A program made the translations under genes and the position numbers. Shown in pieces: positions 1-56,618 of a stretch of DNA of 56,618 nucleotides; position 1 is the first letter of the stretch; each line of letters begins with the position of its first letter. The notes beneath the pieces were generated by a model, which was not told the DNA's origin, searched no databases, and saw only the letters and a list, made by a program, of their open reading frames with translations. The DNA is from a virus: IMG/VR virus record IMGVR_UViG_3300045391_004489; one strand, 5' to 3'.

Positions 1-70
1 AATCTTGTGGGCTGTGGGGGTTAGTGTGGCAGACCCGAAGGTGTGTAGTTCCTCGCCCGGGAAACTTCGC
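1..70. repeat. Direct terminal repeat, left copy (70 bp, identical to 56549..56618)
   Basis: Bases 1-70 (aatcttgtgggctgtggggg...gaaacttcgc) recur exactly as the last 70 bases of the window. Confidence 0.95.
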
Positions 71-167
71 TGATCACCTTCGGGCCGGATATTATCCGGA
101 GTATGTCGGGCTCCATCACCCGAGGCCTTTCGGTCGTTGGCCCCCATCGCAGGGGCCGAATAATTGA

Positions 168-196
168 AGTATAGGGCGGGGGTACTACGGTGTCAA
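168..196 (-). promoter_or_regulatory. Sigma70/SigA-like promoter, leftward (TTGACA-N17-TATACT)
   Basis: Minus strand reads gcatTTGACAccgtagtacccccgcccTATACTt; no ORF downstream before the genome end. Confidence 0.6.
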
Positions 197-254
197 ATGC
201 CCTGATAGAGTACTGAGTTGCTCGATGGGTAGATAAACCAAGATCAACATGGAA

Positions 255-502
255 CAAGGCTCCGTACCGCTGTTCCGTGGATGAAGTCCTCGCGGTCTGA
301 GTATTCATCTCCAGCGATACGGAGCCTTGGCGGGCCTGGTGGATTCGAACCACCTCGATAGTACCTACCTTTACCATGCCAGCGTCCTGGCGGCCCTTGT
401 TACTACCAATGACCCCCGCCGGTGGGGGGGCCGAACCGGCGAGGGTCTTCGGAAGACGGCTCGAAGGTAAAACCGAAGGGAGGGAAATCCCCCGAGCGCG
501 AC
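255..502 (-). ncRNA. Candidate structured non-coding RNA (contains tRNA-like T-arm; not a canonical tRNA)
   Basis: Minus-strand GGTGG-TTCGAAT-CCACC (354->338); 12+5+7 bp rod hairpin 255-266/318-329, 268-272/312-316, 279-285/304-310; 7-bp hairpin 417-423/435-441; a weak promoter lies just upstream; I could not fold a cloverleaf by eye. Confidence 0.25.
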
Positions 503-508
503 TAATCA

Positions 509-537
509 ATGATGGCATGCCTTGGCTCAGTTGTCAA
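509..537 (-). promoter_or_regulatory. Weak-to-moderate promoter, leftward (TTGACA-N17-CATCAT)
   Basis: Minus strand ccTTGACAactgagccaaggcatgcCATCAT immediately after the stop of 541..759. Confidence 0.4.
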
Positions 538-540
538 GGT

Positions 541-759
541 CTAGAGAAAGACTATGAGAAATGCCACGAAGCCGACTACCGCAACAGCGGCGATTGCCAG
601 GGTCACGCAAGCACCCGTGATGAGTGCGCGAACCTTGACCTCGTAAGGACCCCCGGGCCGGTCGAACTCGATCTCGTCTCGACGACTCCCAGTGAACAGG
701 CCCGCGAAGAACGGCCCCTCAGTCCATCCCACACCGAAGCGGAGTCTCATCGTACTCAC
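541..759 (-). CDS. Hypothetical protein with C-terminal transmembrane anchor
   Basis: ORF track; GTGA overlap with upstream gene; hydrophobic tail ITGACVTLAIAAVAVVGFVAFLIVFL. Confidence 0.55.
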   Translation of the reverse strand: MSTMRLRFGVGWTEGPFFAGLFTGSRRDEIEFDRPGGPYEVKVRALITGACVTLAIAAVAVVGFVAFLIVFL

Positions 760-1085
760 TCCTTCCGGTTGTCCAGATCGTTTATCCAGGCGATGACCTC
801 GCCGCCGAGCAGGACGAGAGCTCGTCGCAGGGCCGCCGGATTGTCGGTCTTGGCGACCTCGGCCATGTAGCTGCGGGTGCTGAGCAGCCAGGTGACCTCG
901 CCGGCGCTCATCGCTTCGCGCAGGTTATACTGGGTCACGCGATAGTTGCCCGTGTTGCGCGGTCCAGTGCCGTCGGTGTGGAGGTCGTGCTGATTCTGCC
1001 TGTGGCGGAAAGCCGCCATCAGTTCGAGCCCCAGGTCGGCCAGTCTGCCGGCGTCGACCGAAGCGTCGGTGTCGAGGAGGGTCAC
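756..1085 (-). CDS. Hypothetical protein (109 aa, GTG start)
   Basis: C-terminal part of ORF 756..1355 looks protein-like, N-terminal Arg-rich part does not; GTG at 1085 overlaps the stop of 1082..1351 (GTGA). Confidence 0.5.
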   Translation of the reverse strand: MTLLDTDASVDAGRLADLGLELMAAFRHRQNQHDLHTDGTGPRNTGNYRVTQYNLREAMSAGEVTWLLSTRSYMAEVAKTDNPAALRRALVLLGGEVIAWINDLDNRKE

Positions 1086-1351
1086 AGGGTGGACCTCGTT
1101 TCGGGTCGGAAGAGGTGTTGGGGGTTGGAGGTGTACGAGACCTTTATCATGTCGGTCTCCACGAGCACGTCGGGGTTGCCCATGTCGATCCAGAAGCCTT
1201 CGCGCGAGTGGCGGTAGTCGGGGTCGTGCTCCCCGAGGACGGTGATGATGTCCCCCTCGACCGCGTCGTGCGCCAGAACGAAGGATATGTTGTCGTCTTC
1301 TCGCAGCGACTCCAGCATCTCGCAGAGCTGCCGCTTCGTCAAGTTCTTCAT
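1082..1351 (-). CDS. Hypothetical protein (89 aa), near-leaderless
   Basis: ATG 1351 lies 7 nt downstream of the TAGCAT -10 of promoter 1359..1387; MKNLTKRQLCEML... Confidence 0.6.
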   Translation of the reverse strand: MKNLTKRQLCEMLESLREDDNISFVLAHDAVEGDIITVLGEHDPDYRHSREGFWIDMGNPDVLVETDMIKVSYTSNPQHLFRPETRSTL

Positions 1352-1358
1352 GCAAAGC

Positions 1359-1387
1359 ATGCTACCAGGCTCATGACAGGTTGTCAA
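1359..1387 (-). promoter_or_regulatory. Promoter, leftward (TTGACA-N17-TAGCAT), leaderless start
   Basis: Minus strand gcatTTGACAacctgtcatgagcctggTAGCATgctttgcATG. Confidence 0.7.
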
Positions 1388-1403
1388 ATGCCCCCACACA
1401 GCA

Positions 1404-1469
1404 CTGAGCGCCAGGTGGCTTCACTCCCAGATCGAAGGGAGTCGCGGGGAAGACTTACCTGGCGCTCAG
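1404..1469 (-). terminator. Large compound hairpin (perfect 13-bp outer stem)
   Basis: ctgagcgccaggt (1404-1416) is the exact reverse complement of acctggcgctcag (1457-1469); inner stem actccc/gggagt; downstream of gene 1504..2100. Confidence 0.6.
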
Positions 1470-1474
1470 CTATC

Positions 1475-1494
1475 CCCCACCGAGGGTAGTGGGG
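1475..1494 (-). terminator. Hairpin directly after the stop of 1504..2100
   Basis: ccccac / gtgggg, 6-bp stem, 8-nt loop. Confidence 0.45.
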
Positions 1495-1503
1495 AACTCT
1501 GTG

Positions 1504-2100
1504 TCAGTCCTGCTCTTCGAGCGGACGGGCGAGATATTCGGCGAGCTCCTCGTCGCTTATCTCGGCGTTGTGGTACTTGCAGAATGGCTTGGGGTGGCGC
1601 CCACCAGGGCCGCAGTAGTTGTCGACCGGGTCATCCTCGTTGCCGCAGAAGAAGATCTGCGGATGCATCTCGCAGAACTTCGTGCCGTTGACCGTCTTCT
1701 TGTTGCACTTCTCCTCCAGTCCCTTGACCTTCGGGTGCTTCCAAGAGTAGCTGCATATGACCCCGTGCATGCGCTGTCGCTCGGCGACTGTCTTCGTCAT
1801 GCGGGTCATGAGGTCGTCCTCGGCCAGCGGGTCGACCTTCTCGACGATCTTAGGCTTCGGCTTCCGGGGGGCCTTCGTGGTCGAGGTGGTCTTCGACGTG
1901 GATCGAGACCCAGGTCGATTGACCCAGGTCCCGAAGAGCTCCTTCAGTTCGACGAGGTCGTCGGCGTCGATGTTGTACCGAGCGCCTTGACCTACCGGCT
2001 CGAAGGGGGATGCCGAGGACCGCAGGAACTTCCGGAGAACCCTGGCGGTCGTGCCGAGCGAGTCAGCTATCTCGGCGGTGGAAAGCGAGGAGCCCATCAT
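1504..2100 (-). CDS. HTH-type DNA-binding protein with C-terminal Cys-rich domain (paralogue of 11595..11996)
   Basis: N-terminus LSTAEIADSLGTTARVLRKFLRS...VGQGARYNI matches 11595 product LSEEIGTTPKELRKFLRS...VGKGGRYTI; C-terminal half carries many Cys/His (CSYSWKH...CNKK...CEMH...CGNE...CGPG...CKYH); SD ggagg. Confidence 0.7.
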   Translation of the reverse strand: MMGSSLSTAEIADSLGTTARVLRKFLRSSASPFEPVGQGARYNIDADDLVELKELFGTWVNRPGSRSTSKTTSTTKAPRKPKPKIVEKVDPLAEDDLMTRMTKTVAERQRMHGVICSYSWKHPKVKGLEEKCNKKTVNGTKFCEMHPQIFFCGNEDDPVDNYCGPGGRHPKPFCKYHNAEISDEELAEYLARPLEEQD

Positions 2101-2135
2101 ACCTCCATGCCATGCGGTGAGTGCGTCAGATTGCT

Positions 2136-2165
2136 ATGCTAGCATGGCATGGTGGGGAATGTCAA
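2136..2165 (-). promoter_or_regulatory. Promoter, leftward (TTGACA-N18-TAGCAT)
   Basis: Minus strand ccTTGACAttccccaccatgccatgcTAGCAT; the -10 lies inside the ATGCTAGCAT palindrome. Confidence 0.55.
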
Positions 2166-2395
2166 GGCGAGGCGTTATCAGCCACGGGGTAGCCGTTGAG
2201 GACTCCGCACTTGTGGCTGCCGCTGCGATCGCCCACATGCACGTAGCCGTGGAAGGCGCAGTCGAATCCGCAAGCGACGATGGGCTGCTGGCAGTGGCGG
2301 CACTGCGTGCCCGGATTATTGGCGAGCGCGTTCACCACCAGAGACCTGAAAGGCTCGCTGTTCCGTGTGGGTCGGGGTATGTTGACTTCGGTCAC
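2162..2395 (-). CDS. Small Cys/His-rich protein
   Basis: ORF track; CRHCQQPIVACGFDCAFHGYVH...HKC; coupled to neighbouring genes. Confidence 0.55.
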   Translation of the reverse strand: MTEVNIPRPTRNSEPFRSLVVNALANNPGTQCRHCQQPIVACGFDCAFHGYVHVGDRSGSHKCGVLNGYPVADNASP

Positions 2396-2595
2396 TCCAC
2401 TATCTTCTCTATGATCGCGGTGTCGGCGGTGATGGAAGGAGGGCGGCGATTGCTCCGAATCTTGTCCCGCTTTCGCTGGTCCAAGTGGCGCTCGAGAATC
2501 ATGCTGCCGAGGATAAAAGGACCAGCCCCCACACCGAGCCCGGCTCCAAGAGCGAAGCCGAACTCGGTGAGGTGGCCGAAGAACGAGTTGAACAC
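2392..2595 (-). CDS. Small membrane protein
   Basis: GTG start; hydrophobic Gly-rich segment FGFALGAGLGVGAGPFILGSMIL. Confidence 0.55.
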   Translation of the reverse strand: MFNSFFGHLTEFGFALGAGLGVGAGPFILGSMILERHLDQRKRDKIRSNRRPPSITADTAIIEKIVE

Positions 2596-2608
2596 TGTGC
2601 AGTTGGTC

Positions 2609-3058
2609 CTAGCGCTGGTTGCTCTTGCGGATGTTGGTGTGCTGGGTGCGCTCGACGACGAGCTCGGGGGTGACGTAATCGGGCAGCGAGATGACCTCCC
2701 AGCCCTCCACGGGGTCCGAATGGTCCTCGGCCACCATCAGCACGTCGCCGGCGATGTAGTACAGCGGGTCGGGGTAGAACAGCCAGGCGCGGTGGTTGAC
2801 CGGCCGCCGCCGCTCGTGTCCCTCCTCATCTACCACCATCACGATGTGGATGTCGGGGTCGTACTCGGTGGGCCTGAGCTTGTCCAGTTCGGGGGTGCGG
2901 ACGTACCCGGGGAAGAGGTCGGGAATGCCGAGCGAGTCGCAGAAGAACCGCATGAGTGCCGAGTGTGCGATCGTACCGGAGCCAACCTCGAGCTGGAGCT
3001 CGGTGATGGGCTTGTCGGAGTCGGCGGGGATGTGGAGCGCCCGGAAGAAGTTTGCCAC
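2609..3058 (-). CDS. Hypothetical protein (149 aa)
   Basis: ORF track; GTG start 1 nt after the upstream stop; protein-like composition. Confidence 0.65.
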   Translation of the reverse strand: MANFFRALHIPADSDKPITELQLEVGSGTIAHSALMRFFCDSLGIPDLFPGYVRTPELDKLRPTEYDPDIHIVMVVDEEGHERRRPVNHRAWLFYPDPLYYIAGDVLMVAEDHSDPVEGWEVISLPDYVTPELVVERTQHTNIRKSNQR

Positions 3059-3059
3059 G

Positions 3060-3401
3060 TCAGTGGCTCGCCTTCTTGCGCTGGTTCGACGACTTCTTGC
3101 CGTGGCTGCGGACGGGGGCGAAGCGGGACGCGCTGCTCGTCGCGGATCCGGGGGGCAGGGCCAGCCCCCGGTTGACGGGCGGGCAGGGGTTGGTGAGGAC
3201 GAACAAGAGTGAAGCGGGGGAGCAGGCGGGGCAGTTCGCCGGGTGTGAGAGTTCCGCCGTACGCGACCGTCGCAAGGACGTGTGATGCACGGGGGAGGGG
3301 AGGGGGTTGCTGAGCTCGCGGGCCAGGTCGCCGTGCTGGGGGTCGCTCAACATCCCCGCAAATATCGGGGTGTCGCTGAGCGGGAGGGGGTGCGTCATCA
3401 T
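3060..3401 (-). CDS. Hypothetical Pro-rich protein
   Basis: ATG preceded by ggagg; GC3-rich codons; composition is unusual. Confidence 0.4.
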   Translation of the reverse strand: MMTHPLPLSDTPIFAGMLSDPQHGDLARELSNPLPSPVHHTSLRRSRTAELSHPANCPACSPASLLFVLTNPCPPVNRGLALPPGSATSSASRFAPVRSHGKKSSNQRKKASH

Positions 3402-3433
3402 CGCCTCCGAAATAGGGGTCAGGTTCGCTAAGC

Positions 3434-3462
3434 AGTATATCGCTCCACAACTGCCCTGTCAA
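3434..3462 (-). promoter_or_regulatory. Promoter, leftward (TTGACA-N17-TATACT)
   Basis: Minus strand agTTGACAgggcagttgtggagcgaTATACT, followed by a leader with SD ggagg before ATG 3401. Confidence 0.7.
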
Positions 3463-3464
3463 CT

Positions 3465-3701
3465 TCAGGTGGTGGTCAAGCCTTCGTGCCAGGTAGTGTC
3501 GCAGTGAGCGCATCCGTAGTGATGCCCGCCGTAGCATGGAGAATCCAGCCCAGCGTCGGCAGTGTCGTCCGGGATGAAAACGGGGGCGCCGGTGGAGTCG
3601 ACCCCCACTATGGTGCCCAGCTGCATCGTTATGGCCAGCCAGTGATGCTGCCCCGTGGAAGAACCTGCGCAGTGAACGCTCGACGAAACCTCTGCGGACA
3701 T
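3465..3701 (-). CDS. Small Cys/His-rich protein (78 aa)
   Basis: ATG 3701 with SD aagagg; ...CYGGHHYGCAHCDTTWH. Confidence 0.5.
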   Translation of the reverse strand: MSAEVSSSVHCAGSSTGQHHWLAITMQLGTIVGVDSTGAPVFIPDDTADAGLDSPCYGGHHYGCAHCDTTWHEGLTTT

Positions 3702-3715
3702 GCTTACCTCTTGCT

Positions 3716-4234
3716 TCAGACGGCAGAACGGTTGAAAGAGTGGCTGATCCCACACAGAGTGCAGCGACGAACGTCAGCTGAAGTAAAACCCTCCAGAGCC
3801 GTGCCGCGGAACGCGTGATGGTTATGGAAGTACCCGAATATGGTGGGTCGACGGCACTGGAAGCACCAGTCGTGTCGGCCGTACTCGTGGATGAGGTCGC
3901 GGCTGAGGCTCCATACGACGAGGCGTACGCCTTCTGGGCCCGGGATCGGCTTGCCTCCCGACGTCGCGCGGACTCGACGATGAGGTGGGCCATACGATCG
4001 AGCCCTTGACTGGACAGCCGCGTCGTAAATGTCGTCGAGCCGGTCGAGAACGTACCCGGCAGCAGTCTGGTATCCACTGACTTCCTTCTTCGTCCACTTG
4101 GAGTCTTCGGTCTTCTTGACCCACAGTCGCCAGGGCTTGACGCCCGGCTCGACCTGGGTGGGGTACAGCGCCGGCGTCGTCTCGAAGTACTTGCGGAACG
4201 TCTTGTCCTCGAGAAGCGTGGGCAGCGGGATCAC
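3716..4234 (-). CDS. Hypothetical protein with C-terminal CxxC...CxxC zinc-ribbon-like motif
   Basis: ORF track; WCFQCRRP...RRCTLCG. Confidence 0.6.
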   Translation of the reverse strand: MIPLPTLLEDKTFRKYFETTPALYPTQVEPGVKPWRLWVKKTEDSKWTKKEVSGYQTAAGYVLDRLDDIYDAAVQSRARSYGPPHRRVRATSGGKPIPGPEGVRLVVWSLSRDLIHEYGRHDWCFQCRRPTIFGYFHNHHAFRGTALEGFTSADVRRCTLCGISHSFNRSAV

Positions 4235-4503
4235 AGGATATTCCCATCGTTGGACTGGGTCATGGCGTCGCCGGCGAAGTGCTTCATCTGGTCGTAGAAC
4301 TTGACCGTCGGAAAGCCGTTGGCGGGGTCGTGAAGGGTGTGGAGGTTTCGCTCCTCCAACAGGTGGTACCGCTGCATCACACGAATCATGTCCTGTGCAG
4401 CGTCGAGATCGATCACCGCCTGGCCGGTCGTGATCGCCACGTAGGCGATCTCGATGAGCTTGGAGGTGGCCGCGAGCGCGGTCTCTCGGGTGGGGTGCGT
4501 CAT
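4231..4503 (-). CDS. Hypothetical protein (90 aa)
   Basis: ATG 4503 preceded by aggag; MTHPTRETALAATSKLIEIAYVA... Confidence 0.6.
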   Translation of the reverse strand: MTHPTRETALAATSKLIEIAYVAITTGQAVIDLDAAQDMIRVMQRYHLLEERNLHTLHDPANGFPTVKFYDQMKHFAGDAMTQSNDGNIL

Positions 4504-4513
4504 TGTGTTTCTC

Positions 4514-4597
4514 CTAGCAGCCGCAGTAGTAGGAGCCACCCTCACACCAGCAAGGCTCTTGCCGGACTTGGGGCGCGGGCGGCGTCGAGTACCTCAT
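4514..4597 (-). CDS. Possible 27-aa Cys-rich micro-ORF (below the ORF-track cutoff)
   Basis: ATGA overlap with the stop of 4594..4836; MRYSTPPAPQVRQEPCWCEGGSYYCGC; GC3-rich. Confidence 0.25.
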   Translation of the reverse strand: MRYSTPPAPQVRQEPCWCEGGSYYCGC

Positions 4598-4836
4598 TGT
4601 GCCCCCTTCCATCTGTTGGCCAGGCGCCAGCGGTCCTCGGCCTGTATGCGAGCGATGTAAGTTTGGATGAGCTCGAGCTCCCCCGGCTCGAACGCGGCTT
4701 CGGTGTCACCCGAGAACTTCGCCCAGATCAGGCGGGGGCTCGAGTACTTCGGGGTCGGTATCACTCTTCCCACACCGAGTAGAGCCGGTGACTGCTTTGT
4801 CACCACCTGCTCGCCTATCGCAAACTCACCTGCCAT
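4594..4836 (-). CDS. Hypothetical protein (80 aa), first gene of the leftward arm
   Basis: SD aagggagg; downstream of promoter 4864..4893. Confidence 0.65.
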   Translation of the reverse strand: MAGEFAIGEQVVTKQSPALLGVGRVIPTPKYSSPRLIWAKFSGDTEAAFEPGELELIQTYIARIQAEDRWRLANRWKGAQ

Positions 4837-4863
4837 GTCAGCCTCCCTTTTAGCGATGGCACT

Positions 4864-4893
4864 ACTATATCGCTACCCTGTGCTGTTAGTCAA
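4864..4893 (-). promoter_or_regulatory. Promoter, leftward (TTGACT-N18-TATAGT)
   Basis: Minus strand gtagTTGACTaacagcacagggtagcgaTATAGT; divergent from promoter 4923..4951. Confidence 0.65.
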
Positions 4894-4922
4894 CTACTCG
4901 GTCGCTCGAAGCTTCTCAGTGG

Positions 4923-4951
4923 TTGCTTTACTCTGATATTAGTTTTAGTAT
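4923..4951 (+). promoter_or_regulatory. Promoter, rightward (TTGCTT-N17-TAGTAT), leaderless
   Basis: TAGTAT is followed by 6 nt and then ATG 4958. Confidence 0.65.
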
Positions 4952-4957
4952 TTTCAC

Positions 4958-7036
4958 ATGACGACTATTAGCAAAGCCGACCAGATACTGCGCATCATAT
5001 CGCAGGCATGGGGGCCCGAGGACAATACGGGATACTGCTTTTTCCCCTGGGTGGAAGGGCCTGATAGGAAGTTCCGTAGTAAGTCGTTTCAGTGGCCGCA
5101 GCAGCGGGACGATATATTGCAGCACATGCTGGCGCACGAGGGTGACGACCTCTATTGGTGTCCGCTACTCTTCGCCCAGGACGCCCGCCAAGTGCAGTAC
5201 GCCACCGAGGAGTATGCGCTCTGGGCTGACCTCGACGAGGCAGATCCTCGAAAGATCGACCCGAAGTGGAAGCCCTCGATCGCCTGGGAGACTTCGCCGG
5301 GCAGGTACCAGGCTCTCTGGCTACTGAACGACCCCGATGAGGAGGATCTCTACGGGGCTTCTCAGAAGGGTGCGGACAACCAGCGTATGACGAGGCTGGT
5401 CGACGCCGACCCCAGTGGGTGGGACACCACGCAATTGCTGAGGCTGCCGGGCTGGACCAACCACAAATCTCAGTATGAAGATGAGAACGGGGAGTTTCCC
5501 CAGGGCAAGCTGCTGTGGTCCAAGGGGCCTCGATACAACGCGGAGCAGTTCAATGAATTGCCGGCGATCGATGACGAAGGGGAAGAGCTCCCCCTCGACG
5601 CAGAGCTCTTCGAGAAGATCGATGGAGTCGAGCCTGGTGAGGTGCTCGACCGAGTAAGACTCTTGCTCCCAAAGAGTGTCCCTGAGCGAATGGAGCGAGG
5701 GCCTCAGGAGGGCGAAGATCGCAGCAAGCCGATGTTCTACTTCATGCGTTGCCTGGCGGACGTTGGCTGCAGCATCCAGGAGATAGTGGCGGTCATACGC
5801 CCCACACCTTGGAATAAGTTCAGGGGTCGTAAGACTGAACTCGAAGACCTGGCGGAGCAGGCAAAGACTGCCTGGACTAAACGCAAGAAGCAGTTCAGCG
5901 AGACGGTCGACTACACTGGCTTGAATGTCAACGACTTCATAGCCGCGGCGAAGCCGCCCAAGTGGCTGGTGCGCAACATGATCGTCCGGGGCAATGTGGG
6001 ATTCATCGGGGGTGAACCCAAGGCCCGCAAGAGCTGGGTGGCACTTGACCTGGCGATGTCGGTCGCGGGATCTGCCAGCGCACACCACATGCACTTTCTC
6101 GATCAGTTCGCGGTTGAACAGTCCGGTCCAGTGTTGTACTTTGTGTTGGAGGACTCTCCACACCTGATGTCGGACCGCATCAAGAAGGTGTGGGAAGCCA
6201 AGACAAAGTACGACGGTACACAGCTCATTCTGCACGAAGGGGGGGTATACAGTGAACCTCGGGGCTCCCGTATCGAAGCGCCCTTAACTCTGGTACATGG
6301 CCACCAGGTCAATTTCTCTGACAAGGACTCAATGGCGAAGGTTCAACAGCGAATTCGACAGGGTTACACGATGGCAAACGGTAAGAAGTGGGCCTACGCC
6401 CTGGTCATCTTCGACACCTTCATGCGCAGCGTTGGTGGCTCAGACATCAACCACATGGGCGAGATGATGAACATAGTCCTAGACCCACTCACCCGAATGG
6501 CCAAGCGAGAGAACACGACAATACTGCTCGTGCACCACTTCAACAAGTCAAGAGTCGAGGGTGAGATACGCGGTGGCACCCGGCTGCTGGGCTCTCAGGC
6601 GCTGCACGCCTGGGCCGAGGACTCACTCTACCTCACCGCCCGCGAACACGGCTTCATCATGGAGCTAGAGTCTAAGGCCGCCCCCTCCGGGCGGTGGGAC
6701 TTTAAGACCGATCCCACACAGCGCACCTGGGCCCCAACGTACACCCTCGACGCAGGAGCTCAGGTACACGACATCGACTTCTCAACAGTGGAGCGGCCCA
6801 AGCCCCGCCGCGGGTCAAACACACCCAAGCTCAGCGGCAACTCAGCCAAAGTGTGGCGCGCCTGCCTCAGGCTACAGCCCGAAGGCCCCCAACGATGCTC
6901 AGACATCTCTCGCGCAGCGGGCCTCTCACCCGCAGCCACCTACAACTGTCTCAGAAAGCTCCAGGAGATCGGCCGCGCGGCCCAAACCCCCGACAAACTT
7001 TGGACAGTCCACGCGAAGCCTGACCCCGTCAACTGA
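4958..7036 (+). CDS. Primase-polymerase / RecA-like replicative helicase fusion with C-terminal wHTH
   Basis: N-terminal RepB/prim-pol-type motifs (ALWADLDEAD, SPGRYQALWLL, LRLPGWTNHK); AAA_25-like P-loop GGEPKARKSW and LVHHFNK; 692 aa. Confidence 0.9.
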   Translation: MTTISKADQILRIISQAWGPEDNTGYCFFPWVEGPDRKFRSKSFQWPQQRDDILQHMLAHEGDDLYWCPLLFAQDARQVQYATEEYALWADLDEADPRKIDPKWKPSIAWETSPGRYQALWLLNDPDEEDLYGASQKGADNQRMTRLVDADPSGWDTTQLLRLPGWTNHKSQYEDENGEFPQGKLLWSKGPRYNAEQFNELPAIDDEGEELPLDAELFEKIDGVEPGEVLDRVRLLLPKSVPERMERGPQEGEDRSKPMFYFMRCLADVGCSIQEIVAVIRPTPWNKFRGRKTELEDLAEQAKTAWTKRKKQFSETVDYTGLNVNDFIAAAKPPKWLVRNMIVRGNVGFIGGEPKARKSWVALDLAMSVAGSASAHHMHFLDQFAVEQSGPVLYFVLEDSPHLMSDRIKKVWEAKTKYDGTQLILHEGGVYSEPRGSRIEAPLTLVHGHQVNFSDKDSMAKVQQRIRQGYTMANGKKWAYALVIFDTFMRSVGGSDINHMGEMMNIVLDPLTRMAKRENTTILLVHHFNKSRVEGEIRGGTRLLGSQALHAWAEDSLYLTAREHGFIMELESKAAPSGRWDFKTDPTQRTWAPTYTLDAGAQVHDIDFSTVERPKPRRGSNTPKLSGNSAKVWRACLRLQPEGPQRCSDISRAAGLSPAATYNCLRKLQEIGRAAQTPDKLWTVHAKPDPVN

Positions 7037-7058
7037 CTCGCGCGTGCCCGCGGGCGTA

Positions 7059-7078
7059 ATTTACCCTTCGGGTAAAAT
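7059..7078 (+). terminator. Hairpin plus T-rich tail after the primase gene
   Basis: aatttaccc-ttcg-ggtaaaattt. Confidence 0.55.
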
Positions 7079-7095
7079 TTAACAAATGATAAGGT

Positions 7096-7180
7096 GGCAA
7101 GGGCGATCATGGGTCGCCCCTTGCCTCATCCCGATGCACTACTGTGATCGCGGGCTCCGCTTCGCTGCGCTCCCGCGATC
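7096..7180 (+). terminator. Two further GC-rich hairpins
   Basis: ggcaagggcga/tcgccccttgcc (7096-7125) and gatcgcggg/cccgcgatc (7146-7180). Confidence 0.45.
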
Positions 7181-7229
7181 CCAATAATGAACGGGGCGAC
7201 CAATCGCCGACGTCGAGGTGATCACGGGG

Positions 7230-7258
7230 TTGATATGATAGGGCGGGTTTGATATACT
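7230..7258 (+). promoter_or_regulatory. Promoter (TTGATA-N17-TATACT)
   Basis: ggTTGATAtgatagggcgggtttgaTATACT, then SD gaggagg before ATG 7281. Confidence 0.7.
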
Positions 7259-7280
7259 GATGCGTGAGAGGAGGTAAGAC

Positions 7281-7568
7281 ATGAATAGCAAGAAGTCCGC
7301 CGCCCCGGTGATGGGCACCATCCACCGTGGCATGCCCATGTACCGAGTGGTACTGTGCGGACAGGTTGAGTTCGACACACTGAGTGACAGGGAGTACACT
7401 CCTCATCTGCCGATTGTGACTTGCGCCTCCTGTATACAGATAGAGAAGGAGCTGCGAGCAAAGCCCGGCAAACCGCTGCCTAAAAGCCGCACCCGGCGGA
7501 TCATCGACACCCTGGGTATGGGCGAACCTGTCAATCTAGAGGAAATCTGGAACAGTGACTATGAGTGA
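7281..7568 (+). CDS. Hypothetical protein
   Basis: ORF track; strong SD. Confidence 0.6.
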   Translation: MNSKKSAAPVMGTIHRGMPMYRVVLCGQVEFDTLSDREYTPHLPIVTCASCIQIEKELRAKPGKPLPKSRTRRIIDTLGMGEPVNLEEIWNSDYE

Positions 7569-8148
7569 GTTTCTCGACGGGTACCCCTCCGCCGGGCTTG
7601 AGCCAGTCGCGGGCGACCGCGGCTGGTGCAAGGTCTGCGGCGGTGTCCTGGTGTGGACAGAGATCGACGCCCTGATGTCGGGCGGATGGCGACATCTTAT
7701 CGAGTTTAACTACGGCCGAGGATCGTCCGAGAATCACATGCCCGAGCTGGGCGACGTGATGTTCGACACTCCTACCTCGCCCTCGGCCCTGCAGATCACG
7801 CTGGTCTACGCCGACCAGATTCTGCACAACGGCGCGGCGACCATGCCGACCGGCTGTGAGGGCGCCGAGGCCCTGGACCTGCTGGACCACTGGAAGGCCT
7901 CGCTGATCATGAGCCCCTCGTGGGTCAATCTGCTGCAGGTCAAGCTGGCGCAGGTCAGGGCGTGTGGAAGCGGCGATGACGACGATCTACAGGCCTGCCT
8001 GGTAGAGCTGATGGGAGCATGTTTTGCGTGGATCAGGGGTGGCACAAAGACTGTGCAGGGAGATCGAGTGGCTGATAGCGGAGATGTTCTACATATGCTG
8101 GGTGCTGACGGCTATCCTCTTCGTCGTGGTCGGGATAACGCCGCCTGA
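7555..8148 (+). CDS. Hypothetical protein
   Basis: ORF track; overlaps the upstream stop; start may be ATG 7561. Confidence 0.6.
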   Translation: MTMSEFLDGYPSAGLEPVAGDRGWCKVCGGVLVWTEIDALMSGGWRHLIEFNYGRGSSENHMPELGDVMFDTPTSPSALQITLVYADQILHNGAATMPTGCEGAEALDLLDHWKASLIMSPSWVNLLQVKLAQVRACGSGDDDDLQACLVELMGACFAWIRGGTKTVQGDRVADSGDVLHMLGADGYPLRRGRDNAA

Positions 8149-8167
8149 GCACGAGCGCGCCGGACTT

Positions 8168-8195
8168 TTGGCACTGGCGACGGGGATGATAGCAT
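8168..8195 (+). promoter_or_regulatory. Promoter (TTGGCA-N16-TAGCAT), near-leaderless
   Basis: The -10 is followed by 7 nt and then ATG 8203. Confidence 0.5.
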
Positions 8196-8202
8196 ATCGG
8201 TC

Positions 8203-8475
8203 ATGGGCATTGACGATGTCAAGATCAAGATCGCGGACGCATACCAGGCGCAGCTGATACGCAGGTCGATGGAGCTGCAGGACTTTCATCTCAGGCCGTT
8301 CCACGCGGAGCACGACAAGAACACGGTCTGCCTGACGTGCTTCAACATGAGGCTGCAGCGGGCCGGCTGGACCTACAAGTTCGGCGAGCGGGCCGTGGTG
8401 GTCAACCGATACGCAGGAGGAAAGGGTAGAATGACGAGGGCGGGGATGCCGGGGTCGAAGGTGAGGACACGATGA
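8203..8475 (+). CDS. Hypothetical protein
   Basis: ORF track. Confidence 0.55.
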   Translation: MGIDDVKIKIADAYQAQLIRRSMELQDFHLRPFHAEHDKNTVCLTCFNMRLQRAGWTYKFGERAVVVNRYAGGKGRMTRAGMPGSKVRTR

Positions 8476-8918
8476 CGCCTGACGAGAAGAGAGCGCTGGT
8501 CACCGCGCGGCTCGCGGATCGACTGCGGGAGGTGTTATTCGGCAGCGAGGAGACCAAGGACTGGACGGACATGGCCACGCGGGTGATGAACGGCTCGCCG
8601 GCGGAGCAGGTCGGATCGACCATCGTTCGATCGCACCAGCCTGGACTGTGGGAGGTCATGGCTCCGCTGATCCAGAGTCTCGAGGTGCGAGCCATACTGG
8701 AGAACAAGCTGGAGCGGTATCAGGGCATGCCGCTCACCGAGACGGTGGTGAGGGATATTCTCGAGGACATAGACCGCGTGATGGACACCATAAGCGGGGT
8801 CGTCGAGAATCGCAGACCGGTCTCAAGGAGTTTCAGCAACTCGGCAGTGTGGGGCGGTAGAATGGCTAGCGGAGCCGGGGGCGCCGTCCGGGCCGGTGGG
8901 GGGGAGGACGACGAGTGA
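8472..8918 (+). CDS. Hypothetical protein
   Basis: ORF track; ATGA coupling. Confidence 0.6.
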   Translation: MTPDEKRALVTARLADRLREVLFGSEETKDWTDMATRVMNGSPAEQVGSTIVRSHQPGLWEVMAPLIQSLEVRAILENKLERYQGMPLTETVVRDILEDIDRVMDTISGVVENRRPVSRSFSNSAVWGGRMASGAGGAVRAGGGEDDE

Positions 8919-9175
8919 CCGGGTGGCAGAGAGTCAAGCCTGAGCACAGATCGCTGGACAACGCCTTCACACGGGGCTCTGAGGAGCCCGGCGAGATGCA
9001 CTGGATCAAGCAGGCGCAGGGCAAGAAGGGGGGAGTCAAGCGAGAGACCTGGTGCGGGCTCGTCGAGAACATACAGAGTCTGGGCCGGGGGAGGTTCAAG
9101 GCCTCGTACGCTCGTCAGAATGTGACCTGTATGGACTGTCTGGTGGCTGAGGGACTGGGTACGGAGGGTGAGTGA
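8915..9175 (+). CDS. Hypothetical protein
   Basis: ORF track; coupled. Confidence 0.55.
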   Translation: MTGWQRVKPEHRSLDNAFTRGSEEPGEMHWIKQAQGKKGGVKRETWCGLVENIQSLGRGRFKASYARQNVTCMDCLVAEGLGTEGE

Positions 9176-9477
9176 TGGATCTGCGGGAGTTCATCCGGTG
9201 GCGCGAGAGTCTGGATGAGCAGGGACGGGCGGTGGCTCGAGAGATCGCCGCGGACATACTGTTCGGCGAGGTGTTCGCCGGCGACGCTCAGCTGTTCGAT
9301 CTGAGGGACGCGATAGTCGCACGAGTGGAACGACGACTCGCTGCCGCTGACGCTGAAGTCCTGGCTCGATGGCAGATCATCGAACCGAGCCAGGAGATGG
9401 AGATGGAGATGGAGATGGAGATGGAGGGTGGGACGCATGAGCCGCAGATCGGACGCTCAGAGGATCGTACGGACTGA
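9172..9477 (+). CDS. Hypothetical protein with (Glu-Met)n repeat
   Basis: ORF track; contains the GAGATG microsatellite. Confidence 0.55.
   Translation: MMDLREFIRWRESLDEQGRAVAREIAADILFGEVFAGDAQLFDLRDAIVARVERRLAAADAEVLARWQIIEPSQEMEMEMEMEMEGGTHEPQIGRSEDRTD
9394..9426 (+). repeat. Hexanucleotide microsatellite (GAGATG)x5.5
   Basis: gagatg repeated in tandem; encodes EMEMEMEMEME. Confidence 0.95.
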
Positions 9478-9667
9478 GCTCAGCAAGTGTCTGGTCGACC
9501 GTAGGATTAGGGAGAACATGGACGTCGGTGATCTGAGGGTCGTAGGACGACGGATCGTCGACGCGCTGCAGCCCATGTTCACCGAGCTGTGGAAGAACAA
9601 CTGTCCGGGCGGAGAGATCTCGTTCGAGGAGTGGTACATGGACCCTGAGGGGGAGCTCGATGGCTAG
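9428..9667 (+). CDS. Hypothetical protein
   Basis: ORF track; start may be ATG 9437. Confidence 0.5.
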   Translation: MGRMSRRSDAQRIVRTELSKCLVDRRIRENMDVGDLRVVGRRIVDALQPMFTELWKNNCPGGEISFEEWYMDPEGELDG

Positions 9668-10307
9668 GTCTGGTGCTGGTGCTGGGAACGAGCGGATGGT
9701 GCCCATGAGTATGGTGGACACCATGGTGAGGTCGAGGCTCGCGGAGATAGGGGCCGCCGCGGGAGTGAGCCACTCGAGGGTCGGTGTGGAGGTGTTGTTC
9801 AAGCTTCCGCCAGCCCTGCTGCTGGTGTACGAGCTGCTGTGGGATCTTAACATGTACGGTGAGAATAGCCCGGAGGTGGATGGTGGTAGGGACACTCGGG
9901 GGGCTGAAGCGGAGGTTGGAAAGGTGGGAGACCCTAAGAATCGGGGAGGTGGCGGTGGGGGGAGGACTCGAGACACTGACGCTTCTCGATCGCGGATGGC
10001 TGAAGTGGTGGTGCGCTCTGGCGGTAGCGCTCGGCGTGCTGCGCGTGGGGCATCACGGGGAAGCACTGCTCGAACTGCGGGAGTCGGAAACAGGGAGGCG
10101 GCAGAGATCAAGGCTCGTGCGGACAAGCGGCTTCGTGCTGTCGCTCGTGATGTGGCTGCTGAGTTGGCTGCTCTTGGTCTGGGGCTTGATCTTGCTACCG
10201 GGGAACTGATGGTTCAGGTGGGCGGAGTCGGGAATAAGGGGAATGGGGGGAATGAGGGTTTGGTCACCGGCGACGCGATGCGCGACGCAATCGATAAGCG
10301 CGATTAG
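9660..10307 (+). CDS. Hypothetical Gly/Arg/Ala-rich protein
   Basis: ORF track; codon usage (many NNT codons) differs from neighbouring genes. Confidence 0.45.
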   Translation: MARSGAGAGNERMVPMSMVDTMVRSRLAEIGAAAGVSHSRVGVEVLFKLPPALLLVYELLWDLNMYGENSPEVDGGRDTRGAEAEVGKVGDPKNRGGGGGGRTRDTDASRSRMAEVVVRSGGSARRAARGASRGSTARTAGVGNREAAEIKARADKRLRAVARDVAAELAALGLGLDLATGELMVQVGGVGNKGNGGNEGLVTGDAMRDAIDKRD

Positions 10308-10334
10308 GTGCCTCTCTAGGAGTGATGAGAGCTG

Positions 10335-10401
10335 TCTCTGCGCGATGGGTATATGCCGGGCCGATATATGAGTCGGTGAGGTGACGCTCATCGCGCAGAG
10401 A
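10335..10401. repeat. 13-bp perfect inverted repeat with 41-nt spacer
   Basis: tctctgcgcgatg (10335-10347) / catcgcgcagaga (10389-10401). Confidence 0.85.
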
Positions 10402-10647
10402 AGCGTTTAGGAGGGTCGGTGATCAGGGCTGGATCAGGGACGATCATACGTCATTCGTGGTTACACTATGATGGGTGAGGAAACTACGGGGTGCGAGAAG
10501 AGGTTGAGGGGGTGCCACAGTTGCTGGCGGTTCGTTCTCACTGAAATCTACGGGTCAAACTCCAGGCTGGGGTCCAGCTAACACTGTGGCTGGAGTTTAG
10601 TCAACACTCTACAGAGAGCTAGGAGGATTTACATAGCTATTCCCAGA

Positions 10648-10688
10648 GAAAATCCAAGCAAACATAAGGGAAAATCTGTCAAAAATCC
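10648..10688. other. Three phased A-tracts (GAAAATCY)
   Basis: gaaaatcc 10648, gaaaatct 10670, aaaaatcc 10681; spacings of 22 and 11 bp. Confidence 0.7.
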
Positions 10689-10941
10689 GCGAGGAGGTCG
10701 ACTAATCGTATTAGAACGTAGATACACTAAAAAACGCCTGACCTGCGGCGGGACATGACTCAACATCAGGAGTCGAATATCAACTACTAAAACATTTTGA
10801 GGGAGATTCCCAGATGTTTCTGGTGGTATCCCCGAGAAAAACCGGCCACGACACGGGTAAATCTGGGTTTAAACCGTCAGATATTCAGTGTTATGCTCGT
10901 CGGCCGAGGACGAAACGCTTCATAACAGAATCCGACGGCCC

Positions 10942-11015
10942 GCTCGCGGCGTGTGGAAAGTCATGACTGCTCGCGGTGTGGAGTGGACGTTTGTTTGATC
11001 GCGGCTCGCGGCGTT
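10942..11015. repeat. Iteron-like direct repeats GCTCGCGGYGT x3
   Basis: Copies start at 10942, 10969 and 11004, immediately upstream of the AT-rich tract. Confidence 0.7.
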
Positions 11016-11022
11016 CGCGAGG

Positions 11023-11054
11023 ATATATATGCATATTTATATAAGATTATTTTA
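11023..11054. other. AT-rich tract (possible DNA unwinding element)
   Basis: atatatatgcatatttatataagattatttta inside an otherwise GC-rich genome. Confidence 0.6.
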
Positions 11055-11202
11055 GGACTCTTGGGACTTTCCTGCCGGCCAGGAGCTCCGATCTCCGGAT
11101 TCTGCTGGAATCGCCACGGATCAGGATGTAGGGGTGGAAAACGGACATACTGGGACGTACCCGACGCGCGTTACGTGACCGTGAGAGGGCGTTTGGCGCC
11201 CC

Positions 11203-11240
11203 GTGATTGATATGATCCATACATGGATCATATCAATCAC
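11203..11240. repeat. Perfect palindrome, 18-bp arms with 2-nt centre
   Basis: gtgattgatatgatccat-ac-atggatcatatcaatcac. Confidence 0.95.
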
Positions 11241-11337
11241 GTAACGGGGGTCAAAGGCAGGAAAAGCTAAGCCACATATCGGGTGGATAACAAAGAATGG
11301 AATTCCTAGGAACTCCGTAGGGACATGATCGGACGAC

Positions 11338-11370
11338 GTGGTATGCTAGCATTCCGGCTCCGCTGATCTT
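11338..11370. repeat. Conserved intergenic element, copy 1 (contains ATGCTAGCAT palindrome)
   Basis: gtggtatgctagcattccggctccgctgatctt; 27 of 33 positions identical to 14823..14855. Confidence 0.8.
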
Positions 11371-11527
11371 GTCTCAGGGGGCTCGTGAGGGGGTGGCGAT
11401 TATATAACGCGCGCCCGCGCGTATACCACGGTACATGAGTGTTGTCAAGGACCGTGACCTAACTGAGGGTATGATCTTCGTTACCAAAAGATCTTGAAAA
11501 GTCGTCCGCTTTCGGGTGATTTGTCAC

Positions 11528-11556
11528 TTGACAGGGGGTCGGGGGAGTGAGATGAT
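11528..11556 (+). promoter_or_regulatory. Promoter (TTGACA-N17-GATGAT)
   Basis: cacTTGACAgggggtcgggggagtgaGATGAT; a 9-bp stem ggtcggggg/cccccgacc brackets the -10. Confidence 0.55.
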
Positions 11557-11594
11557 TTACCTATCGCCCCCCGACCGGGGGGCAAACCGAAGGG

Positions 11595-11996
11595 ATGATC
11601 AAGATGGCGAAGGTCGAGTACTCCACGAAGTCGCTCAGCGAGGAGATCGGCACCACCCCGAAGGAGCTGCGCAAGTTCCTGCGCAGCGACATGAGCGGCA
11701 TCGAGTCGGTGGGCAAGGGGGGCCGCTACACGATCGGCCTGACCGCCACCCAGCTCGGCAAGATGAAGAAGAGTTTCGCGAAGTGGGGCGAGGAGCTCGA
11801 GGCCAAGCGCGCCGCCAACGCCCAGCCGCTCACCGAGCAGACGGAGATCGACGCGCTCGCGATGATCGACGGGGAGAACGACGCGCCGATCGAGAACGAC
11901 GAGGAGATCGGCGACGACGCCGACGAACCCACCGACGCCGATCTGAACATGATCGACGAGGAGATCGAGCTCGACGAGGACGAGATCGAGGCCTGA
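11595..11996 (+). CDS. HTH-type DNA-binding protein with highly acidic C-terminal tail
   Basis: Paralogue of the 1504..2100 N-terminus; start may be ATG 11604; tail NDEEIGDDADEPTDADLNMIDEEIELDEDEIEA. Confidence 0.7.
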   Translation: MIKMAKVEYSTKSLSEEIGTTPKELRKFLRSDMSGIESVGKGGRYTIGLTATQLGKMKKSFAKWGEELEAKRAANAQPLTEQTEIDALAMIDGENDAPIENDEEIGDDADEPTDADLNMIDEEIELDEDEIEA

Positions 11997-12009
11997 TCTC
12001 AACGCCCTA

Positions 12010-12036
12010 CCACTCACCCCTTCGGGGGTGCAGTGG
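12010..12036 (+). terminator. Hairpin terminator
   Basis: ccact-cacccc-ttcg-ggggtg-c-agtgg. Confidence 0.6.
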
Positions 12037-12243
12037 TGTGTATGCCGACGCGGGTATCTCAAGGGGTTGGTGTGGAGCGTTGAGGATACTGCGTAGTATG
12101 TATGGGGGTGTATGTACACCGCGCGTACACGTCGGTATAAAGGGGTGTATCTGTCGTAGGGCGCCTCTGAGACAAGATCAAATAAGGTGGTATGCTGGCA
12201 TTGGGGACGACTTGATCTTGCGCCAGCGCGGCTAAATAGCTCC

Positions 12244-12272
12244 TTGACAACGTGGCGACTGGTGGATAGGAT
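12244..12272 (+). promoter_or_regulatory. Promoter (TTGACA-N17-TAGGAT)
   Basis: ccTTGACAacgtggcgactggtggaTAGGAT; leader hairpin ttgggg/ccccaa and SD aaagga. Confidence 0.6.
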
Positions 12273-12304
12273 TGGGGTATAACCCCAACCGAAAGGATCA
12301 TACG

Positions 12305-12526
12305 ATGAACGCTCGCGAGGCTCGCCGACGCAACCTCATCGCCTCCGGCGCCCCCCGACCGATCAATGTCGGATCGGTGATCACTCTGACTGAGCAGGTC
12401 GGTTCCCTGCCGGTCGACACCCGGGGTCTGGTCAAGGACTTCAACGACGATCGGTCCCACGCCTGGGTGACCCTGCTCGACGGTCGCGACAAGATCCTCC
12501 CGGTGAGCGCGATGCGCGCGGTCTGA
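12305..12526 (+). CDS. Hypothetical protein (73 aa)
   Basis: ATG 12305 after the SD; in frame with ORF 12272..12526. Confidence 0.6.
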   Translation: MNAREARRRNLIASGAPRPINVGSVITLTEQVGSLPVDTRGLVKDFNDDRSHAWVTLLDGRDKILPVSAMRAV

Positions 12527-12532
12527 CCCTCC

Positions 12533-12561
12533 TTGACACGACGCGGTTGCCGGGATATGAT
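12533..12561 (+). promoter_or_regulatory. Promoter (TTGACA-N17-TATGAT), leaderless
   Basis: The -10 is followed by exactly 6 nt and then ATG 12568. Confidence 0.75.
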
Positions 12562-12567
12562 CGAGGT

Positions 12568-12855
12568 ATGACCTCGACACCGCACACGAACTGCACCCAC
12601 CCCGCCACGAAGGCTGCGCGCGCCGCCTGCCGCCGGCAACGCGCCGCTGCCTCCACCGCCAACCGCGAGGCTCTCGCCGCGATCCTGACCTCCTTCTACG
12701 ACAACTCCGGCGACAGCGAGGAGATCGCCGCGAAGATCGACCTGCTCGCCGCACGCACCGGCGACGAGGCTCTCCGCACCGCCGCTCGCGGCTACTACGA
12801 CGGGTCGCTGACCATCGAGGAGATGATCTACACCGCTGCGCAGTCGAATCTCTGA
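12568..12855 (+). CDS. Hypothetical protein with N-terminal HTxCTHPATKAARAxCR module
   Basis: MTSTPHTNCTHPATKAARAACRRQRA...; paralogous N-terminus in 12997..13380. Confidence 0.65.
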   Translation: MTSTPHTNCTHPATKAARAACRRQRAAASTANREALAAILTSFYDNSGDSEEIAAKIDLLAARTGDEALRTAARGYYDGSLTIEEMIYTAAQSNL

Positions 12856-12866
12856 CATCCCCCGCT

Positions 12867-12886
12867 GAGGCGCCCACAGGGCGCTC
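12867..12886 (+). terminator. Hairpin terminator
   Basis: gaggcgccc-aca-gggcgctc. Confidence 0.5.
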
Positions 12887-12962
12887 TCGCGCTGTGTGGG
12901 GCAGTTGTATATGCCAGCATACCTGACACCTCATGACCGCCTCAAACAGCCCGATCTCGGCC

Positions 12963-12990
12963 TTGACATGGTTCCATGGGGTGGTATGAT
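12963..12990 (+). promoter_or_regulatory. Promoter (TTGACA-N16-TATGAT), leaderless
   Basis: The -10 is followed by 6 nt and then ATG 12997. Confidence 0.75.
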
Positions 12991-12996
12991 TTACCT

Positions 12997-13380
12997 ATGA
13001 CTCCGACCTCTCACACCGAATGCACGCACCCCGCGACCAAGGCGGCTCGCGCCAGGTGCCGTGCGCGTCGGGCTCAGTACATCAAGGATCACACCTTCGA
13101 GATCGAGTATAACCGCCTTGACGCTCTCACACAGGAGCGACACGCAGGTCGCAACGGTCTGATGACGACCGCCATGCACGCTCTCTGTGCAGGTGCCGAG
13201 AACGCCGACGCCACCGAAGGATACGAACCGGGCACTGAGGCCTGGTACTCACTCGCGATCTCGGGGTTCTGGTCGCTCATGAACGACACCGCCGGCGGTG
13301 ACCTGCGGTGGATGTACAACATCGAAGACTGCACCCGTGAAGAGCTCGAGGATCCGCCCTACAACTGGCTCGACGATTGA
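12997..13380 (+). CDS. Hypothetical protein with N-terminal HTxCTHPATKAARAxCR module
   Basis: MTPTSHTECTHPATKAARARCRARRA... Confidence 0.65.
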   Translation: MTPTSHTECTHPATKAARARCRARRAQYIKDHTFEIEYNRLDALTQERHAGRNGLMTTAMHALCAGAENADATEGYEPGTEAWYSLAISGFWSLMNDTAGGDLRWMYNIEDCTREELEDPPYNWLDD

Positions 13381-13395
13381 GATTAGGGGATTGAT

Positions 13396-13593
13396 ATGAC
13401 CAAGATCACCGAGATCGCGCTCGAGGTCGACAAGGTCGCCCAGGAGGCTGGCGAGGACCCTTACGAGATCTTCGTGAACGCGAGGAAGGGCGAGAACCTC
13501 GACTCGCCGCCTGTCGCTTACATCGCCCACATGATCGACAAGTGCTCGCAGTTCGACATCGCGCAGATCGACCGATTGGTCTTCGGGGAGTGA
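13396..13593 (+). CDS. Hypothetical protein (65 aa)
   Basis: SD agggga; second gene of a two-gene unit. Confidence 0.6.
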   Translation: MTKITEIALEVDKVAQEAGEDPYEIFVNARKGENLDSPPVAYIAHMIDKCSQFDIAQIDRLVFGE

Positions 13594-13606
13594 CATGGTT
13601 GCCGCC

Positions 13607-13635
13607 TTGACATTCGAGGTGGTAGGCGCTAGTAT
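13607..13635 (+). promoter_or_regulatory. Promoter (TTGACA-N17-TAGTAT), leaderless
   Basis: The -10 is followed by 6 nt and then ATG 13642. Confidence 0.75.
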
Positions 13636-13641
13636 CTAGGT

Positions 13642-13833
13642 ATGACGCTGAACACCGAACTCGCGATACTGCTCACCCAACGCTCCGATCTCATCCAGGT
13701 ACGCAAGGGCAAGACCCTGGAGCAGATGATCAAGTTCCTGATTGACGACTCAGGGTTCGACGACATCCACCCGGAAGATCGGTTCGAACTCGAACTCGCT
13801 CTCTCGGAGGAGCTCATGGAGATATTCTGCTGA
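13642..13833 (+). CDS. Hypothetical acidic protein (63 aa)
   Basis: ORF track; leaderless start. Confidence 0.65.
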   Translation: MTLNTELAILLTQRSDLIQVRKGKTLEQMIKFLIDDSGFDDIHPEDRFELELALSEELMEIFC

Positions 13834-13843
13834 AGAGCTCTGC

Positions 13844-13861
13844 GCGCCCCTCTGGGGGCGC
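13844..13861 (+). terminator. Hairpin terminator
   Basis: gcgcccc-tctg-ggggcgc. Confidence 0.55.
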
Positions 13862-13960
13862 CAGTAGCGTGTATGAGGTCATGCCTCATGCCAGCAATCC
13901 CTTCGATCCTGAGGCGCTCACAGAGCTTCCTACGGCGCTTAAAATCGCTCGCTGGCCGCC

Positions 13961-13989
13961 TTGACTGCCGGCGCAGGAGGGGGTAGTAT
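13961..13989 (+). promoter_or_regulatory. Promoter (TTGACT-N17-TAGTAT), leaderless
   Basis: The -10 is followed by 6 nt and then ATG 13996. Confidence 0.75.
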
Positions 13990-13995
13990 ATAGGC

Positions 13996-14286
13996 ATGAC
14001 GACATACAACATCACCACCGCCCGCCGCACCCCCAACCGCCGGGTGACGAAGTTCACGAAGATCATCGTCTCGCTGATCTTGGCGCCCTTCTTGATCGCT
14101 GCCTTCGTCGGAACGGGCATCGGAATCGCCGACGCGATCCACCACCCCGCTGCCGCCACCGTCACGAAGAGTGACAACACCGTCACGAACTACAACGACG
14201 GTTGGATCGACGCCAAGCGCGACGACTGCGAGCAGGGGGTCAAGATCGCCTGCCAGTGGCTTGATCAGCAACACATCTCCCACTAA
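13996..14286 (+). CDS. Membrane-anchored small protein (96 aa)
   Basis: TM segment IIVSLILAPFLIAAFVGTGIGIA after a basic N-terminus. Confidence 0.65.
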   Translation: MTTYNITTARRTPNRRVTKFTKIIVSLILAPFLIAAFVGTGIGIADAIHHPAAATVTKSDNTVTNYNDGWIDAKRDDCEQGVKIACQWLDQQHISH

Positions 14287-14294
14287 ACATCTCG

Positions 14295-14324
14295 CCCTGC
14301 CCCCTTGACACCGAGGGGGCAGGG
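14295..14324 (+). terminator. 10-bp perfect hairpin whose loop contains the next -35 hexamer
   Basis: ccctgccccc / gggggcaggg; loop ttgacaccga. Confidence 0.6.
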
Positions 14325-14333
14325 TGGTATTAT
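14305..14333 (+). promoter_or_regulatory. Promoter (TTGACA-N17-TATTAT), leaderless
   Basis: The -10 is followed by 6 nt and then ATG 14340. Confidence 0.7.
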
Positions 14334-14339
14334 CTAGGC

Positions 14340-14576
14340 ATGAACAAAAACGAACTCGACGCCCTCGCTATCTCGCTCCTCGCCACCGACAACATCGCCG
14401 ACATCATCGCCGACGGGCACGACCAGGCGACTGACGACGAAAACGGCTTCGCCATCGCCGCCGGCAGCTTGATCGAAGACTACCGCGAACTGAACGACAT
14501 CTCCGACGAAGACGCTTTCGATCTTGAAGAGATCATCTGCGAGATGATGATCAACGGCGAATCCGCCAACGACTGA
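14340..14576 (+). CDS. Very acidic small protein (78 aa)
   Basis: By my count 22 Asp/Glu versus 2 Lys/Arg; leaderless start. Confidence 0.65.
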   Translation: MNKNELDALAISLLATDNIADIIADGHDQATDDENGFAIAAGSLIEDYRELNDISDEDAFDLEEIICEMMINGESAND

Positions 14577-14578
14577 CC

Positions 14579-14608
14579 TTGACACAACGAGGCAACACGA
14601 GGTATGAT
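14579..14608 (+). promoter_or_regulatory. Promoter (TTGACA-N18-TATGAT), leaderless
   Basis: The -10 is followed by 6 nt and then ATG 14615. Confidence 0.7.
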
Positions 14609-14614
14609 ATTCCT

Positions 14615-14773
14615 ATGATGATGACGATGATCGATCGAATCCCGACCCGCTTCTTCGAAACCCGCGCTGCGCTGATCGCCTACCGCGTCGCCCGACTCTT
14701 CGATCGCCACGAATCGGGGATCGCCGCCGAAATCCGCGACGCGATCCGCGACAACTCCGATCTCCTCGACTGA
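14615..14773 (+). CDS. Hypothetical protein (52 aa)
   Basis: In-frame ATG of ORF 14579..14773 at the leaderless position. Confidence 0.5.
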   Translation: MMMTMIDRIPTRFFETRAALIAYRVARLFDRHESGIAAEIRDAIRDNSDLLD

Positions 14774-14782
14774 TCTCCTGCC

Positions 14783-14802
14783 AGGGGCGCTCACGCGCCC
14801 CT
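14783..14802 (+). terminator. Hairpin terminator
   Basis: aggggcg-ctcacg-cgcccct. Confidence 0.55.
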
Positions 14803-14822
14803 CTCAGGGCGTATCGCGCCGT

Positions 14823-14855
14823 GTGGAATGCCAGCTATCCGGCTCCACTGATCAT
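14823..14855. repeat. Conserved intergenic element, copy 2
   Basis: gtggaatgccagctatccggctccactgatcat; see 11338..11370. Confidence 0.8.
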
Positions 14856-14899
14856 GCCTCAACGAGCTTTGTATGACGTGGCAAGTTGATGCCATCGAC

Positions 14900-14929
14900 T
14901 TGACAACGCAGCATGACGGGGGATATATT
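14900..14929 (+). promoter_or_regulatory. Promoter (TTGACA-N18-TATATT)
   Basis: acTTGACAacgcagcatgacgggggaTATATT; leader with SD gaaggga. Confidence 0.6.
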
Positions 14930-14962
14930 AGGGGTATCAACAAAACAACGAAGGGAAATCTG

Positions 14963-15208
14963 ATGAAGATCGAACTGACTGATGCGAAGTATCTGATCAT
15001 CCAGCTGAACAAGATCGAGAACGGCGAACCGATCATCCGCCGGCAGGGGGAAGATTATGCGGAAATGCAGAATCTCCCCCTCAATTACTGCACGGAATGC
15101 GATTCCCAGATTGATGATATCTGGAATGACGGGCATATCATGATTGGGGATTGGAAGAATCCCATCATTGCGATTTGCTGCGAGGGATATCACCCCCTTG
15201 AGAAATAG
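14963..15208 (+). CDS. Small Cys-rich protein (81 aa), AT-rich codon usage
   Basis: ATG 14963 after the SD; CTECDSQ...CCEGYH; noticeably lower GC than neighbours. Confidence 0.55.
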   Translation: MKIELTDAKYLIIQLNKIENGEPIIRRQGEDYAEMQNLPLNYCTECDSQIDDIWNDGHIMIGDWKNPIIAICCEGYHPLEK

Positions 15209-15230
15209 ATTAATCTGAGATAATCTGAAT

Positions 15231-15266
15231 GCATATATATCCCTTTGATAAAGGGGGTATATATGC
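15231..15266 (+). terminator. Near-perfect AT/GC hairpin
   Basis: gcatatatatcccttt-gat-aaagggggtatatatgc. Confidence 0.55.
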
Positions 15267-15307
15267 GTGTATATGGGGGAGTAATGAAGGATTAAAATAG
15301 TCTATCC

Positions 15308-15366
15308 ATGTATATCTATGTATATCTCAGAATGAACTGATTGATCCGATCATCTATGTATATCTC
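15308..15366. repeat. Direct repeats ATGTATATCT x3 (15-mer atctatgtatatctc x2)
   Basis: Copies at 15308, 15318 (tandem) and 15356. Confidence 0.9.
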
Positions 15367-15526
15367 GTTGTGTCTGGATGTGTCCGATTTGAACCCCCCC
15401 GGGTGGAATCTCCGGATCTTCGTGATTGTCCATCTTACAGACGGTGGTGAGCGGGGGCTGAGGATCTCCCCCGAAACTTTTAACACCGTTACCTCCTCCC
15501 ACCTTCTCGTGTCCACCACACAAGAA

Positions 15527-15556
15527 TTGACAGCACCCTTCCCCAGGTCATAAACT
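15527..15556 (+). promoter_or_regulatory. Promoter (TTGACA-N18-TAAACT)
   Basis: aaTTGACAgcacccttccccaggtcaTAAACT; ACTGTCAT is repeated twice downstream. Confidence 0.55.
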
Positions 15557-15603
15557 GTCATCGACGGACATCACTGTCATATCTCGCGTGAGGGGGTCCT
15601 ACC

Positions 15604-16971
15604 ATGGCTGGCGAAAACTCCCACCTGAGGTTCCCCAAGCGGTCGGGATACCTCTCCTCGGGTCACCCCAAGCCGGGCGACCCAGGCATCCGCAGCGAAC
15701 GAGGCGAGCGCAACGCCCGACGCCGTGAGGCGGGTCTCCGCATCGTAGCGACCGAGATGGAGAACTCCCCGATCGCCCAGGAGGAGCGGTCTCGACCCCG
15801 CGTAGGCCGTAAGTCCAACCGCACCTTCGACAACCGCGGCGGTCTCGCCCCCCTCTCCACACAGATCGACCCTGTGGGCCGCCAACTCCTCGACGAACTC
15901 GACCCCGAGGATCCTGCTTACCGCAGCAAGTATCGGGGCATCATCGCCGAACACACCCGGGTGTGGGAGGAGCTGGGCGCCACGCCGCTGATCATAGACT
16001 TCTCCAACGTGCAGGAGCCGATCGCCCCGCAGCGACTTCACCCCTCCCACAAGCTCAGCCAGCACCCCGAGCGGCCGCTTTACGTGTGGGCCTTCAAGAA
16101 CGCCCACGCTGCGTATCCGCAGAAGAGTGACGAGGGTCGACGACACCGAGAGGAGTGGTACTGGGAGCAGATGGACAAGGGCATGCTGCCGCCCACGTTC
16201 AATCCCTACGCCCCTGGATCGCCCAAACACCACGCCTTCGAGAACCGCCACGTGCTGGTGGACGACAGACCGACGTCCAAGACCTTCTCCGCGGTCACTC
16301 GTCGCGACACCGGCGAGCCCCAGGAGGTGCTCGACACTCCCCGGCAGCTCCGAGCCCGAGCTCGTCGCAAGCTGCAGGCCGGTGGCAAGCTCTCGGAGGA
16401 GGAGTTCGTCGCTCTGTGTGGAAAACCCATCGAAGAGTGGGACCTTGAGGAGCTCGCCAAGGGTCGTACCAAGGACATCAACGGCGAGTTCAAGGGTCGC
16501 GCTCCCTCCGCCTACATGGCCCGGGAGACCCAGGAGCGCATCGAGACGCTGTTCAAGCAGCGGGTGCGTGGTTCGATGAACGAGACGACGGTCAACGCTT
16601 TGTCGACGCTGTCCCAGGTGCTTGACAACGATGACGTGGACATGCGGGGCAAGCCGGTCGTGGCCGCCTCCACGAAGGTGGACGTGGCGAAATTCTTGGT
16701 CGAACACCTGCTGGGCAAGCCCAAGCAGACCGTGGAGAGTGATATCTCCGTCAAGCTGCAGGGTGTTCTTGCCTCCGTGATGGTGGCGCCGGAGCACGCC
16801 ATGCCGCCGGCGGGCTCCACGGACCCGGTCTCGCCCACGGGCCGTATGTTCGCCGGTCAGCGGGGCTACCGCCAGGACTACGAGGACAGCGAGCTGAAGG
16901 CTCTTGAGCGCGCCGGCATCATCGACGCGGTCGTGGTGGACGATGACGACCTAGAGGAGGGTGGAGAGTGA
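15604..16971 (+). CDS. Hypothetical protein (455 aa), basic N-terminus and acidic C-terminus
   Basis: ORF track; SD gaggggg; no motif recognised, and a small-terminase-like DNA-binding role is only a guess. Confidence 0.7.
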   Translation: MAGENSHLRFPKRSGYLSSGHPKPGDPGIRSERGERNARRREAGLRIVATEMENSPIAQEERSRPRVGRKSNRTFDNRGGLAPLSTQIDPVGRQLLDELDPEDPAYRSKYRGIIAEHTRVWEELGATPLIIDFSNVQEPIAPQRLHPSHKLSQHPERPLYVWAFKNAHAAYPQKSDEGRRHREEWYWEQMDKGMLPPTFNPYAPGSPKHHAFENRHVLVDDRPTSKTFSAVTRRDTGEPQEVLDTPRQLRARARRKLQAGGKLSEEEFVALCGKPIEEWDLEELAKGRTKDINGEFKGRAPSAYMARETQERIETLFKQRVRGSMNETTVNALSTLSQVLDNDDVDMRGKPVVAASTKVDVAKFLVEHLLGKPKQTVESDISVKLQGVLASVMVAPEHAMPPAGSTDPVSPTGRMFAGQRGYRQDYEDSELKALERAGIIDAVVVDDDDLEEGGE

Positions 16972-17222
16972 ATCTTCAGCAGTGGGTGTCCGCGGCCAGC
17001 GGCACCAAGATGGTGAATCTGTCCCAGGTCGAGGCCGTCGTGGTGACCGGCTCGGCCAACCCGTTCACGGTGTCCGCGGTGAGCGGGTCGAACACGTACG
17101 CCATCGACGGTCTGTCCTTCACGACCTCAGCGCTGGCCTTCGCCGCCATACAGAAGCTGCTGGGTCAGAGCAACTCGGCGACCGATCCGACCGTGACGAC
17201 CGGCAACACGCACGATGTCTGA
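16968..17222 (+). CDS. Hypothetical protein
   Basis: ORF track; GTGA coupling. Confidence 0.55.
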   Translation: MNLQQWVSAASGTKMVNLSQVEAVVVTGSANPFTVSAVSGSNTYAIDGLSFTTSALAFAAIQKLLGQSNSATDPTVTTGNTHDV

Positions 17223-17499
17223 CGCGTGGAGTAAGGCCAAGACGCCTGATGATGAGTGCGCCTTCTGTGGAACGCCGTACGTCAGTCACAAGGCGCAGGA
17301 GGCCTCTGGCGACATGTTCCACCAGTGGACTAACTCCTCGGGCGAGCTCCATGAGGTCCGTAAAACTCCTGCGCAGCCCTCCACACCGTCGCCGGCGGTC
17401 GTCATCGCGCCTGCGCCGGACATCGTGCTGCGAAAACTGCTGCGTGAGCTCGGTGTGATCACGCCTGAGCAGTATAAGGGCCTGTTTCAGGGTGACTAG
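17215..17499 (+). CDS. Hypothetical protein
   Basis: ORF track; coupled. Confidence 0.55.
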   Translation: MSDAWSKAKTPDDECAFCGTPYVSHKAQEASGDMFHQWTNSSGELHEVRKTPAQPSTPSPAVVIAPAPDIVLRKLLRELGVITPEQYKGLFQGD

Positions 17500-17896
17500 G
17501 CAGCTTCGCTGGCTGGAGTCGGCCAATCTCCCTCGCGCGGTGCTCGATGATATCGCCCGGCATATCGCCGGGGCGCTGCCTAGGGAGGCCGTGGGGCTTC
17601 TCTGGGAGGCCCCGGCACAGCCTGCTGGGTGGGTGCCGCTGCGAAACACTTCGTTCGAACCTGAGAGCTCCTACGCCGTGAATGTCGGCGAGCTGATGGA
17701 CGAATTCCAGCTAGCCACTGGTCGTGATATCATCAGCTCTATGAACGACGAGGGCTTCATGCTGACGCTGTGGCACAGTCATCCCAGCGGTCAGGTGGGT
17801 CCGAGTCGAGGCGACCTGAGGGAGAAGCACGACGGGCTGACGTACATGGTCATCGCTGTGGATGAGGACGGCGGTCTTCGGGCGACTCTCTTCTGA
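17492..17896 (+). CDS. JAB/MPN (JAMM) metallopeptidase-domain protein
   Basis: PREAVGLLW (Glu) plus WHSHPSGQVGPSRGD gives an intact E...HxH-x7-S-x2-D motif. Confidence 0.8.
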   Translation: MTRQLRWLESANLPRAVLDDIARHIAGALPREAVGLLWEAPAQPAGWVPLRNTSFEPESSYAVNVGELMDEFQLATGRDIISSMNDEGFMLTLWHSHPSGQVGPSRGDLREKHDGLTYMVIAVDEDGGLRATLF

Positions 17897-17915
17897 GGAG
17901 ACAGGATGAAGACAC

Positions 17916-18746
17916 GTGACAACCGAATCCCTCGATGTCCCCGATGCGGCGAGCTCGGAGGTCCTGAACGTTCCGATGCCGCCGCCCGAGCCGTCGAAGA
18001 CTTTCATCGTTCAACCGGACACTAGGTTCGTCTTGCCGCCGCTGGTGCTTGACAGCACCATGCACGTGGACCTCGTGCAGGCCCAGGGCGACGACACGGG
18101 CATAGCCAACGCGGCCCGAGTCTCGACGACGGGCAGCATGGGACCGCGGGAGACGTCCGACGAGGACATCGCCGGCCTGATAGACTACCTGATGAAGCAT
18201 CGGCACGGCTCTCCGTTCGAGCACAACACCTTCACGTTCTTCGTCGAGGCGCCGATCTTCGTCTTCCGTGAGTTCCATCGCCACCGTGTGGGGTGGAGCT
18301 ACAACGAGCAGAGCGGACGATACCGTGAGCTTCAGCCGCACTTCTGGATTCCGCCGATCAACAGGCGGATCAAGCAGACCGGCAAGGCCGCCCACTATCG
18401 TCTGGTTCCCGGCAGCGTCCGTCAGATCGAGGTCGCGACGGAGGCGATGGTCTACGGCTACAAGCACGCCTGGGAGGCGTACCAGGCGATGCTCCGTGAG
18501 GGGGTCGCTCGAGAGGTGGCTCGTTCGGTGCTGCCGGTGGGTATCTATAGTTCGATGTACGCCACCTGTAACGCGCGGTCGCTGATGCACTTCTTGAGTC
18601 TGCGGACCGACGACAACCGGGCGATCAACGCCAGCAAGCCCATGGCCGAGATCGAGCAGGTCGCTCGTGAGATAGAGCGACTGTTCCAGGGTCGAATGCC
18701 CCTGACCCACGCTGCGTTCAACAAGTGGGGGCGGGTAGCCCCCTAA
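17916..18746 (+). CDS. thyX: Flavin-dependent thymidylate synthase ThyX
   Basis: ThyX signature FHRHRVGWSYNEQSGRYRE (RHR...S..S.RY). Confidence 0.9.
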   Translation: MTTESLDVPDAASSEVLNVPMPPPEPSKTFIVQPDTRFVLPPLVLDSTMHVDLVQAQGDDTGIANAARVSTTGSMGPRETSDEDIAGLIDYLMKHRHGSPFEHNTFTFFVEAPIFVFREFHRHRVGWSYNEQSGRYRELQPHFWIPPINRRIKQTGKAAHYRLVPGSVRQIEVATEAMVYGYKHAWEAYQAMLREGVAREVARSVLPVGIYSSMYATCNARSLMHFLSLRTDDNRAINASKPMAEIEQVAREIERLFQGRMPLTHAAFNKWGRVAP

Positions 18747-18760
18747 CAGCAACACAAGCC

Positions 18761-18798
18761 GCCCGGCAGGTGAACCGCTCGATCGGACCCTGCCGGGC
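18761..18798 (+). terminator. 10-bp stem terminator followed by TTT
   Basis: gcccggcagg / cctgccgggc, then tttcgtg. Confidence 0.65.
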
Positions 18799-18819
18799 TT
18801 TCGTGTGGGAGGTGATCAC

Positions 18820-19209
18820 ATGACTCTCGCTAACGTCCAGAACAGCGACCAGCTGAACTTCAGTGTCGACGAGGGCGCCCAGCGGGTGCTGACTTTCACC
18901 TGCGAGAATCCCGACGGCACTCCTCAGAACTTCACTGGCATCGTGGTCGAGTTCTCCGCCCAGGCGACTGATGGCACACAGACGGTGAAGATTCTGAACA
19001 CTGACGTGAGCAACTCGATGGGCTCCGTCAACATTCCCACACCGACCAACGGTCAGATCACGCTGACGCTGTATCCTGAAGCGACAGAGGCGATGTTCGA
19101 CAACCGGGGCGGATACACTTACTGGGCGCTCTGGGCACAGCCGAACACTTCGTCGGCCTACACTCTGCTGAACGGTCAGATCACCCCCAACCGGGTGGCG
19201 CAGCCATGA
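18820..19209 (+). CDS. Virion-associated protein (Ig-like/BppU-N-like, tentative)
   Basis: ATG after SD gggaggtg; precedes the fibre-like gene. Confidence 0.55.
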   Translation: MTLANVQNSDQLNFSVDEGAQRVLTFTCENPDGTPQNFTGIVVEFSAQATDGTQTVKILNTDVSNSMGSVNIPTPTNGQITLTLYPEATEAMFDNRGGYTYWALWAQPNTSSAYTLLNGQITPNRVAQP

Positions 19210-20882
19210 CGATCATCGTACTAGACCAGATGCGCTCGGTCACCGTCACGGCGATCACGCCGACGACTCAGGTGACAGTGGCCCAGACCGGCATGCAAGG
19301 GCCACAGGGCAATCCGACGACGGTGAACGGCAAGACTGGGGCCTCCATCACCCTGACCGCCTCCGACGTCGGCGCGGTCGCCTCCTCCTCTGTGGGAGTG
19401 GCTAACGGAGTAGCCTCGTTGGACTCCTCGGGCGAGGTGCCATCGGGTCAGATAAACGTGACGTCGCTCGCCACGAACTTTGTCGATCTCTCCACAAGCC
19501 AGAGTATCGCCACCGGAGTGAAGACGTTTGGCGTCAGCCCGATCGTGCCGACACCGACAACCTCCACACAGGCTGCGAACAAGAGTTACGTCGACGGTCT
19601 GGTGGTCACCGCAGGCACTGGGCTGACTAAGGTCGGCACAGTCATCTCCCTGAGCACGCCGGTGAGTATCTTGAACGGCGGCACTGGCTCTGCGACACAG
19701 AACTTCGTCGACCTGACGACGAACCAGACTATCGCGGGTAACAAGACGCTGAGTGGATCGACCACCCTGGGCAACCAGACGACGATCAACTCCAGCAACG
19801 TCGCCGGCGCGCTGACCATCACTCAGCTGGCGGCTGCCACCAGCAACCCGGGCACGATCAGCGTCCAGGAGACCGGCAGCGGTAACAGCTCGCTGGGCCT
19901 CTACGTCGCCGGCGACACGGTCGCTCGGTACAGCCTGCACGCCTCAGGCACGATGAACTGGGGTCCCGGCGGGTCGACAGCGCAGGACCTCAACCTGTAT
20001 CGCTCCGCTGCTGCCACCCTGAAGACCGACAACAATTTCTCGGTCGGCGGCACTGTCGTGGTGACGGGCGCGAGCACCTTGAACGCGGCCGTCACGATCA
20101 ACACAGGCACCAACCCGGCACTGAAGGTCAATGGTTCGGTCACCGGCCAGCAGCTGGTCAGTACGGTGGGTTTCGACGCCACGACAGTAGGCTATGAGGC
20201 TGAGGTCAGCGGCGACTCTATCAACCGACTGGTCATCCGAGTCGACGGCAGCCACGAGTTTGGATCTGGTGCCGGCGCCAGGGACGCCTTCATGGGTCGT
20301 TCGGCCGCTCAGGCGATGTATATTTACCCCAACTTGGTCGTCGGCGGCCAGACCAGCCTCGGCGATAACGGTGTGGGGGAGCTTCAGCTCAAGAACGCCG
20401 GCACGGTGCCCTCCTCGAACCCCTCCGGGGGCGGTATTCTCTACGCCAAGCAGGGTGTTCCACAGTGGAGAGACCCTCAGGGTCAACTTCTGCAGATGGT
20501 GAAGAGCTACTTTGTCGCTCAGACTGCCGACGTGAACAACTTCACGACAGAGACTGATCTCACTGGCGCCACCCAGAACGTTGAAGTGACGGGCAGCAAC
20601 GCCACGGTGAACATAGAGGCGACCTTCGACTGCGCCCTGGGCGCTGGTGCTGGCACGATCAATGGCATCTTGACCTGGAATGGGGTCGACCAGGCGGCGA
20701 TGGCGACCTTCGTCGCCACAGCGGCGGGTCAGCGAGCAACCGTGACGCAGCAGTGGCAGATCACTGGGGTCACAGCTAGCACCTATGTCGCTAAACTGAG
20801 GGCTACCTGTACTACAGGTAACACCAGTAACGTAGTACGTCACCAGCACACCAACATGTCCATCACAGTGTTGGAGGCATGA
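19206..20882 (+). CDS. Tail fibre-like / minor tail protein
   Basis: GMQGPQGNP, repeated ...NFVDL(S/T)T(S/N)Q(S/T)IAG.K. units and AANKSYVDG, typical of fibre shafts. Confidence 0.7.
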   Translation: MTIIVLDQMRSVTVTAITPTTQVTVAQTGMQGPQGNPTTVNGKTGASITLTASDVGAVASSSVGVANGVASLDSSGEVPSGQINVTSLATNFVDLSTSQSIATGVKTFGVSPIVPTPTTSTQAANKSYVDGLVVTAGTGLTKVGTVISLSTPVSILNGGTGSATQNFVDLTTNQTIAGNKTLSGSTTLGNQTTINSSNVAGALTITQLAAATSNPGTISVQETGSGNSSLGLYVAGDTVARYSLHASGTMNWGPGGSTAQDLNLYRSAAATLKTDNNFSVGGTVVVTGASTLNAAVTINTGTNPALKVNGSVTGQQLVSTVGFDATTVGYEAEVSGDSINRLVIRVDGSHEFGSGAGARDAFMGRSAAQAMYIYPNLVVGGQTSLGDNGVGELQLKNAGTVPSSNPSGGGILYAKQGVPQWRDPQGQLLQMVKSYFVAQTADVNNFTTETDLTGATQNVEVTGSNATVNIEATFDCALGAGAGTINGILTWNGVDQAAMATFVATAAGQRATVTQQWQITGVTASTYVAKLRATCTTGNTSNVVRHQHTNMSITVLEA

Positions 20883-21112
20883 TGAGCAACACTTCGGACC
20901 AGAGTACCTGGCAGTTCGCGATGATCGGTCAACAGGGTCTGGCGGGCGGCACGTTCGGGGCTGGGGACGGCTGGACGGATGAGTTTGCGTTGGCCCTTTA
21001 CAACGCGCTGAACGTGCTTACCTGGCCTGCCAACACCAGCTTCTCTCTGGTCAAATACGAAGTCTCAACAACCACCTCCCAGATAACCGGCAACCCCGGT
21101 CAGCTCACTTAG
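20879..21112 (+). CDS. Hypothetical protein
   Basis: ORF track; ATGA coupling. Confidence 0.5.
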   Translation: MMSNTSDQSTWQFAMIGQQGLAGGTFGAGDGWTDEFALALYNALNVLTWPANTSFSLVKYEVSTTTSQITGNPGQLT

Positions 21113-21120
21113 GAGATCAC

Positions 21121-21456
21121 ATGACCGCCACGGCGATCGCGGTGACCAAGATCACCAACGCCGGTGTTGCCGGGGTGGCCCCGGTCGCCGGTGACTCAGT
21201 GAATGGCAACACAGTCAGCAACAACGGCCTCTCCACCTGGGTCGAGGTCACCAACGCCGACACGGCAGTCCACCACATCTCGTTCCAGCCGACCCGCACG
21301 GTCGCCGGCTTCGAGGTGACGCCGCCCCTGATCGCCATCCCGGCCTCGACCACGGTGCCGATCAAGTTCGGACCCTTCTCGGCCCAGGACTACGGTCCGC
21401 AGCTCGAGATCACGGTCGACTCCGCTCAGATCAAGATCTCTGCATACTCCTTCTAG
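21121..21456 (+). CDS. Hypothetical protein
   Basis: ORF track; SD ggag. Confidence 0.55.
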   Translation: MTATAIAVTKITNAGVAGVAPVAGDSVNGNTVSNNGLSTWVEVTNADTAVHHISFQPTRTVAGFEVTPPLIAIPASTTVPIKFGPFSAQDYGPQLEITVDSAQIKISAYSF

Positions 21457-21459
21457 GAG

Positions 21460-21786
21460 GTGATCCCCATGGGCTATAAGTTCTTCGCCGACCAGCGCAT
21501 GGGCTCTGAGTACGGTGGGGTGCAGTACCAAGCTCGACAGGTGCAAAACACCGTCCAGCCGAAGGTCGCTGAAGCTCTGACGGGCAACGAGCGACTGAGA
21601 CTCGGCTACCTCACCGGCCAAGACGACAACTCCATGTCGCTTGAGGACCTTCGACAGTTCGTCGGTCTGCGTCACTCCGACGGTCGACCCTCCTGGTTCG
21701 TCACCGGTCAGCCCTACGGCCCGACCTACGGCGAGGCCTGGCAGGACGCGCAGCGGATCATCGACGCTACGCAGAACTGGATGTGA
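21460..21786 (+). CDS. Hypothetical protein
   Basis: ORF track. Confidence 0.55.
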   Translation: MIPMGYKFFADQRMGSEYGGVQYQARQVQNTVQPKVAEALTGNERLRLGYLTGQDDNSMSLEDLRQFVGLRHSDGRPSWFVTGQPYGPTYGEAWQDAQRIIDATQNWM

Positions 21787-21787
21787 C

Positions 21788-21991
21788 ATGGCCAAGCTCA
21801 CGACCAAGATGCGCAAGAATCTGCCGAACTCCGCGTTCGCCATCCCTGCCACTCGGGAGTATCCGATCATGGACAAGGCGCACGCAGTCGATGCCCTCGC
21901 TCGTGTGGAGGCCAATGGCACTCCGCAGCAGAAGGCTCAGGTGAGGGCAGCGGTCAAACGACGCTACCCGAACCTGCCCAGCTCCAAGTAA
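21788..21991 (+). CDS. Small conserved phage protein (67 aa)
   Basis: ATG 21788 in frame with ORF 21641..21991; MAKLTTKMRKNLPNSAFAIP... Confidence 0.55.
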   Translation: MAKLTTKMRKNLPNSAFAIPATREYPIMDKAHAVDALARVEANGTPQQKAQVRAAVKRRYPNLPSSK

Positions 21992-22000
21992 GGAGGGATC

Positions 22001-23413
22001 ATGAGCGACTATACGCCCGGTCCCGGCAAGGTCTTCCGCAAGGATCTCTGGTTCCAGAAAACCGGCTACGTCCCACACGGTGGGCAGCGACTCGTGCACT
22101 ACAATCCCGCTCGACACCGGGTGCTCTGCAACGGACGACGGTGGGGTAAGACCCTGGTTGGCGGCAAGGAGTGCGAGGCAGCCGCCTTCGTCAAGAACTT
22201 CCTCGGTCAGCCTCAGATCGGTTGGATCATCGGTCCTGAGTACACTGACTGCGAGAAGGAGTTTCGTGTCATCTTCGACACCTTCAAGAAACTCGGGATC
22301 GACCGGATCTCCGACCGATTCCTCAACAACACCGAGAACGGTAACATGCACATCAAGACCAAGTGGGGTTTTGATCTGCAGTGCCGCTCTGCTCGCCACC
22401 CTGAGTCCCTCGTCGGTGAGGGCCTTGACTTCGTACTCATCGTCGAGGCTGGCCGTCAACGCCGCAAGATGTGGGGTGACTACGTTCGACCCGCGCTCTC
22501 TGACAAGCGGGGTTGGAGCCTAGCCTCTGGGGTGCCTGAGGGTGCAGCGGAGGACTCGCTGCTCTACTCGCTGTACCAGCGAGGACAGGACCCCACCAAG
22601 AAATCGTGGTGGTCGATCCGGATGCCATCCTGGACCAACGTCACAGTCTTCCCGGGCGGCTACAACGACCCCGAGATCCAGGAGGCCAAGGACGACCTCA
22701 CGGACGACGAGTTCGACCGCCAGTACGGCGCGCAGTTCGTCGAACGTGTGGGGCGCGTTATGAAGGAGTGGGACTCCGACGTCCACATCAAGAAGGTGGA
22801 GTACAACCGTGCGCTGCCTCTGTATGCCGCGGTCGACTTCGGCTACGTGAACGACTGGGTCTGGCTGCTGATACAGATAGATCACTGGGGCAAGATCTCG
22901 GTGATCTACGAGCAGCGGTGGCAGATGCACGACACCGAGGAGATTGCCAAAGAGCTGCTGCAGAATCCGCTCACGCGACACGTCAACATGATCTACGTTG
23001 ACCCCGCGGCACCATCTGACGCATCGATCCTTCGACGGGTGCTCCAGAAGAACACGAACAACAACACCGGCGGCGAGATTCTTGACCGGGTGCGTATGAT
23101 CAGGTCGGCGCTGAAACGACGGCCCGAACATCTGCCTGACGACCACCCCGAGAAGCAGCCCAATCTCTTCGTCGACGAGAATTGCCAGCAACTTATCTGG
23201 GAGATGAAACAAGGTTATCGCTGGCCGGAGCACAAGGATCCGAAGTACGGCGAGGGCAAGAACCCCGGCGAACTTCCGCTCGACCGGGACAACCACGGCG
23301 TCGAGGCGCTGGGGCGATTCTTCAAGGGCCACGTACAGACAGTGTCCAAGGACCTGGCGCTGGGAGCATCGAGGCAAGCCAGAACGACCAAGACTGTGGG
23401 AGGTAGACGATGA
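22001..23413 (+). CDS. Terminase large subunit
   Basis: Walker A NGRRWGKT, Walker B DFVLIVEAG, C-terminal nuclease-like half; lies directly upstream of the portal gene. Confidence 0.92.
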   Translation: MSDYTPGPGKVFRKDLWFQKTGYVPHGGQRLVHYNPARHRVLCNGRRWGKTLVGGKECEAAAFVKNFLGQPQIGWIIGPEYTDCEKEFRVIFDTFKKLGIDRISDRFLNNTENGNMHIKTKWGFDLQCRSARHPESLVGEGLDFVLIVEAGRQRRKMWGDYVRPALSDKRGWSLASGVPEGAAEDSLLYSLYQRGQDPTKKSWWSIRMPSWTNVTVFPGGYNDPEIQEAKDDLTDDEFDRQYGAQFVERVGRVMKEWDSDVHIKKVEYNRALPLYAAVDFGYVNDWVWLLIQIDHWGKISVIYEQRWQMHDTEEIAKELLQNPLTRHVNMIYVDPAAPSDASILRRVLQKNTNNNTGGEILDRVRMIRSALKRRPEHLPDDHPEKQPNLFVDENCQQLIWEMKQGYRWPEHKDPKYGEGKNPGELPLDRDNHGVEALGRFFKGHVQTVSKDLALGASRQARTTKTVGGRR

Positions 23414-25176
23414 GCGCTAAGTACTTCGGCGGACAGCCTCCCTGGGAGGCTTATCCGTTCCCGACCGGCATATCTCCGACGTTCTTACCGGATGAGGACG
23501 GCGAGCGAGCCTCCACCTACGATTCTCTCGAGTCGATGTACTGGTCTGAGGATGCGTCGTACACCCTGCGAGTCATCGTCACCGAGCAGCCGATCTACTC
23601 GCCCAACCCGCGCATCGTAGTGGACACGATCAGCCACTACCTGCTGAAGGGGTTGTGCATCAAGGTCCAGGACCCGGAGAAGCACAAGCAGGAGAACGAG
23701 GATCTCGAGGACTTCCTCGACCGGGAGATGTTCTACCCGCGGTTCCACATCGCCAAGCATGGCGGCTGTATCCGGGGCGACTTCTGCCTCCACATGACCG
23801 CCGACCCCTCGAAGCCCGCCGGCAAGCGAGTCTCGCTCACGCCGGTGCACCCGGGCAAGGTAGTCCGCAAATTCGACGACGACGACGGTGAGCACGTCAC
23901 CGAGGCCTGGATCGTCGAGCCCTACGTGGACAGCGACGACCCCGAAGCCAACCTGGTCCGACGTCTGCACTACTGGTACGTCGAGGATGACACCTCGACC
24001 AAGACCGATGACCCCGAGATCCACACCTCGGCGATGGCGACCGCGATGGACGCCGACATCTCCAAGGCCACCGCCATGCGGCTGGTGTGGAGCGAGGAAG
24101 AGATCCTCCAGGACAACGATAAGCTGTGGGGCACCGAGGAGGAAGTAGTGCAGGTGCTCAACGCACCGGCGCCGCTTCCCGACGAGATCAACCACATTCC
24201 GGTATTCTGGTTCAAGAACATCGCCATGGACGGTCAGCCCTTCGGTTCCTCCGATCTCCGCGGTCTTGAGCGGGTCTTCCGGGGTGTCTCGCAGCAGACC
24301 ACCGACCTGAACGTGGCCATGGCGCTGGACGGTCTCGGTCAGTACGTCACCGATGCACCTCCGCCCACCGGCCCGAACGGGGCTGAACTCAGTTGGACCA
24401 TCGAGCCGGGCATGGTTCAGCAGGTGCCGAACGGCAACTTCTTCAAGCGCGTCGAGGGTGTGGGATCGGTCCAGCCGATGCTCGACACCATCAAGTACGC
24501 GGAGTCGAAGATCGGTGACGCCGCCGGCATCACCTCGGTCTCCACGGGTAACGTGCAACCCGCCACAGCATCCAATCCGATGGCGCTGGCGGTGAACTTC
24601 CTGCCGACGCTGTCGAAGATCCAGGAGCGAGACCACATCGGTATCGCTCGGCTCAAGCACGTCTTCCACATGTGGACTCAGTTTCGGGAGGCCTACGAGA
24701 ACAAGGCCTGGCCCGACAAGCTGAAGATCCTGGTGGAGATTGGTGAGAAGCTGCCCCAGGACAGGACCGCTCGGGTGAACGAGCTGAACAACATGCTCGA
24801 CCGCGACGTCATCTCGAAGCAGTACTACCGCGAAGAGATGACGAAGCTCGGCTACGAGTTCCCCGACGACATCCAGGATCAGATCGACGAAGAGCGCGAG
24901 AAGGAACTGGAATACAACGCGCCCGAAGATCAAGTCGCAAACGTCCCCGCAGAGACCGCGCTTGCTGCAGCAGCCGCGGGTTTGCAGGGTGCAGCTGGAC
25001 AGGGTGATCCGGCCCAGCTGCCGGCTGGGGTTAACGGTCAGAAATCTACGACTCTGCCCGGCAAGCCCAACCAGAGTAACAACGCCAAGAAGACCAACGA
25101 GTCCGACGGGACTGAGTCGGGTCAGAAGTTGGCGCGGCAGACCACTGCCAAGAAGAAACCGGCCGCTAAGGCGTGA
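23410..25176 (+). CDS. Portal protein
   Basis: 588 aa, ATGA-coupled to TerL; position and size. Confidence 0.85.
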   Translation: MSAKYFGGQPPWEAYPFPTGISPTFLPDEDGERASTYDSLESMYWSEDASYTLRVIVTEQPIYSPNPRIVVDTISHYLLKGLCIKVQDPEKHKQENEDLEDFLDREMFYPRFHIAKHGGCIRGDFCLHMTADPSKPAGKRVSLTPVHPGKVVRKFDDDDGEHVTEAWIVEPYVDSDDPEANLVRRLHYWYVEDDTSTKTDDPEIHTSAMATAMDADISKATAMRLVWSEEEILQDNDKLWGTEEEVVQVLNAPAPLPDEINHIPVFWFKNIAMDGQPFGSSDLRGLERVFRGVSQQTTDLNVAMALDGLGQYVTDAPPPTGPNGAELSWTIEPGMVQQVPNGNFFKRVEGVGSVQPMLDTIKYAESKIGDAAGITSVSTGNVQPATASNPMALAVNFLPTLSKIQERDHIGIARLKHVFHMWTQFREAYENKAWPDKLKILVEIGEKLPQDRTARVNELNNMLDRDVISKQYYREEMTKLGYEFPDDIQDQIDEEREKELEYNAPEDQVANVPAETALAAAAAGLQGAAGQGDPAQLPAGVNGQKSTTLPGKPNQSNNAKKTNESDGTESGQKLARQTTAKKKPAAKA

Positions 25177-25202
25177 CGCCTAGGCAAGGAAGGAGAAGCG
25201 TG

Positions 25203-25928
25203 ATGCTTCCCAAGAGTGAACTGGCCCCGTGGCTCAAGAGCGTGATGCTCGTCGGGTACGAGGACCAGGACCCGCAGGGCGGTACCGGCACCGAGGGTGA
25301 TCCTGGTGACGGCGATCCGACCGACGGCGACCCGAGCCCCGAGCCCGACAACGACGGTCTGAAGAAGGCCCTCGCCGCCGAACGTCTCCGGAACAAGAAC
25401 CTCGAGAAGCGGCTGCGTGATGCGACCGCATCGAAGGGTGCGACCGGGGATGACGACGAGGAGCCCTCGGACGAGCCTCAGGAATCCGAGAAGGGCAAGG
25501 GCAAGTCATCGCGCAGCCCCGCTGCCCGAGCGGCTGAGGAGAAGCTCCAGAGGGTCACCGCCGCATTCGTCAAGTCGTCCTTCCGTTCCACCGTTCGTGA
25601 TCTCGCCACCAACTTCGTCGACCCGGACGATGCGGTGGCCGCGCTCGACATGAGTCTGATCAACCACGAGCAGGACGAGGACGATCCCTCCAACATCGTG
25701 TGGGACGAGTCCGAGATCAAGACCGCACTGAAGGATCTCGCCAAGAGGAAGCCCCACTTCCTGAAGGCGGCCGACGCCGGCAACGGCGCACAGACTCCCA
25801 GGCGACCGAGCGGTTCCAAGTTCGGCGGCGCCGGGAAGCCCAGCACCCAGCAGACTCCACAACAGAAGCTGGACGACTATCAGCGTCGCTTCCCGGCTTT
25901 CCGTGGGGTCGTCGCACCCCCCAAGTAG
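25203..25928 (+). CDS. Scaffolding protein
   Basis: Acidic, low-complexity, helical protein between portal and capsid genes; SD ggaaggag. Confidence 0.7.
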   Translation: MLPKSELAPWLKSVMLVGYEDQDPQGGTGTEGDPGDGDPTDGDPSPEPDNDGLKKALAAERLRNKNLEKRLRDATASKGATGDDDEEPSDEPQESEKGKGKSSRSPAARAAEEKLQRVTAAFVKSSFRSTVRDLATNFVDPDDAVAALDMSLINHEQDEDDPSNIVWDESEIKTALKDLAKRKPHFLKAADAGNGAQTPRRPSGSKFGGAGKPSTQQTPQQKLDDYQRRFPAFRGVVAPPK

Positions 25929-25942
25929 AAAGTAGGTGAACC

Positions 25943-26398
25943 ATGGCCGACGCACGGTACGACAAGGTCAACCCCGACGTTGGGCTCTTCCGGGCTCCGC
26001 TCGCCGCCGCGATCAACAGCGGTTCGGTGACCGCGACCGGCGGCTACGGTCCGGTCGCTTGCTCGCTCAACGCGAGTGGCCAGGTCGTCATCGGCACCGC
26101 GGGCCAGTCCGGCTTCGTCGGCGTCTTCGTCAAGAACTTCCCGCTCTACCCCCGGCTGGGTAACATCCCGGGGCAGCCGAACCTGGCGGTGCCGATCGGC
26201 GGCGAGGCGGGAGCGATCGTCGACGTGATGACCGCCGGCGAGATCAACAACGTCAACCTCACGGCGGGTACGAAGTACTACGCCAAGAGCGACGGTACCC
26301 TCTCGACCACCTCCACCGACGGTCCGCTCGTCGGCTGGACGGTCGAGGCCACCCGACTCATCGTCCGCACCGGCTTCGCCCAGGTCGCGGGCTCCTAA
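25943..26398 (+). CDS. Head decoration-like protein (DUF2190-like, tentative)
   Basis: 151 aa, Gly-rich beta-type sequence immediately upstream of the capsid gene. Confidence 0.55.
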   Translation: MADARYDKVNPDVGLFRAPLAAAINSGSVTATGGYGPVACSLNASGQVVIGTAGQSGFVGVFVKNFPLYPRLGNIPGQPNLAVPIGGEAGAIVDVMTAGEINNVNLTAGTKYYAKSDGTLSTTSTDGPLVGWTVEATRLIVRTGFAQVAGS

Positions 26399-26418
26399 CC
26401 AAGGAAGGAGGTAGCCTG

Positions 26419-27657
26419 ATGCAGACTCTGCTGTATGGTGAGACGCCCGTCGTCCACACCAACGCGGTGACGAAGAGGAACATCTTCGCCCGCATGCTCG
26501 AGGGCGAAGACCTCGACACGATGATGCTCCGAGGGTTCGACGAGGGTACCCTCGAGCGATCCGACGTGCTGGTCCAGGCGGCCGACGGCTCGGACATCAA
26601 CGAGATCTGGAACGACATCCAGCAGGCGCTGTCGATGTGGAACACGCAGCGCAACCGGCTGGTCGACTACCTGACCTTCCCGGTCGACGAGGTCATCAGC
26701 TACGTGGGTGTTCCGGTCGAGGTCGACTTCGAGAAGGCCTCGGAGTACGGCAAGCCGCAGGGCATCCGCGGTTCCGGGTACTACTACCGGGGCTACGACT
26801 TCGAGTTCTACGACCTGGCCATTCGGTACACCTGGATGTTCCTGGCCGAGTCCTCGCGTCAGCAGATCGACAACTACACCAACATGGCGTTCGAGGCGGA
26901 CAACCGCCTGCTGTTCAAGAAGGTCATGTCGACCGTCTTCAACAGCGCCAACGGTGTGGGCGTCGCGGACAAGAACATCCCGACCACGGTGTATAAGTTC
27001 TACAACGGCGACGGCGAGGTTCCGCCGGCGTACAAGAACATCACCTTCACCGGGTCCCACACGCACTACTACACGTCGTACTCGCTGCCCAGCCAGGTCA
27101 GCAACGCGGCGCTGCAGCCCGCCACGATCGACGACCTCGAGACGGACTTCTACAACCACGGCTACACCCTCCAGAACGGCTTCGACCTGGTGCTCTGGGT
27201 CAACCGCCAGGAGGGCCTGAAGATGCGCCAGTTCAAGGTGCTGAACGGGGCCCGGTACGACTTCATCCCGTCGCAGAACTTCGGCGGCGGCGTGCTGATC
27301 CCGTTCAACTCCGGCATCGTGGGTCGCCCGGACGGTTCGCCGGTCGACGGTCAGATCGGCACCTACGGTCCGTGGCACATCGTCGAGGAGCCCTACATCC
27401 CGGCGGGCTACGTCGCGGCCTTCGCTTCGGGTGGCTTCGCGAACCTCAACAATCCGGTCGGCTTCCGGGAGCACGCGAACCCGGCCTACCGCGGCCTGCA
27501 GCTGGTGCCCGGCGACAACGGTGCGTACCCGCTGAAGGAAGCGCACTACCGGCGCGGCTTCGGCACCGGTGTCCGGCAGCGCGGCGGCGGCATCGTCGTG
27601 CAGCTGGTGTCCAACACGTCCACCACGTACACGGTCCCGACCGCGTACAACGCGTAG
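26419..27657 (+). CDS. Major capsid protein
   Basis: 412 aa; position after scaffold and decoration genes; SD aaggaagg. Confidence 0.8.
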   Translation: MQTLLYGETPVVHTNAVTKRNIFARMLEGEDLDTMMLRGFDEGTLERSDVLVQAADGSDINEIWNDIQQALSMWNTQRNRLVDYLTFPVDEVISYVGVPVEVDFEKASEYGKPQGIRGSGYYYRGYDFEFYDLAIRYTWMFLAESSRQQIDNYTNMAFEADNRLLFKKVMSTVFNSANGVGVADKNIPTTVYKFYNGDGEVPPAYKNITFTGSHTHYYTSYSLPSQVSNAALQPATIDDLETDFYNHGYTLQNGFDLVLWVNRQEGLKMRQFKVLNGARYDFIPSQNFGGGVLIPFNSGIVGRPDGSPVDGQIGTYGPWHIVEEPYIPAGYVAAFASGGFANLNNPVGFREHANPAYRGLQLVPGDNGAYPLKEAHYRRGFGTGVRQRGGGIVVQLVSNTSTTYTVPTAYNA

Positions 27658-27671
27658 TAGGAAGGAGGATC

Positions 27672-28007
27672 ATGGCTGAAATGAAGGAGCCCCCGGCTCT
27701 GAAGGACCGGAACGGTGAGAAGATCGTCGTCTTCCGCAACTCGGACGGTTCGTTCTTCTCAAACCATCCGGACTACCCGATGGCGCTGGCCCTGCACGAG
27801 CAGGCTCAGACCGACGACGAGGTCGAGGAGGACGAGGCTCCCACGCCGGACAACGGCGACGGGCAGGTCCAGTACTCCGAGATGAAGTCCGCCGACCTGG
27901 TCGCCGCGGCTAAGGATCGGGGTATGTCGGTTCCCTCGGGCACCAAGCGATCCCAGGTGATCGCGATGCTCGAGGAGGACGACGCGAAGGCCACGGAGGC
28001 CAAGTAG
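27672..28007 (+). CDS. Small protein with HeH/Rho-N-like motif
   Basis: SD gaaggagg; MKSADLVAAAKDRGMSVPSGTKRSQVIAMLEE. Confidence 0.55.
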   Translation: MAEMKEPPALKDRNGEKIVVFRNSDGSFFSNHPDYPMALALHEQAQTDDEVEEDEAPTPDNGDGQVQYSEMKSADLVAAAKDRGMSVPSGTKRSQVIAMLEEDDAKATEAK

Positions 28008-28008
28008 C

Positions 28009-28353
28009 ATGAGTGTGGATCTGGCCCCCGCGGATCTGGTCCGCCTTCAGTGCGGCGAGTCCATCCCTGACGATGGTGACGACAGCGACACCTTGTTCAC
28101 GGATGGCCAGATCCAGACTTTCCTCGACCAGTGCAACCAGATGATCAACGCTGCTACGGCGATGGCCTGGCGGGCCAAGGCCGCGATCTTCGCGACCCAG
28201 GTCGACGTTGTCGAGGGTAACTCGCAGCGTAAGATGTCCCAGGCTTATCAGCAAGCTAAGTCCCAGGCAACTTTCTGGGCTTCGCAACCTGAGAACAACT
28301 CGCTCATCGGTAAGTCCCGTCAGATCATCAATCGACGGAGCATGCCTTGGTAG
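28009..28353 (+). CDS. Head-tail connector protein
   Basis: Size and position. Confidence 0.6.
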   Translation: MSVDLAPADLVRLQCGESIPDDGDDSDTLFTDGQIQTFLDQCNQMINAATAMAWRAKAAIFATQVDVVEGNSQRKMSQAYQQAKSQATFWASQPENNSLIGKSRQIINRRSMPW

Positions 28354-28760
28354 CCAAGATCACAGCGCAGATGCGCGTTGAGATCGGCCTACGACGGAGG
28401 AGCCTGTCGGCTTACATCGCCGCGGATCCGATCGAGATCGTGTTCACTCGATACCCCCGCATCGACGATGGTGCGGGGGGCTGGCGACGCGGTACACCCG
28501 TCGAGGTCGGTCCACAGATCATGCGGCTCGTGCCCTACAAGCGGCGACTCTCGTCGCTGACGGACATGGTCACTGCCGGCGAGATTCCCAACGTGCAGTA
28601 CTCGTTGTTGGCGCTGTATGACGCAGACGTTCAGCGATACGACGAGTTTCAGCTGCGGGATGAGTGGATGAAGGTCGTCGGTGTGGAACCGAAGAGCAGC
28701 ATCCCCGAGATGTCAGACCGGCTGACAGTACTCATCGAGATTCGGGACAAGGCAACCTAG
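28347..28760 (+). CDS. Head-tail adaptor / head closure protein
   Basis: Size and position; TTG start. Confidence 0.55.
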   Translation: MVAKITAQMRVEIGLRRRSLSAYIAADPIEIVFTRYPRIDDGAGGWRRGTPVEVGPQIMRLVPYKRRLSSLTDMVTAGEIPNVQYSLLALYDADVQRYDEFQLRDEWMKVVGVEPKSSIPEMSDRLTVLIEIRDKAT

Positions 28761-28769
28761 GAGGTCGCC

Positions 28770-29141
28770 ATGGCTGGTCTCTCAGGCTTCTTCTTCACTG
28801 ACACCTCCCTCGCGGTCGGCCTCGCGGAGGCTGACATCGAGGTGGTTAAGCAGATGGAGGAGGTTCTGCTCGAGGTTGCCTCCCGATCTTTGGAATACGC
28901 CAAGGCTAACGCGCCTTGGACTGACCGAACAGGCAACGCCCGTAACGGTTTGGACGTCGCCGTCGAGAACGACGGCAACGCCCTGATCATGGAGCTGTTC
29001 CACACGGTTGACTACGGCCTCTGGTTGGAAGTCATCCAGAACGGGCGGTTCGCCATCATCATGCCCACACTCCAGGGCTACGCGCTGGAGCAACTGGGCT
29101 CGGATCAAGTGATCGCCTCAGTGGTCGGGGAGGGGGACTGA
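28770..29141 (+). CDS. HK97 gp10-like neck/tail protein
   Basis: APWTDRTGNARNGL motif; position. Confidence 0.65.
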   Translation: MAGLSGFFFTDTSLAVGLAEADIEVVKQMEEVLLEVASRSLEYAKANAPWTDRTGNARNGLDVAVENDGNALIMELFHTVDYGLWLEVIQNGRFAIIMPTLQGYALEQLGSDQVIASVVGEGD

Positions 29142-29551
29142 TGCTCGCTCGGCAGTGGGTCTTTCAGACTCTCGTCAACGACTCGGGAGTAGGCGAGATA
29201 GTCGACGATCGAATCCTCGCTAACCAATCGGGGATGACCGCTCAGATTGGGCGACCGTTCCTGGTGCTTAAGTTCGGCAACGACAGCGACGAGCAGCAGT
29301 TCGACGACCCCGACATCCCACAGCGACCACACCGCCAGTTTCTCGAGGTGTGGTGCCACGATTCTCGGCCGAGTTATACACAGATTGATGAACTCGTGGC
29401 CGCCGTCAGGGAGGCGCTCCGGGTTGACCAGATCGCACCTGACGCGCATATAATGGCGGTGAAATACCTTGAGACAAGTGCTGACATGGATGACCAGACT
29501 ATGGACACGGTACTTCGGTACATCCGATTCCAGCTGGTCATGTCAGAGTGA
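29141..29551 (+). CDS. Tail completion/terminator-like protein
   Basis: Size and position. Confidence 0.55.
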   Translation: MLARQWVFQTLVNDSGVGEIVDDRILANQSGMTAQIGRPFLVLKFGNDSDEQQFDDPDIPQRPHRQFLEVWCHDSRPSYTQIDELVAAVREALRVDQIAPDAHIMAVKYLETSADMDDQTMDTVLRYIRFQLVMSE

Positions 29552-29561
29552 AGGGAGTTAC

Positions 29562-30011
29562 ATGTTCAACGTCCTGAAGTACATCGGCGACAGCGCCAAG
29601 CGGATCCTCACCACCGAGGACCTGAAGAACCTCGGTGCCACCGAGGACAATCTGAAGTCTCTGTCCGGCAACACCGTCCTCACCTTCGTCAAGGGCGTGG
29701 CGCACGACGTCGAGGCAGGACTGGCCAGCTTCATCGCCAGCCACCCGACGCTGAGCAACGAGTTCCACATGCTCTCCGACGAGGAGGCCGCCGACGAGAC
29801 CGAGATCAAGAGCCCGGTGACCGAGGCGGCAGCCCCGGGCTCCACCGAGCCGGCCGGCACTACGCCGGCGGCAGAGTCCTCGCCGGCGGAGACCTCCACC
29901 ACAGAGTCCGCCGCGCCGGCCGAGCCTTCGCCGGCCACGACCGAGGTGGCGGCTGACGCGACCACCGAGGCCACGACGCCGTCGACCGACACCCCGACCG
30001 CGACCGCCTGA
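29562..30011 (+). CDS. Hypothetical protein with Thr/Pro/Ala/Glu-rich C-terminus
   Basis: ATG 29562 after SD aagggag. Confidence 0.5.
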   Translation: MFNVLKYIGDSAKRILTTEDLKNLGATEDNLKSLSGNTVLTFVKGVAHDVEAGLASFIASHPTLSNEFHMLSDEEAADETEIKSPVTEAAAPGSTEPAGTTPAAESSPAETSTTESAAPAEPSPATTEVAADATTEATTPSTDTPTATA

Positions 30012-30028
30012 TCGCGCGCGATCGATAA

Positions 30029-30070
30029 GCGAGGGGCCCTCTCAGGGAAGCCTGGGAAGGGCCTCTTCGC
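30029..30070 (+). terminator. Branched GC-rich hairpin
   Basis: gcgaggggccc ... gggcctcttcgc with inner cagg-gaag-cctg. Confidence 0.45.
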
Positions 30071-30133
30071 ATGTCAGCGCCCGATTGTCGGGTCATCAGG
30101 CGCGCGACTAAACCTAAGCGCTTAGGAGATCCG

Positions 30134-30370
30134 ATGGTCGAACTCAGATGTCCGGGCACGATGCACGCCCGCATAGATCTCGAGTCCATGTCGCTCGAAG
30201 TCAAGTGCAAGCGTCGAGGGTGTGGAGCTGCGCCAGGAGTGGTGGTGCTCCACACCTTCTCGCTGACCTCAGGTCGGCTGCTACAGACCCGGCGGTTCCA
30301 AGACCCAGCAAGTAGAGAGGAGGGTCGACATGACCCTGCCCAGTCCGTCCCTGCCGTTCGGGCTGCGTGA
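30134..30370 (+). CDS. Possible Com-like zinc-ribbon micro-protein
   Basis: SD aggag; MVELRCPGTMHARIDLESMSLEVKCKRRGCG; overlaps the major tail gene start. Confidence 0.25.
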   Translation: MVELRCPGTMHARIDLESMSLEVKCKRRGCGAAPGVVVLHTFSLTSGRLLQTRRFQDPASREEGRHDPAQSVPAVRAA

Positions 30371-30878
30371 CGTCAAGGTTTTCCCCATCGACGACCAAGG
30401 CAACGTCGGCTCGGGTGTGGACCTGCCCGCGGCGCAGACCTTCAGCTTCAAGGAAGCTGAGACCTTCGAGATGCTGAAGGGCGACGACCTGACGCTCGCC
30501 AGCCACGGTGGTGGCCCGACCGTCTCGTGGGAGCTTGAGTCCGGTGGTATCTCCATGGAGGCCTACGCGGTCATCATGGGTGGCACCATCACCACGTCCG
30601 GCTCGGAGCCCAACCTGGTCAAGACGTACTCCAAGGGTGCGCTCGACCAGAAGCCGTATTTCCAGGTGGAGGGTCAGGCCATCTCCGACTCAGGCGGTGA
30701 CTTCCACGCGGTCGTCTACCGCTGCAAGGCGGACGGCGGCTTCGACGGCTCCTTCGCCAACTCGAAGTTCTGGGTGTCCAAGGCCACGGGCACCGGCTTC
30801 GGCAACGTGCAGTCCGGCGGCGACCTGAAGCTGTACGACTTCGTGCAGAACGAGGCCGTCACCGCTATAGTCTCCTAG
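30330..30878 (+). CDS. Major tail protein
   Basis: 182 aa; SD gagaggagg; position upstream of the chaperones and tape measure. Confidence 0.75.
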   Translation: MTLPSPSLPFGLRDVKVFPIDDQGNVGSGVDLPAAQTFSFKEAETFEMLKGDDLTLASHGGGPTVSWELESGGISMEAYAVIMGGTITTSGSEPNLVKTYSKGALDQKPYFQVEGQAISDSGGDFHAVVYRCKADGGFDGSFANSKFWVSKATGTGFGNVQSGGDLKLYDFVQNEAVTAIVS

Positions 30879-30905
30879 TCAACTGGCTGATCCCCAGGAG
30901 GACCA

Positions 30906-31427
30906 ATGCCAACCTCACCCCGCAAGAAAGTAACACCCGTCGCCGATTGGAAGAAGGCGCCGGAGCCCATCGAGTTGCCGTCGGGCAAGTTCATCTCGCT
31001 CAGCAACGCGAGTCTGTCGTCCTTCGTCGTCACTGGCCAGATTCCCAACTCGCTCATGTCTGTGATCACCGGCGCGGTGAACACGAAGAAGGGCAAGGGC
31101 AAGCAGACGGAGCAGGAGACCATGGACCAGATTCTCGAGAACCCGAAGGCTCTCGAGGACATGTTCCGCGCCGTCGATATCTACGTCTGCGGCATCGCGC
31201 TCGACCCCCAGATCCACATGGTCCCCGAGAACGAGGACCGAGACCCCGATCTGCTGTACATCGACGAGATCGAGCAGGCCGACAAGATGTACATCTTCCA
31301 GCGAGGCATCGGAGGTACCACCGATCTGGAGACCTTTCGTCGAGAATTTGCCGCAGGTGTGGATCTTGTACAATCAGGCGAAGACGTGGAGCTGCCGCCC
31401 AAGCGTGCTGCTCGATCTCGGCGCTGA
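30906..31427 (+). CDS. Tail assembly chaperone
   Basis: Position immediately upstream of the tape measure; acidic. Confidence 0.7.
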   Translation: MPTSPRKKVTPVADWKKAPEPIELPSGKFISLSNASLSSFVVTGQIPNSLMSVITGAVNTKKGKGKQTEQETMDQILENPKALEDMFRAVDIYVCGIALDPQIHMVPENEDRDPDLLYIDEIEQADKMYIFQRGIGGTTDLETFRREFAAGVDLVQSGEDVELPPKRAARSRR

Positions 31428-31632
31428 TCCCTACCGCTCGTATTGCCTCGACGAGGCGGTGGGTTTCTTTGGCAACATGGTTGAGAATGAACTCAACCAA
31501 TGTGAAGGTCAGGGGCAAGATCTCCACAGAGCGAGACAGGTAGTTCTCGACTCTTACTTCGGTAAGGATGAGGCACCCGCCAAGGGTCTCTACGCAGACC
31601 CGGCGGTTATGTTCGGTGGTGTCAAGGCGTAG
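31348..31632 (+). CDS. Tail assembly chaperone extension (recoding product) or independent small gene
   Basis: Protein-like ORF overlapping the chaperone end in the +1 frame and stopping 4 nt before the tape measure start. Confidence 0.5.
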   Translation: MPQVWILYNQAKTWSCRPSVLLDLGADPYRSYCLDEAVGFFGNMVENELNQCEGQGQDLHRARQVVLDSYFGKDEAPAKGLYADPAVMFGGVKA

Positions 31633-31635
31633 GAG

Positions 31636-34455
31636 GTGGGGCGCATGGCCAACCTGCTGGGTACGGTTTCCGGTCAGTTGAAGGTGGACGTATCCCAGGC
31701 AGTGGCTGCTTACGCGGCCGCACGCTCTGCAAACGCCGCCACCATGACCGCGATCGAGAGATCACGGAAGTCGGTCAACGATGTAAGCAACGCATTCCTC
31801 GGTGTGGGAGTGGCGATCGCCGGCGCGCTGGGATACGCCGCCGAACAGGCCGCCCAGTTCAACGCCGAGATGGACTACTTCCAGGCGGTGTCCAAGGCGA
31901 CGACCTCGCAGATGGACGCCATTCGGAAGAAGGCCATAGAGCTGGACCAGACGACGATGTTCTCCACAGAGGACATCGCGACTATGTTCACCCAGCTGGC
32001 CAAGTCCGGTGAGTCTGTCAATGAGATTCTGGGCGGGGTGGCGGATGCCTGCACCAACCTCGCCCAGGCCGCACAGATTCCGCTGACCAACGCCACCAAG
32101 GACGTTGTCACCATCATGTCCGCCTTCAATCTGAAGGCTTCCGACGCGGCGATGGTGGCTAACGAGCTCGCCGGCGCGAGCAACAACTCTGTCCTCTCTG
32201 TGGATGACCTGGCCACTTCGATGAAGTACGCCGGTGCGGTCGCGGACACACTGCATGTCTCCATGCAAGACACAACCACGGCCCTGACCCTGATGGGTCG
32301 CGCAGGCATCCAGGGTTCGATGGGCGGTACCGAACTTCGGCAGATGTTCCTGCAGTTGACTGCTCCGACGGCGGCTGCGACCAAGGAACTGCAGAAACTC
32401 GGCATCATCACGAAGAACGGCACCAACCAGCTGTTCAACGCCAACGGCACCGCCAAGTCGCTGGCCCAGGTCTTCCAGATTCTGCAGAACGCAACCTCGA
32501 AGATGGGCGCTGAGCAGCAGACAGCGGCGCTGAAGACGATCTTCAACTCTCGTGCACTTGCCGGCGCGGAGATCTTGACGAAGGCCGGGGCCAAGGGCTT
32601 CGACCAGATGAACGCGGCCATCAACAAGACTACTGCCGCTGACGTCGCAGCCAAGCGGATGGACAACCTGCAGGGTTCGGTCAAGATTCTGACGTCGTCG
32701 CTTAAGACGATGGCTATCGGCGCGGGCCAGCCTTTGCAGCAGTTTCTGACTCAGGTGGTACGCGGGGTCACCTCGCTCGTCCAGGGGTTCAGCCACTTGT
32801 CGCCCCAGACTCAGTCGCTGATCATCCACATTGTCGCCATCGTCGGTGGCCTCGCGCTATTCCTGGGCATCGTCGGCAAGGCGATCTCCATCGGCCTTGG
32901 CCTGTGGAAAACTATCACAGATCTAGGCATGGCCTTCAAGTTTCTGTGGGGGTTGGGCGAGTCGCTCATCGGCATGGTGCGCACGCTCACTGTAGCTCTC
33001 ATGGAAAACCCGATCGCTCTCATAGCGGTCGCGGTTATCGCCCTAGGCATCGCCTTCTACGAGCTGTACGAGCACTGCACGTCATTCCGTAACGCCATCA
33101 ACGACATCGGTCGATGGTTCAAGAGCGTCTTCGAAGACACTGTCAACTGGTTCAAGAAGGTTCCACAGTACTTCGAAGACGGCTGGAACGCTATCAAGAA
33201 CGTCTTTACCACGGGCATCGACTGGATCAAGACTCACTGGAAGACGATCGTCGCCTGGCTGATAGACCCTGTCGGCGAGGCCTTCAAGCTTCTGTGGGAT
33301 AAGTTCGGTGGCCAGATCACCGCCTTCTTCGGGCGGATGTGGTCTGACGCTGTGGATGGCATGTCCAAGTTCGGTAAGGCAGTGCTGACCGAGCTGGGCA
33401 AGCTGCCTGACCAGATCGCTTACTGGACTGGCTTCATCCTAGGTCGTTTGATCCGGTGGATCGTCGAACTCAACATAGATATAGTTAAGGGCTTCGGCGA
33501 CATGATGGCCGCCATCGTGCGGTTCTTCGAGCAACTCCCTGGCCGGGTCATGCAGTATGGCAAGGACCTGTACAACGACTGGGTCAACCTGCAGCTGCGC
33601 ATGGTTCACGATGCAACCCAGTGGGGACAAGACATCGTCAACGCGATAGTGGGATTCTTCGAGCGACTGCCTGGCGACATCGAGAACTTTGCGATTAGCA
33701 TCTACAACAAGTGGACCAGCTTCCAGACTCGGATGAAGTCCGACGCCACCAAGTGGGGCTCGGAGTTGATCAACGACATCGTCGGCTTCTTCTCCCGACT
33801 GCCCGGTGAAATCTGGAACTGGGTCGAGTCCACGTACAACAAGTTCGTGACCTTCATGGGTCAGATGAAGTCCAAGGCCGAGCAGATGGGCCAGGATGTT
33901 GTCAACGGCATCGTCAACTGGGTGAGTCAGATACCCAGTCTGATGGGCAACATCATGAGCAACGTCATCTCTACCCTGGAGAGCTGGGTCAGCAAGGCGT
34001 TCGACGCGGCCAAGAACTTCGCCGGCAGCCTGTGGAATGGCTTCAAGAAGGGACTCGGCATCAACTCGCCTTCGTTCATCGAGAAGCAGATGACTCAGAT
34101 CGGCGAGTGCATGGACACCGAGACTCGCAACATCAACAAGTACGTCAAGCAGATCCAGGGTCTTGGCTCACAGCTCCAGGGTAACAACCCCTTGCTTGCC
34201 TCGACTAACTACAGCGCGATGACCGCAGCTCAGATGCAAGCGAACTTGAACTCTCAGCTGCGTCAGCTCAACGTGACCGGGGCAGTATCTGTGCCGGGCT
34301 ACACGACCGTTTCTTCCAACGCCTACGGCAACGGTGGACTCGGAGGTCAGCCGACCAAGGTACTCGAGGTCAATGTCTTCAATCCGACCGCTGAGTCTAG
34401 CGCTAGTAGCACCACCAAGCAACTGCAGACTCTCGCCAATCTGGGAGCATTCTGA
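31636..34455 (+). CDS. Tape measure protein
   Basis: 939 aa; helical N-terminus, central TM block, W/F-rich repeats; start may be ATG 31645. Confidence 0.9.
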   Translation: MGRMANLLGTVSGQLKVDVSQAVAAYAAARSANAATMTAIERSRKSVNDVSNAFLGVGVAIAGALGYAAEQAAQFNAEMDYFQAVSKATTSQMDAIRKKAIELDQTTMFSTEDIATMFTQLAKSGESVNEILGGVADACTNLAQAAQIPLTNATKDVVTIMSAFNLKASDAAMVANELAGASNNSVLSVDDLATSMKYAGAVADTLHVSMQDTTTALTLMGRAGIQGSMGGTELRQMFLQLTAPTAAATKELQKLGIITKNGTNQLFNANGTAKSLAQVFQILQNATSKMGAEQQTAALKTIFNSRALAGAEILTKAGAKGFDQMNAAINKTTAADVAAKRMDNLQGSVKILTSSLKTMAIGAGQPLQQFLTQVVRGVTSLVQGFSHLSPQTQSLIIHIVAIVGGLALFLGIVGKAISIGLGLWKTITDLGMAFKFLWGLGESLIGMVRTLTVALMENPIALIAVAVIALGIAFYELYEHCTSFRNAINDIGRWFKSVFEDTVNWFKKVPQYFEDGWNAIKNVFTTGIDWIKTHWKTIVAWLIDPVGEAFKLLWDKFGGQITAFFGRMWSDAVDGMSKFGKAVLTELGKLPDQIAYWTGFILGRLIRWIVELNIDIVKGFGDMMAAIVRFFEQLPGRVMQYGKDLYNDWVNLQLRMVHDATQWGQDIVNAIVGFFERLPGDIENFAISIYNKWTSFQTRMKSDATKWGSELINDIVGFFSRLPGEIWNWVESTYNKFVTFMGQMKSKAEQMGQDVVNGIVNWVSQIPSLMGNIMSNVISTLESWVSKAFDAAKNFAGSLWNGFKKGLGINSPSFIEKQMTQIGECMDTETRNINKYVKQIQGLGSQLQGNNPLLASTNYSAMTAAQMQANLNSQLRQLNVTGAVSVPGYTTVSSNAYGNGGLGGQPTKVLEVNVFNPTAESSASSTTKQLQTLANLGAF

Positions 34456-35333
34456 TGTCAGTATCAACCGCCGAGACGGTCACTGTCGACGGATTCGTTC
34501 TCAACACGTATGCGTTCAACATCTCGACTCTGTCAGGTCGACTGACCACGCCTGACCTGCGCACCAAGAATGTGGAGGTGCCAGGCAGGCATGGTACGCT
34601 GCGTGTTCGGAACAAGAAGTTCCAGGAGAACATCTACACCCTAACCATGTGGGTGAAAGGCTCCCTGCCTGACGGATCTGTCCCAACTCAGAAGATCGCA
34701 CGTCGGCTGTTCTACGAAAACGTGGACAACCTCATGCAGATCTTCACACGACGTACAGGTCTACTCAACATCCAGCAGGTCATGCCTGATGGTAGTGTCA
34801 GGCAGTGCTTCGGTGAGGTGCTCGCCACCATCACCCCCGAGAGCTCGTCGTCCAATCCTCTGGGTAAGTTCAACGTGGCTTTCACTCTGCCCGGGGTTTT
34901 CTGGCAGGATCTTGAGCCGGTCACGTACACCTCGCCGGCAGGACTACCAGTCTCGGAGATACTGACCCTGGACCCATTCATCGGCGCCACCGCCCCGATG
35001 GAGGATCTGCAGATCACCGTCACGGGTCGAGTGTCTCAGTTCAAGATCCAGGCGCTGGAGAACGGCTCACCGTTGGAGATAGACACGTGGGTGCAGTATA
35101 ACGCACCGGTGAGCAGCACTCAATCTGTCACCCTGGACTCCAGCGACTGGAGTATCTCCGCCTCGAGTGGCACACCGTCCATCGTGAATGTGGTTCACTC
35201 GGGATCGAACTTCTGGCTGTCTCTACCTCCCGGATGGCAAAACTCCGCGCCCCAGATTGCGTGGACCTGCACCAACCCAGACTCCCAGACCAAGCTGAGC
35301 ATCACTGGTACTCGTAAGTACGTGGTCGTATGA
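34455..35333 (+). CDS. Distal tail protein (Dit)
   Basis: Siphovirus tail-component-like N-terminus; position after the tape measure. Confidence 0.7.
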   Translation: MSVSTAETVTVDGFVLNTYAFNISTLSGRLTTPDLRTKNVEVPGRHGTLRVRNKKFQENIYTLTMWVKGSLPDGSVPTQKIARRLFYENVDNLMQIFTRRTGLLNIQQVMPDGSVRQCFGEVLATITPESSSSNPLGKFNVAFTLPGVFWQDLEPVTYTSPAGLPVSEILTLDPFIGATAPMEDLQITVTGRVSQFKIQALENGSPLEIDTWVQYNAPVSSTQSVTLDSSDWSISASSGTPSIVNVVHSGSNFWLSLPPGWQNSAPQIAWTCTNPDSQTKLSITGTRKYVVV

Positions 35334-38300
35334 CCAAGATCAGTGGCGACAACTTCGAGCTGCGTATCGTCAATCCTTCCACAGGGTTGGCGGACACAGT
35401 GCTGCCGGACTTTCAGACTTTCACCCTGTCTCCCGTCATCAGCGACGCGGGCACCGTGCAGTTCACCTATCCGCGTAACGGCCACAACTATTCCGCCATC
35501 CAGATGGACCTGGACCTCGCCGTATTCTTCAACGGTGTGGAACTCGGCTACCTACGGTCGACTATGGAGCAGCGGACCTGGGACGATGCGAACCCAGGCG
35601 AAGAGGGTGACGTGGCCTCGATCACCTGTCGCACCTCCCTGGCTAGAATGCAGCGGGCGGTAGTGTATCCACAGGGGTGGCCGGATAACACCGACCCGCC
35701 CTCCTACGCCTTCACCGCAGCCACCCCAGGCGTCATACTGCGCACGCTCGTAGAACTGGCCCAGCTGCGTGGCACTATCCCTGAGATCGACATCTCATCG
35801 TTCAGTGACACCAACGACTCGAACGGGGTGCCCTGGGCACAGACTATCTCCATGACGTGGGACGCTCAGTACGACTACCTGCAGGTGATCAACGATCTGT
35901 ACACGTACGGCCAGTGCGAAGCGGTCATGGACGTCTACAGTCTTCACCTGTACAACTACCAGACGCTGGGCAGTGACCTGACTGTCGTTGACCCGCCGGT
36001 CGTCATCCGTAAGGCCAGAGACCTCACCCAGAGCTCCGTACAGGAATCCACACGTGACCTGCGCACTGTCGTGCTGGCGAGCGGATCTAACAACCTGTAT
36101 GTGGAGTCTGAGTCTGAGGGTGCCGTGTTGCTCAAGGGGCGACGTGAGACTGGTACCAGCGCCTCGGGTATCACTGACGCGACCCAGCTGCAGCAGATCG
36201 GCGACACCTTCGCCGTGAGTGTGTCTAACGACATCATCGCCCGCACCAACGCGCTGGTCTTCGACGATGGTTCGCCTGTCCCCGGCACCGACTTCGACCT
36301 CGGGGACTGGGTGTGGACTAGCATCGACGGCACCCTATTTCGCCAGCGCACGATCCAATGGTCCCTCAGTTGCGATGGGACAGGCGTGATCACCGGCACT
36401 TCAGCCATGGACAACATCTTCGGTGAGTTCCTCACCCGGCTGCAGGCTCAGGTCAACGCTATTGAGAATGGCATGACCATCACGGGTGGGTCTGACCCTA
36501 CGTCCGTCACCGTGATCAACTCACCACCCCGGAAGCCTGGCACAGTCTCCGCCGGCACGAGCGCATACCTAGACAACCAAGGCCACACATACAGCGCCAT
36601 CACGGTCGTGTGGAGCGCGGTCACTGAGGATCAGAACGGCGCAGCTGACCCTAATATTGCTGGGTACCAGGTTCGACTGGCGTTCCATGGTACCACCACC
36701 TGGTCTACTGTGACGACCGACAACAACACTCTGTCGTACTACTTTGGGTCGTTGTTGCCGTCGACTCAGTTCGACTACCAGGTACAGTGTTTCGACAATC
36801 AGTCAAACTACTCTGGCTGGTCTACCGTGCAGACGGTGACGACCGCGTCTGACACTACGCCGCCGAACACACCCTCCACACCGGTAGTAGCGTCGACTCT
36901 GGGTCAGTTGTCTATCACCTGGGACGGTAAGGACAGCCTCGGCGCCAACATGCCGGGCGACTTCGACCATCTCTCGGTGTACGTCAGCTCCTCGTCACCA
37001 ACCTTCACGCCGAGTCCAGCTAACCTGTACCAGAATATGCGTGGCGGCGGCACTGTCACAGTGCCAGGTGCAGTGTTGACCTACGGGACGACCTACTATG
37101 TTCGGTTCATCGCCTACGACCAGAGTGGTAACGCTTCGGTTGCGTCGACTGCTGGCTCGGCTACTCTATCACAGGTGGTCTCGACCGACATCGAGTCGGG
37201 ACAGGTAAGCCTCTCGAATCTGTCCTTCTCTGACGTCGGTAACCTGATCGACAACGGTTCGTTCGAAGATCCGAACTGGCGGGCGGTTCGTAACACCGCC
37301 TTCGGAGGCACTCACTTCGCACTCGACAACACTACATCGTCGTCTGGCATCTGGTCAGTAGTCCACACCGGAACAGCTGGGCAGGTGGACGAGAGTGTCA
37401 ACCTGGCGACTGTTAACTGCACGCCAGGGCAGACATTCATGGGCGCTGCAGACTGGAAGGTCAGCTCTGCAGTCACCTCGACTATGCGCGTGGCGGTGGG
37501 GGTCAACTTCCACGACATCAACGGTGTGGGATTAGGCTACTCCGATCTGAGCTACTGCCAGACTCCGCCCTCCACGAACGACAACACGTGGCGAGCTAGA
37601 ATCTCGAGTCAGGCAGTCACCGCGCCGGCGACAGCTGCCACAGCGACGTTCGTGCTAGCCGCCCACACCCACACAGCTGGGTCTATCTGGGCAGATAATG
37701 TAGAAGTCCGTATGCAGCAGGACAACCTCCTTATCGCGGATGCGGCGATCACCGACGCCAAGATCGGCACAGTCTCAGCCAACAAGATCATCGCCGGCAC
37801 GATGTCCGCCGGAGTCATCATATCTGGCTCTATCGGTACAGCCTCGTCGGGTCAGCGATGCGTCATGGACGGTACGGGTTTTCACGCGTACGACAGTAGC
37901 GGCAACTTGGTCTTTGATGTCAATGACTTCAGTCAGGTGCTCACGCTAGGTCAGACTGGGGGCGGTCCACGGATTCAGATGGATATGTCCGGGGCATTCC
38001 CGACTATGCGGTTCTACGACACCTCTAACGTGAACAACTCGTTCATGAATGTTATCAACGCTGACAGTAACACCGCAGCGTTTGGTATCAACGGGGGTGA
38101 GTTTACCTCTGGGTCTCGTACACTACGCGGGCGCATGCTACTGTGGGGTCCGAGCACTGGCGCTAAGCTCCAGATCATGGACTCAGCTACCCAGGTTCAG
38201 GATGGCGGTCTGCTGGAGCTGCTGCCTGACACGGCCACTCACGGTATCTTTGTGAATGGGGCAACCCATGGTGGTCAGACCATCTTCAGCTCAGACTCAG

Positions 38301-38593
38301 TCAACTCTGACGCCATAGTTGAAATAGATGGTTACTGGGACGGAGTCATCAGGACTCAGAATGCCAGCCAGTTGTTCAGCGCAATCGGTTTGGCGCCAGC
38401 GGGTGGAGTCAACGCCGTCTACGGCCCAACCATGTTCAGCACCGTAAGACCTATCGCCCAATACTCTTGCAGCACCTTGGGTGTCACAGGCGGTAATGTT
38501 AACGGCACCAGTTCCACAGGCTTTCTCTACACGCTATCGGCTTCTTCGCCGGCAGCCTGGTCTGTTCTTGCATGGTTGGTGAGGACTCGATGA
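35330..38593 (+). CDS. Tail-associated/minor tail protein with FN3 domains
   Basis: 1087 aa; two FN3-like segments (PPRKPGTVSAG...VVWSAV...; PPNTPSTPVV...ITWDG...). Confidence 0.75.
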   Translation: MTKISGDNFELRIVNPSTGLADTVLPDFQTFTLSPVISDAGTVQFTYPRNGHNYSAIQMDLDLAVFFNGVELGYLRSTMEQRTWDDANPGEEGDVASITCRTSLARMQRAVVYPQGWPDNTDPPSYAFTAATPGVILRTLVELAQLRGTIPEIDISSFSDTNDSNGVPWAQTISMTWDAQYDYLQVINDLYTYGQCEAVMDVYSLHLYNYQTLGSDLTVVDPPVVIRKARDLTQSSVQESTRDLRTVVLASGSNNLYVESESEGAVLLKGRRETGTSASGITDATQLQQIGDTFAVSVSNDIIARTNALVFDDGSPVPGTDFDLGDWVWTSIDGTLFRQRTIQWSLSCDGTGVITGTSAMDNIFGEFLTRLQAQVNAIENGMTITGGSDPTSVTVINSPPRKPGTVSAGTSAYLDNQGHTYSAITVVWSAVTEDQNGAADPNIAGYQVRLAFHGTTTWSTVTTDNNTLSYYFGSLLPSTQFDYQVQCFDNQSNYSGWSTVQTVTTASDTTPPNTPSTPVVASTLGQLSITWDGKDSLGANMPGDFDHLSVYVSSSSPTFTPSPANLYQNMRGGGTVTVPGAVLTYGTTYYVRFIAYDQSGNASVASTAGSATLSQVVSTDIESGQVSLSNLSFSDVGNLIDNGSFEDPNWRAVRNTAFGGTHFALDNTTSSSGIWSVVHTGTAGQVDESVNLATVNCTPGQTFMGAADWKVSSAVTSTMRVAVGVNFHDINGVGLGYSDLSYCQTPPSTNDNTWRARISSQAVTAPATAATATFVLAAHTHTAGSIWADNVEVRMQQDNLLIADAAITDAKIGTVSANKIIAGTMSAGVIISGSIGTASSGQRCVMDGTGFHAYDSSGNLVFDVNDFSQVLTLGQTGGGPRIQMDMSGAFPTMRFYDTSNVNNSFMNVINADSNTAAFGINGGEFTSGSRTLRGRMLLWGPSTGAKLQIMDSATQVQDGGLLELLPDTATHGIFVNGATHGGQTIFSSDSVNSDAIVEIDGYWDGVIRTQNASQLFSAIGLAPAGGVNAVYGPTMFSTVRPIAQYSCSTLGVTGGNVNGTSSTGFLYTLSASSPAAWSVLAWLVRTR

Positions 38594-39066
38594 TCACAAG
38601 ACCGATTCGGGCGGTTCAGCATCACCCAGACGCCGGTGGTGTGGGGGGTGCCTGGAGCATTCTCTTCGACCATGAGACCAAGGGGCCCTGGCTGTACTTT
38701 CTCCCAGTATCTTCGCTATGGTACCGATCAGCGGAATACGAGATCGATCTCGGTGACGCCGACACTCTGTTCGACACGGTGTTGCACGAGGCCGCAGCTA
38801 TGGACTTTGATCTTGGAGTTCATCACACAGACCCGGACTTCGTCGCCCACGTTCCCGCAGCCCAGGCGTGGCAGGCACATCAGGCACGCATCGCCAAGGT
38901 CAAGCAACTCGTGACCCACGATGATCCACAGAAGTTGATGTCGGTCATCACCAAGCACCACCTCGACAACAGGGGTCACAAGCACTTGAACCAGTTGTAC
39001 CAAGACCACAGGTCGATCGTGGGCAGTATCCGCAAACAGCGTTTCCCGATCTCGCAAGCCCCGTGA
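38590..39066 (+). CDS. Hypothetical protein
   Basis: ATGA overlap with the upstream stop. Confidence 0.5.
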   Translation: MITRPIRAVQHHPDAGGVGGAWSILFDHETKGPWLYFLPVSSLWYRSAEYEIDLGDADTLFDTVLHEAAAMDFDLGVHHTDPDFVAHVPAAQAWQAHQARIAKVKQLVTHDDPQKLMSVITKHHLDNRGHKHLNQLYQDHRSIVGSIRKQRFPISQAP

Positions 39067-39078
39067 TATGATAGGGGT

Positions 39079-39423
39079 ATGACGAATGGAATGCTGGGAG
39101 AAGAATTCTCCCTCGACCAAAACATCCTGATCCAGCAATTGCAAGAAGAGCTTGGCGCTGCCAGGATCGAGCTCTCCATGCAGCGAGCGGCCTTCAGCCA
39201 GCTGAAGGGCATGTACAACCAGCGGATCGCTGAGAAGGAGCACCTGGAGGACCGACTGGGTGAGACTCGGGCGGATCTCGAGGAGGCGGAGAAAACTGTC
39301 AACGACCTGACGGTGACCGTGGACGAGTTCAGAGCCTTCAAGGCACTGTTGACGAAGTCCGGCTCCACCTACGACTCGTTCCTCGAAGAGGTCCGGAAGG
39401 CAGTGGCCAAACTGGAAGAGTAG
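39079..39423 (+). CDS. Coiled-coil protein
   Basis: ORF track; heptad-like sequence. Confidence 0.55.
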   Translation: MTNGMLGEEFSLDQNILIQQLQEELGAARIELSMQRAAFSQLKGMYNQRIAEKEHLEDRLGETRADLEEAEKTVNDLTVTVDEFRAFKALLTKSGSTYDSFLEEVRKAVAKLEE

Positions 39424-39441
39424 CAGAGTAGGGGGAGATTT

Positions 39442-39792
39442 ATGACCGCCGAGATCCTCAGTTCTCAGTACAGTGCTGGCGCTCTTCTCGCAGTCGTCTT
39501 GCTCTCGGTGATCTTCGGCATTCTCCTCCCGAGATGGACCGTCAACCAGATTATCCGGGCCAAGAACGAAGAGCTAAAGGCCAAGAACCAGCAGCTAGAG
39601 GCCAAAGAGAAAGAGCTCAATCTCTACCGGGAGGCGGTCGAAAACTACCGGCAGGCTAACCTGAAGCTGTTCGAGGCCTCGGACAAGCAGCTGGTGGTTA
39701 ACGAAGTAACTACCAAGGCACTCCACGCACTAACCACTAGTGCACACCGAGGAGAACCAGATGAAGTTGCGCATACTCAAGCACCTTCGTAA
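39442..39792 (+). CDS. N-terminally anchored membrane/coiled-coil protein (lysis-associated?)
   Basis: TM segment AGALLAVVLLSVIFGILLP followed by a coiled coil. Confidence 0.5.
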   Translation: MTAEILSSQYSAGALLAVVLLSVIFGILLPRWTVNQIIRAKNEELKAKNQQLEAKEKELNLYREAVENYRQANLKLFEASDKQLVVNEVTTKALHALTTSAHRGEPDEVAHTQAPS

Positions 39793-40039
39793 GTCTGACT
39801 CTCCAGGGGGCGAGCCGGAGGAACAGGATCTTAATCCTGCCCTGGAGGCTGTGGAGAGGAGCAAAATCGCTCTCGAGAAAGCAGAAGAAGGCAACAAACG
39901 TGCCGAGCAGATTGCAGCTCACGCAGCACGGATAGAACAACGTAACGGATTTGGTCAACTCCTTGATAAGTTGACCGAACCAAAGCCTACGAGAGAGTCT
40001 GGGAGGAACTTTCGCCATGGGCATAGCGGGAATGCTTAG
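39761..40039 (+). CDS. Hypothetical protein
   Basis: In-frame ATG of ORF 39740..40039. Confidence 0.4.
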   Translation: MKLRILKHLRKSDSPGGEPEEQDLNPALEAVERSKIALEKAEEGNKRAEQIAAHAARIEQRNGFGQLLDKLTEPKPTRESGRNFRHGHSGNA

Positions 40040-40394
40040 CAACATCGCAAGCTATGGTTTCGCAACAGTACCGATCCTAATATTCGTCCTTTGGACGTGG
40101 CTGGGTAACTGGTACACCTACAGTCTGGGTTGGATGATCATGATCCTGGACCTCGGTCTGTGGATGCTGGACATGCCCTCCACAGCCTACCACATCGTCC
40201 ACTTCAACGTGACCACGGAGGGTTGGAGGTGGTACTACGTCTGCGCCGAGTGGATCATACTGGTGGCGATGACTTGGCGAGGCTACGTGATGATCCGTGA
40301 ACTCTACCTGAAGAAGAAGGAGGCCAAACGATGCGCACCATGTACGACGGGGTCGACTCCGATGCACGAGTCATCCCAGCCAACGCCCAGCTGA
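40017..40394 (+). CDS. Holin-like membrane protein
   Basis: Three or more hydrophobic helices; immediately upstream of the endolysin. Confidence 0.6.
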   Translation: MGIAGMLSNIASYGFATVPILIFVLWTWLGNWYTYSLGWMIMILDLGLWMLDMPSTAYHIVHFNVTTEGWRWYYVCAEWIILVAMTWRGYVMIRELYLKKKEAKRCAPCTTGSTPMHESSQPTPS

Positions 40395-41119
40395 TCGCCT
40401 ACTACATCGACGGCAACTACAAGTGGACCGACGCGGAGATAGCGCTGTTCCCCCACTCGGTTCACGTGCCGATCGCGGTACACTCGACCACCAACAACGG
40501 CATCGTGCTGGACTGTGAGCGAGGAGACGCCACGCCCGCCGAGTCGGTGGACTGGGTGGTGATGCGCCGCAAGGCAGGCGCGGACCCGACGGTGTACTGC
40601 AACCAGAACGATCCGCAGACCGGGTGGCCTGCTGTCCGAGCTGCGTTCAAGGCCCGGGGTGTACCAGAGCCACACTACTGGGTCGCCAACTACAACGGCG
40701 ACACGACGATCCCGGCTGGCGCGACGGCGCACCAGTACAAGAGCACGGCCAGCTGGGATCTGTCCAGTGTGGCCGACTTCTGGCCCGGTGTGGACAAGGA
40801 GCCCGCCGCGCCTGTCACTCAGGAGGAGGATGACATGCAGCAGATAGAACCGCTCCACGAACACCCGGGTGAGTACGCCTACGGCACGCCCGCCGGCAAG
40901 ACGAAGATCAACTTCTTCGCAGACGGCTACAGCATGGCACCGGCGAAGCTGCGCGTCGTGGCCTGGGTCGGACCGAACCCTCAGGTGCACGACGGTCAGA
41001 CTCTCGGAGGCAGCAGCAAGATCCACAGCCTCACCATCGCGCTGCCCTCGGGTTGCACGGCAGTGACCGTGCGCCGGGCGGACACCAGTGAATTCCCCGT
41101 TGGTGTCAACTTCTCCTAG
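40331..41119 (+). CDS. Putative endolysin (glycosidase-like, DUF1906/Rv2525c-type resemblance)
   Basis: Strong SD aaggagg; position after the holin; weak by-eye similarity only. Confidence 0.5.
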   Translation: MRTMYDGVDSDARVIPANAQLIAYYIDGNYKWTDAEIALFPHSVHVPIAVHSTTNNGIVLDCERGDATPAESVDWVVMRRKAGADPTVYCNQNDPQTGWPAVRAAFKARGVPEPHYWVANYNGDTTIPAGATAHQYKSTASWDLSSVADFWPGVDKEPAAPVTQEEDDMQQIEPLHEHPGEYAYGTPAGKTKINFFADGYSMAPAKLRVVAWVGPNPQVHDGQTLGGSSKIHSLTIALPSGCTAVTVRRADTSEFPVGVNFS

Positions 41120-41154
41120 TTGATCATCCGTCGCTGTTACGATATACTACATGG

Positions 41155-41203
41155 GATCGCCCCTTCGCTGATAGTTGGGTCATCAGCGAGGGGGCGATCT
41201 TTT
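41155..41203. terminator. Bidirectional intrinsic terminator between convergent units
   Basis: gatcgccccttcgctgat / atcagcgagggggcgatc (18 bp with one G-U), then tttt. Confidence 0.8.
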
Positions 41204-41239
41204 GTGTATGTGGGAGATTTCTCAGAAGCGCTAGGGATG

Positions 41240-41794
41240 CTAGGAAGCAGTCGCCTGAGTGATGATGCACCCGATGCGCCGCAGGCGCTCAGAGGTTTCT
41301 CTGACGAATTCGGGATCATTCATCTGGTGATTGAGACCGCTGGGATGGGGGAACCGGTAGAACTTGAGTCCCTGTCGCGCGCGTACGACCCGGCCGAACA
41401 TGGGCACGGTACCGGGCAGGTCGAACGCATCCCACACCTTGCGGCCAAGCACGATGACTTCGACCCTGTTGTGCAAGGTGTGGAAATCGGTGTACGCTGA
41501 GGGACTGAGCTGGTTGCGCAGGTAGTCATCCTGCCGGCTTGCGAACAGCTCAGCGTGCATACGAGCTACTCGCTTCGGGAAGTTCTTGGTCTTGAGCGTG
41601 CCCGAGGGTCGACGCTCGTTCTCGAGCTGAGGCAACGGTGTGGGAAACAGGTTGGCCAGGCGGAAGTACCGCAGCAGCTCATCCCTGCTTTCCACACCTG
41701 CCCACTTGAGCAGGCGGTCTCCGCTCGGTCCCGTGAAGGGTCTGCCGTCGCCCAATCTGGACGGAGCTTGACCCAGTATAACTGGAAGTATCAT
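41240..41794 (-). CDS. Uracil-DNA glycosylase superfamily protein (stand-alone)
   Basis: Motif A-like VILGQAPS...PFTGPSGDRL at the extreme N-terminus; motif B-like FPHPSGLN. Confidence 0.7.
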   Translation of the reverse strand: MILPVILGQAPSRLGDGRPFTGPSGDRLLKWAGVESRDELLRYFRLANLFPTPLPQLENERRPSGTLKTKNFPKRVARMHAELFASRQDDYLRNQLSPSAYTDFHTLHNRVEVIVLGRKVWDAFDLPGTVPMFGRVVRARQGLKFYRFPHPSGLNHQMNDPEFVRETSERLRRIGCIITQATAS

Positions 41795-41818
41795 GGATTC
41801 CCTATCTAACTACACCGA

Positions 41819-41854
41819 GAGCCGGTGGCCATGTATAGTTGTGGCCACCGGCTC
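41819..41854 (-). terminator. Perfect 13-bp intercistronic hairpin
   Basis: gagccggtggcca / tggccaccggctc with a 10-nt loop, between 41874..42413 and the UDG-like gene. Confidence 0.6.
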
Positions 41855-41873
41855 CTCGCCGGGTACTGCGTGA

Positions 41874-42413
41874 TTACTCGTCGTCGTCGAGGTCGAGCTC
41901 GTCGTCCTCGTCGTCGAGCTCCTCGACCGGGTCGGCCTTCTTGGCGGCCTTCTTGGTCGTGGTCTTCTTGGGCTGGGCGGCGCGCTTCTCAGCGGCCTTC
42001 TCCTTCAGCGCGGCCAGCTTGGCGCGCTTCTCCTCCTCGCCCTCGCCGGCGGCGTAGGCCTCGACCAGCGCCACGACCTCCGGGTCCTTCGGGCCGGACC
42101 AGCTGTACTGGGCGCGGTTGCCGGCGACGATCTCGCGGTCGATGCGGCCCGAGTCGTCCCGGGCCAGCTTCCGGGCCAGCACTCGGAGCTCCCGGGGGGT
42201 GACCTCCTTGCCGTGCTTCTGGAGGATGAGGTCGCAGACCTGGCGGATGCCGAATTCGACCTGCGGTCGACCCTTGGAGGTCTTCGCCGGCGTCTCGGAC
42301 TCGACAGTCTCCTCGACCTCCTCGAGCTCCTCCTCGTCCAGTTCCTCGGGCTCCGGCTCGGTGACCTGCGGCTTCGCCGCAGCCTTCTTGCGGGTGGCGG
42401 TACGAGCAGCCAT
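41874..42413 (-). CDS. Acidic/basic nucleoid-protein-like DNA-binding protein
   Basis: Central TPRELRVLARKLA... segment distantly like the 11595 and 1504 products; AKK/KKA-rich region and acidic termini; SD aaaggagaagg. Confidence 0.7.
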   Translation of the reverse strand: MAARTATRKKAAAKPQVTEPEPEELDEEELEEVEETVESETPAKTSKGRPQVEFGIRQVCDLILQKHGKEVTPRELRVLARKLARDDSGRIDREIVAGNRAQYSWSGPKDPEVVALVEAYAAGEGEEEKRAKLAALKEKAAEKRAAQPKKTTTKKAAKKADPVEELDDEDDELDLDDDE

Positions 42414-42463
42414 TTCCTTCTCCTTTATTCGGCGATCATTCGTCGGTGATGTCGACAGGGCCT

Positions 42464-42492
42464 ACTTTATACCGAGTGCGCCGGCATGTCAA
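42464..42492 (-). promoter_or_regulatory. Promoter, leftward (TTGACA-N17-TAAAGT)
   Basis: Minus strand ccTTGACAtgccggcgcactcggtaTAAAGT. Confidence 0.65.
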
Positions 42493-42543
42493 GGTGGCCG
42501 GAACCCTCGCCTGAGCACGCCTATATATAATCGCCAACGGCGG

Positions 42544-42572
42544 TTGACATAGTAGCCATGATGCGATACCAT
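42544..42572 (+). promoter_or_regulatory. Promoter (TTGACA-N17-TACCAT), leaderless
   Basis: The -10 is followed by 6 nt and then ATG 42579; divergent from 42464..42492. Confidence 0.65.
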
Positions 42573-42578
42573 GGTGGC

Positions 42579-42941
42579 ATGCGATTGATAGTAGTTGAGG
42601 TAGATAACGACGAGACCGCTGAGAAGCTGGTCGCCAAGTTGAACGCGACAGGATTCGCTCGCGTCAAGGGCATGTTCCAGGTGCCCAAAGCCCGGTGCAA
42701 GTGCGCTAACCTCGAAGAGAGGTTCGGCAAACTGGTGCCGGCACAGAAGAAGTCTATCCGGGGGCAACTCTTCGGGTGGTGGGTACACGACGTTTGCCAC
42801 AAGGTAGCGAAGGGGCTGCACTCGGAGAGCAAGAACCTGATCAAGCGCGAAGACCAGCCTCAGGGAGAAGGGCTGCTGCCGACCTACGTTGACTACATCG
42901 CGTGGCACGACAAGGGCTTCTACAATGACGATCCCAAGTGA
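42579..42941 (+). CDS. Hypothetical protein (120 aa)
   Basis: In-frame ATG of ORF 42558..42941 at the leaderless position. Confidence 0.6.
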   Translation: MRLIVVEVDNDETAEKLVAKLNATGFARVKGMFQVPKARCKCANLEERFGKLVPAQKKSIRGQLFGWWVHDVCHKVAKGLHSESKNLIKREDQPQGEGLLPTYVDYIAWHDKGFYNDDPK

Positions 42942-44508
42942 GTTCTTTCTCCCCGAGCTTCGGCGATATAATGGGGCCGCTATCAAGAAGCGGGACTTTC
43001 TGGGGAGGAAGAAGGGAGAGCGGGTGAAGTACAAGTGGAAGACGCGTCCATACCGTCACCAGGTGGAAGCGATCTTCAAACTCATAGAGACTGGTTTCGG
43101 TGGCGCTCTGTTGATGGAGCCCCGAACTGGTAAGACGAAGACGGTCATCGACTACGCCTCCATCATGCATCTGGCAGGCAAGGTGGAGCGAATGATCATC
43201 TTCTGCCCCGTCTCGGTGCTTGGAGTCTGGCAGGACCAGTTTGAGGCTCACTGCCCTGTCCCCTACCGCATCACGGTGTGGGATCGCAAGGCACGTAAGA
43301 AGCATGGTCTGCCTCAGCGCAAGCCCGGCATCCTCGACGTGATCATCCTGAACTACGACGCACTCTCCACACCGGGCGCGAGGTACACCAACCGCGAGGG
43401 ATACGAGGTTAGGTCGAAGCGTCGGGGTGGTAGGTTCGACGTCTTCAAGTCTTTGTCCGACTGGGCCCCACACCTGGTCGCCCTCGACGAGTCCCATCGG
43501 ATCAAGACGGCCACCGCGAAGAAGACCAGCATGGTGATCAAGCTTGGCGAGATCGCGGATTACCGGGTGATCATGACCGGTACGGTGGTGACCAAGAAGA
43601 AGCGGATGCACGACATCTGGGCGCAGTGGCAGTTCCTGAACCCTGAGAGGTTCAAGATGAGCCACGCTGAGTTCAAGTCATTCTACGGTAGGTTCATACC
43701 GATGAACGGCTACACTAGATGGACCGCGAACCAGAACACCTCGCTACTGCACGAGCAGATTCATCAGGACGCGTACGCGGTCACGCGCGCAGAGTGTTTC
43801 GATCTGCCGCCCCGTGTGGACAACCAGATCGTCTATGTGGATCTTGAAGACTCGAGGGCGGCGTACGAAGACATGGCCCAACACATGCTCCACGAGATAG
43901 AGACTGGTGAGGTTACGCAGGCTAACCTGGTGATCACTCAGACTCTGCGCTTGCGACAGATCGCTTCAGGAGTCGCGAGAACTGATCCGAGCGATGAGCA
44001 CCCGAAGGGGCGACTCTACCGTGTTGGTCAGGAGAAGCTCGACGCGCTTGAGGACTACCTCCAGGATTTGGTGGAGCAGGGCGAGAAAGTGGTGATCGCA
44101 GCTCAGTTCACCGCCGACATCAAGGCCATCGAGACAATCTGTCAACGCCTCAAGATGAAGACGTTCATGTTGTACGGCGCGATCAAGCGAACTGACCGTG
44201 ACGCAAACATCAAGGCCTTCAGAGCGACGGAAGAACCTGCGGCGTTCATTATGCAGCCTCAGGCGGGATCGCTCGGCATCGACCTTTCAACCTCTGGGAC
44301 GTTCATCTGGTTCTCTCTGACAAACTCCTATGTCGACTATACTCAGGCGGAGGACCGCATCGCGCTCAACCCTCGGGGTACGCGGTTCGTATACTTCCTG
44401 GCCAGGGACACAGTCGAGGAAGCAATCTACGACACGCTGCAGGACGACGGCGATGTCGCACGGGCGATCATGGCTAGCCCCCGCCTCCTTCTCGGTCGTC
44501 GGGGATAG
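42925..44508 (+). CDS. SNF2-family helicase/ATPase
   Basis: Motif I EPRTGKTKT, motif II LDESHRIK, motif III MTGTVV, motif VI QAEDRI. Confidence 0.9.
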   Translation: MTIPSEFFLPELRRYNGAAIKKRDFLGRKKGERVKYKWKTRPYRHQVEAIFKLIETGFGGALLMEPRTGKTKTVIDYASIMHLAGKVERMIIFCPVSVLGVWQDQFEAHCPVPYRITVWDRKARKKHGLPQRKPGILDVIILNYDALSTPGARYTNREGYEVRSKRRGGRFDVFKSLSDWAPHLVALDESHRIKTATAKKTSMVIKLGEIADYRVIMTGTVVTKKKRMHDIWAQWQFLNPERFKMSHAEFKSFYGRFIPMNGYTRWTANQNTSLLHEQIHQDAYAVTRAECFDLPPRVDNQIVYVDLEDSRAAYEDMAQHMLHEIETGEVTQANLVITQTLRLRQIASGVARTDPSDEHPKGRLYRVGQEKLDALEDYLQDLVEQGEKVVIAAQFTADIKAIETICQRLKMKTFMLYGAIKRTDRDANIKAFRATEEPAAFIMQPQAGSLGIDLSTSGTFIWFSLTNSYVDYTQAEDRIALNPRGTRFVYFLARDTVEEAIYDTLQDDGDVARAIMASPRLLLGRRG

Positions 44509-44538
44509 TTTACAAACCTGCCATTAAGATGGTAGAGT
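44509..44538 (+). promoter_or_regulatory. Promoter (TTTACA-N18-TAGAGT)
   Basis: agTTTACAaacctgccattaagatggTAGAGT, then SD gaaggagg. Confidence 0.5.
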
Positions 44539-44562
44539 AGTTGATGAAGGAGGAACTACCTG

Positions 44563-44880
44563 ATGCGTATACTGAAGAAGGTTGCCGGTGGTGCTGACAC
44601 CATCGGCGACCTCAAAGAGTTCATCGCGGCTGCAACGCAGGAAGGATTCACCGACGACCACAGGCTGAACGGCGGCGCCACCGTGGGGCTCTTCGTACAG
44701 GTGAACGACGACCGGCAAGCGCCGCTCGAGGACTACACCGGCAAGTGCGTCGAGTGCTTGCGCCGGGTTCCCGCGACCAAGGAGGGCGTGGCTAAGTCGC
44801 ACCTCAGGGGAGACACTGTTCACTCGGGGGAGTGCAGCGGCAGCCACCGGCGGGTCACTCAGCTGGGGCCGAGCCTGTGA
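44563..44880 (+). CDS. Hypothetical protein
   Basis: ORF track; strong SD. Confidence 0.55.
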   Translation: MRILKKVAGGADTIGDLKEFIAAATQEGFTDDHRLNGGATVGLFVQVNDDRQAPLEDYTGKCVECLRRVPATKEGVAKSHLRGDTVHSGECSGSHRRVTQLGPSL

Positions 44881-45407
44881 TCATCCTGGAGGGGCCGGAC
44901 GGCGCCGGCAAGACCTCGCTCATCCGACACCTGAACGACTGGCTCGCCATGCCGGTCGCTCCGAGGGTGGTGGGCCAGGACACCAAGCCACTCGTGGATA
45001 TATACGAGTGGACGAACAAGAACCTGGCTGAGGGTTTCCAGGACAAGCTCTTTGACCGACACCGCCTCATATCTGAGCCGATCTACTCGACGGTGATGGG
45101 TGGCGACCGGGACGAACAGTTCTGGGATCCGGCCTGGATGGGCGCTGCGCTCCGGGCGTTGCGGGAGATACAGCCGATAGTTATCTGGTGTCTGCCTAGT
45201 TTCAAGGCGGTCAATCACAACGTTCTCGGCGACCCGCACAACCAGACGGTGTGGATGCACATCGACAAGATCTACAAGGCCTATCAGTATGCGTGGTTGC
45301 TCAACACCTACGCGCCCTATCAGGTCCTCTGGGACTACCAGAACACCGATCTCCGGTGGTTCCAAGACCATCTGACCAACCTCATACGACGCAGGAAGGA
45401 CTCCTGA
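44877..45407 (+). CDS. Thymidylate-kinase-like dNMP kinase
   Basis: GTGA-coupled GTG start; P-loop ILEGPDGAGKTS; DRH..SEPIYS resembles the Tmk DR(Y/F)..S motif. Confidence 0.8.
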   Translation: MIILEGPDGAGKTSLIRHLNDWLAMPVAPRVVGQDTKPLVDIYEWTNKNLAEGFQDKLFDRHRLISEPIYSTVMGGDRDEQFWDPAWMGAALRALREIQPIVIWCLPSFKAVNHNVLGDPHNQTVWMHIDKIYKAYQYAWLLNTYAPYQVLWDYQNTDLRWFQDHLTNLIRRRKDS

Positions 45408-45892
45408 TGCTGGAGATCCCGACCGAGATATCCACGGATGACCCGAAGCAGCACGGCATCCCGTATCAGTCGGCGGCAGGTGTGGAGGGCGATCTCCCAC
45501 ACCGGGGGACGTACGACATGCTCCGAACGATCTTCGCGGGGCAGGTGCAGCTCGCTCAGCGGTACTACGAGGTGGAGCTCAAGAACGGCGAGCCCATGCC
45601 GTCGGAGGCCGACTGGGGCAACCTGCACTCGCGCACCGTCCAGATGAGGCTGCAGAGTCTCTTCGGGTATCTCGTGAGGGAGATGGGTGAGGCTGTCCAG
45701 CACCTGGACGCCAAGCCCTGGAAGACCAACTACCGCCCGACGCCCAGGAAGGAGTTCGTCGAGGAAGTGGCCGACTCGCTGCACTTCTTCGTCGAGTTCT
45801 GCCTGGTCGCCGGGATCGGGTCGAAGGAACTCTTCGACACCTACTTCTCGAAGTGGCAGACGAACCGTGACCGACAGGCCTCCAGTTACTAG
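45407..45892 (+). CDS. All-alpha NTP pyrophosphohydrolase (MazG / dimeric dUTPase-dCTPase type)
   Basis: ATGA-coupled; EMGEAVQHL ... EEVADSLHFFVEF acidic metal-binding helices. Confidence 0.75.
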   Translation: MLEIPTEISTDDPKQHGIPYQSAAGVEGDLPHRGTYDMLRTIFAGQVQLAQRYYEVELKNGEPMPSEADWGNLHSRTVQMRLQSLFGYLVREMGEAVQHLDAKPWKTNYRPTPRKEFVEEVADSLHFFVEFCLVAGIGSKELFDTYFSKWQTNRDRQASSY

Positions 45893-46003
45893 GGGCGCCC
45901 AGATCTTCGGGAAGGTGGCCGCCGTCGTTGTTCTTGGCGGCGGTCTCCTTCTCACTCTTCTCATCATCATCTGGGTCGCTGTACAGATTATCAGAGGAAT
46001 CTA

Positions 46004-47068
46004 GTGTACACCTACACCGCCAAGACGATGTCCGGTCTGCTGGACAGCATGACGCTGGACATCATGAGAGCTCCGTCGGACGAGCTCGACGTCATCTCCA
46101 ACGTCGACGTAGCCAAGCAGAATGTCATGGGCTACGCCGAGCACATGGACTACGAATTCGACCTCAAGACCATCTGGTTGGGTACAGCCCGCTGGTCGAT
46201 GATGGTCCGGCAGTACCTCGATCGTGACGAGGTGATGTCGTGGCTCCACCAGGCCTCCACTAAGATCGGCAAGCGAGGTCGAGGTCAGGCAGTACTTCGC
46301 ACCCGCATCGTTAAGCCCCGAGGTGGCGCCGCAACTGGCCACACGAACATGCAGACCCGCAAGTGGGGATCCTGCATGTTGTCGCTCAGCTACCGAGCAC
46401 TTCCCACACCGACGATCACGCTTCACAGTCGCACCTCGTATCTGGGGTATCTGTCGGCGCTGGACTTCAACATCGCCCACGTCTTGGGCCGGTATCTCGC
46501 CGACCAGATCGGCATCTCAGTCAAGGACATGTCGTTCGTGTGGATGGTTGAGTCAGTGCAGTGGCACGGCTTCAAGTCGCTGCCCTTCGCCATCTGCAAC
46601 AGCGACCCCAAGATCCGCCGATACTACCGACGTCTGCTGACCAAGAAGTTCGACGACTTGGACGCTGAGGAGCTCATCGAGTCCCAGACGCCGGCGATGC
46701 TGGTCACACGTCGATGGGTCAACTATGTCCGTCGGGAGGACCAGGCGGGCATGACTCTCGGCGACACGAACTACAACACTTACCGTCGAGTCCGCCGGCG
46801 GTGGCACACCGAAGTGCTGGGTTACAAGAAGGCCCAGGAGTTCGAGGGGTGGTCCCACGATCGCAACACGGGGGAGCGGAAGGAGTTCTTCAAGGCCTAC
46901 AAGCCTCTGCCCTCCGTCATGACTTCGTCGCTGGATCTGTCGCCGCTCAAGCTCCCGTTCGGGGGGGCATGGGTCTCGAACATCGACCTGACCGAGGACA
47001 TCAACGAGGCTGACACCATGTGCCTCTACTGTGGGGAGACCGAGTATGACGAATGCGAAGAAGACTGA
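46004..47068 (+). CDS. Divergent thymidylate-synthase(ThyA)-fold protein, function unknown
   Basis: By-eye alignment to the ThyA core: WGSCMLSLSY ~ [16 protein letters not shown] ~ YQRSC, DFNIAH ~ PFNIAS, DMSFVWMVESVQWH ~ DFVWTGGDTHLY. Confidence 0.6.
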   Translation: MYTYTAKTMSGLLDSMTLDIMRAPSDELDVISNVDVAKQNVMGYAEHMDYEFDLKTIWLGTARWSMMVRQYLDRDEVMSWLHQASTKIGKRGRGQAVLRTRIVKPRGGAATGHTNMQTRKWGSCMLSLSYRALPTPTITLHSRTSYLGYLSALDFNIAHVLGRYLADQIGISVKDMSFVWMVESVQWHGFKSLPFAICNSDPKIRRYYRRLLTKKFDDLDAEELIESQTPAMLVTRRWVNYVRREDQAGMTLGDTNYNTYRRVRRRWHTEVLGYKKAQEFEGWSHDRNTGERKEFFKAYKPLPSVMTSSLDLSPLKLPFGGAWVSNIDLTEDINEADTMCLYCGETEYDECEED

Positions 47069-47270
47069 TCGTCCGAAGTACATCTTCACCGTTATCGCCA
47101 ACGCCGCCGGGGGTTACGACGTCACCCGTCGAACCGCTGGTTCGGCACAGTCCTGGGTCATGGTATCGTATGACGACCGACAGGACGCCGACAACCTCAA
47201 GCAGCAGCTCGACATGCTGGAGCTCAGGGTGTGGGCTCGACGCGTACGACAGGCCAGGAAGAAGGGCTGA
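47046..47270 (+). CDS. Hypothetical protein (74 aa)
   Basis: In-frame ATG of ORF 47031..47270. Confidence 0.5.
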   Translation: MTNAKKTDRPKYIFTVIANAAGGYDVTRRTAGSAQSWVMVSYDDRQDADNLKQQLDMLELRVWARRVRQARKKG

Positions 47271-48145
47271 TGCACCACATACAAAGCCGATGGTTTCCCT
47301 CGATATGGGACGACGCAGTAGAGCTGCTCCTCACGTTCGGCGAGACCATCGATGGCTCAACTCGGTGGCAAGGCCAGGACGTTGCCGGTAAGCAGGACAT
47401 GGTGCCGGTCGAACTGCAGAACGTGATATTTGAGATGAGCATGCCCCACACAGTCGCGGGTGCCAACCGGGTGTATCACCCGAACCTGCCCTGGGCTGAG
47501 GACCACTTCCTCGAACGTGTGGGAGGCGCTCCGCTCAATCCGCCCCCGTCGGCTAAGACCTGGCCCTTCGCTCAGTCTGGCCATGTGATGCACACCGACA
47601 AGCAGGGTCAGTTCTCCCACACGTACCCCGAGCGGTTCTGGCCGAAGCACGCTGGTCACTCGGCGACTGGCTGTAACGCCGTGACTCATGAAGAGGGTGA
47701 CAACATCTACTGCGACTACGGTCGCAATATCGGGGTTAGGTACTACCTTGGCGATCTGATCGACGTGGTCGATCTGCTTCGCCGTGAGCCGAGCACCCGT
47801 CAGGCCTATCTGCCGATCTGGTTCCCGGAAGACACGGGTGCAGCCGAGGGTCAGCGGGTGCCGTGCTCTCTCGGGTACCACTTCATGGTCCGCGAGGGCA
47901 AGCTTAACATCACGTACATGATCCGCGCGGTGGACTTCATGCGCCACTTTCGGGACGACGTCTACATGGCGACTCGTCTTGCTCAGTGGGTGGCGAGGGA
48001 GTTGGATAACTTGTACCCGCCGGGAATGTTGACCATGCACATCATGTCGTTGCACTGCTTCGTTGGTGACATGCCGGCGCTTCGATCGATCGCTTCAAAG
48101 ATTGGTCAAGGACGGTCTGAGAGATTGCTTGGAGCGATGAGATGA
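47270..48145 (+). CDS. ThyA-family pyrimidine-C5 enzyme with Asp at the Asn177 position (dCMP hydroxymethylase/methylase-like)
   Basis: TRQAYLPIWFPED...VPCSLGYHFMVREGKLNITYMIRAVDFMRHFRDDVYMATRL aligns colinearly with E. coli ThyA SRRIIVSAWN...[40 protein letters not shown]. Confidence 0.8.
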   Translation: MHHIQSRWFPSIWDDAVELLLTFGETIDGSTRWQGQDVAGKQDMVPVELQNVIFEMSMPHTVAGANRVYHPNLPWAEDHFLERVGGAPLNPPPSAKTWPFAQSGHVMHTDKQGQFSHTYPERFWPKHAGHSATGCNAVTHEEGDNIYCDYGRNIGVRYYLGDLIDVVDLLRREPSTRQAYLPIWFPEDTGAAEGQRVPCSLGYHFMVREGKLNITYMIRAVDFMRHFRDDVYMATRLAQWVARELDNLYPPGMLTMHIMSLHCFVGDMPALRSIASKIGQGRSERLLGAMR

Positions 48146-48639
48146 GCTCAGCCGAGTCATCATTCAGCGCGCGTCGATCCTCGAGCCGTAAGATTCTCAT
48201 GGAGTCTGCGAAGCTTTGGGCCCAGAGATCGACCTGCAGCCGCAGTCAGGTCGGAGTGGTCATCTCCTCTCTTGACAATCGTATCCTGGTGACTGGCTAC
48301 AACGGTGCACCCAGTGGTATGCCTCACTGCAACCACTCGTGCGACTGTCAGATCGAAACCTTCGGTCAGGAATACCACGCACCCTACTGTGCGCTCATGC
48401 TCGGCTGTGAGATCTCGGTGCATGGAGAGGCCAACGCCATCGCCTTCGCCGCCAAGAACGGCATCCGGTTGGTCCAGTCACGCCTGTACACTACTCTGTC
48501 GCCTTGCTACAAGTGCGCGCAGCTGATCATCAACGTGGGTGTGGAGGAGGTAGTCTACCTGGAAGCCTACCGCGATCTAGCAGGAGTGGACCTACTTGCC
48601 AACGCGGGGCTAGAGGTGGTACAATATGGGCATGACTAA
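48142..48639 (+). CDS. dCMP deaminase
   Basis: Zinc motifs VHGEANAI and SPCYKCAQLI; ATGA-coupled. Confidence 0.88.
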   Translation: MSSAESSFSARRSSSRKILMESAKLWAQRSTCSRSQVGVVISSLDNRILVTGYNGAPSGMPHCNHSCDCQIETFGQEYHAPYCALMLGCEISVHGEANAIAFAAKNGIRLVQSRLYTTLSPCYKCAQLIINVGVEEVVYLEAYRDLAGVDLLANAGLEVVQYGHD

Positions 48640-49015
48640 GCACATCGATATCAACAACCCGGCCCAGGTACACAACTGGCTGGTTGCCCGGTTCCCCAAC
48701 CGCAAGCCGGAGAACGCCGCCGACAAGACATACCAGGTCTTGATCACGTGGCCGATGCCGTTCAAGCGAGACGGCAACGAACCGCATGAGATCCTGGGCA
48801 CCATCGACGAGTGGTGCACCCAGCTGTGGAAGGCCCACAGCCTCCGATCAGAATTCGAGTTCGAGTTCTTCCATGTCTGGGGCTACGCGATGAGCGGTCA
48901 ACTCAGTCTCGCCTTGAGCTCGGAGATGGCCGAGGCCCTCTGTGACGCGATGGCGCGCGCACCCTATTTCCTGCTCACCTACCCGGGCTTCTGTATGAAG
49001 TTCACCAGCAACTGA
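48626..49015 (+). CDS. Hypothetical protein
   Basis: ORF track. Confidence 0.55.
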   Translation: MGMTKHIDINNPAQVHNWLVARFPNRKPENAADKTYQVLITWPMPFKRDGNEPHEILGTIDEWCTQLWKAHSLRSEFEFEFFHVWGYAMSGQLSLALSSEMAEALCDAMARAPYFLLTYPGFCMKFTSN

Positions 49016-49022
49016 GGACGAT

Positions 49023-51545
49023 ATGATCTACGACAGCGCTTGCACCAAGTGCAAGTTGCATCGTGGCACCGAGTCCGTCTGCGACCCTGGTTTCGGCCAG
49101 GCGCAGGCGGACATTATGGTGGTGTCCAAGATGCCGAACGGCGACAGATACCAAGCCGCGCTCGAGGAGGACCTGGCTCAGGCAGGTGTGGATCTGGGGC
49201 GAATATACTGGGCGTCGGCGCTGAAGTGCCGAAACTTCGACGCCAATGCTAGCAACGCGGATGTCAAGGCATGTAAGCCCTACCTCGACGCTGAGATCGA
49301 GAAGGTTCAGCCCCGGTACATCCTCTCCCTGGGTAACGAGGCGCTCCTCGCGACGACGGGTCACAGTGGTATCACGAAGTGGCGCGGCAAACCCGTGGAG
49401 CTGGGCAACATGACCATCTTCCCGACCATCTCGCCGGCGGCTGTACTCGCCCGCCCTCAGAATCGCCCGGGCTACCAGGCCGACCTGAAGTTCTTCGCCA
49501 CGATGGCGAACGGTCAGCAAGCTGAGGGTGTGAAGGTGATCACGCCCGACACGATTCTGAGCAATGATGATCTGAGACTACTCAAGGTCAGATTGAAGGA
49601 CGCCAAGCTGGTGTACTTCGACATCGAGACTAACATCGTGCCGCTCCAGGAGTTCGACCCTCGCGCTCGGGTTATCTCGATGTGCGGCACATATGTCAGC
49701 GCCTCCACAGGCGAGGTGGGAGGCTTCAGGATTCCTCTGTATCACCCTGAATCGCCTTGGCGCACTCAGTGGCGATCTATGCTGCGGCACGTCGTGCCAA
49801 TCATGGCCAAGATCCCAATCCGCATCGCACACAACGGTAAGTTCGACTGCCGGTGGTTGCGTAAGCACAGCGGGGTCCACATCACTCTCACGTTCGACAC
49901 CATGATTGGTGTACACCTGCTGGACGAGAATGTGCAGAAGGGTCTTAAGCCACAGGGCACGATGAGACTCGGCGTCGCACCATGGGGTGTGGACACGAAA
50001 GACCTGCTCAGCATGCCGATCGAGGAGGTACTGGAGTACAACTTCCTCGACACTTTCTACGGCTACCTGATCTATCTGCAGGTACGCGAGGAGCTCATCG
50101 CTCAGCCCAGGTTGCTCCGGATCATGATGAAGTTGCTCATGCCGGCAAGCAACAATCTCACAACTGCGGAGGGTAACGGTGTCTGGCTTGACGTCGAGAG
50201 ACTTGCAGAACGTACCCCGATCGCCCAGGCTAAGCTCGATGAGATCGAGAACAAGGTTCGGGCTTACATTCCCGATCCCTCGATCGAGACCTGGCCCACG
50301 AACAAGGCTGGCAAGAAGGTGGAGGTTAATCTCAACGCGTCAATCTTCGCCAAGTGGTTACTCTTCGACCACCTCGGACTACCTGTACTGGCTCGAGGTA
50401 AGGAGAAGCCTGACGGCCGGCCGGGCGACCCAAGCATGGCTGAGGGAGTACTACTCCTTCTCAACGACGTGCCCAAACCCCACCCCGTCGTGCAGACTAT
50501 GCTGGATCGCATCGAATGGCAGAAAGCTATGTCGTCGTTCTTCGGTCCCTATTCGGGTCTGTACGACGAGAACCAGAAAGTCCACACATCCTTCAAGCTT
50601 ACCGGCACTGTCACCGGCCGACTTAGCAGTGGCAAGGAGGATGCTTCAAAACTTAGTGGACGCACTTCGTCTATTCGGGGAGTCAATCTTCAGCAAGTTC
50701 CCCGCGATCCATTCATCCGCGGTCTCTTCGGTGCAAGTCCAGGTCGTACCTGGATTGAGGCCGACTTCTCTCAAGTTGAGCTTAGGGTCGCTGCCTTCTG
50801 TGCTAAAGAACGGACGATGATCTCGCTCTATCAGCAGGGCGCAGACATCCACATGGTTACGGCCATGCGCATGACAGGCAAGGCAGCGAAGAACATCACC
50901 AAAGAGGAACGGAAGAAGGCCAAGCCGGTGAACTTCGGCTTCCTCTACGGTATGGGGTGGCTGAAGTTCATCGTCACCGCGTTCAACAACTATGGGGTGA
51001 AGTTCAGCGAGGCAGAAGCGAAGGCTTACCGTAAGGCATACTTCGATCTGTACCCCGATCTGCTCGCCTGGCACGAACGTCAGCGACGACTCGTACATTA
51101 CAACGCTCGGGTGCAGTCGCCGATCGGCCGAGTACGTCACCTGCCGGACATCAACTCCCCCGATCCAAAGGTGCGTGCAGAGGCTGAGCGTCAGGCCATC
51201 AACTCTCCCGTACAGGGGTTGGCCAGCGACATGGCCTTGGCCGGGATGAATTTGTTCGTTGAGAGGTTGACAACCGAGGGTCTGTCGGATAAGGTCTCAG
51301 TACTGGGCCTTGTTCACGACGCCATCAATATCGAGGCTGATGACGACGTCGCGGGCCGGGCCATGGTACTGCTGAAGGAGTCGATGGAGGACATGGACAA
51401 CATGCGGAGGCTGTTCGGCCTCGACATGACCGTGCCTATCGTCGCCGACGTCAAGGTGGGCCGACACTGGGGTGACTCGGTCGAACTCACCGAGGAGCAG
51501 GTCTACGACTTCACCACACTCGACAAGATGGGATTAGTTGCATGA
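49023..51545 (+). CDS. Family A DNA polymerase with 3'-5' exonuclease and N-terminal degenerate UDG-family-4-like domain
   Basis: Exo I VYFDIETN; motif A DFSQVELRVAAF; motif B RKKAKPVNFGFLYG; motif C LVHDAI; N-terminus CTKCKL...ADIMVVSKMPNG...KC...LGNEAL...PTISPAAVL. Confidence 0.92.
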   Translation: MIYDSACTKCKLHRGTESVCDPGFGQAQADIMVVSKMPNGDRYQAALEEDLAQAGVDLGRIYWASALKCRNFDANASNADVKACKPYLDAEIEKVQPRYILSLGNEALLATTGHSGITKWRGKPVELGNMTIFPTISPAAVLARPQNRPGYQADLKFFATMANGQQAEGVKVITPDTILSNDDLRLLKVRLKDAKLVYFDIETNIVPLQEFDPRARVISMCGTYVSASTGEVGGFRIPLYHPESPWRTQWRSMLRHVVPIMAKIPIRIAHNGKFDCRWLRKHSGVHITLTFDTMIGVHLLDENVQKGLKPQGTMRLGVAPWGVDTKDLLSMPIEEVLEYNFLDTFYGYLIYLQVREELIAQPRLLRIMMKLLMPASNNLTTAEGNGVWLDVERLAERTPIAQAKLDEIENKVRAYIPDPSIETWPTNKAGKKVEVNLNASIFAKWLLFDHLGLPVLARGKEKPDGRPGDPSMAEGVLLLLNDVPKPHPVVQTMLDRIEWQKAMSSFFGPYSGLYDENQKVHTSFKLTGTVTGRLSSGKEDASKLSGRTSSIRGVNLQQVPRDPFIRGLFGASPGRTWIEADFSQVELRVAAFCAKERTMISLYQQGADIHMVTAMRMTGKAAKNITKEERKKAKPVNFGFLYGMGWLKFIVTAFNNYGVKFSEAEAKAYRKAYFDLYPDLLAWHERQRRLVHYNARVQSPIGRVRHLPDINSPDPKVRAEAERQAINSPVQGLASDMALAGMNLFVERLTTEGLSDKVSVLGLVHDAINIEADDDVAGRAMVLLKESMEDMDNMRRLFGLDMTVPIVADVKVGRHWGDSVELTEEQVYDFTTLDKMGLVA

Positions 51546-52594
51546 CCACGATGACAATCACTACGAAGGGAGGCTTCAAGAATCCACTCAGCGTGATCGA
51601 GCGGCGGTGGCTCAAGGTGTGGACCTTGGGCCACGTTGTTTTGCTCTCCACGATCTACATGCTGGACTCGATGAGCCACCGTACCTTCGACCAGACCATC
51701 CAGGCCTGGGACGCCAACATCTTTCAGAACATCGCTCGCTACGGTTACTTCGAACATCAGTCCACACCTCACAGTGTCGCCTTCTTCCCCGGCCTGCCAG
51801 TTATCCTGGGTCTAACCAAGAACTTCACCGCGGGCAACTGGGTGGTGGCTGAACTGTTGATCGCTTATGTATCTGGATCGATCGCGCTAGTGGGCCTCGC
51901 CCGACTTCATCCCGCCGCTCCCAAGTTCATGCTCATGTCTCCCGCAACCATCTTTTTGATGCTCGGGTATAGTGAATCGCCCTATCTTGCCTTTGCAGTG
52001 TGGGCATGGTACCACACCAGGCGGCGTCACTACTGGGCTGCGGGATGGTTGCTCGCCGGCGCATGCTCACTTCGTGTGGAGGGTCTGTTTCTGTGGATCT
52101 CACTTATGTTGATGGGCAAATCGGTCAAGCTGATGATAGGGCTTATCACACCCCTCCTCTACGAGCTGTTCCTCTTCGTCCACACCCACGACTGGCTGGC
52201 CTGGAGTCATGCAGAGGCTGCCGGTTGGAACCGCCGCACCGAGTGGCCATGGGATACCTGGGAGGCCTCATGGCACTACGCGGGGTGGGCTGGCGGATCA
52301 TACGGCGGGGAGGAGAAAGTCGAGATCTTCTGCGCCATCGTCATGCTACTCTTCTGTATCATCTTCCTGATTGACAAAGACTGGCCCTCTCTGGTATACT
52401 GCTGTATCACGATGATGACGCTAACTACCTCTGACTTCTACATGAGCATCCCGCGGGCACTGCTCGTAGTCTTTCCCATCTGGGTCAGGCTGGCACGGTC
52501 GAGAGAGACTGTGCGCTGGGGATGGTTGTCGGTAGCCGCGCCTGTCATGGTGATGATCAGTTACTTCTACCTGACAGGACAGTGGGCTGGATGA
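51542..52594 (+). CDS. Polytopic membrane GT-C glycosyltransferase (PIG-V/mannosyltransferase-like)
   Basis: WDANIFQNIARYGY...HSVAFFPGLPVILG signature followed by many TM helices. Confidence 0.7.
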   Translation: MTTMTITTKGGFKNPLSVIERRWLKVWTLGHVVLLSTIYMLDSMSHRTFDQTIQAWDANIFQNIARYGYFEHQSTPHSVAFFPGLPVILGLTKNFTAGNWVVAELLIAYVSGSIALVGLARLHPAAPKFMLMSPATIFLMLGYSESPYLAFAVWAWYHTRRRHYWAAGWLLAGACSLRVEGLFLWISLMLMGKSVKLMIGLITPLLYELFLFVHTHDWLAWSHAEAAGWNRRTEWPWDTWEASWHYAGWAGGSYGGEEKVEIFCAIVMLLFCIIFLIDKDWPSLVYCCITMMTLTTSDFYMSIPRALLVVFPIWVRLARSRETVRWGWLSVAAPVMVMISYFYLTGQWAG

Positions 52595-52794
52595 TCCACA
52601 CGATCGTGATGAACGCGAACGGCCGCAAGGTGTGGGAGGGTAGGCTGCCCCTCCTGGCTAAGGGTCAGCGCATCAACCTCGACGGCAGCTCCTACCAGGT
52701 TGTGGAGTCGGCCCTCGGCCTCTACACTCAGTCCTCCAACCAGGAGGATCCCGCTACCCTGCAGAGCGTGGTCATGGAGCGCACTCGTGACTAA
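52591..52794 (+). CDS. Hypothetical protein (67 aa)
   Basis: ATGA overlap with the glycosyltransferase stop. Confidence 0.5.
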   Translation: MIHTIVMNANGRKVWEGRLPLLAKGQRINLDGSSYQVVESALGLYTQSSNQEDPATLQSVVMERTRD

Positions 52795-53848
52795 CCTCTA
52801 CGTCGACCCGGAGATCGATGCGGAGGTGGTGACTCACTCCTCCCTGAAGGTCATGCGACGATGCCCGAAGCAATACGACTACAAGTACATCCAGCGACTG
52901 GCGCCAAAGCGACTCTCCAAGCCGCTCGAACGTGGTACCTGGATGCACGCTCTGCTGGAGGAACACCACTCCGGTCGGGACTGGCGGGCCGAGCACCTGC
53001 GTCGTAGTGCCAAGTTCAGCGATCTGCTGGACGAGGAGAAGGACTACTACGGCGATCTGCCCCTCGAGCTCGAAGCTCTGATGGAGGCTTATCTCTGGTA
53101 CTACGAGGACGATCCGGTCAGGTGCATCGAGACCGAGTACACCATCGAGACCGAGTTGCCCAACGGTGTAGTCTATCGGGGCAAGGTCGACGCCATCATG
53201 GAGGATCAGTTCGGCCTCTGGATTTGGGATCACAAGACCCACAAGAGTCTGCCCGATCTCAACTTCCGGCTGCTCGACGGTCAGTCCGCTCTCTATCTGT
53301 GGGCTGCCCTTCGTAAGGGTCTGGGCGTGCAGGGCTTCAAGTGGAACTACATACGCACAGTCGCTCCCTCGAAGCCCAAGGCCATCAAGGATGGCAGCCG
53401 ACTCTCCAAGGTGCTCGGCGACACAGACTACAAGACCTACAAGGCCGAAGTGCAACGGCTGATGCGCGTCGGCGAGCTGAGCAAGCGTCCCACAGACCTG
53501 GACAACATCAAGGCGACGCTGCGGTATCTGAAGCAGCAGAAGTATCGCCCGGGCGAGCCTCAGACCTCTCCGTTCTTCCGTCGCGACTCGCTCGAGAAGG
53601 GCGAGGAGATGCTTCACCGTGTGGCTATGGAGAACTACCACACCGTGCAGCGCATACAGCGATACCCCTTCCACAAGCAAGACTCCATCGAGCGTATGGT
53701 GGACCGGGGCTGCACCTACACCTGCAGCTTCGTCGACCTCTGCACTGTGGAGCTCATGGGGGGTAATCCGCGAGCTATCCGTATCAACAACTACAGGACG
53801 AAGGATCCGATGCACTACTACCAGGATGAGCGGGAGGGTTCGCGCTAG
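52787..53848 (+). CDS. Cas4/RecB-like PD-(D/E)XK exonuclease
   Basis: GKVDAIMED...IWDHKT nuclease motif; one N-terminal Cys (RRCPKQY) plus C-terminal CTYTCSFVDLC cluster. Confidence 0.8.
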   Translation: MTNLYVDPEIDAEVVTHSSLKVMRRCPKQYDYKYIQRLAPKRLSKPLERGTWMHALLEEHHSGRDWRAEHLRRSAKFSDLLDEEKDYYGDLPLELEALMEAYLWYYEDDPVRCIETEYTIETELPNGVVYRGKVDAIMEDQFGLWIWDHKTHKSLPDLNFRLLDGQSALYLWAALRKGLGVQGFKWNYIRTVAPSKPKAIKDGSRLSKVLGDTDYKTYKAEVQRLMRVGELSKRPTDLDNIKATLRYLKQQKYRPGEPQTSPFFRRDSLEKGEEMLHRVAMENYHTVQRIQRYPFHKQDSIERMVDRGCTYTCSFVDLCTVELMGGNPRAIRINNYRTKDPMHYYQDEREGSR

Positions 53849-54636
53849 TGCCTGCCAAAGACTACGAATCCATCGCTTCTCGGACCATCGTGAAGCCGTC
53901 CCAGATCAAGAAGATACCCCGTATACTGGTGTACGGCCGGAACAAGAAGGGCAAGTCCACCTTCGGCGCGTCGGCTCCCGATGTCCTGATCGCTGACCCG
54001 GAGCAGGGGTCGGTGTGGATGAAGGGACTCGATCCCGACATCTGGCCGCTGAACAGGTGGGAGGATCTCAACGATCTCTACTCCTATCTGCGACTCGGCA
54101 AGCACCCCTACAAGTGGGTGGTGCTTGACGGCCTGACTCGGATCAATGACATGGCGTTGGACTTCACCATGAAGATCCGCGAAGAGAAGGCTATCGACTC
54201 CCAGCCGGGCATGGTCGACCGTCGCGACTGGGGTCAGGCGGGTAAGGTGATGAAGACCATGATGGTCAACTTCTACAACCTGCCCAACATCGGCGTCATC
54301 TACACTGCGCAGGAGCGACCCCTCGAGCAGCAGGGTTCCGAAGCTGACGAAGAAGCCGAGGAGACTCCGATGGGGTTCGTCGCCGACCTGCCCAAGGGTT
54401 CTCGCGGCTCGATCAACTCCCTGGTCGACGTCATCGGGCGCATCTACGTCGTAGACGTAGATTACAACGGCACGACGAAGAAGCAGCGTCGACTGTGGCT
54501 GAGCGAGCACCCGCTGTATGACACCGGCGGACGCTCTGACCACGTGCTGCCCGATTACATCAAGAACCCGACCGTGCCCAAGCTTCTCGAGCTGCTCGAG
54601 ACCGGCAAGGTTCCCGTGCGCAAGCGCGCGCAGTAA
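53848..54636 (+). CDS. RecA-fold ATPase (AAA_24 / Sak4-like)
   Basis: Walker A VYGRNKKGKST, Walker B WVVLDGL; classic neighbour of a Cas4-like nuclease and a DUF669-like SSB. Confidence 0.8.
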   Translation: MPAKDYESIASRTIVKPSQIKKIPRILVYGRNKKGKSTFGASAPDVLIADPEQGSVWMKGLDPDIWPLNRWEDLNDLYSYLRLGKHPYKWVVLDGLTRINDMALDFTMKIREEKAIDSQPGMVDRRDWGQAGKVMKTMMVNFYNLPNIGVIYTAQERPLEQQGSEADEEAEETPMGFVADLPKGSRGSINSLVDVIGRIYVVDVDYNGTTKKQRRLWLSEHPLYDTGGRSDHVLPDYIKNPTVPKLLELLETGKVPVRKRAQ

Positions 54637-54701
54637 GATCCCGTTGACCGGTGCGATAGCATATAGACATCGCTCCACACCAAAGAGAGGTAATACCCGA
54701 C

Positions 54702-55343
54702 ATGGGAGCATCGAAGCAGAGTCTTGACTTCACCAACGTGAAGGAAGGCGGGGGTGCCTGGAACAAGAAGCGGCTCCCCGAGGGCGACCACCGTGCCCGC
54801 ATCACCAAGGTGCAGGACGGCAAGTCCAAGAAGTCCGGCGAGGCGATGTGGATCTACACCGTCGAGGTCAAGCACAGGGGCCAGGTCGGCACCTACGCAG
54901 TCTACATCGTTCTCAAGGAGGACAACCTCTGGAAGCTGCGGCTCCTGTTCGCGGCCGCCGGCATCGTCATACCCAAGAAGCGCATGTCGGTCGACCCCAA
55001 CCGCATCGTGGGTCGTGAGATCGGCGTGACGCTGGAGGACTCCGAGTACAACGGCCGCCTGCAGTCCGAGATCGCGACCATGATGCCAGTCTCCGAAGTC
55101 GCTACGGCCGAGACGGACGCTGACCAGGACGAGGACGAGGACGAGGACGAGGCCACCGACGAGGAGGAGTCGGAGGATGAGGAGACCTCGGACGACGAGG
55201 AGGAAGAGGAAGAGGAGGAGGAGGAGCCCGAGCCGGCACCCAAGAAGAAGGCTGCCGCGAAGAAGGCTGCCGCTCCGGCCCCGAAGAAGAAGCGCGCCGT
55301 CCAGGACGACGATCTCGAGGAACTTGATCTCGAAGACGTCTGA
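54702..55343 (+). CDS. ssDNA-binding-like protein (DUF669-like) with poly-acidic/Lys-rich tail
   Basis: Position after the Sak4-like ATPase; long D/E run, KKKAAAKKAAA, terminal DDDLEELDLEDV. Confidence 0.65.
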   Translation: MGASKQSLDFTNVKEGGGAWNKKRLPEGDHRARITKVQDGKSKKSGEAMWIYTVEVKHRGQVGTYAVYIVLKEDNLWKLRLLFAAAGIVIPKKRMSVDPNRIVGREIGVTLEDSEYNGRLQSEIATMMPVSEVATAETDADQDEDEDEDEATDEEESEDEETSDDEEEEEEEEEEPEPAPKKKAAAKKAAAPAPKKKRAVQDDDLEELDLEDV

Positions 55344-55355
55344 CATGGCATGATG

Positions 55356-55384
55356 TTGACATAGGGATCGACCTATGCGATGAT
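55356..55384 (+). promoter_or_regulatory. Promoter (TTGACA-N17-GATGAT) with ~140-nt structured leader
   Basis: tgTTGACAtagggatcgacctatgcGATGAT; leader hairpins ggagct/agctcc and ccaccggt/accggtgg. Confidence 0.5.
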
Positions 55385-55530
55385 TGCTTAGCAGCCGTGA
55401 TGGAGCTGAGTGGGTAGCTCCTTTCACACCAGAAGGCCACCGGTACTCCTTTGCCTGGGGTGCGTCAACCGGTGGTCTTCTCGGTGTGTCGGGGTGATAT
55501 GATGAAAGCCCTAGAATGAACGGAGGAGAT

Positions 55531-55848
55531 ATGCCCAGCGGGCCTGAAACCCGACTGCAGCAGCGCATACAAAAGCGCCTGCGTGAGCTCGGTGTGTTCA
55601 ACTTCAAGATACACGGCTCGGCCCTCATGCCGGCGGGCCTGCCCGATCTGATCTGCTGCGTGGACGGCGCGTTCGTCGGCATGGAGGTCAAGCTTCCACA
55701 GACCAGGAACGACGTCTCGCCGAAGCAGCACTACCAGCATGGGGAGATCCGTAGGGCCAAGGGCATCGTGTATGTCGTCTGCTCGGTCAGCGACGCTGAG
55801 CAAGCGATCGAGCAGGTGCGCGACGCGATGCGCAAAAAGATGATTTAG
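55531..55848 (+). CDS. VRR-NUC domain nuclease (Holliday-junction-resolvase-like)
   Basis: GLPDLICCVDGAFVGMEVKLPQ (D...ExK); SD ggaggag; an alternative ATG lies at 55516. Confidence 0.8.
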   Translation: MPSGPETRLQQRIQKRLRELGVFNFKIHGSALMPAGLPDLICCVDGAFVGMEVKLPQTRNDVSPKQHYQHGEIRRAKGIVYVVCSVSDAEQAIEQVRDAMRKKMI

Positions 55849-55850
55849 GG

Positions 55851-55890
55851 AGCGCTGGGAAGAGCTTCCTATCGATGGGCACCCAGCGCT
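55851..55890 (+). terminator. Hairpin after the VRR-NUC gene
   Basis: agcgctggg / cccagcgct, 9-bp stem. Confidence 0.5.
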
Positions 55891-55965
55891 GCGATAAATG
55901 AGTAGCGCGACATGCTTGAAGCGCTCAGAGAAGCCTTAAGATCGATTATGCTCGACGACACACCG

Positions 55966-56002
55966 CGAAGCCCCGACTCGAGGAGAGTGAGCCGGGGCTT
56001 CG
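55966..56002. terminator. 10-bp perfect hairpin between convergent units
   Basis: cgaagccccg / cggggcttcg. Confidence 0.6.
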
Positions 56003-56022
56003 GGGTGTGGGATCGTGGTGGT

Positions 56023-56160
56023 CTAGGCGGGGCCGAGGTCCCTACCGCAGCCGGAGTTGCAGATTCGCCGGCCGGCGAGGATCACTTCTCGGGAGTGAGG
56101 GCAGTCTTCGTGGTCGTAGTCCCCCTGAGGAAAGGGGCGCGGGTTGTCCTTGGCGCCCAT
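56023..56160 (-). CDS. Possible 45-aa Cys/His micro-protein
   Basis: TGATG overlap with the upstream gene; MGAKDNPRPFPQGDYDHEDCPHSREVILAGRRICNSGCG... Confidence 0.35.
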   Translation of the reverse strand: MGAKDNPRPFPQGDYDHEDCPHSREVILAGRRICNSGCGRDLGPA

Positions 56161-56324
56161 CAGTAGTTGAAGGTACCGTCGGAGAGACCGGCCTTGAGCT
56201 GGTCCTTGTCGGTGTCGCTCAGCATGTCCCACTGGGTGCGGTAGTCCTTCAGCGAGTCGAACTTCTTGCCCTTGACCCCGTCCTGGTCGGTCTCGAACCA
56301 GGTCTTTATCTGGAGCAGCGTCAT
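56160..56324 (-). CDS. Hypothetical 54-aa protein (below the ORF-track cutoff)
   Basis: MTLLQIKTWFETDQDGVKGKKFDSLKDYRTQWDMLSDTDKDQLKAGLSDGTFNY; SD gagaggga; consensus promoter upstream; GC3-rich. Confidence 0.5.
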   Translation of the reverse strand: MTLLQIKTWFETDQDGVKGKKFDSLKDYRTQWDMLSDTDKDQLKAGLSDGTFNY

Positions 56325-56373
56325 CGTTGTCCCTCTCGGTTAAAGCGAGGCATCGCATTATCGCGATGAGTAA

Positions 56374-56402
56374 AGTATAGGGGCCGCTTGACGAGATGTC
56401 AA
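56374..56402 (-). promoter_or_regulatory. Promoter, leftward (TTGACA-N17-TATACT)
   Basis: Minus strand gcatTTGACAtctcgtcaagcggccccTATACTt; flanks nearly identical to promoter 168..196. Confidence 0.7.
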
Positions 56403-56548
56403 ATGCTATGTGGCGCCTCAGCCAGACACGGCAGAGCCCCCAGAGCGATAAGTCGGGGGGAGGAACTTATCGTCTGGGGGCCCTCTTCGCCGGGGAATCG
56501 CGTTGCCGGCGGGTCAGATGGTCCTCGGTGGGCTCGGACTCGTGGGTG

Positions 56549-56618
56549 AATCTTGTGGGCTGTGGGGGTTAGTGTGGCAGACCCGAAGGTGTGTAGTTCC
56601 TCGCCCGGGAAACTTCGC
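56549..56618. repeat. Direct terminal repeat, right copy
   Basis: Exact copy of bases 1-70; implies closed/complete genome (physical DTR or circular-assembly overlap). Confidence 0.95.

What the first reader, a model, noticed from the sequence alone, without database searches (positions are those of the whole stretch)
44563..48639. T4-like deoxycytidylate-modification gene set built around a ThyA homologue with an Asn->Asp specificity switch
Seen: a run of mostly translationally coupled genes. It contains a Tmk-like P-loop dNMP kinase (44877..45407), an all-alpha MazG/dimeric-dUTPase-type NTP pyrophosphatase (45407..45892), a ThyA-family enzyme (47270..48145) and a dCMP deaminase (48142..48639).

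Aligned by eye to E. coli ThyA, the 47270 product keeps the nucleophile Cys (VPCSLGYHF). It also keeps an Arg exactly 20 residues later (MIRAVD). The residue 11 positions after that Arg is Asn177 in ThyA (PFNIAS), but here it is Asp (FRDDVY).

Established: Asn177 selects uracil. N177D ThyA variants and T4 dCMP hydroxymethylase (Asp at the equivalent site) act on dCMP.

A separate flavin-dependent ThyX (17916..18746) already supplies dTMP.

Inference: the set kinase + dCTPase-like enzyme + dCMP-C5 enzyme + deaminase + thymidylate synthase follows the same logic as T4 gp1/gp56/gp42/cd/td. Virion DNA therefore probably carries 5-hydroxymethyl- or 5-methyl-cytosine, possibly decorated further. No soluble glycosyltransferase was recognised.
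Basis: partly seen in the sequence, partly recalled or inferred. Interest (0 to 1): 0.85.

Follow-up and report, generated by a model that had tools for sequence, protein, structure and literature searches.

The report
Phage cytosine-replacement cassette with twin ThyA folds
This phage carries a compact gene set that most likely swaps ordinary cytosine in its DNA for a C5-modified cytosine; it includes a second, previously unrecognised thymidylate-synthase-like enzyme of unknown chemistry, and the same set sits in about 85 cultured actinobacteriophages (including the therapeutic phage Muddy), where it is annotated as plain "thymine synthesis".

Summary
47270..48145 encodes a ThyA-family enzyme. 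It keeps the nucleophile Cys199, Arg219 and the folate-binding Asp222, and has Asp230 where E. coli ThyA has Asn177. Three alignment methods agree, and the Asp is invariant in 36 homologues and in 80/80 IMG/VR loci. The MazG/dUTPase_2-like pyrophosphatase, dCMP deaminase and ThyX are confirmed. The "Tmk-like" kinase is only a divergent P-loop kinase.

It is a second, very divergent ThyA-fold protein ("A") with its own invariant Cys/Arg/Asp in ThyA register. It matches no Pfam or PDB sequence. A is almost never found without the ThyA-like enzyme ("B"): 48/49 A loci have B, and 58/80 B loci have A.

B fits no characterised class:
- Not dTMP synthase.
- Not a flavin 5-hydroxy-dCMP synthase (Asp169 kept).
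- Not Xp12/PaMx74-type methylase (no C-terminal tail, no DHFR found).
- Not the T4 hydroxymethylase signature (Arg, not Asp/Glu, at Cys-3).

A-less relatives of B sit next to a carbamoyltransferase and sugar enzymes, which favours a 5-hydroxymethyl product.

Best reading: pre-replicative replacement of dC by a 5hmC-type base, possibly further converted by A. This is a new variant of a known kind. The modification itself is unproven.

The parts
44563..44880 (+). Small ORF (105 aa) with CxxC...C...H-type cysteines, coupled to the kinase gene. Function unknown.
   Evidence: ORF; no family hit. A 105-aa ORF sits in the same position in L138. Overlaps the kinase start by 4 nt.
44877..45407 (+). P-loop nucleotide kinase (176 aa). 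Proposed to phosphorylate the modified dNMP. Specificity unknown.
   Evidence: phrog_761 'thymidylate kinase' 1.6e-10. Pfam gives only weak AAA hits. TIGR00041: 17 bits against a cut-off of 83. Only the P-loop aligns to E. coli Tmk. Homologues are annotated variously as thymidylate, polynucleotide, guanylate or adenylate kinase. The position is conserved in Muddy, Shrew, Strzyga, L006 and L007.
45407..45892 (+). All-alpha MazG/dimeric-dUTPase-type NTP pyrophosphohydrolase (161 aa). Proposed dCTPase/dUTPase that yields dCMP and keeps dCTP out of DNA.
   Evidence: PF08761 dUTPase_2: 2.2e-6, 28.5 bits against a cut-off of 22.9. phrog_12184 at 1.5e-29. No PDB sequence hit. Substrate is inferred from T4 gp56 logic and from PRA-PH co-occurrence in C-modified contigs (PMC8670742).
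46004..47068 (+). Protein 'A' (354 aa): a second, highly divergent ThyA-fold protein. It has invariant Cys124, Arg143 and Asp154, with Tyr146 at the Asp169 (folate) position. It carries a C-terminal Arg-rich helical extension and an acidic tail.
   Evidence: AF2 pLDDT 87.7. Foldseek PDB: MilA 1e-7, AfhB 1e-6, T4 dCH 1.4e-5. BFVD: uncharacterised phage proteins, then many ThyA/dCH. No Pfam, NCBIfam or PDB sequence hit, even with profiles. phrog_13667 'unknown' 9e-99. Y71, G122, C124, R143 and D154 are invariant across Muddy, Clostridium, Brevundimonas and aquatic members. hhalign places the register at C146/R166/D169/N177, weakly (E 1.4e-3). 222 clusters in 1.84 billion proteins.
47031..47270 (+). 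Small ORF (79 aa) bridging A and B. A small ORF is found here in close relatives, but no sequence comparison was made.
   Evidence: ORFs of 51, 111 and 82 aa occupy the same place in Shrew, L004 and L138. Absent in Muddy. No family hit.
47270..48145 (+). Protein 'B' (291 aa): a folate-type ThyA-family enzyme specific for a cytosine nucleotide. It keeps C199, Y119, R219 and D222. D230 stands at the Asn177 position, R196 at the Leu143 position, S200 at His147 and H117 at Tyr-2. It has no TS-type C-terminal tail. Proposed dCMP C5-hydroxymethylase.
48142..48639 (+). dCMP/dCTP-family zinc deaminase (165 aa; HGE and PCxxC motifs). Proposed to feed dUMP to ThyX. Activity on modified cytosine nucleotides is possible.
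   Evidence: PF00383 3e-22. phrog_174 3e-49. 30% identical to the PaMx74 deaminase. Deaminases of this neighbourhood often prefer 5mdCTP or 5hmdCTP (bioRxiv 10.1101/2024.12.05.627091).
48626..49015 (+). ORF (129 aa) of unknown function between the deaminase and the polymerase.
   Evidence: no hit. The related contig L004 has a YAcAr/SLOG gene in this neighbourhood.
49023..51545 (+). Family A DNA polymerase with 3'-5' exonuclease and an N-terminal UDG-like domain. The enzyme that would incorporate the modified dNTP.
   Evidence: PF00476 1e-69, PF03167 9e-13, PF01612 9e-6. Same position in all related loci.
17916..18746 (+). Flavin-dependent thymidylate synthase ThyX. Independent dTMP supply that does not produce dihydrofolate.
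   Evidence: PF02511 3.4e-48.

Best explanation
**What it is.** A pre-replicative pathway that replaces deoxycytidine in phage DNA with a C5-modified deoxycytidine. It is built from four co-transcribed genes plus the phage polymerase.

**Proposed steps.**
1. The MazG/dUTPase_2-type pyrophosphatase hydrolyses dCTP (and dUTP) to the monophosphate. This removes the canonical precursor and feeds dCMP (inferred).
2. Enzyme B (47270..48145) attacks C6 of dCMP with Cys199 and transfers the methylene of 5,10-CH2-THF to C5.
   - Shown: the fold, the catalytic residues, Asp230 in place of the uracil-selecting Asn, and retention of the folate-binding Asp222.
   - Inferred: the product is most likely 5-hydroxymethyl-dCMP (about 0.45), less likely 5-methyl-dCMP (about 0.25), or another 5-CH2-X adduct.
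3. Protein A (46004..47068) is a second ThyA-fold enzyme with its own Cys/Arg/Asp but no folate-binding Asp. It occurs essentially only where B occurs. I propose that it acts on B's product or on B's exocyclic-methylene intermediate, still at the nucleotide level, and converts it into the final base. An alternative is that it works as an obligatory partner of B (inferred; the chemistry is unknown).
4. The P-loop kinase phosphorylates the modified dNMP, host NDP kinase completes the triphosphate, and the phage PolA incorporates it (inferred).
5. dCMP deaminase plus ThyX make dTMP. Neither a hydroxymethylase nor ThyX produces dihydrofolate, which fits the absence of a phage DHFR (inferred).

**Purpose.** Protection from restriction and other DNA-targeting defences.
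For: **B is cytosine-specific and folate-type.**
- B is a ThyA-family enzyme with D at N177 by three alignment methods. The Asp is invariant.
- Its nearest solved relatives are cytosine-specific: MilA, AfhB and the L. casei N229D mutant.
- N177D converts TS into a dCMP enzyme, and N177D is the residue most associated with C-modified metavirome contigs (PMC8670742; PMC13326640).
- D169 is kept, so the D169N rule for flavin 5-hydroxy-dCMP synthases is not met (PMC13326640).

**Context.**
- ThyX lies in the same genome, which makes a second dTMP synthase redundant.
- The gene order kinase-PPase-A-B-deaminase-PolA is conserved from actinophages to Brevundimonas and aquatic phages.
- The same neighbourhood is enriched in restriction-resistant, C-modified contigs (bioRxiv 10.1101/2024.12.05.627091).

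**Evidence for a hydroxymethyl product.**
- B lacks the TS C-terminal tail needed to seal the site for hydride transfer, as do T4 dCH and MilA (PMC6400193).
- No DHFR was found among the scanned ORFs, unlike PaMx74.
- B-type enzymes with the identical active-site signature sit next to a carbamoyltransferase (2e-67), a glycosyltransferase fusion and sugar-nucleotide enzymes in A-less loci. A related carbamoyltransferase was shown to act on 5hmC (PMC8670742).

**Evidence that A is an active partner.**
- ThyA fold.
- Cys/Arg/Asp invariant across very distant members and in ThyA register.
- 48/49 A loci contain B. 58/80 B loci have an A-family ORF on the same strand just upstream; all those listed were within about 2 kb.
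Against: - There is no chemical evidence. Nothing here shows that virion DNA is modified, and no paper in the searched library reports modification in Muddy, GTE2, CT-cluster or related phages.
- B fails the published hydroxymethylase signature. It has Arg, not Asp/Glu, at Cys-3 and His, not Ser/Thr, at Tyr-2. In T4 dCH even D145N abolishes 5hm-dCMP formation (PMC6400193).
- The carbamoyltransferase and sugar-enzyme association rests on a few single loci.
- The kinase and PPase specificities are unknown.
- A's relation to ThyA is detectable only by fold and by a weak profile alignment (probability 17%). Its role is speculative.
- The absence of DHFR is based on Pfam scans of most, not all, ORFs.
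- Cultured relatives are routinely sequenced and engineered without reported difficulty (my own knowledge). That is compatible with a small modification but not with a bulky one.
Confidence: 0.6

Rival explanations
1. Xp12/PaMx74-type 5-methylcytosine phage. B is a dCMP methyltransferase making 5-methyl-dCMP. The deaminase converts part of the 5mdCTP pool to dTTP. A is an accessory protein.
For: N177D ThyA homologues located next to deaminases made 5mdCMP in 5 of 7 tested cases, and Xp12 and PaMx74 replace C with 5mC (bioRxiv 10.1101/2024.12.05.627091). The NTP-PPase-ThyA(D)-deaminase order is the same in PaMx74. B lacks the acidic Cys-3 residue considered necessary for water activation (PMC6400193). 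No glycosyl- or carbamoyl-transferase is present in A-containing loci.
Against: PaMx74 gp52 is a near-canonical ThyA: 32% identity to E. coli ThyA, a full C-terminal tail, and DHFR encoded a few genes away. B has 17% identity, no tail, and no DHFR was found. ThyX is present, so the 5mdCTP-to-dTTP shortcut is not needed. B-type enzymes occur beside enzymes that need a hydroxyl acceptor.
Confidence: 0.2
2. Ordinary thymidylate supply, as in current SEA-PHAGES annotations ('thymine synthesis': deaminase, thymidylate synthase, dUTPase, thymidylate kinase). B makes dTMP and the DNA is canonical.
For: This is the annotation in about 80 GenBank records and in the Azira announcement (PMC10353413). The four activities would form a coherent dTTP pathway. 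No modification has been reported for these well-studied phages.
Against: Asp is invariant at the uracil-selecting Asn177 position. His147 is replaced by Ser/Thr, as in cytosine enzymes (PMC8670742). The best structural relatives act on cytosine nucleotides. ThyX is already present in this genome and in L006 and L007. This reading gives no role to the conserved second ThyA-fold protein.
Confidence: 0.07
3. Nucleotide-pool manipulation without genome-wide replacement. A and B make a modified cytosine nucleotide that is incorporated only partially, or that serves another purpose, such as depleting dCTP or countering a nucleotide-sensing defence.
For: The PPase and kinase specificities are unknown. 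Relatives are sequenced and engineered by standard methods (my own knowledge). The genome shows neither avoidance nor enrichment of palindromic sites, which is uninformative.
Against: The cassette is fixed next to the replicative polymerase across very distant phages. The equivalent neighbourhood was recovered by selecting for DNA resistant to C-sensitive restriction enzymes (bioRxiv 10.1101/2024.12.05.627091; PMC8670742).
Confidence: 0.1

Closest known systems
T4 dCMP hydroxymethylase pathway (gp42 with gp56 dCTPase, gp1 dNMP kinase, cd, td)
   Same: The logic is the same: an NTP-PPase, a ThyA-fold enzyme with Asp at the Asn177 position, a kinase, a dCMP deaminase and a separate dTMP synthase. 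B, like gp42, lacks the TS C-terminal tail and has an 'FR(N/D)D' motif around the specificity Asp.
   Different: B is only distantly related to gp42: hmmsearch E 5e-4 against 2e-8 for MilA. It has Arg196 where gp42 has the essential Asp145, and His117 where gp42 has Ser94 (PMC6400193). The kinase is unrelated to gp1-type annotation. dTMP comes from ThyX, not ThyA. There is no glucosyltransferase. A second ThyA-fold protein is present.
Xp12 / PaMx74 5-methylcytosine siphophages and the MetaGPA 'modified-cytosine' contig class
   Same: Siphophage-sized genomes of about 55-60 kb with ThyA(N177D) next to a dCMP-family deaminase and a MazG-type PPase. The MetaGPA C-modified contig class additionally has PolA close by (bioRxiv 10.1101/2024.12.05.627091). 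The class was experimentally linked to C-modified DNA.
   Different: Their ThyA homologue is near-canonical and is accompanied by DHFR in PaMx74. They have no protein A. This genome encodes ThyX as well.
MilA (CMP 5-hydroxymethylase, mildiomycin pathway; PDB 5b6d/5jnh)
   Same: Best solved match to both B (phmmer 5e-6, profile 2e-8, Foldseek 8e-12) and A (Foldseek 1e-7). Asp at the N177 position. Short C-terminus.
   Different: MilA has Asp at Cys-3. It acts on the ribonucleotide in antibiotic biosynthesis, and it is cellular.
Flavin-dependent 5-hydroxy-dCMP synthases (RB69 gp48, DLP3 gp80, HY126 AfhB; PDB 9iqc/9iqu)
   Same: ThyA fold, Asp at N177, acts on dCMP. Second-best structural match for both A and B.
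   Different: Their diagnostic D169N substitution (PMC13326640) is absent. B keeps Asp222. A has Tyr146, and this position varies across the A family.
Thymidine hypermodification pathways (5hmdU -> kinase -> aGPT-Pplase; M6, ViI, PaMx11, phiW-14)
   Same: A ThyA-fold hydroxymethylase plus a P-loop kinase in one cluster. There is the idea of a further conversion of the hydroxymethyl group (PMC5889632, PMC8989533 listed).
   Different: Those pathways act on uracil (Asn kept) and convert the base after replication, on DNA, using aGPT-Pplase, PLP or radical-SAM enzymes. Among the proteins scanned here (the cassette proteins and about 30 other ORFs), none matched such a Pfam family.

Membership tests
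Thymidylate synthase superfamily (Pfam PF00303) - protein B | Profile match above the gathering score, and the ThyA fold | tested here: met
   27.6 bits against a cut-off of 24.3. AF2 model matches MilA, AfhB and TS at Foldseek E down to 8e-12, probability 1.0.
Thymidylate synthase superfamily - protein B | Catalytic Cys146, Arg166 and Tyr94 equivalents | tested here: met
   C199, R219 and Y119 are invariant in 36 homologues and aligned by hhalign and MAFFT.
Canonical dTMP synthase (ThyA) | Asn177, which selects uracil | tested here: not met
   Asp230 at this position. Asp in 80/80 related IMG/VR loci.
Canonical dTMP synthase (ThyA) | Hydrophobic Leu143 and a C-terminal tail that seals the site for hydride transfer | tested here: not met
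   Arg196 at the Leu143 position. Only about 27 residues follow the His207 equivalent, forming two helices.
T4-type dCMP hydroxymethylase (signature of PMC6400193) | Asp at the Asn177 position, and no C-terminal tail | tested here: met
   D230 and a short C-terminus.
T4-type dCMP hydroxymethylase (signature of PMC6400193) | Asp/Glu three residues before the catalytic Cys (water activation), and Ser/Thr two residues before the catalytic Tyr | tested here: not met
   Arg196 and His117, both invariant.
Flavin-dependent 5-hydroxy-dCMP synthase | D169N substitution (PMC13326640) | tested here: not met
   Asp222 is retained and invariant.
Xp12/PaMx74-type dCMP methyltransferase | N177D in an otherwise canonical ThyA scaffold. 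DHFR accompanies it in PaMx74. | tested here: not met
   N177D is present, but the scaffold is non-canonical: 17% identity to E. coli ThyA against 32% for PaMx74 gp52, and no tail. No DHFR among the scanned ORFs.
Thymidylate synthase superfamily - protein A (46004..47068) | Sequence-profile membership (PF00303) | tested here: not met
   No Pfam, NCBIfam or PDB sequence hit for the protein or for 43 family members. hhalign against B or E. coli ThyA is negative.
Thymidylate synthase superfamily - protein A (46004..47068) | ThyA fold with a nucleophile Cys, a phosphate-binding Arg and a base-specificity residue in register | tested here: met
   Foldseek MilA 1e-7, AfhB 1e-6, T4 dCH 1.4e-5. BFVD ThyA/dCH hits. 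C124, R143 and D154 are invariant and align to C146, R166 and N177 in a weak hhalign match (E 1.4e-3). TM-scores are modest (0.38-0.58).
dCMP deaminase (PF00383) | Profile match, with zinc-binding H(A/G)E and PCxxC motifs | tested here: met
   78.8 bits against a cut-off of 25. 'HGEANA' and 'SPCYKCA' are visible in the translation. Substrate (dCMP or modified dCTP) is not testable here.
All-alpha NTP pyrophosphohydrolase (dUTPase_2/MazG) | Profile match; dCTP specificity | tested here: inconclusive
   PF08761 is met (28.5 against 22.9), but over only 44 residues. Specificity cannot be read from sequence, and there is no PDB hit.
Thymidylate kinase (Tmk) | Equivalog profile TIGR00041. The DR(Y/H) acceptor motif and LID are further Tmk motifs. 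| tested here: not met
   17 bits against a cut-off of 83. BLASTP to E. coli Tmk aligns only the P-loop. An 'FDRH' motif is seen by eye in the translation. phrog_761 at 1.6e-10.
ThyX (PF02511) | Profile match | tested here: met
   164 bits against a cut-off of 24.8.

The most novel reading that the evidence does not exclude
Protein A founds a new, folate-independent branch of the thymidylate-synthase fold. Using Cys124 and Asp154, it would re-activate the 5-hydroxymethyl-dCMP made by B (or capture B's exocyclic-methylene intermediate) and attach a different group. This would produce a so far undescribed hypermodified cytosine at the free-nucleotide stage, without any DNA-level transferase. The same base would then be present in the DNA of roughly a hundred cultured actinobacteriophages (clusters AB and CT, Shrew/Huwbert, Zuko), including the therapeutic phage Muddy, and in hundreds of uncultured 55-60-kb phages.
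Probability: 0.25. Interest if true: 0.85.

Novelty: new variant of a known kind. Interest (0 to 1): 0.62.

Why it matters
**Annotation.** About 85 phage genomes in the GenBank/INPHARED collection searched here, among them Muddy (used in compassionate phage therapy against Mycobacterium abscessus), annotate this cassette as thymidylate synthesis. If these phages instead replace cytosine, that affects several things:
- how their DNA is seen by restriction, CRISPR and type IV systems;
- how it is sequenced and engineered;
- possibly how it is sensed by innate immunity.

**Enzymology.** B shows that the published residue rules (Asn177, Leu143, Asp169) do not cover all cytosine-modifying ThyA homologues. 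At least 470 IMG/VR loci carry the Arg(-3)/His(Tyr-2) signature.

**A new enzyme family.** Protein A is a compact family (222 clusters at 50% identity) found, in every case examined, on phage or phage-like contigs. It has a ThyA fold, has lost the folate-binding Asp, and depends on B. It is a concrete, easily testable candidate for new nucleotide chemistry and for new tools in epigenetic sequencing.

Tried and rejected
- **aGPT-pyrophosphorylase or 5-HMUDK-type thymidine hypermodification.** I suspected at first that the 354-aa ORF was of this kind. Rejected: no Pfam hit, the fold is ThyA, and B has Asp, not Asn.
- **5-hydroxy-dCMP synthase for B.** Rejected by the D169N rule.
- **Sequence-level link between A and ThyA.** phmmer and hmmsearch against PDB with three profiles, Pfam on 43 members, and hhalign against B and against E. 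coli ThyA were all negative. Only a mixed-family profile gave a weak in-register match.
- **Literature on modified DNA in relatives.** Searches for Muddy, FF47, GTE2, CT-cluster or Gordonia phages found nothing relevant.
- **Restriction-site avoidance as indirect evidence.** Palindromic 4- and 6-mers are at expectation (mean O/E 1.05 and 0.99). This is compatible with protection by modification but not diagnostic.
- **Residue at Cys-4 (Glu or Gln) as a tracker of A.** Glu occurs in 13/17 A-less loci and 22/75 A-containing loci. It varies widely and the loci are phylogenetically confounded, so I did not use it as evidence.
- **The membrane GT-C-like protein after PolA as a DNA glycosyltransferase.** Rejected. 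It is a polytopic membrane protein, it has only a weak PIG-V match, and it is absent from related loci.

Full report
**1. What is in the sequence**

The window is a ~56.6-kb contig with about 60% G+C. It carries a terminase, tail genes, a RepB-primase/AAA_25 protein, an SNF2 helicase, a family A polymerase and a Cas4-like nuclease. It has no close cultured relative: the best nucleotide matches are 66-71% identity over short stretches to Curtobacterium phage Shrew and Microbacterium phages Huwbert and Triscuit.

The + strand between 44563 and 52594 holds a run of genes whose starts overlap the preceding stops by 1-14 nt. In order:
- a 105-aa ORF;
- a P-loop kinase (44877..45407);
- an all-alpha NTP pyrophosphatase (45407..45892);
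- a 354-aa ORF (46004..47068);
- a 79-aa ORF;
- a ThyA-family gene (47270..48145);
- a dCMP deaminase (48142..48639);
- a 129-aa ORF;
- PolA (49023..51545).

ThyX at 17916..18746 is also confirmed.

**2. The specificity switch is real**

Three methods were applied to the 47270 product ("B"):
- HMMER against PDB sequences;
- hhalign of a 36-sequence family alignment against E. coli ThyA;
- a MAFFT alignment with E. coli ThyA, T4 gp42 and PaMx74 gp52.

All three give the same equivalences:

| B residue | E. coli ThyA position |
|---|---|
| Cys199 | Cys146 |
| Ser200 | His147 |
| Arg219 | Arg166 |
| Asp222 | Asp169 |
| Asp230 | Asn177 |
| Arg196 | Leu143 |
| Tyr119 | Tyr94 |

All are invariant among 36 homologues of 47-65% identity. 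In 80 IMG/VR loci recovered with patterns that did not include the Asp, 80/80 have Asp at the Asn177 position.

The best solved relatives are enzymes that act on cytosine nucleotides. They are MilA, the HY126 dCMP hydroxylase AfhB, and the L. casei N229D mutant. The AlphaFold model (pLDDT 80) gives the same ranking by fold.

Asn177Asp is the established determinant of cytosine specificity. It was also the residue most associated with cytosine-modified contigs in metaviromes (PMC8670742; PMC13326640). With ThyX in the same genome, reading B as a thymidylate synthase is very unlikely.

**3. B belongs to none of the characterised classes**

Published rules (PMC13326640, PMC6400193) separate four kinds of ThyA homologue:
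- dTMP synthases have Asn177, Leu143 and a C-terminal tail.
- T4-type hydroxymethylases have Asp177, Asp/Glu at Cys-3, Ser/Thr at Tyr-2 and no tail.
- Flavin 5-hydroxy-dCMP synthases carry D169N.
- Xp12/PaMx74 methylases have Asp177 on a near-canonical scaffold.

B has Asp177 and no tail. It has Arg at Cys-3 and His at Tyr-2, and it keeps Asp169. It shares 17% identity with E. coli ThyA, against 32% for PaMx74 gp52. At least 470 IMG/VR stretches carry the B-type motifs RVPC[ST][LI]GY or FSHTYPE. B therefore represents a large, uncharacterised clade.

**4. What product? Indirect evidence favours a hydroxymethyl group**

(a) B has no C-terminal tail to seal the site for hydride transfer (PMC6400193).

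(b) No DHFR was found among the ORFs scanned, whereas PaMx74 encodes one near its methylase. A hydroxymethylase and ThyX both regenerate THF, so the phage would need no DHFR.

(c) ThyX makes the Xp12-style route to dTTP through 5mdCTP deamination unnecessary.

(d) In loci where a B-type enzyme with the identical active-site signature lacks protein A, the neighbours include:
- a carbamoyltransferase 1.3 kb upstream (L133:3000-4673; PF16861, 2e-67);
- an FkbM-methyltransferase/GT34 fusion immediately downstream;
- DegT-type sugar aminotransferases;
- a HAD/sugar-nucleotidyltransferase.

A related metavirome carbamoyltransferase was shown to carbamoylate 5hmC (PMC8670742), and glycosylation also needs a hydroxyl. 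Each of these associations comes from one or a few loci, and the missing acidic residue at Cys-3 argues the other way. I therefore put 5hm-dCMP at about 0.45, 5m-dCMP at about 0.25, and another adduct at about 0.3.

**5.

The 354-aa ORF between the pyrophosphatase and B ("A") has no Pfam, NCBIfam or PDB sequence match, even with family profiles. It belongs to PHROG 13667, 'unknown function'.

Its AlphaFold model is confident (pLDDT 87.7). It matches MilA (1e-7), AfhB (1e-6), T4 dCMP hydroxymethylase (1.4e-5) and then many thymidylate synthases in PDB. In the viral structure library it matches uncharacterised phage proteins followed by ThyA and dCH entries.

The predicted secondary structure has the ThyA arrangement:
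- Cys124 lies immediately before a beta-strand.
- Arg143 lies near the end of the following strand.
- Asp154 lies 11 residues later, in the following helix.

This is the same spacing as Arg166 to Asn177.

The family was sampled across Muddy gp47, Clostridium phage P21_00026, Brevundimonas Strzyga_00470 and an aquatic phage protein annotated 'pyrimidine hmase synthase'. Across these, only Tyr71, Gly122, Cys124, Arg143 and Asp154 are invariant. A profile-profile comparison with a mixed ThyA alignment is weak (E 1.4e-3, probability 17%). It nevertheless aligns these residues with Cys146, Arg166 and Asn177, and puts Tyr146 at the Asp169 position. That position varies in the family (Tyr/His/Glu/Ser), which argues against folate binding.

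The family is small, with 222 clusters at 50% identity in 1.84 billion proteins. Every context examined was a phage or phage-like contig.

**6. A depends on B**

- In IMG/VR, 48 of 49 A-centred loci contain a B-type gene within 6 kb.
- 58 of 80 B-centred loci have an A-family ORF on the same strand upstream of B; all those listed were within about 2 kb.
- The rest include contigs of 100-370 kb. They have B without a detectable A, and these are the loci that carry the transferase genes.
- Six A-containing loci show no transferase. Four come with deposited annotation (Shrew, Muddy, Strzyga, MW202455) and two with precomputed Pfam hits (L004, L138).
- In the GenBank phage collection, A is found in 85 records: Gordonia 68, Mycobacterium 9, Streptomyces 4, Microbacterium 2, Curtobacterium 1, Mycobacteroides 1. 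In the loci inspected it lies next to B.

This asymmetry is what one expects if A uses the product, or an intermediate, of B. A would then be an alternative to DNA-level decoration. I propose a nucleotide-level conversion of the 5-CH2 group through renewed Cys addition at C6. An obligatory heteromeric partnership is also possible. This step is inference only.

**7. The other parts**

- **Pyrophosphatase.** It passes PF08761 and matches a phage NTP-PPase PHROG. Its dCTPase role is inferred from T4 gp56 and from the co-occurrence of MazG-type domains with ThyA(N177D) in modified contigs (PMC8670742).
- **Kinase.** It is a divergent P-loop protein. It has phrog_761 support but fails the Tmk equivalog model, and only the P-loop aligns to E. 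coli Tmk. Relatives carry four different kinase annotations.
- **Deaminase.** It is a bona fide PF00383 member. Enzymes of this neighbourhood often prefer 5mdCTP or 5hmdCTP (bioRxiv 10.1101/2024.12.05.627091), so its substrate here is open.

**8. Comparison with the literature and novelty**

Pre-replicative cytosine replacement by ThyA homologues is well known (T4, Xp12, RB69). The gene neighbourhood has been linked experimentally to modified cytosine in metaviromes. In that sense this is a member of a known kind of system.

Three things are new:
- the B-type active-site signature, which escapes the published product rules;
- the conserved second ThyA-fold protein A;
- the realisation that the cassette annotated as 'thymine synthesis' in CT-cluster Gordonia phages (PMC10353413), Muddy and others is of this type.

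I found no report of modified DNA in any of these phages in seven literature searches. I therefore rate it a new variant of a known kind, with interest 0.62. The interest would rise sharply if A turns out to make a new base.

**9. Limits**

- Nothing here demonstrates modification of virion DNA.
- The product of B, the substrates of the PPase, kinase and deaminase, and the function of A are all inferred.
- Structure-based residue equivalences for A rest on Foldseek scores, predicted secondary structure and a weak profile alignment.

Noticed in passing
window 51542..52594 (+): A 350-aa polytopic membrane protein, translationally coupled to the end of PolA, has a weak match to PIG-V-type (GT-C) mannosyltransferases (PF04188, 1.3e-6, short stretch). 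It is absent at this position in Shrew, Muddy, L004 and L138. It could modify the host envelope (superinfection exclusion) rather than DNA.
   Followed up: partly
window 49023..51545 (+): The family A DNA polymerase carries an N-terminal UDG-superfamily domain (PF03167, 9e-13) ahead of the 3'-5' exonuclease. The same fusion is seen in L004 and L138. Whether the domain is catalytic or reads or excludes particular pyrimidines is unknown.
   Followed up: no
window ~45900..46004 (+), frame of ORF 45687..46004: The 111-nt 'gap' between the pyrophosphatase and protein A is covered, in another frame, by an ORF tail that encodes a strongly hydrophobic segment (…VAAVVVLGGGLLLTLLIIIWVAVQIIRGI). Its stop overlaps the start of A. 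It may be a tiny membrane peptide. A 67-aa 'superinfection immunity protein' is annotated just after the NTP-PPase gene in MW202455 (L007).
   Followed up: no
L133:3000-8280 (IMGVR_UViG_3300034374_012521, 118 kb): A B-type ThyA homologue (same R/H/D/D signature) is flanked by a full-length carbamoyltransferase and an FkbM-methyltransferase/GT34-like fusion. This is a candidate for 5-carbamoyloxymethyl- or glycosyl-cytosine in a large phage.
   Followed up: partly
L058-L137 (B-type loci): The residue four before the catalytic Cys is Glu in 13/17 loci without protein A, but in only 22/75 loci with it (Gln, Lys and others otherwise). This may relate to water activation, but it is confounded by phylogeny.
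   Followed up: partly
GenBank records of Gordonia, Mycobacterium, Streptomyces and Curtobacterium phages: Homologues of the cassette kinase are annotated as thymidylate, polynucleotide, guanylate or adenylate kinase in different records. B is uniformly called 'thymidylate synthase' and A 'hypothetical protein'. The annotation needs revision.
   Followed up: partly
L004:8891-9325 and L004:2997-3410 (Streptomyces sp. NPDC002248 assembly, 58.7-kb contig): A related phage-like contig in a bacterial genome assembly inserts a YAcAr/SLOG-family gene between B and the deaminase. It also carries a T4 endoV-like pyrimidine-dimer glycosylase (Pyr_excise) upstream.
   Followed up: no
window 17492..17896 (+): A prokaryotic JAB/MPN-domain protein (PF14464, 5e-9) lies immediately upstream of ThyX. 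Its role is unknown.
   Followed up: no
whole window: Palindromic 4-mers and 6-mers (GATC, CCGG, GCGC and others) occur at the frequency expected from a maximal-order Markov model (mean O/E 1.05 and 0.99). There is no sign of restriction-site avoidance.
   Followed up: yes
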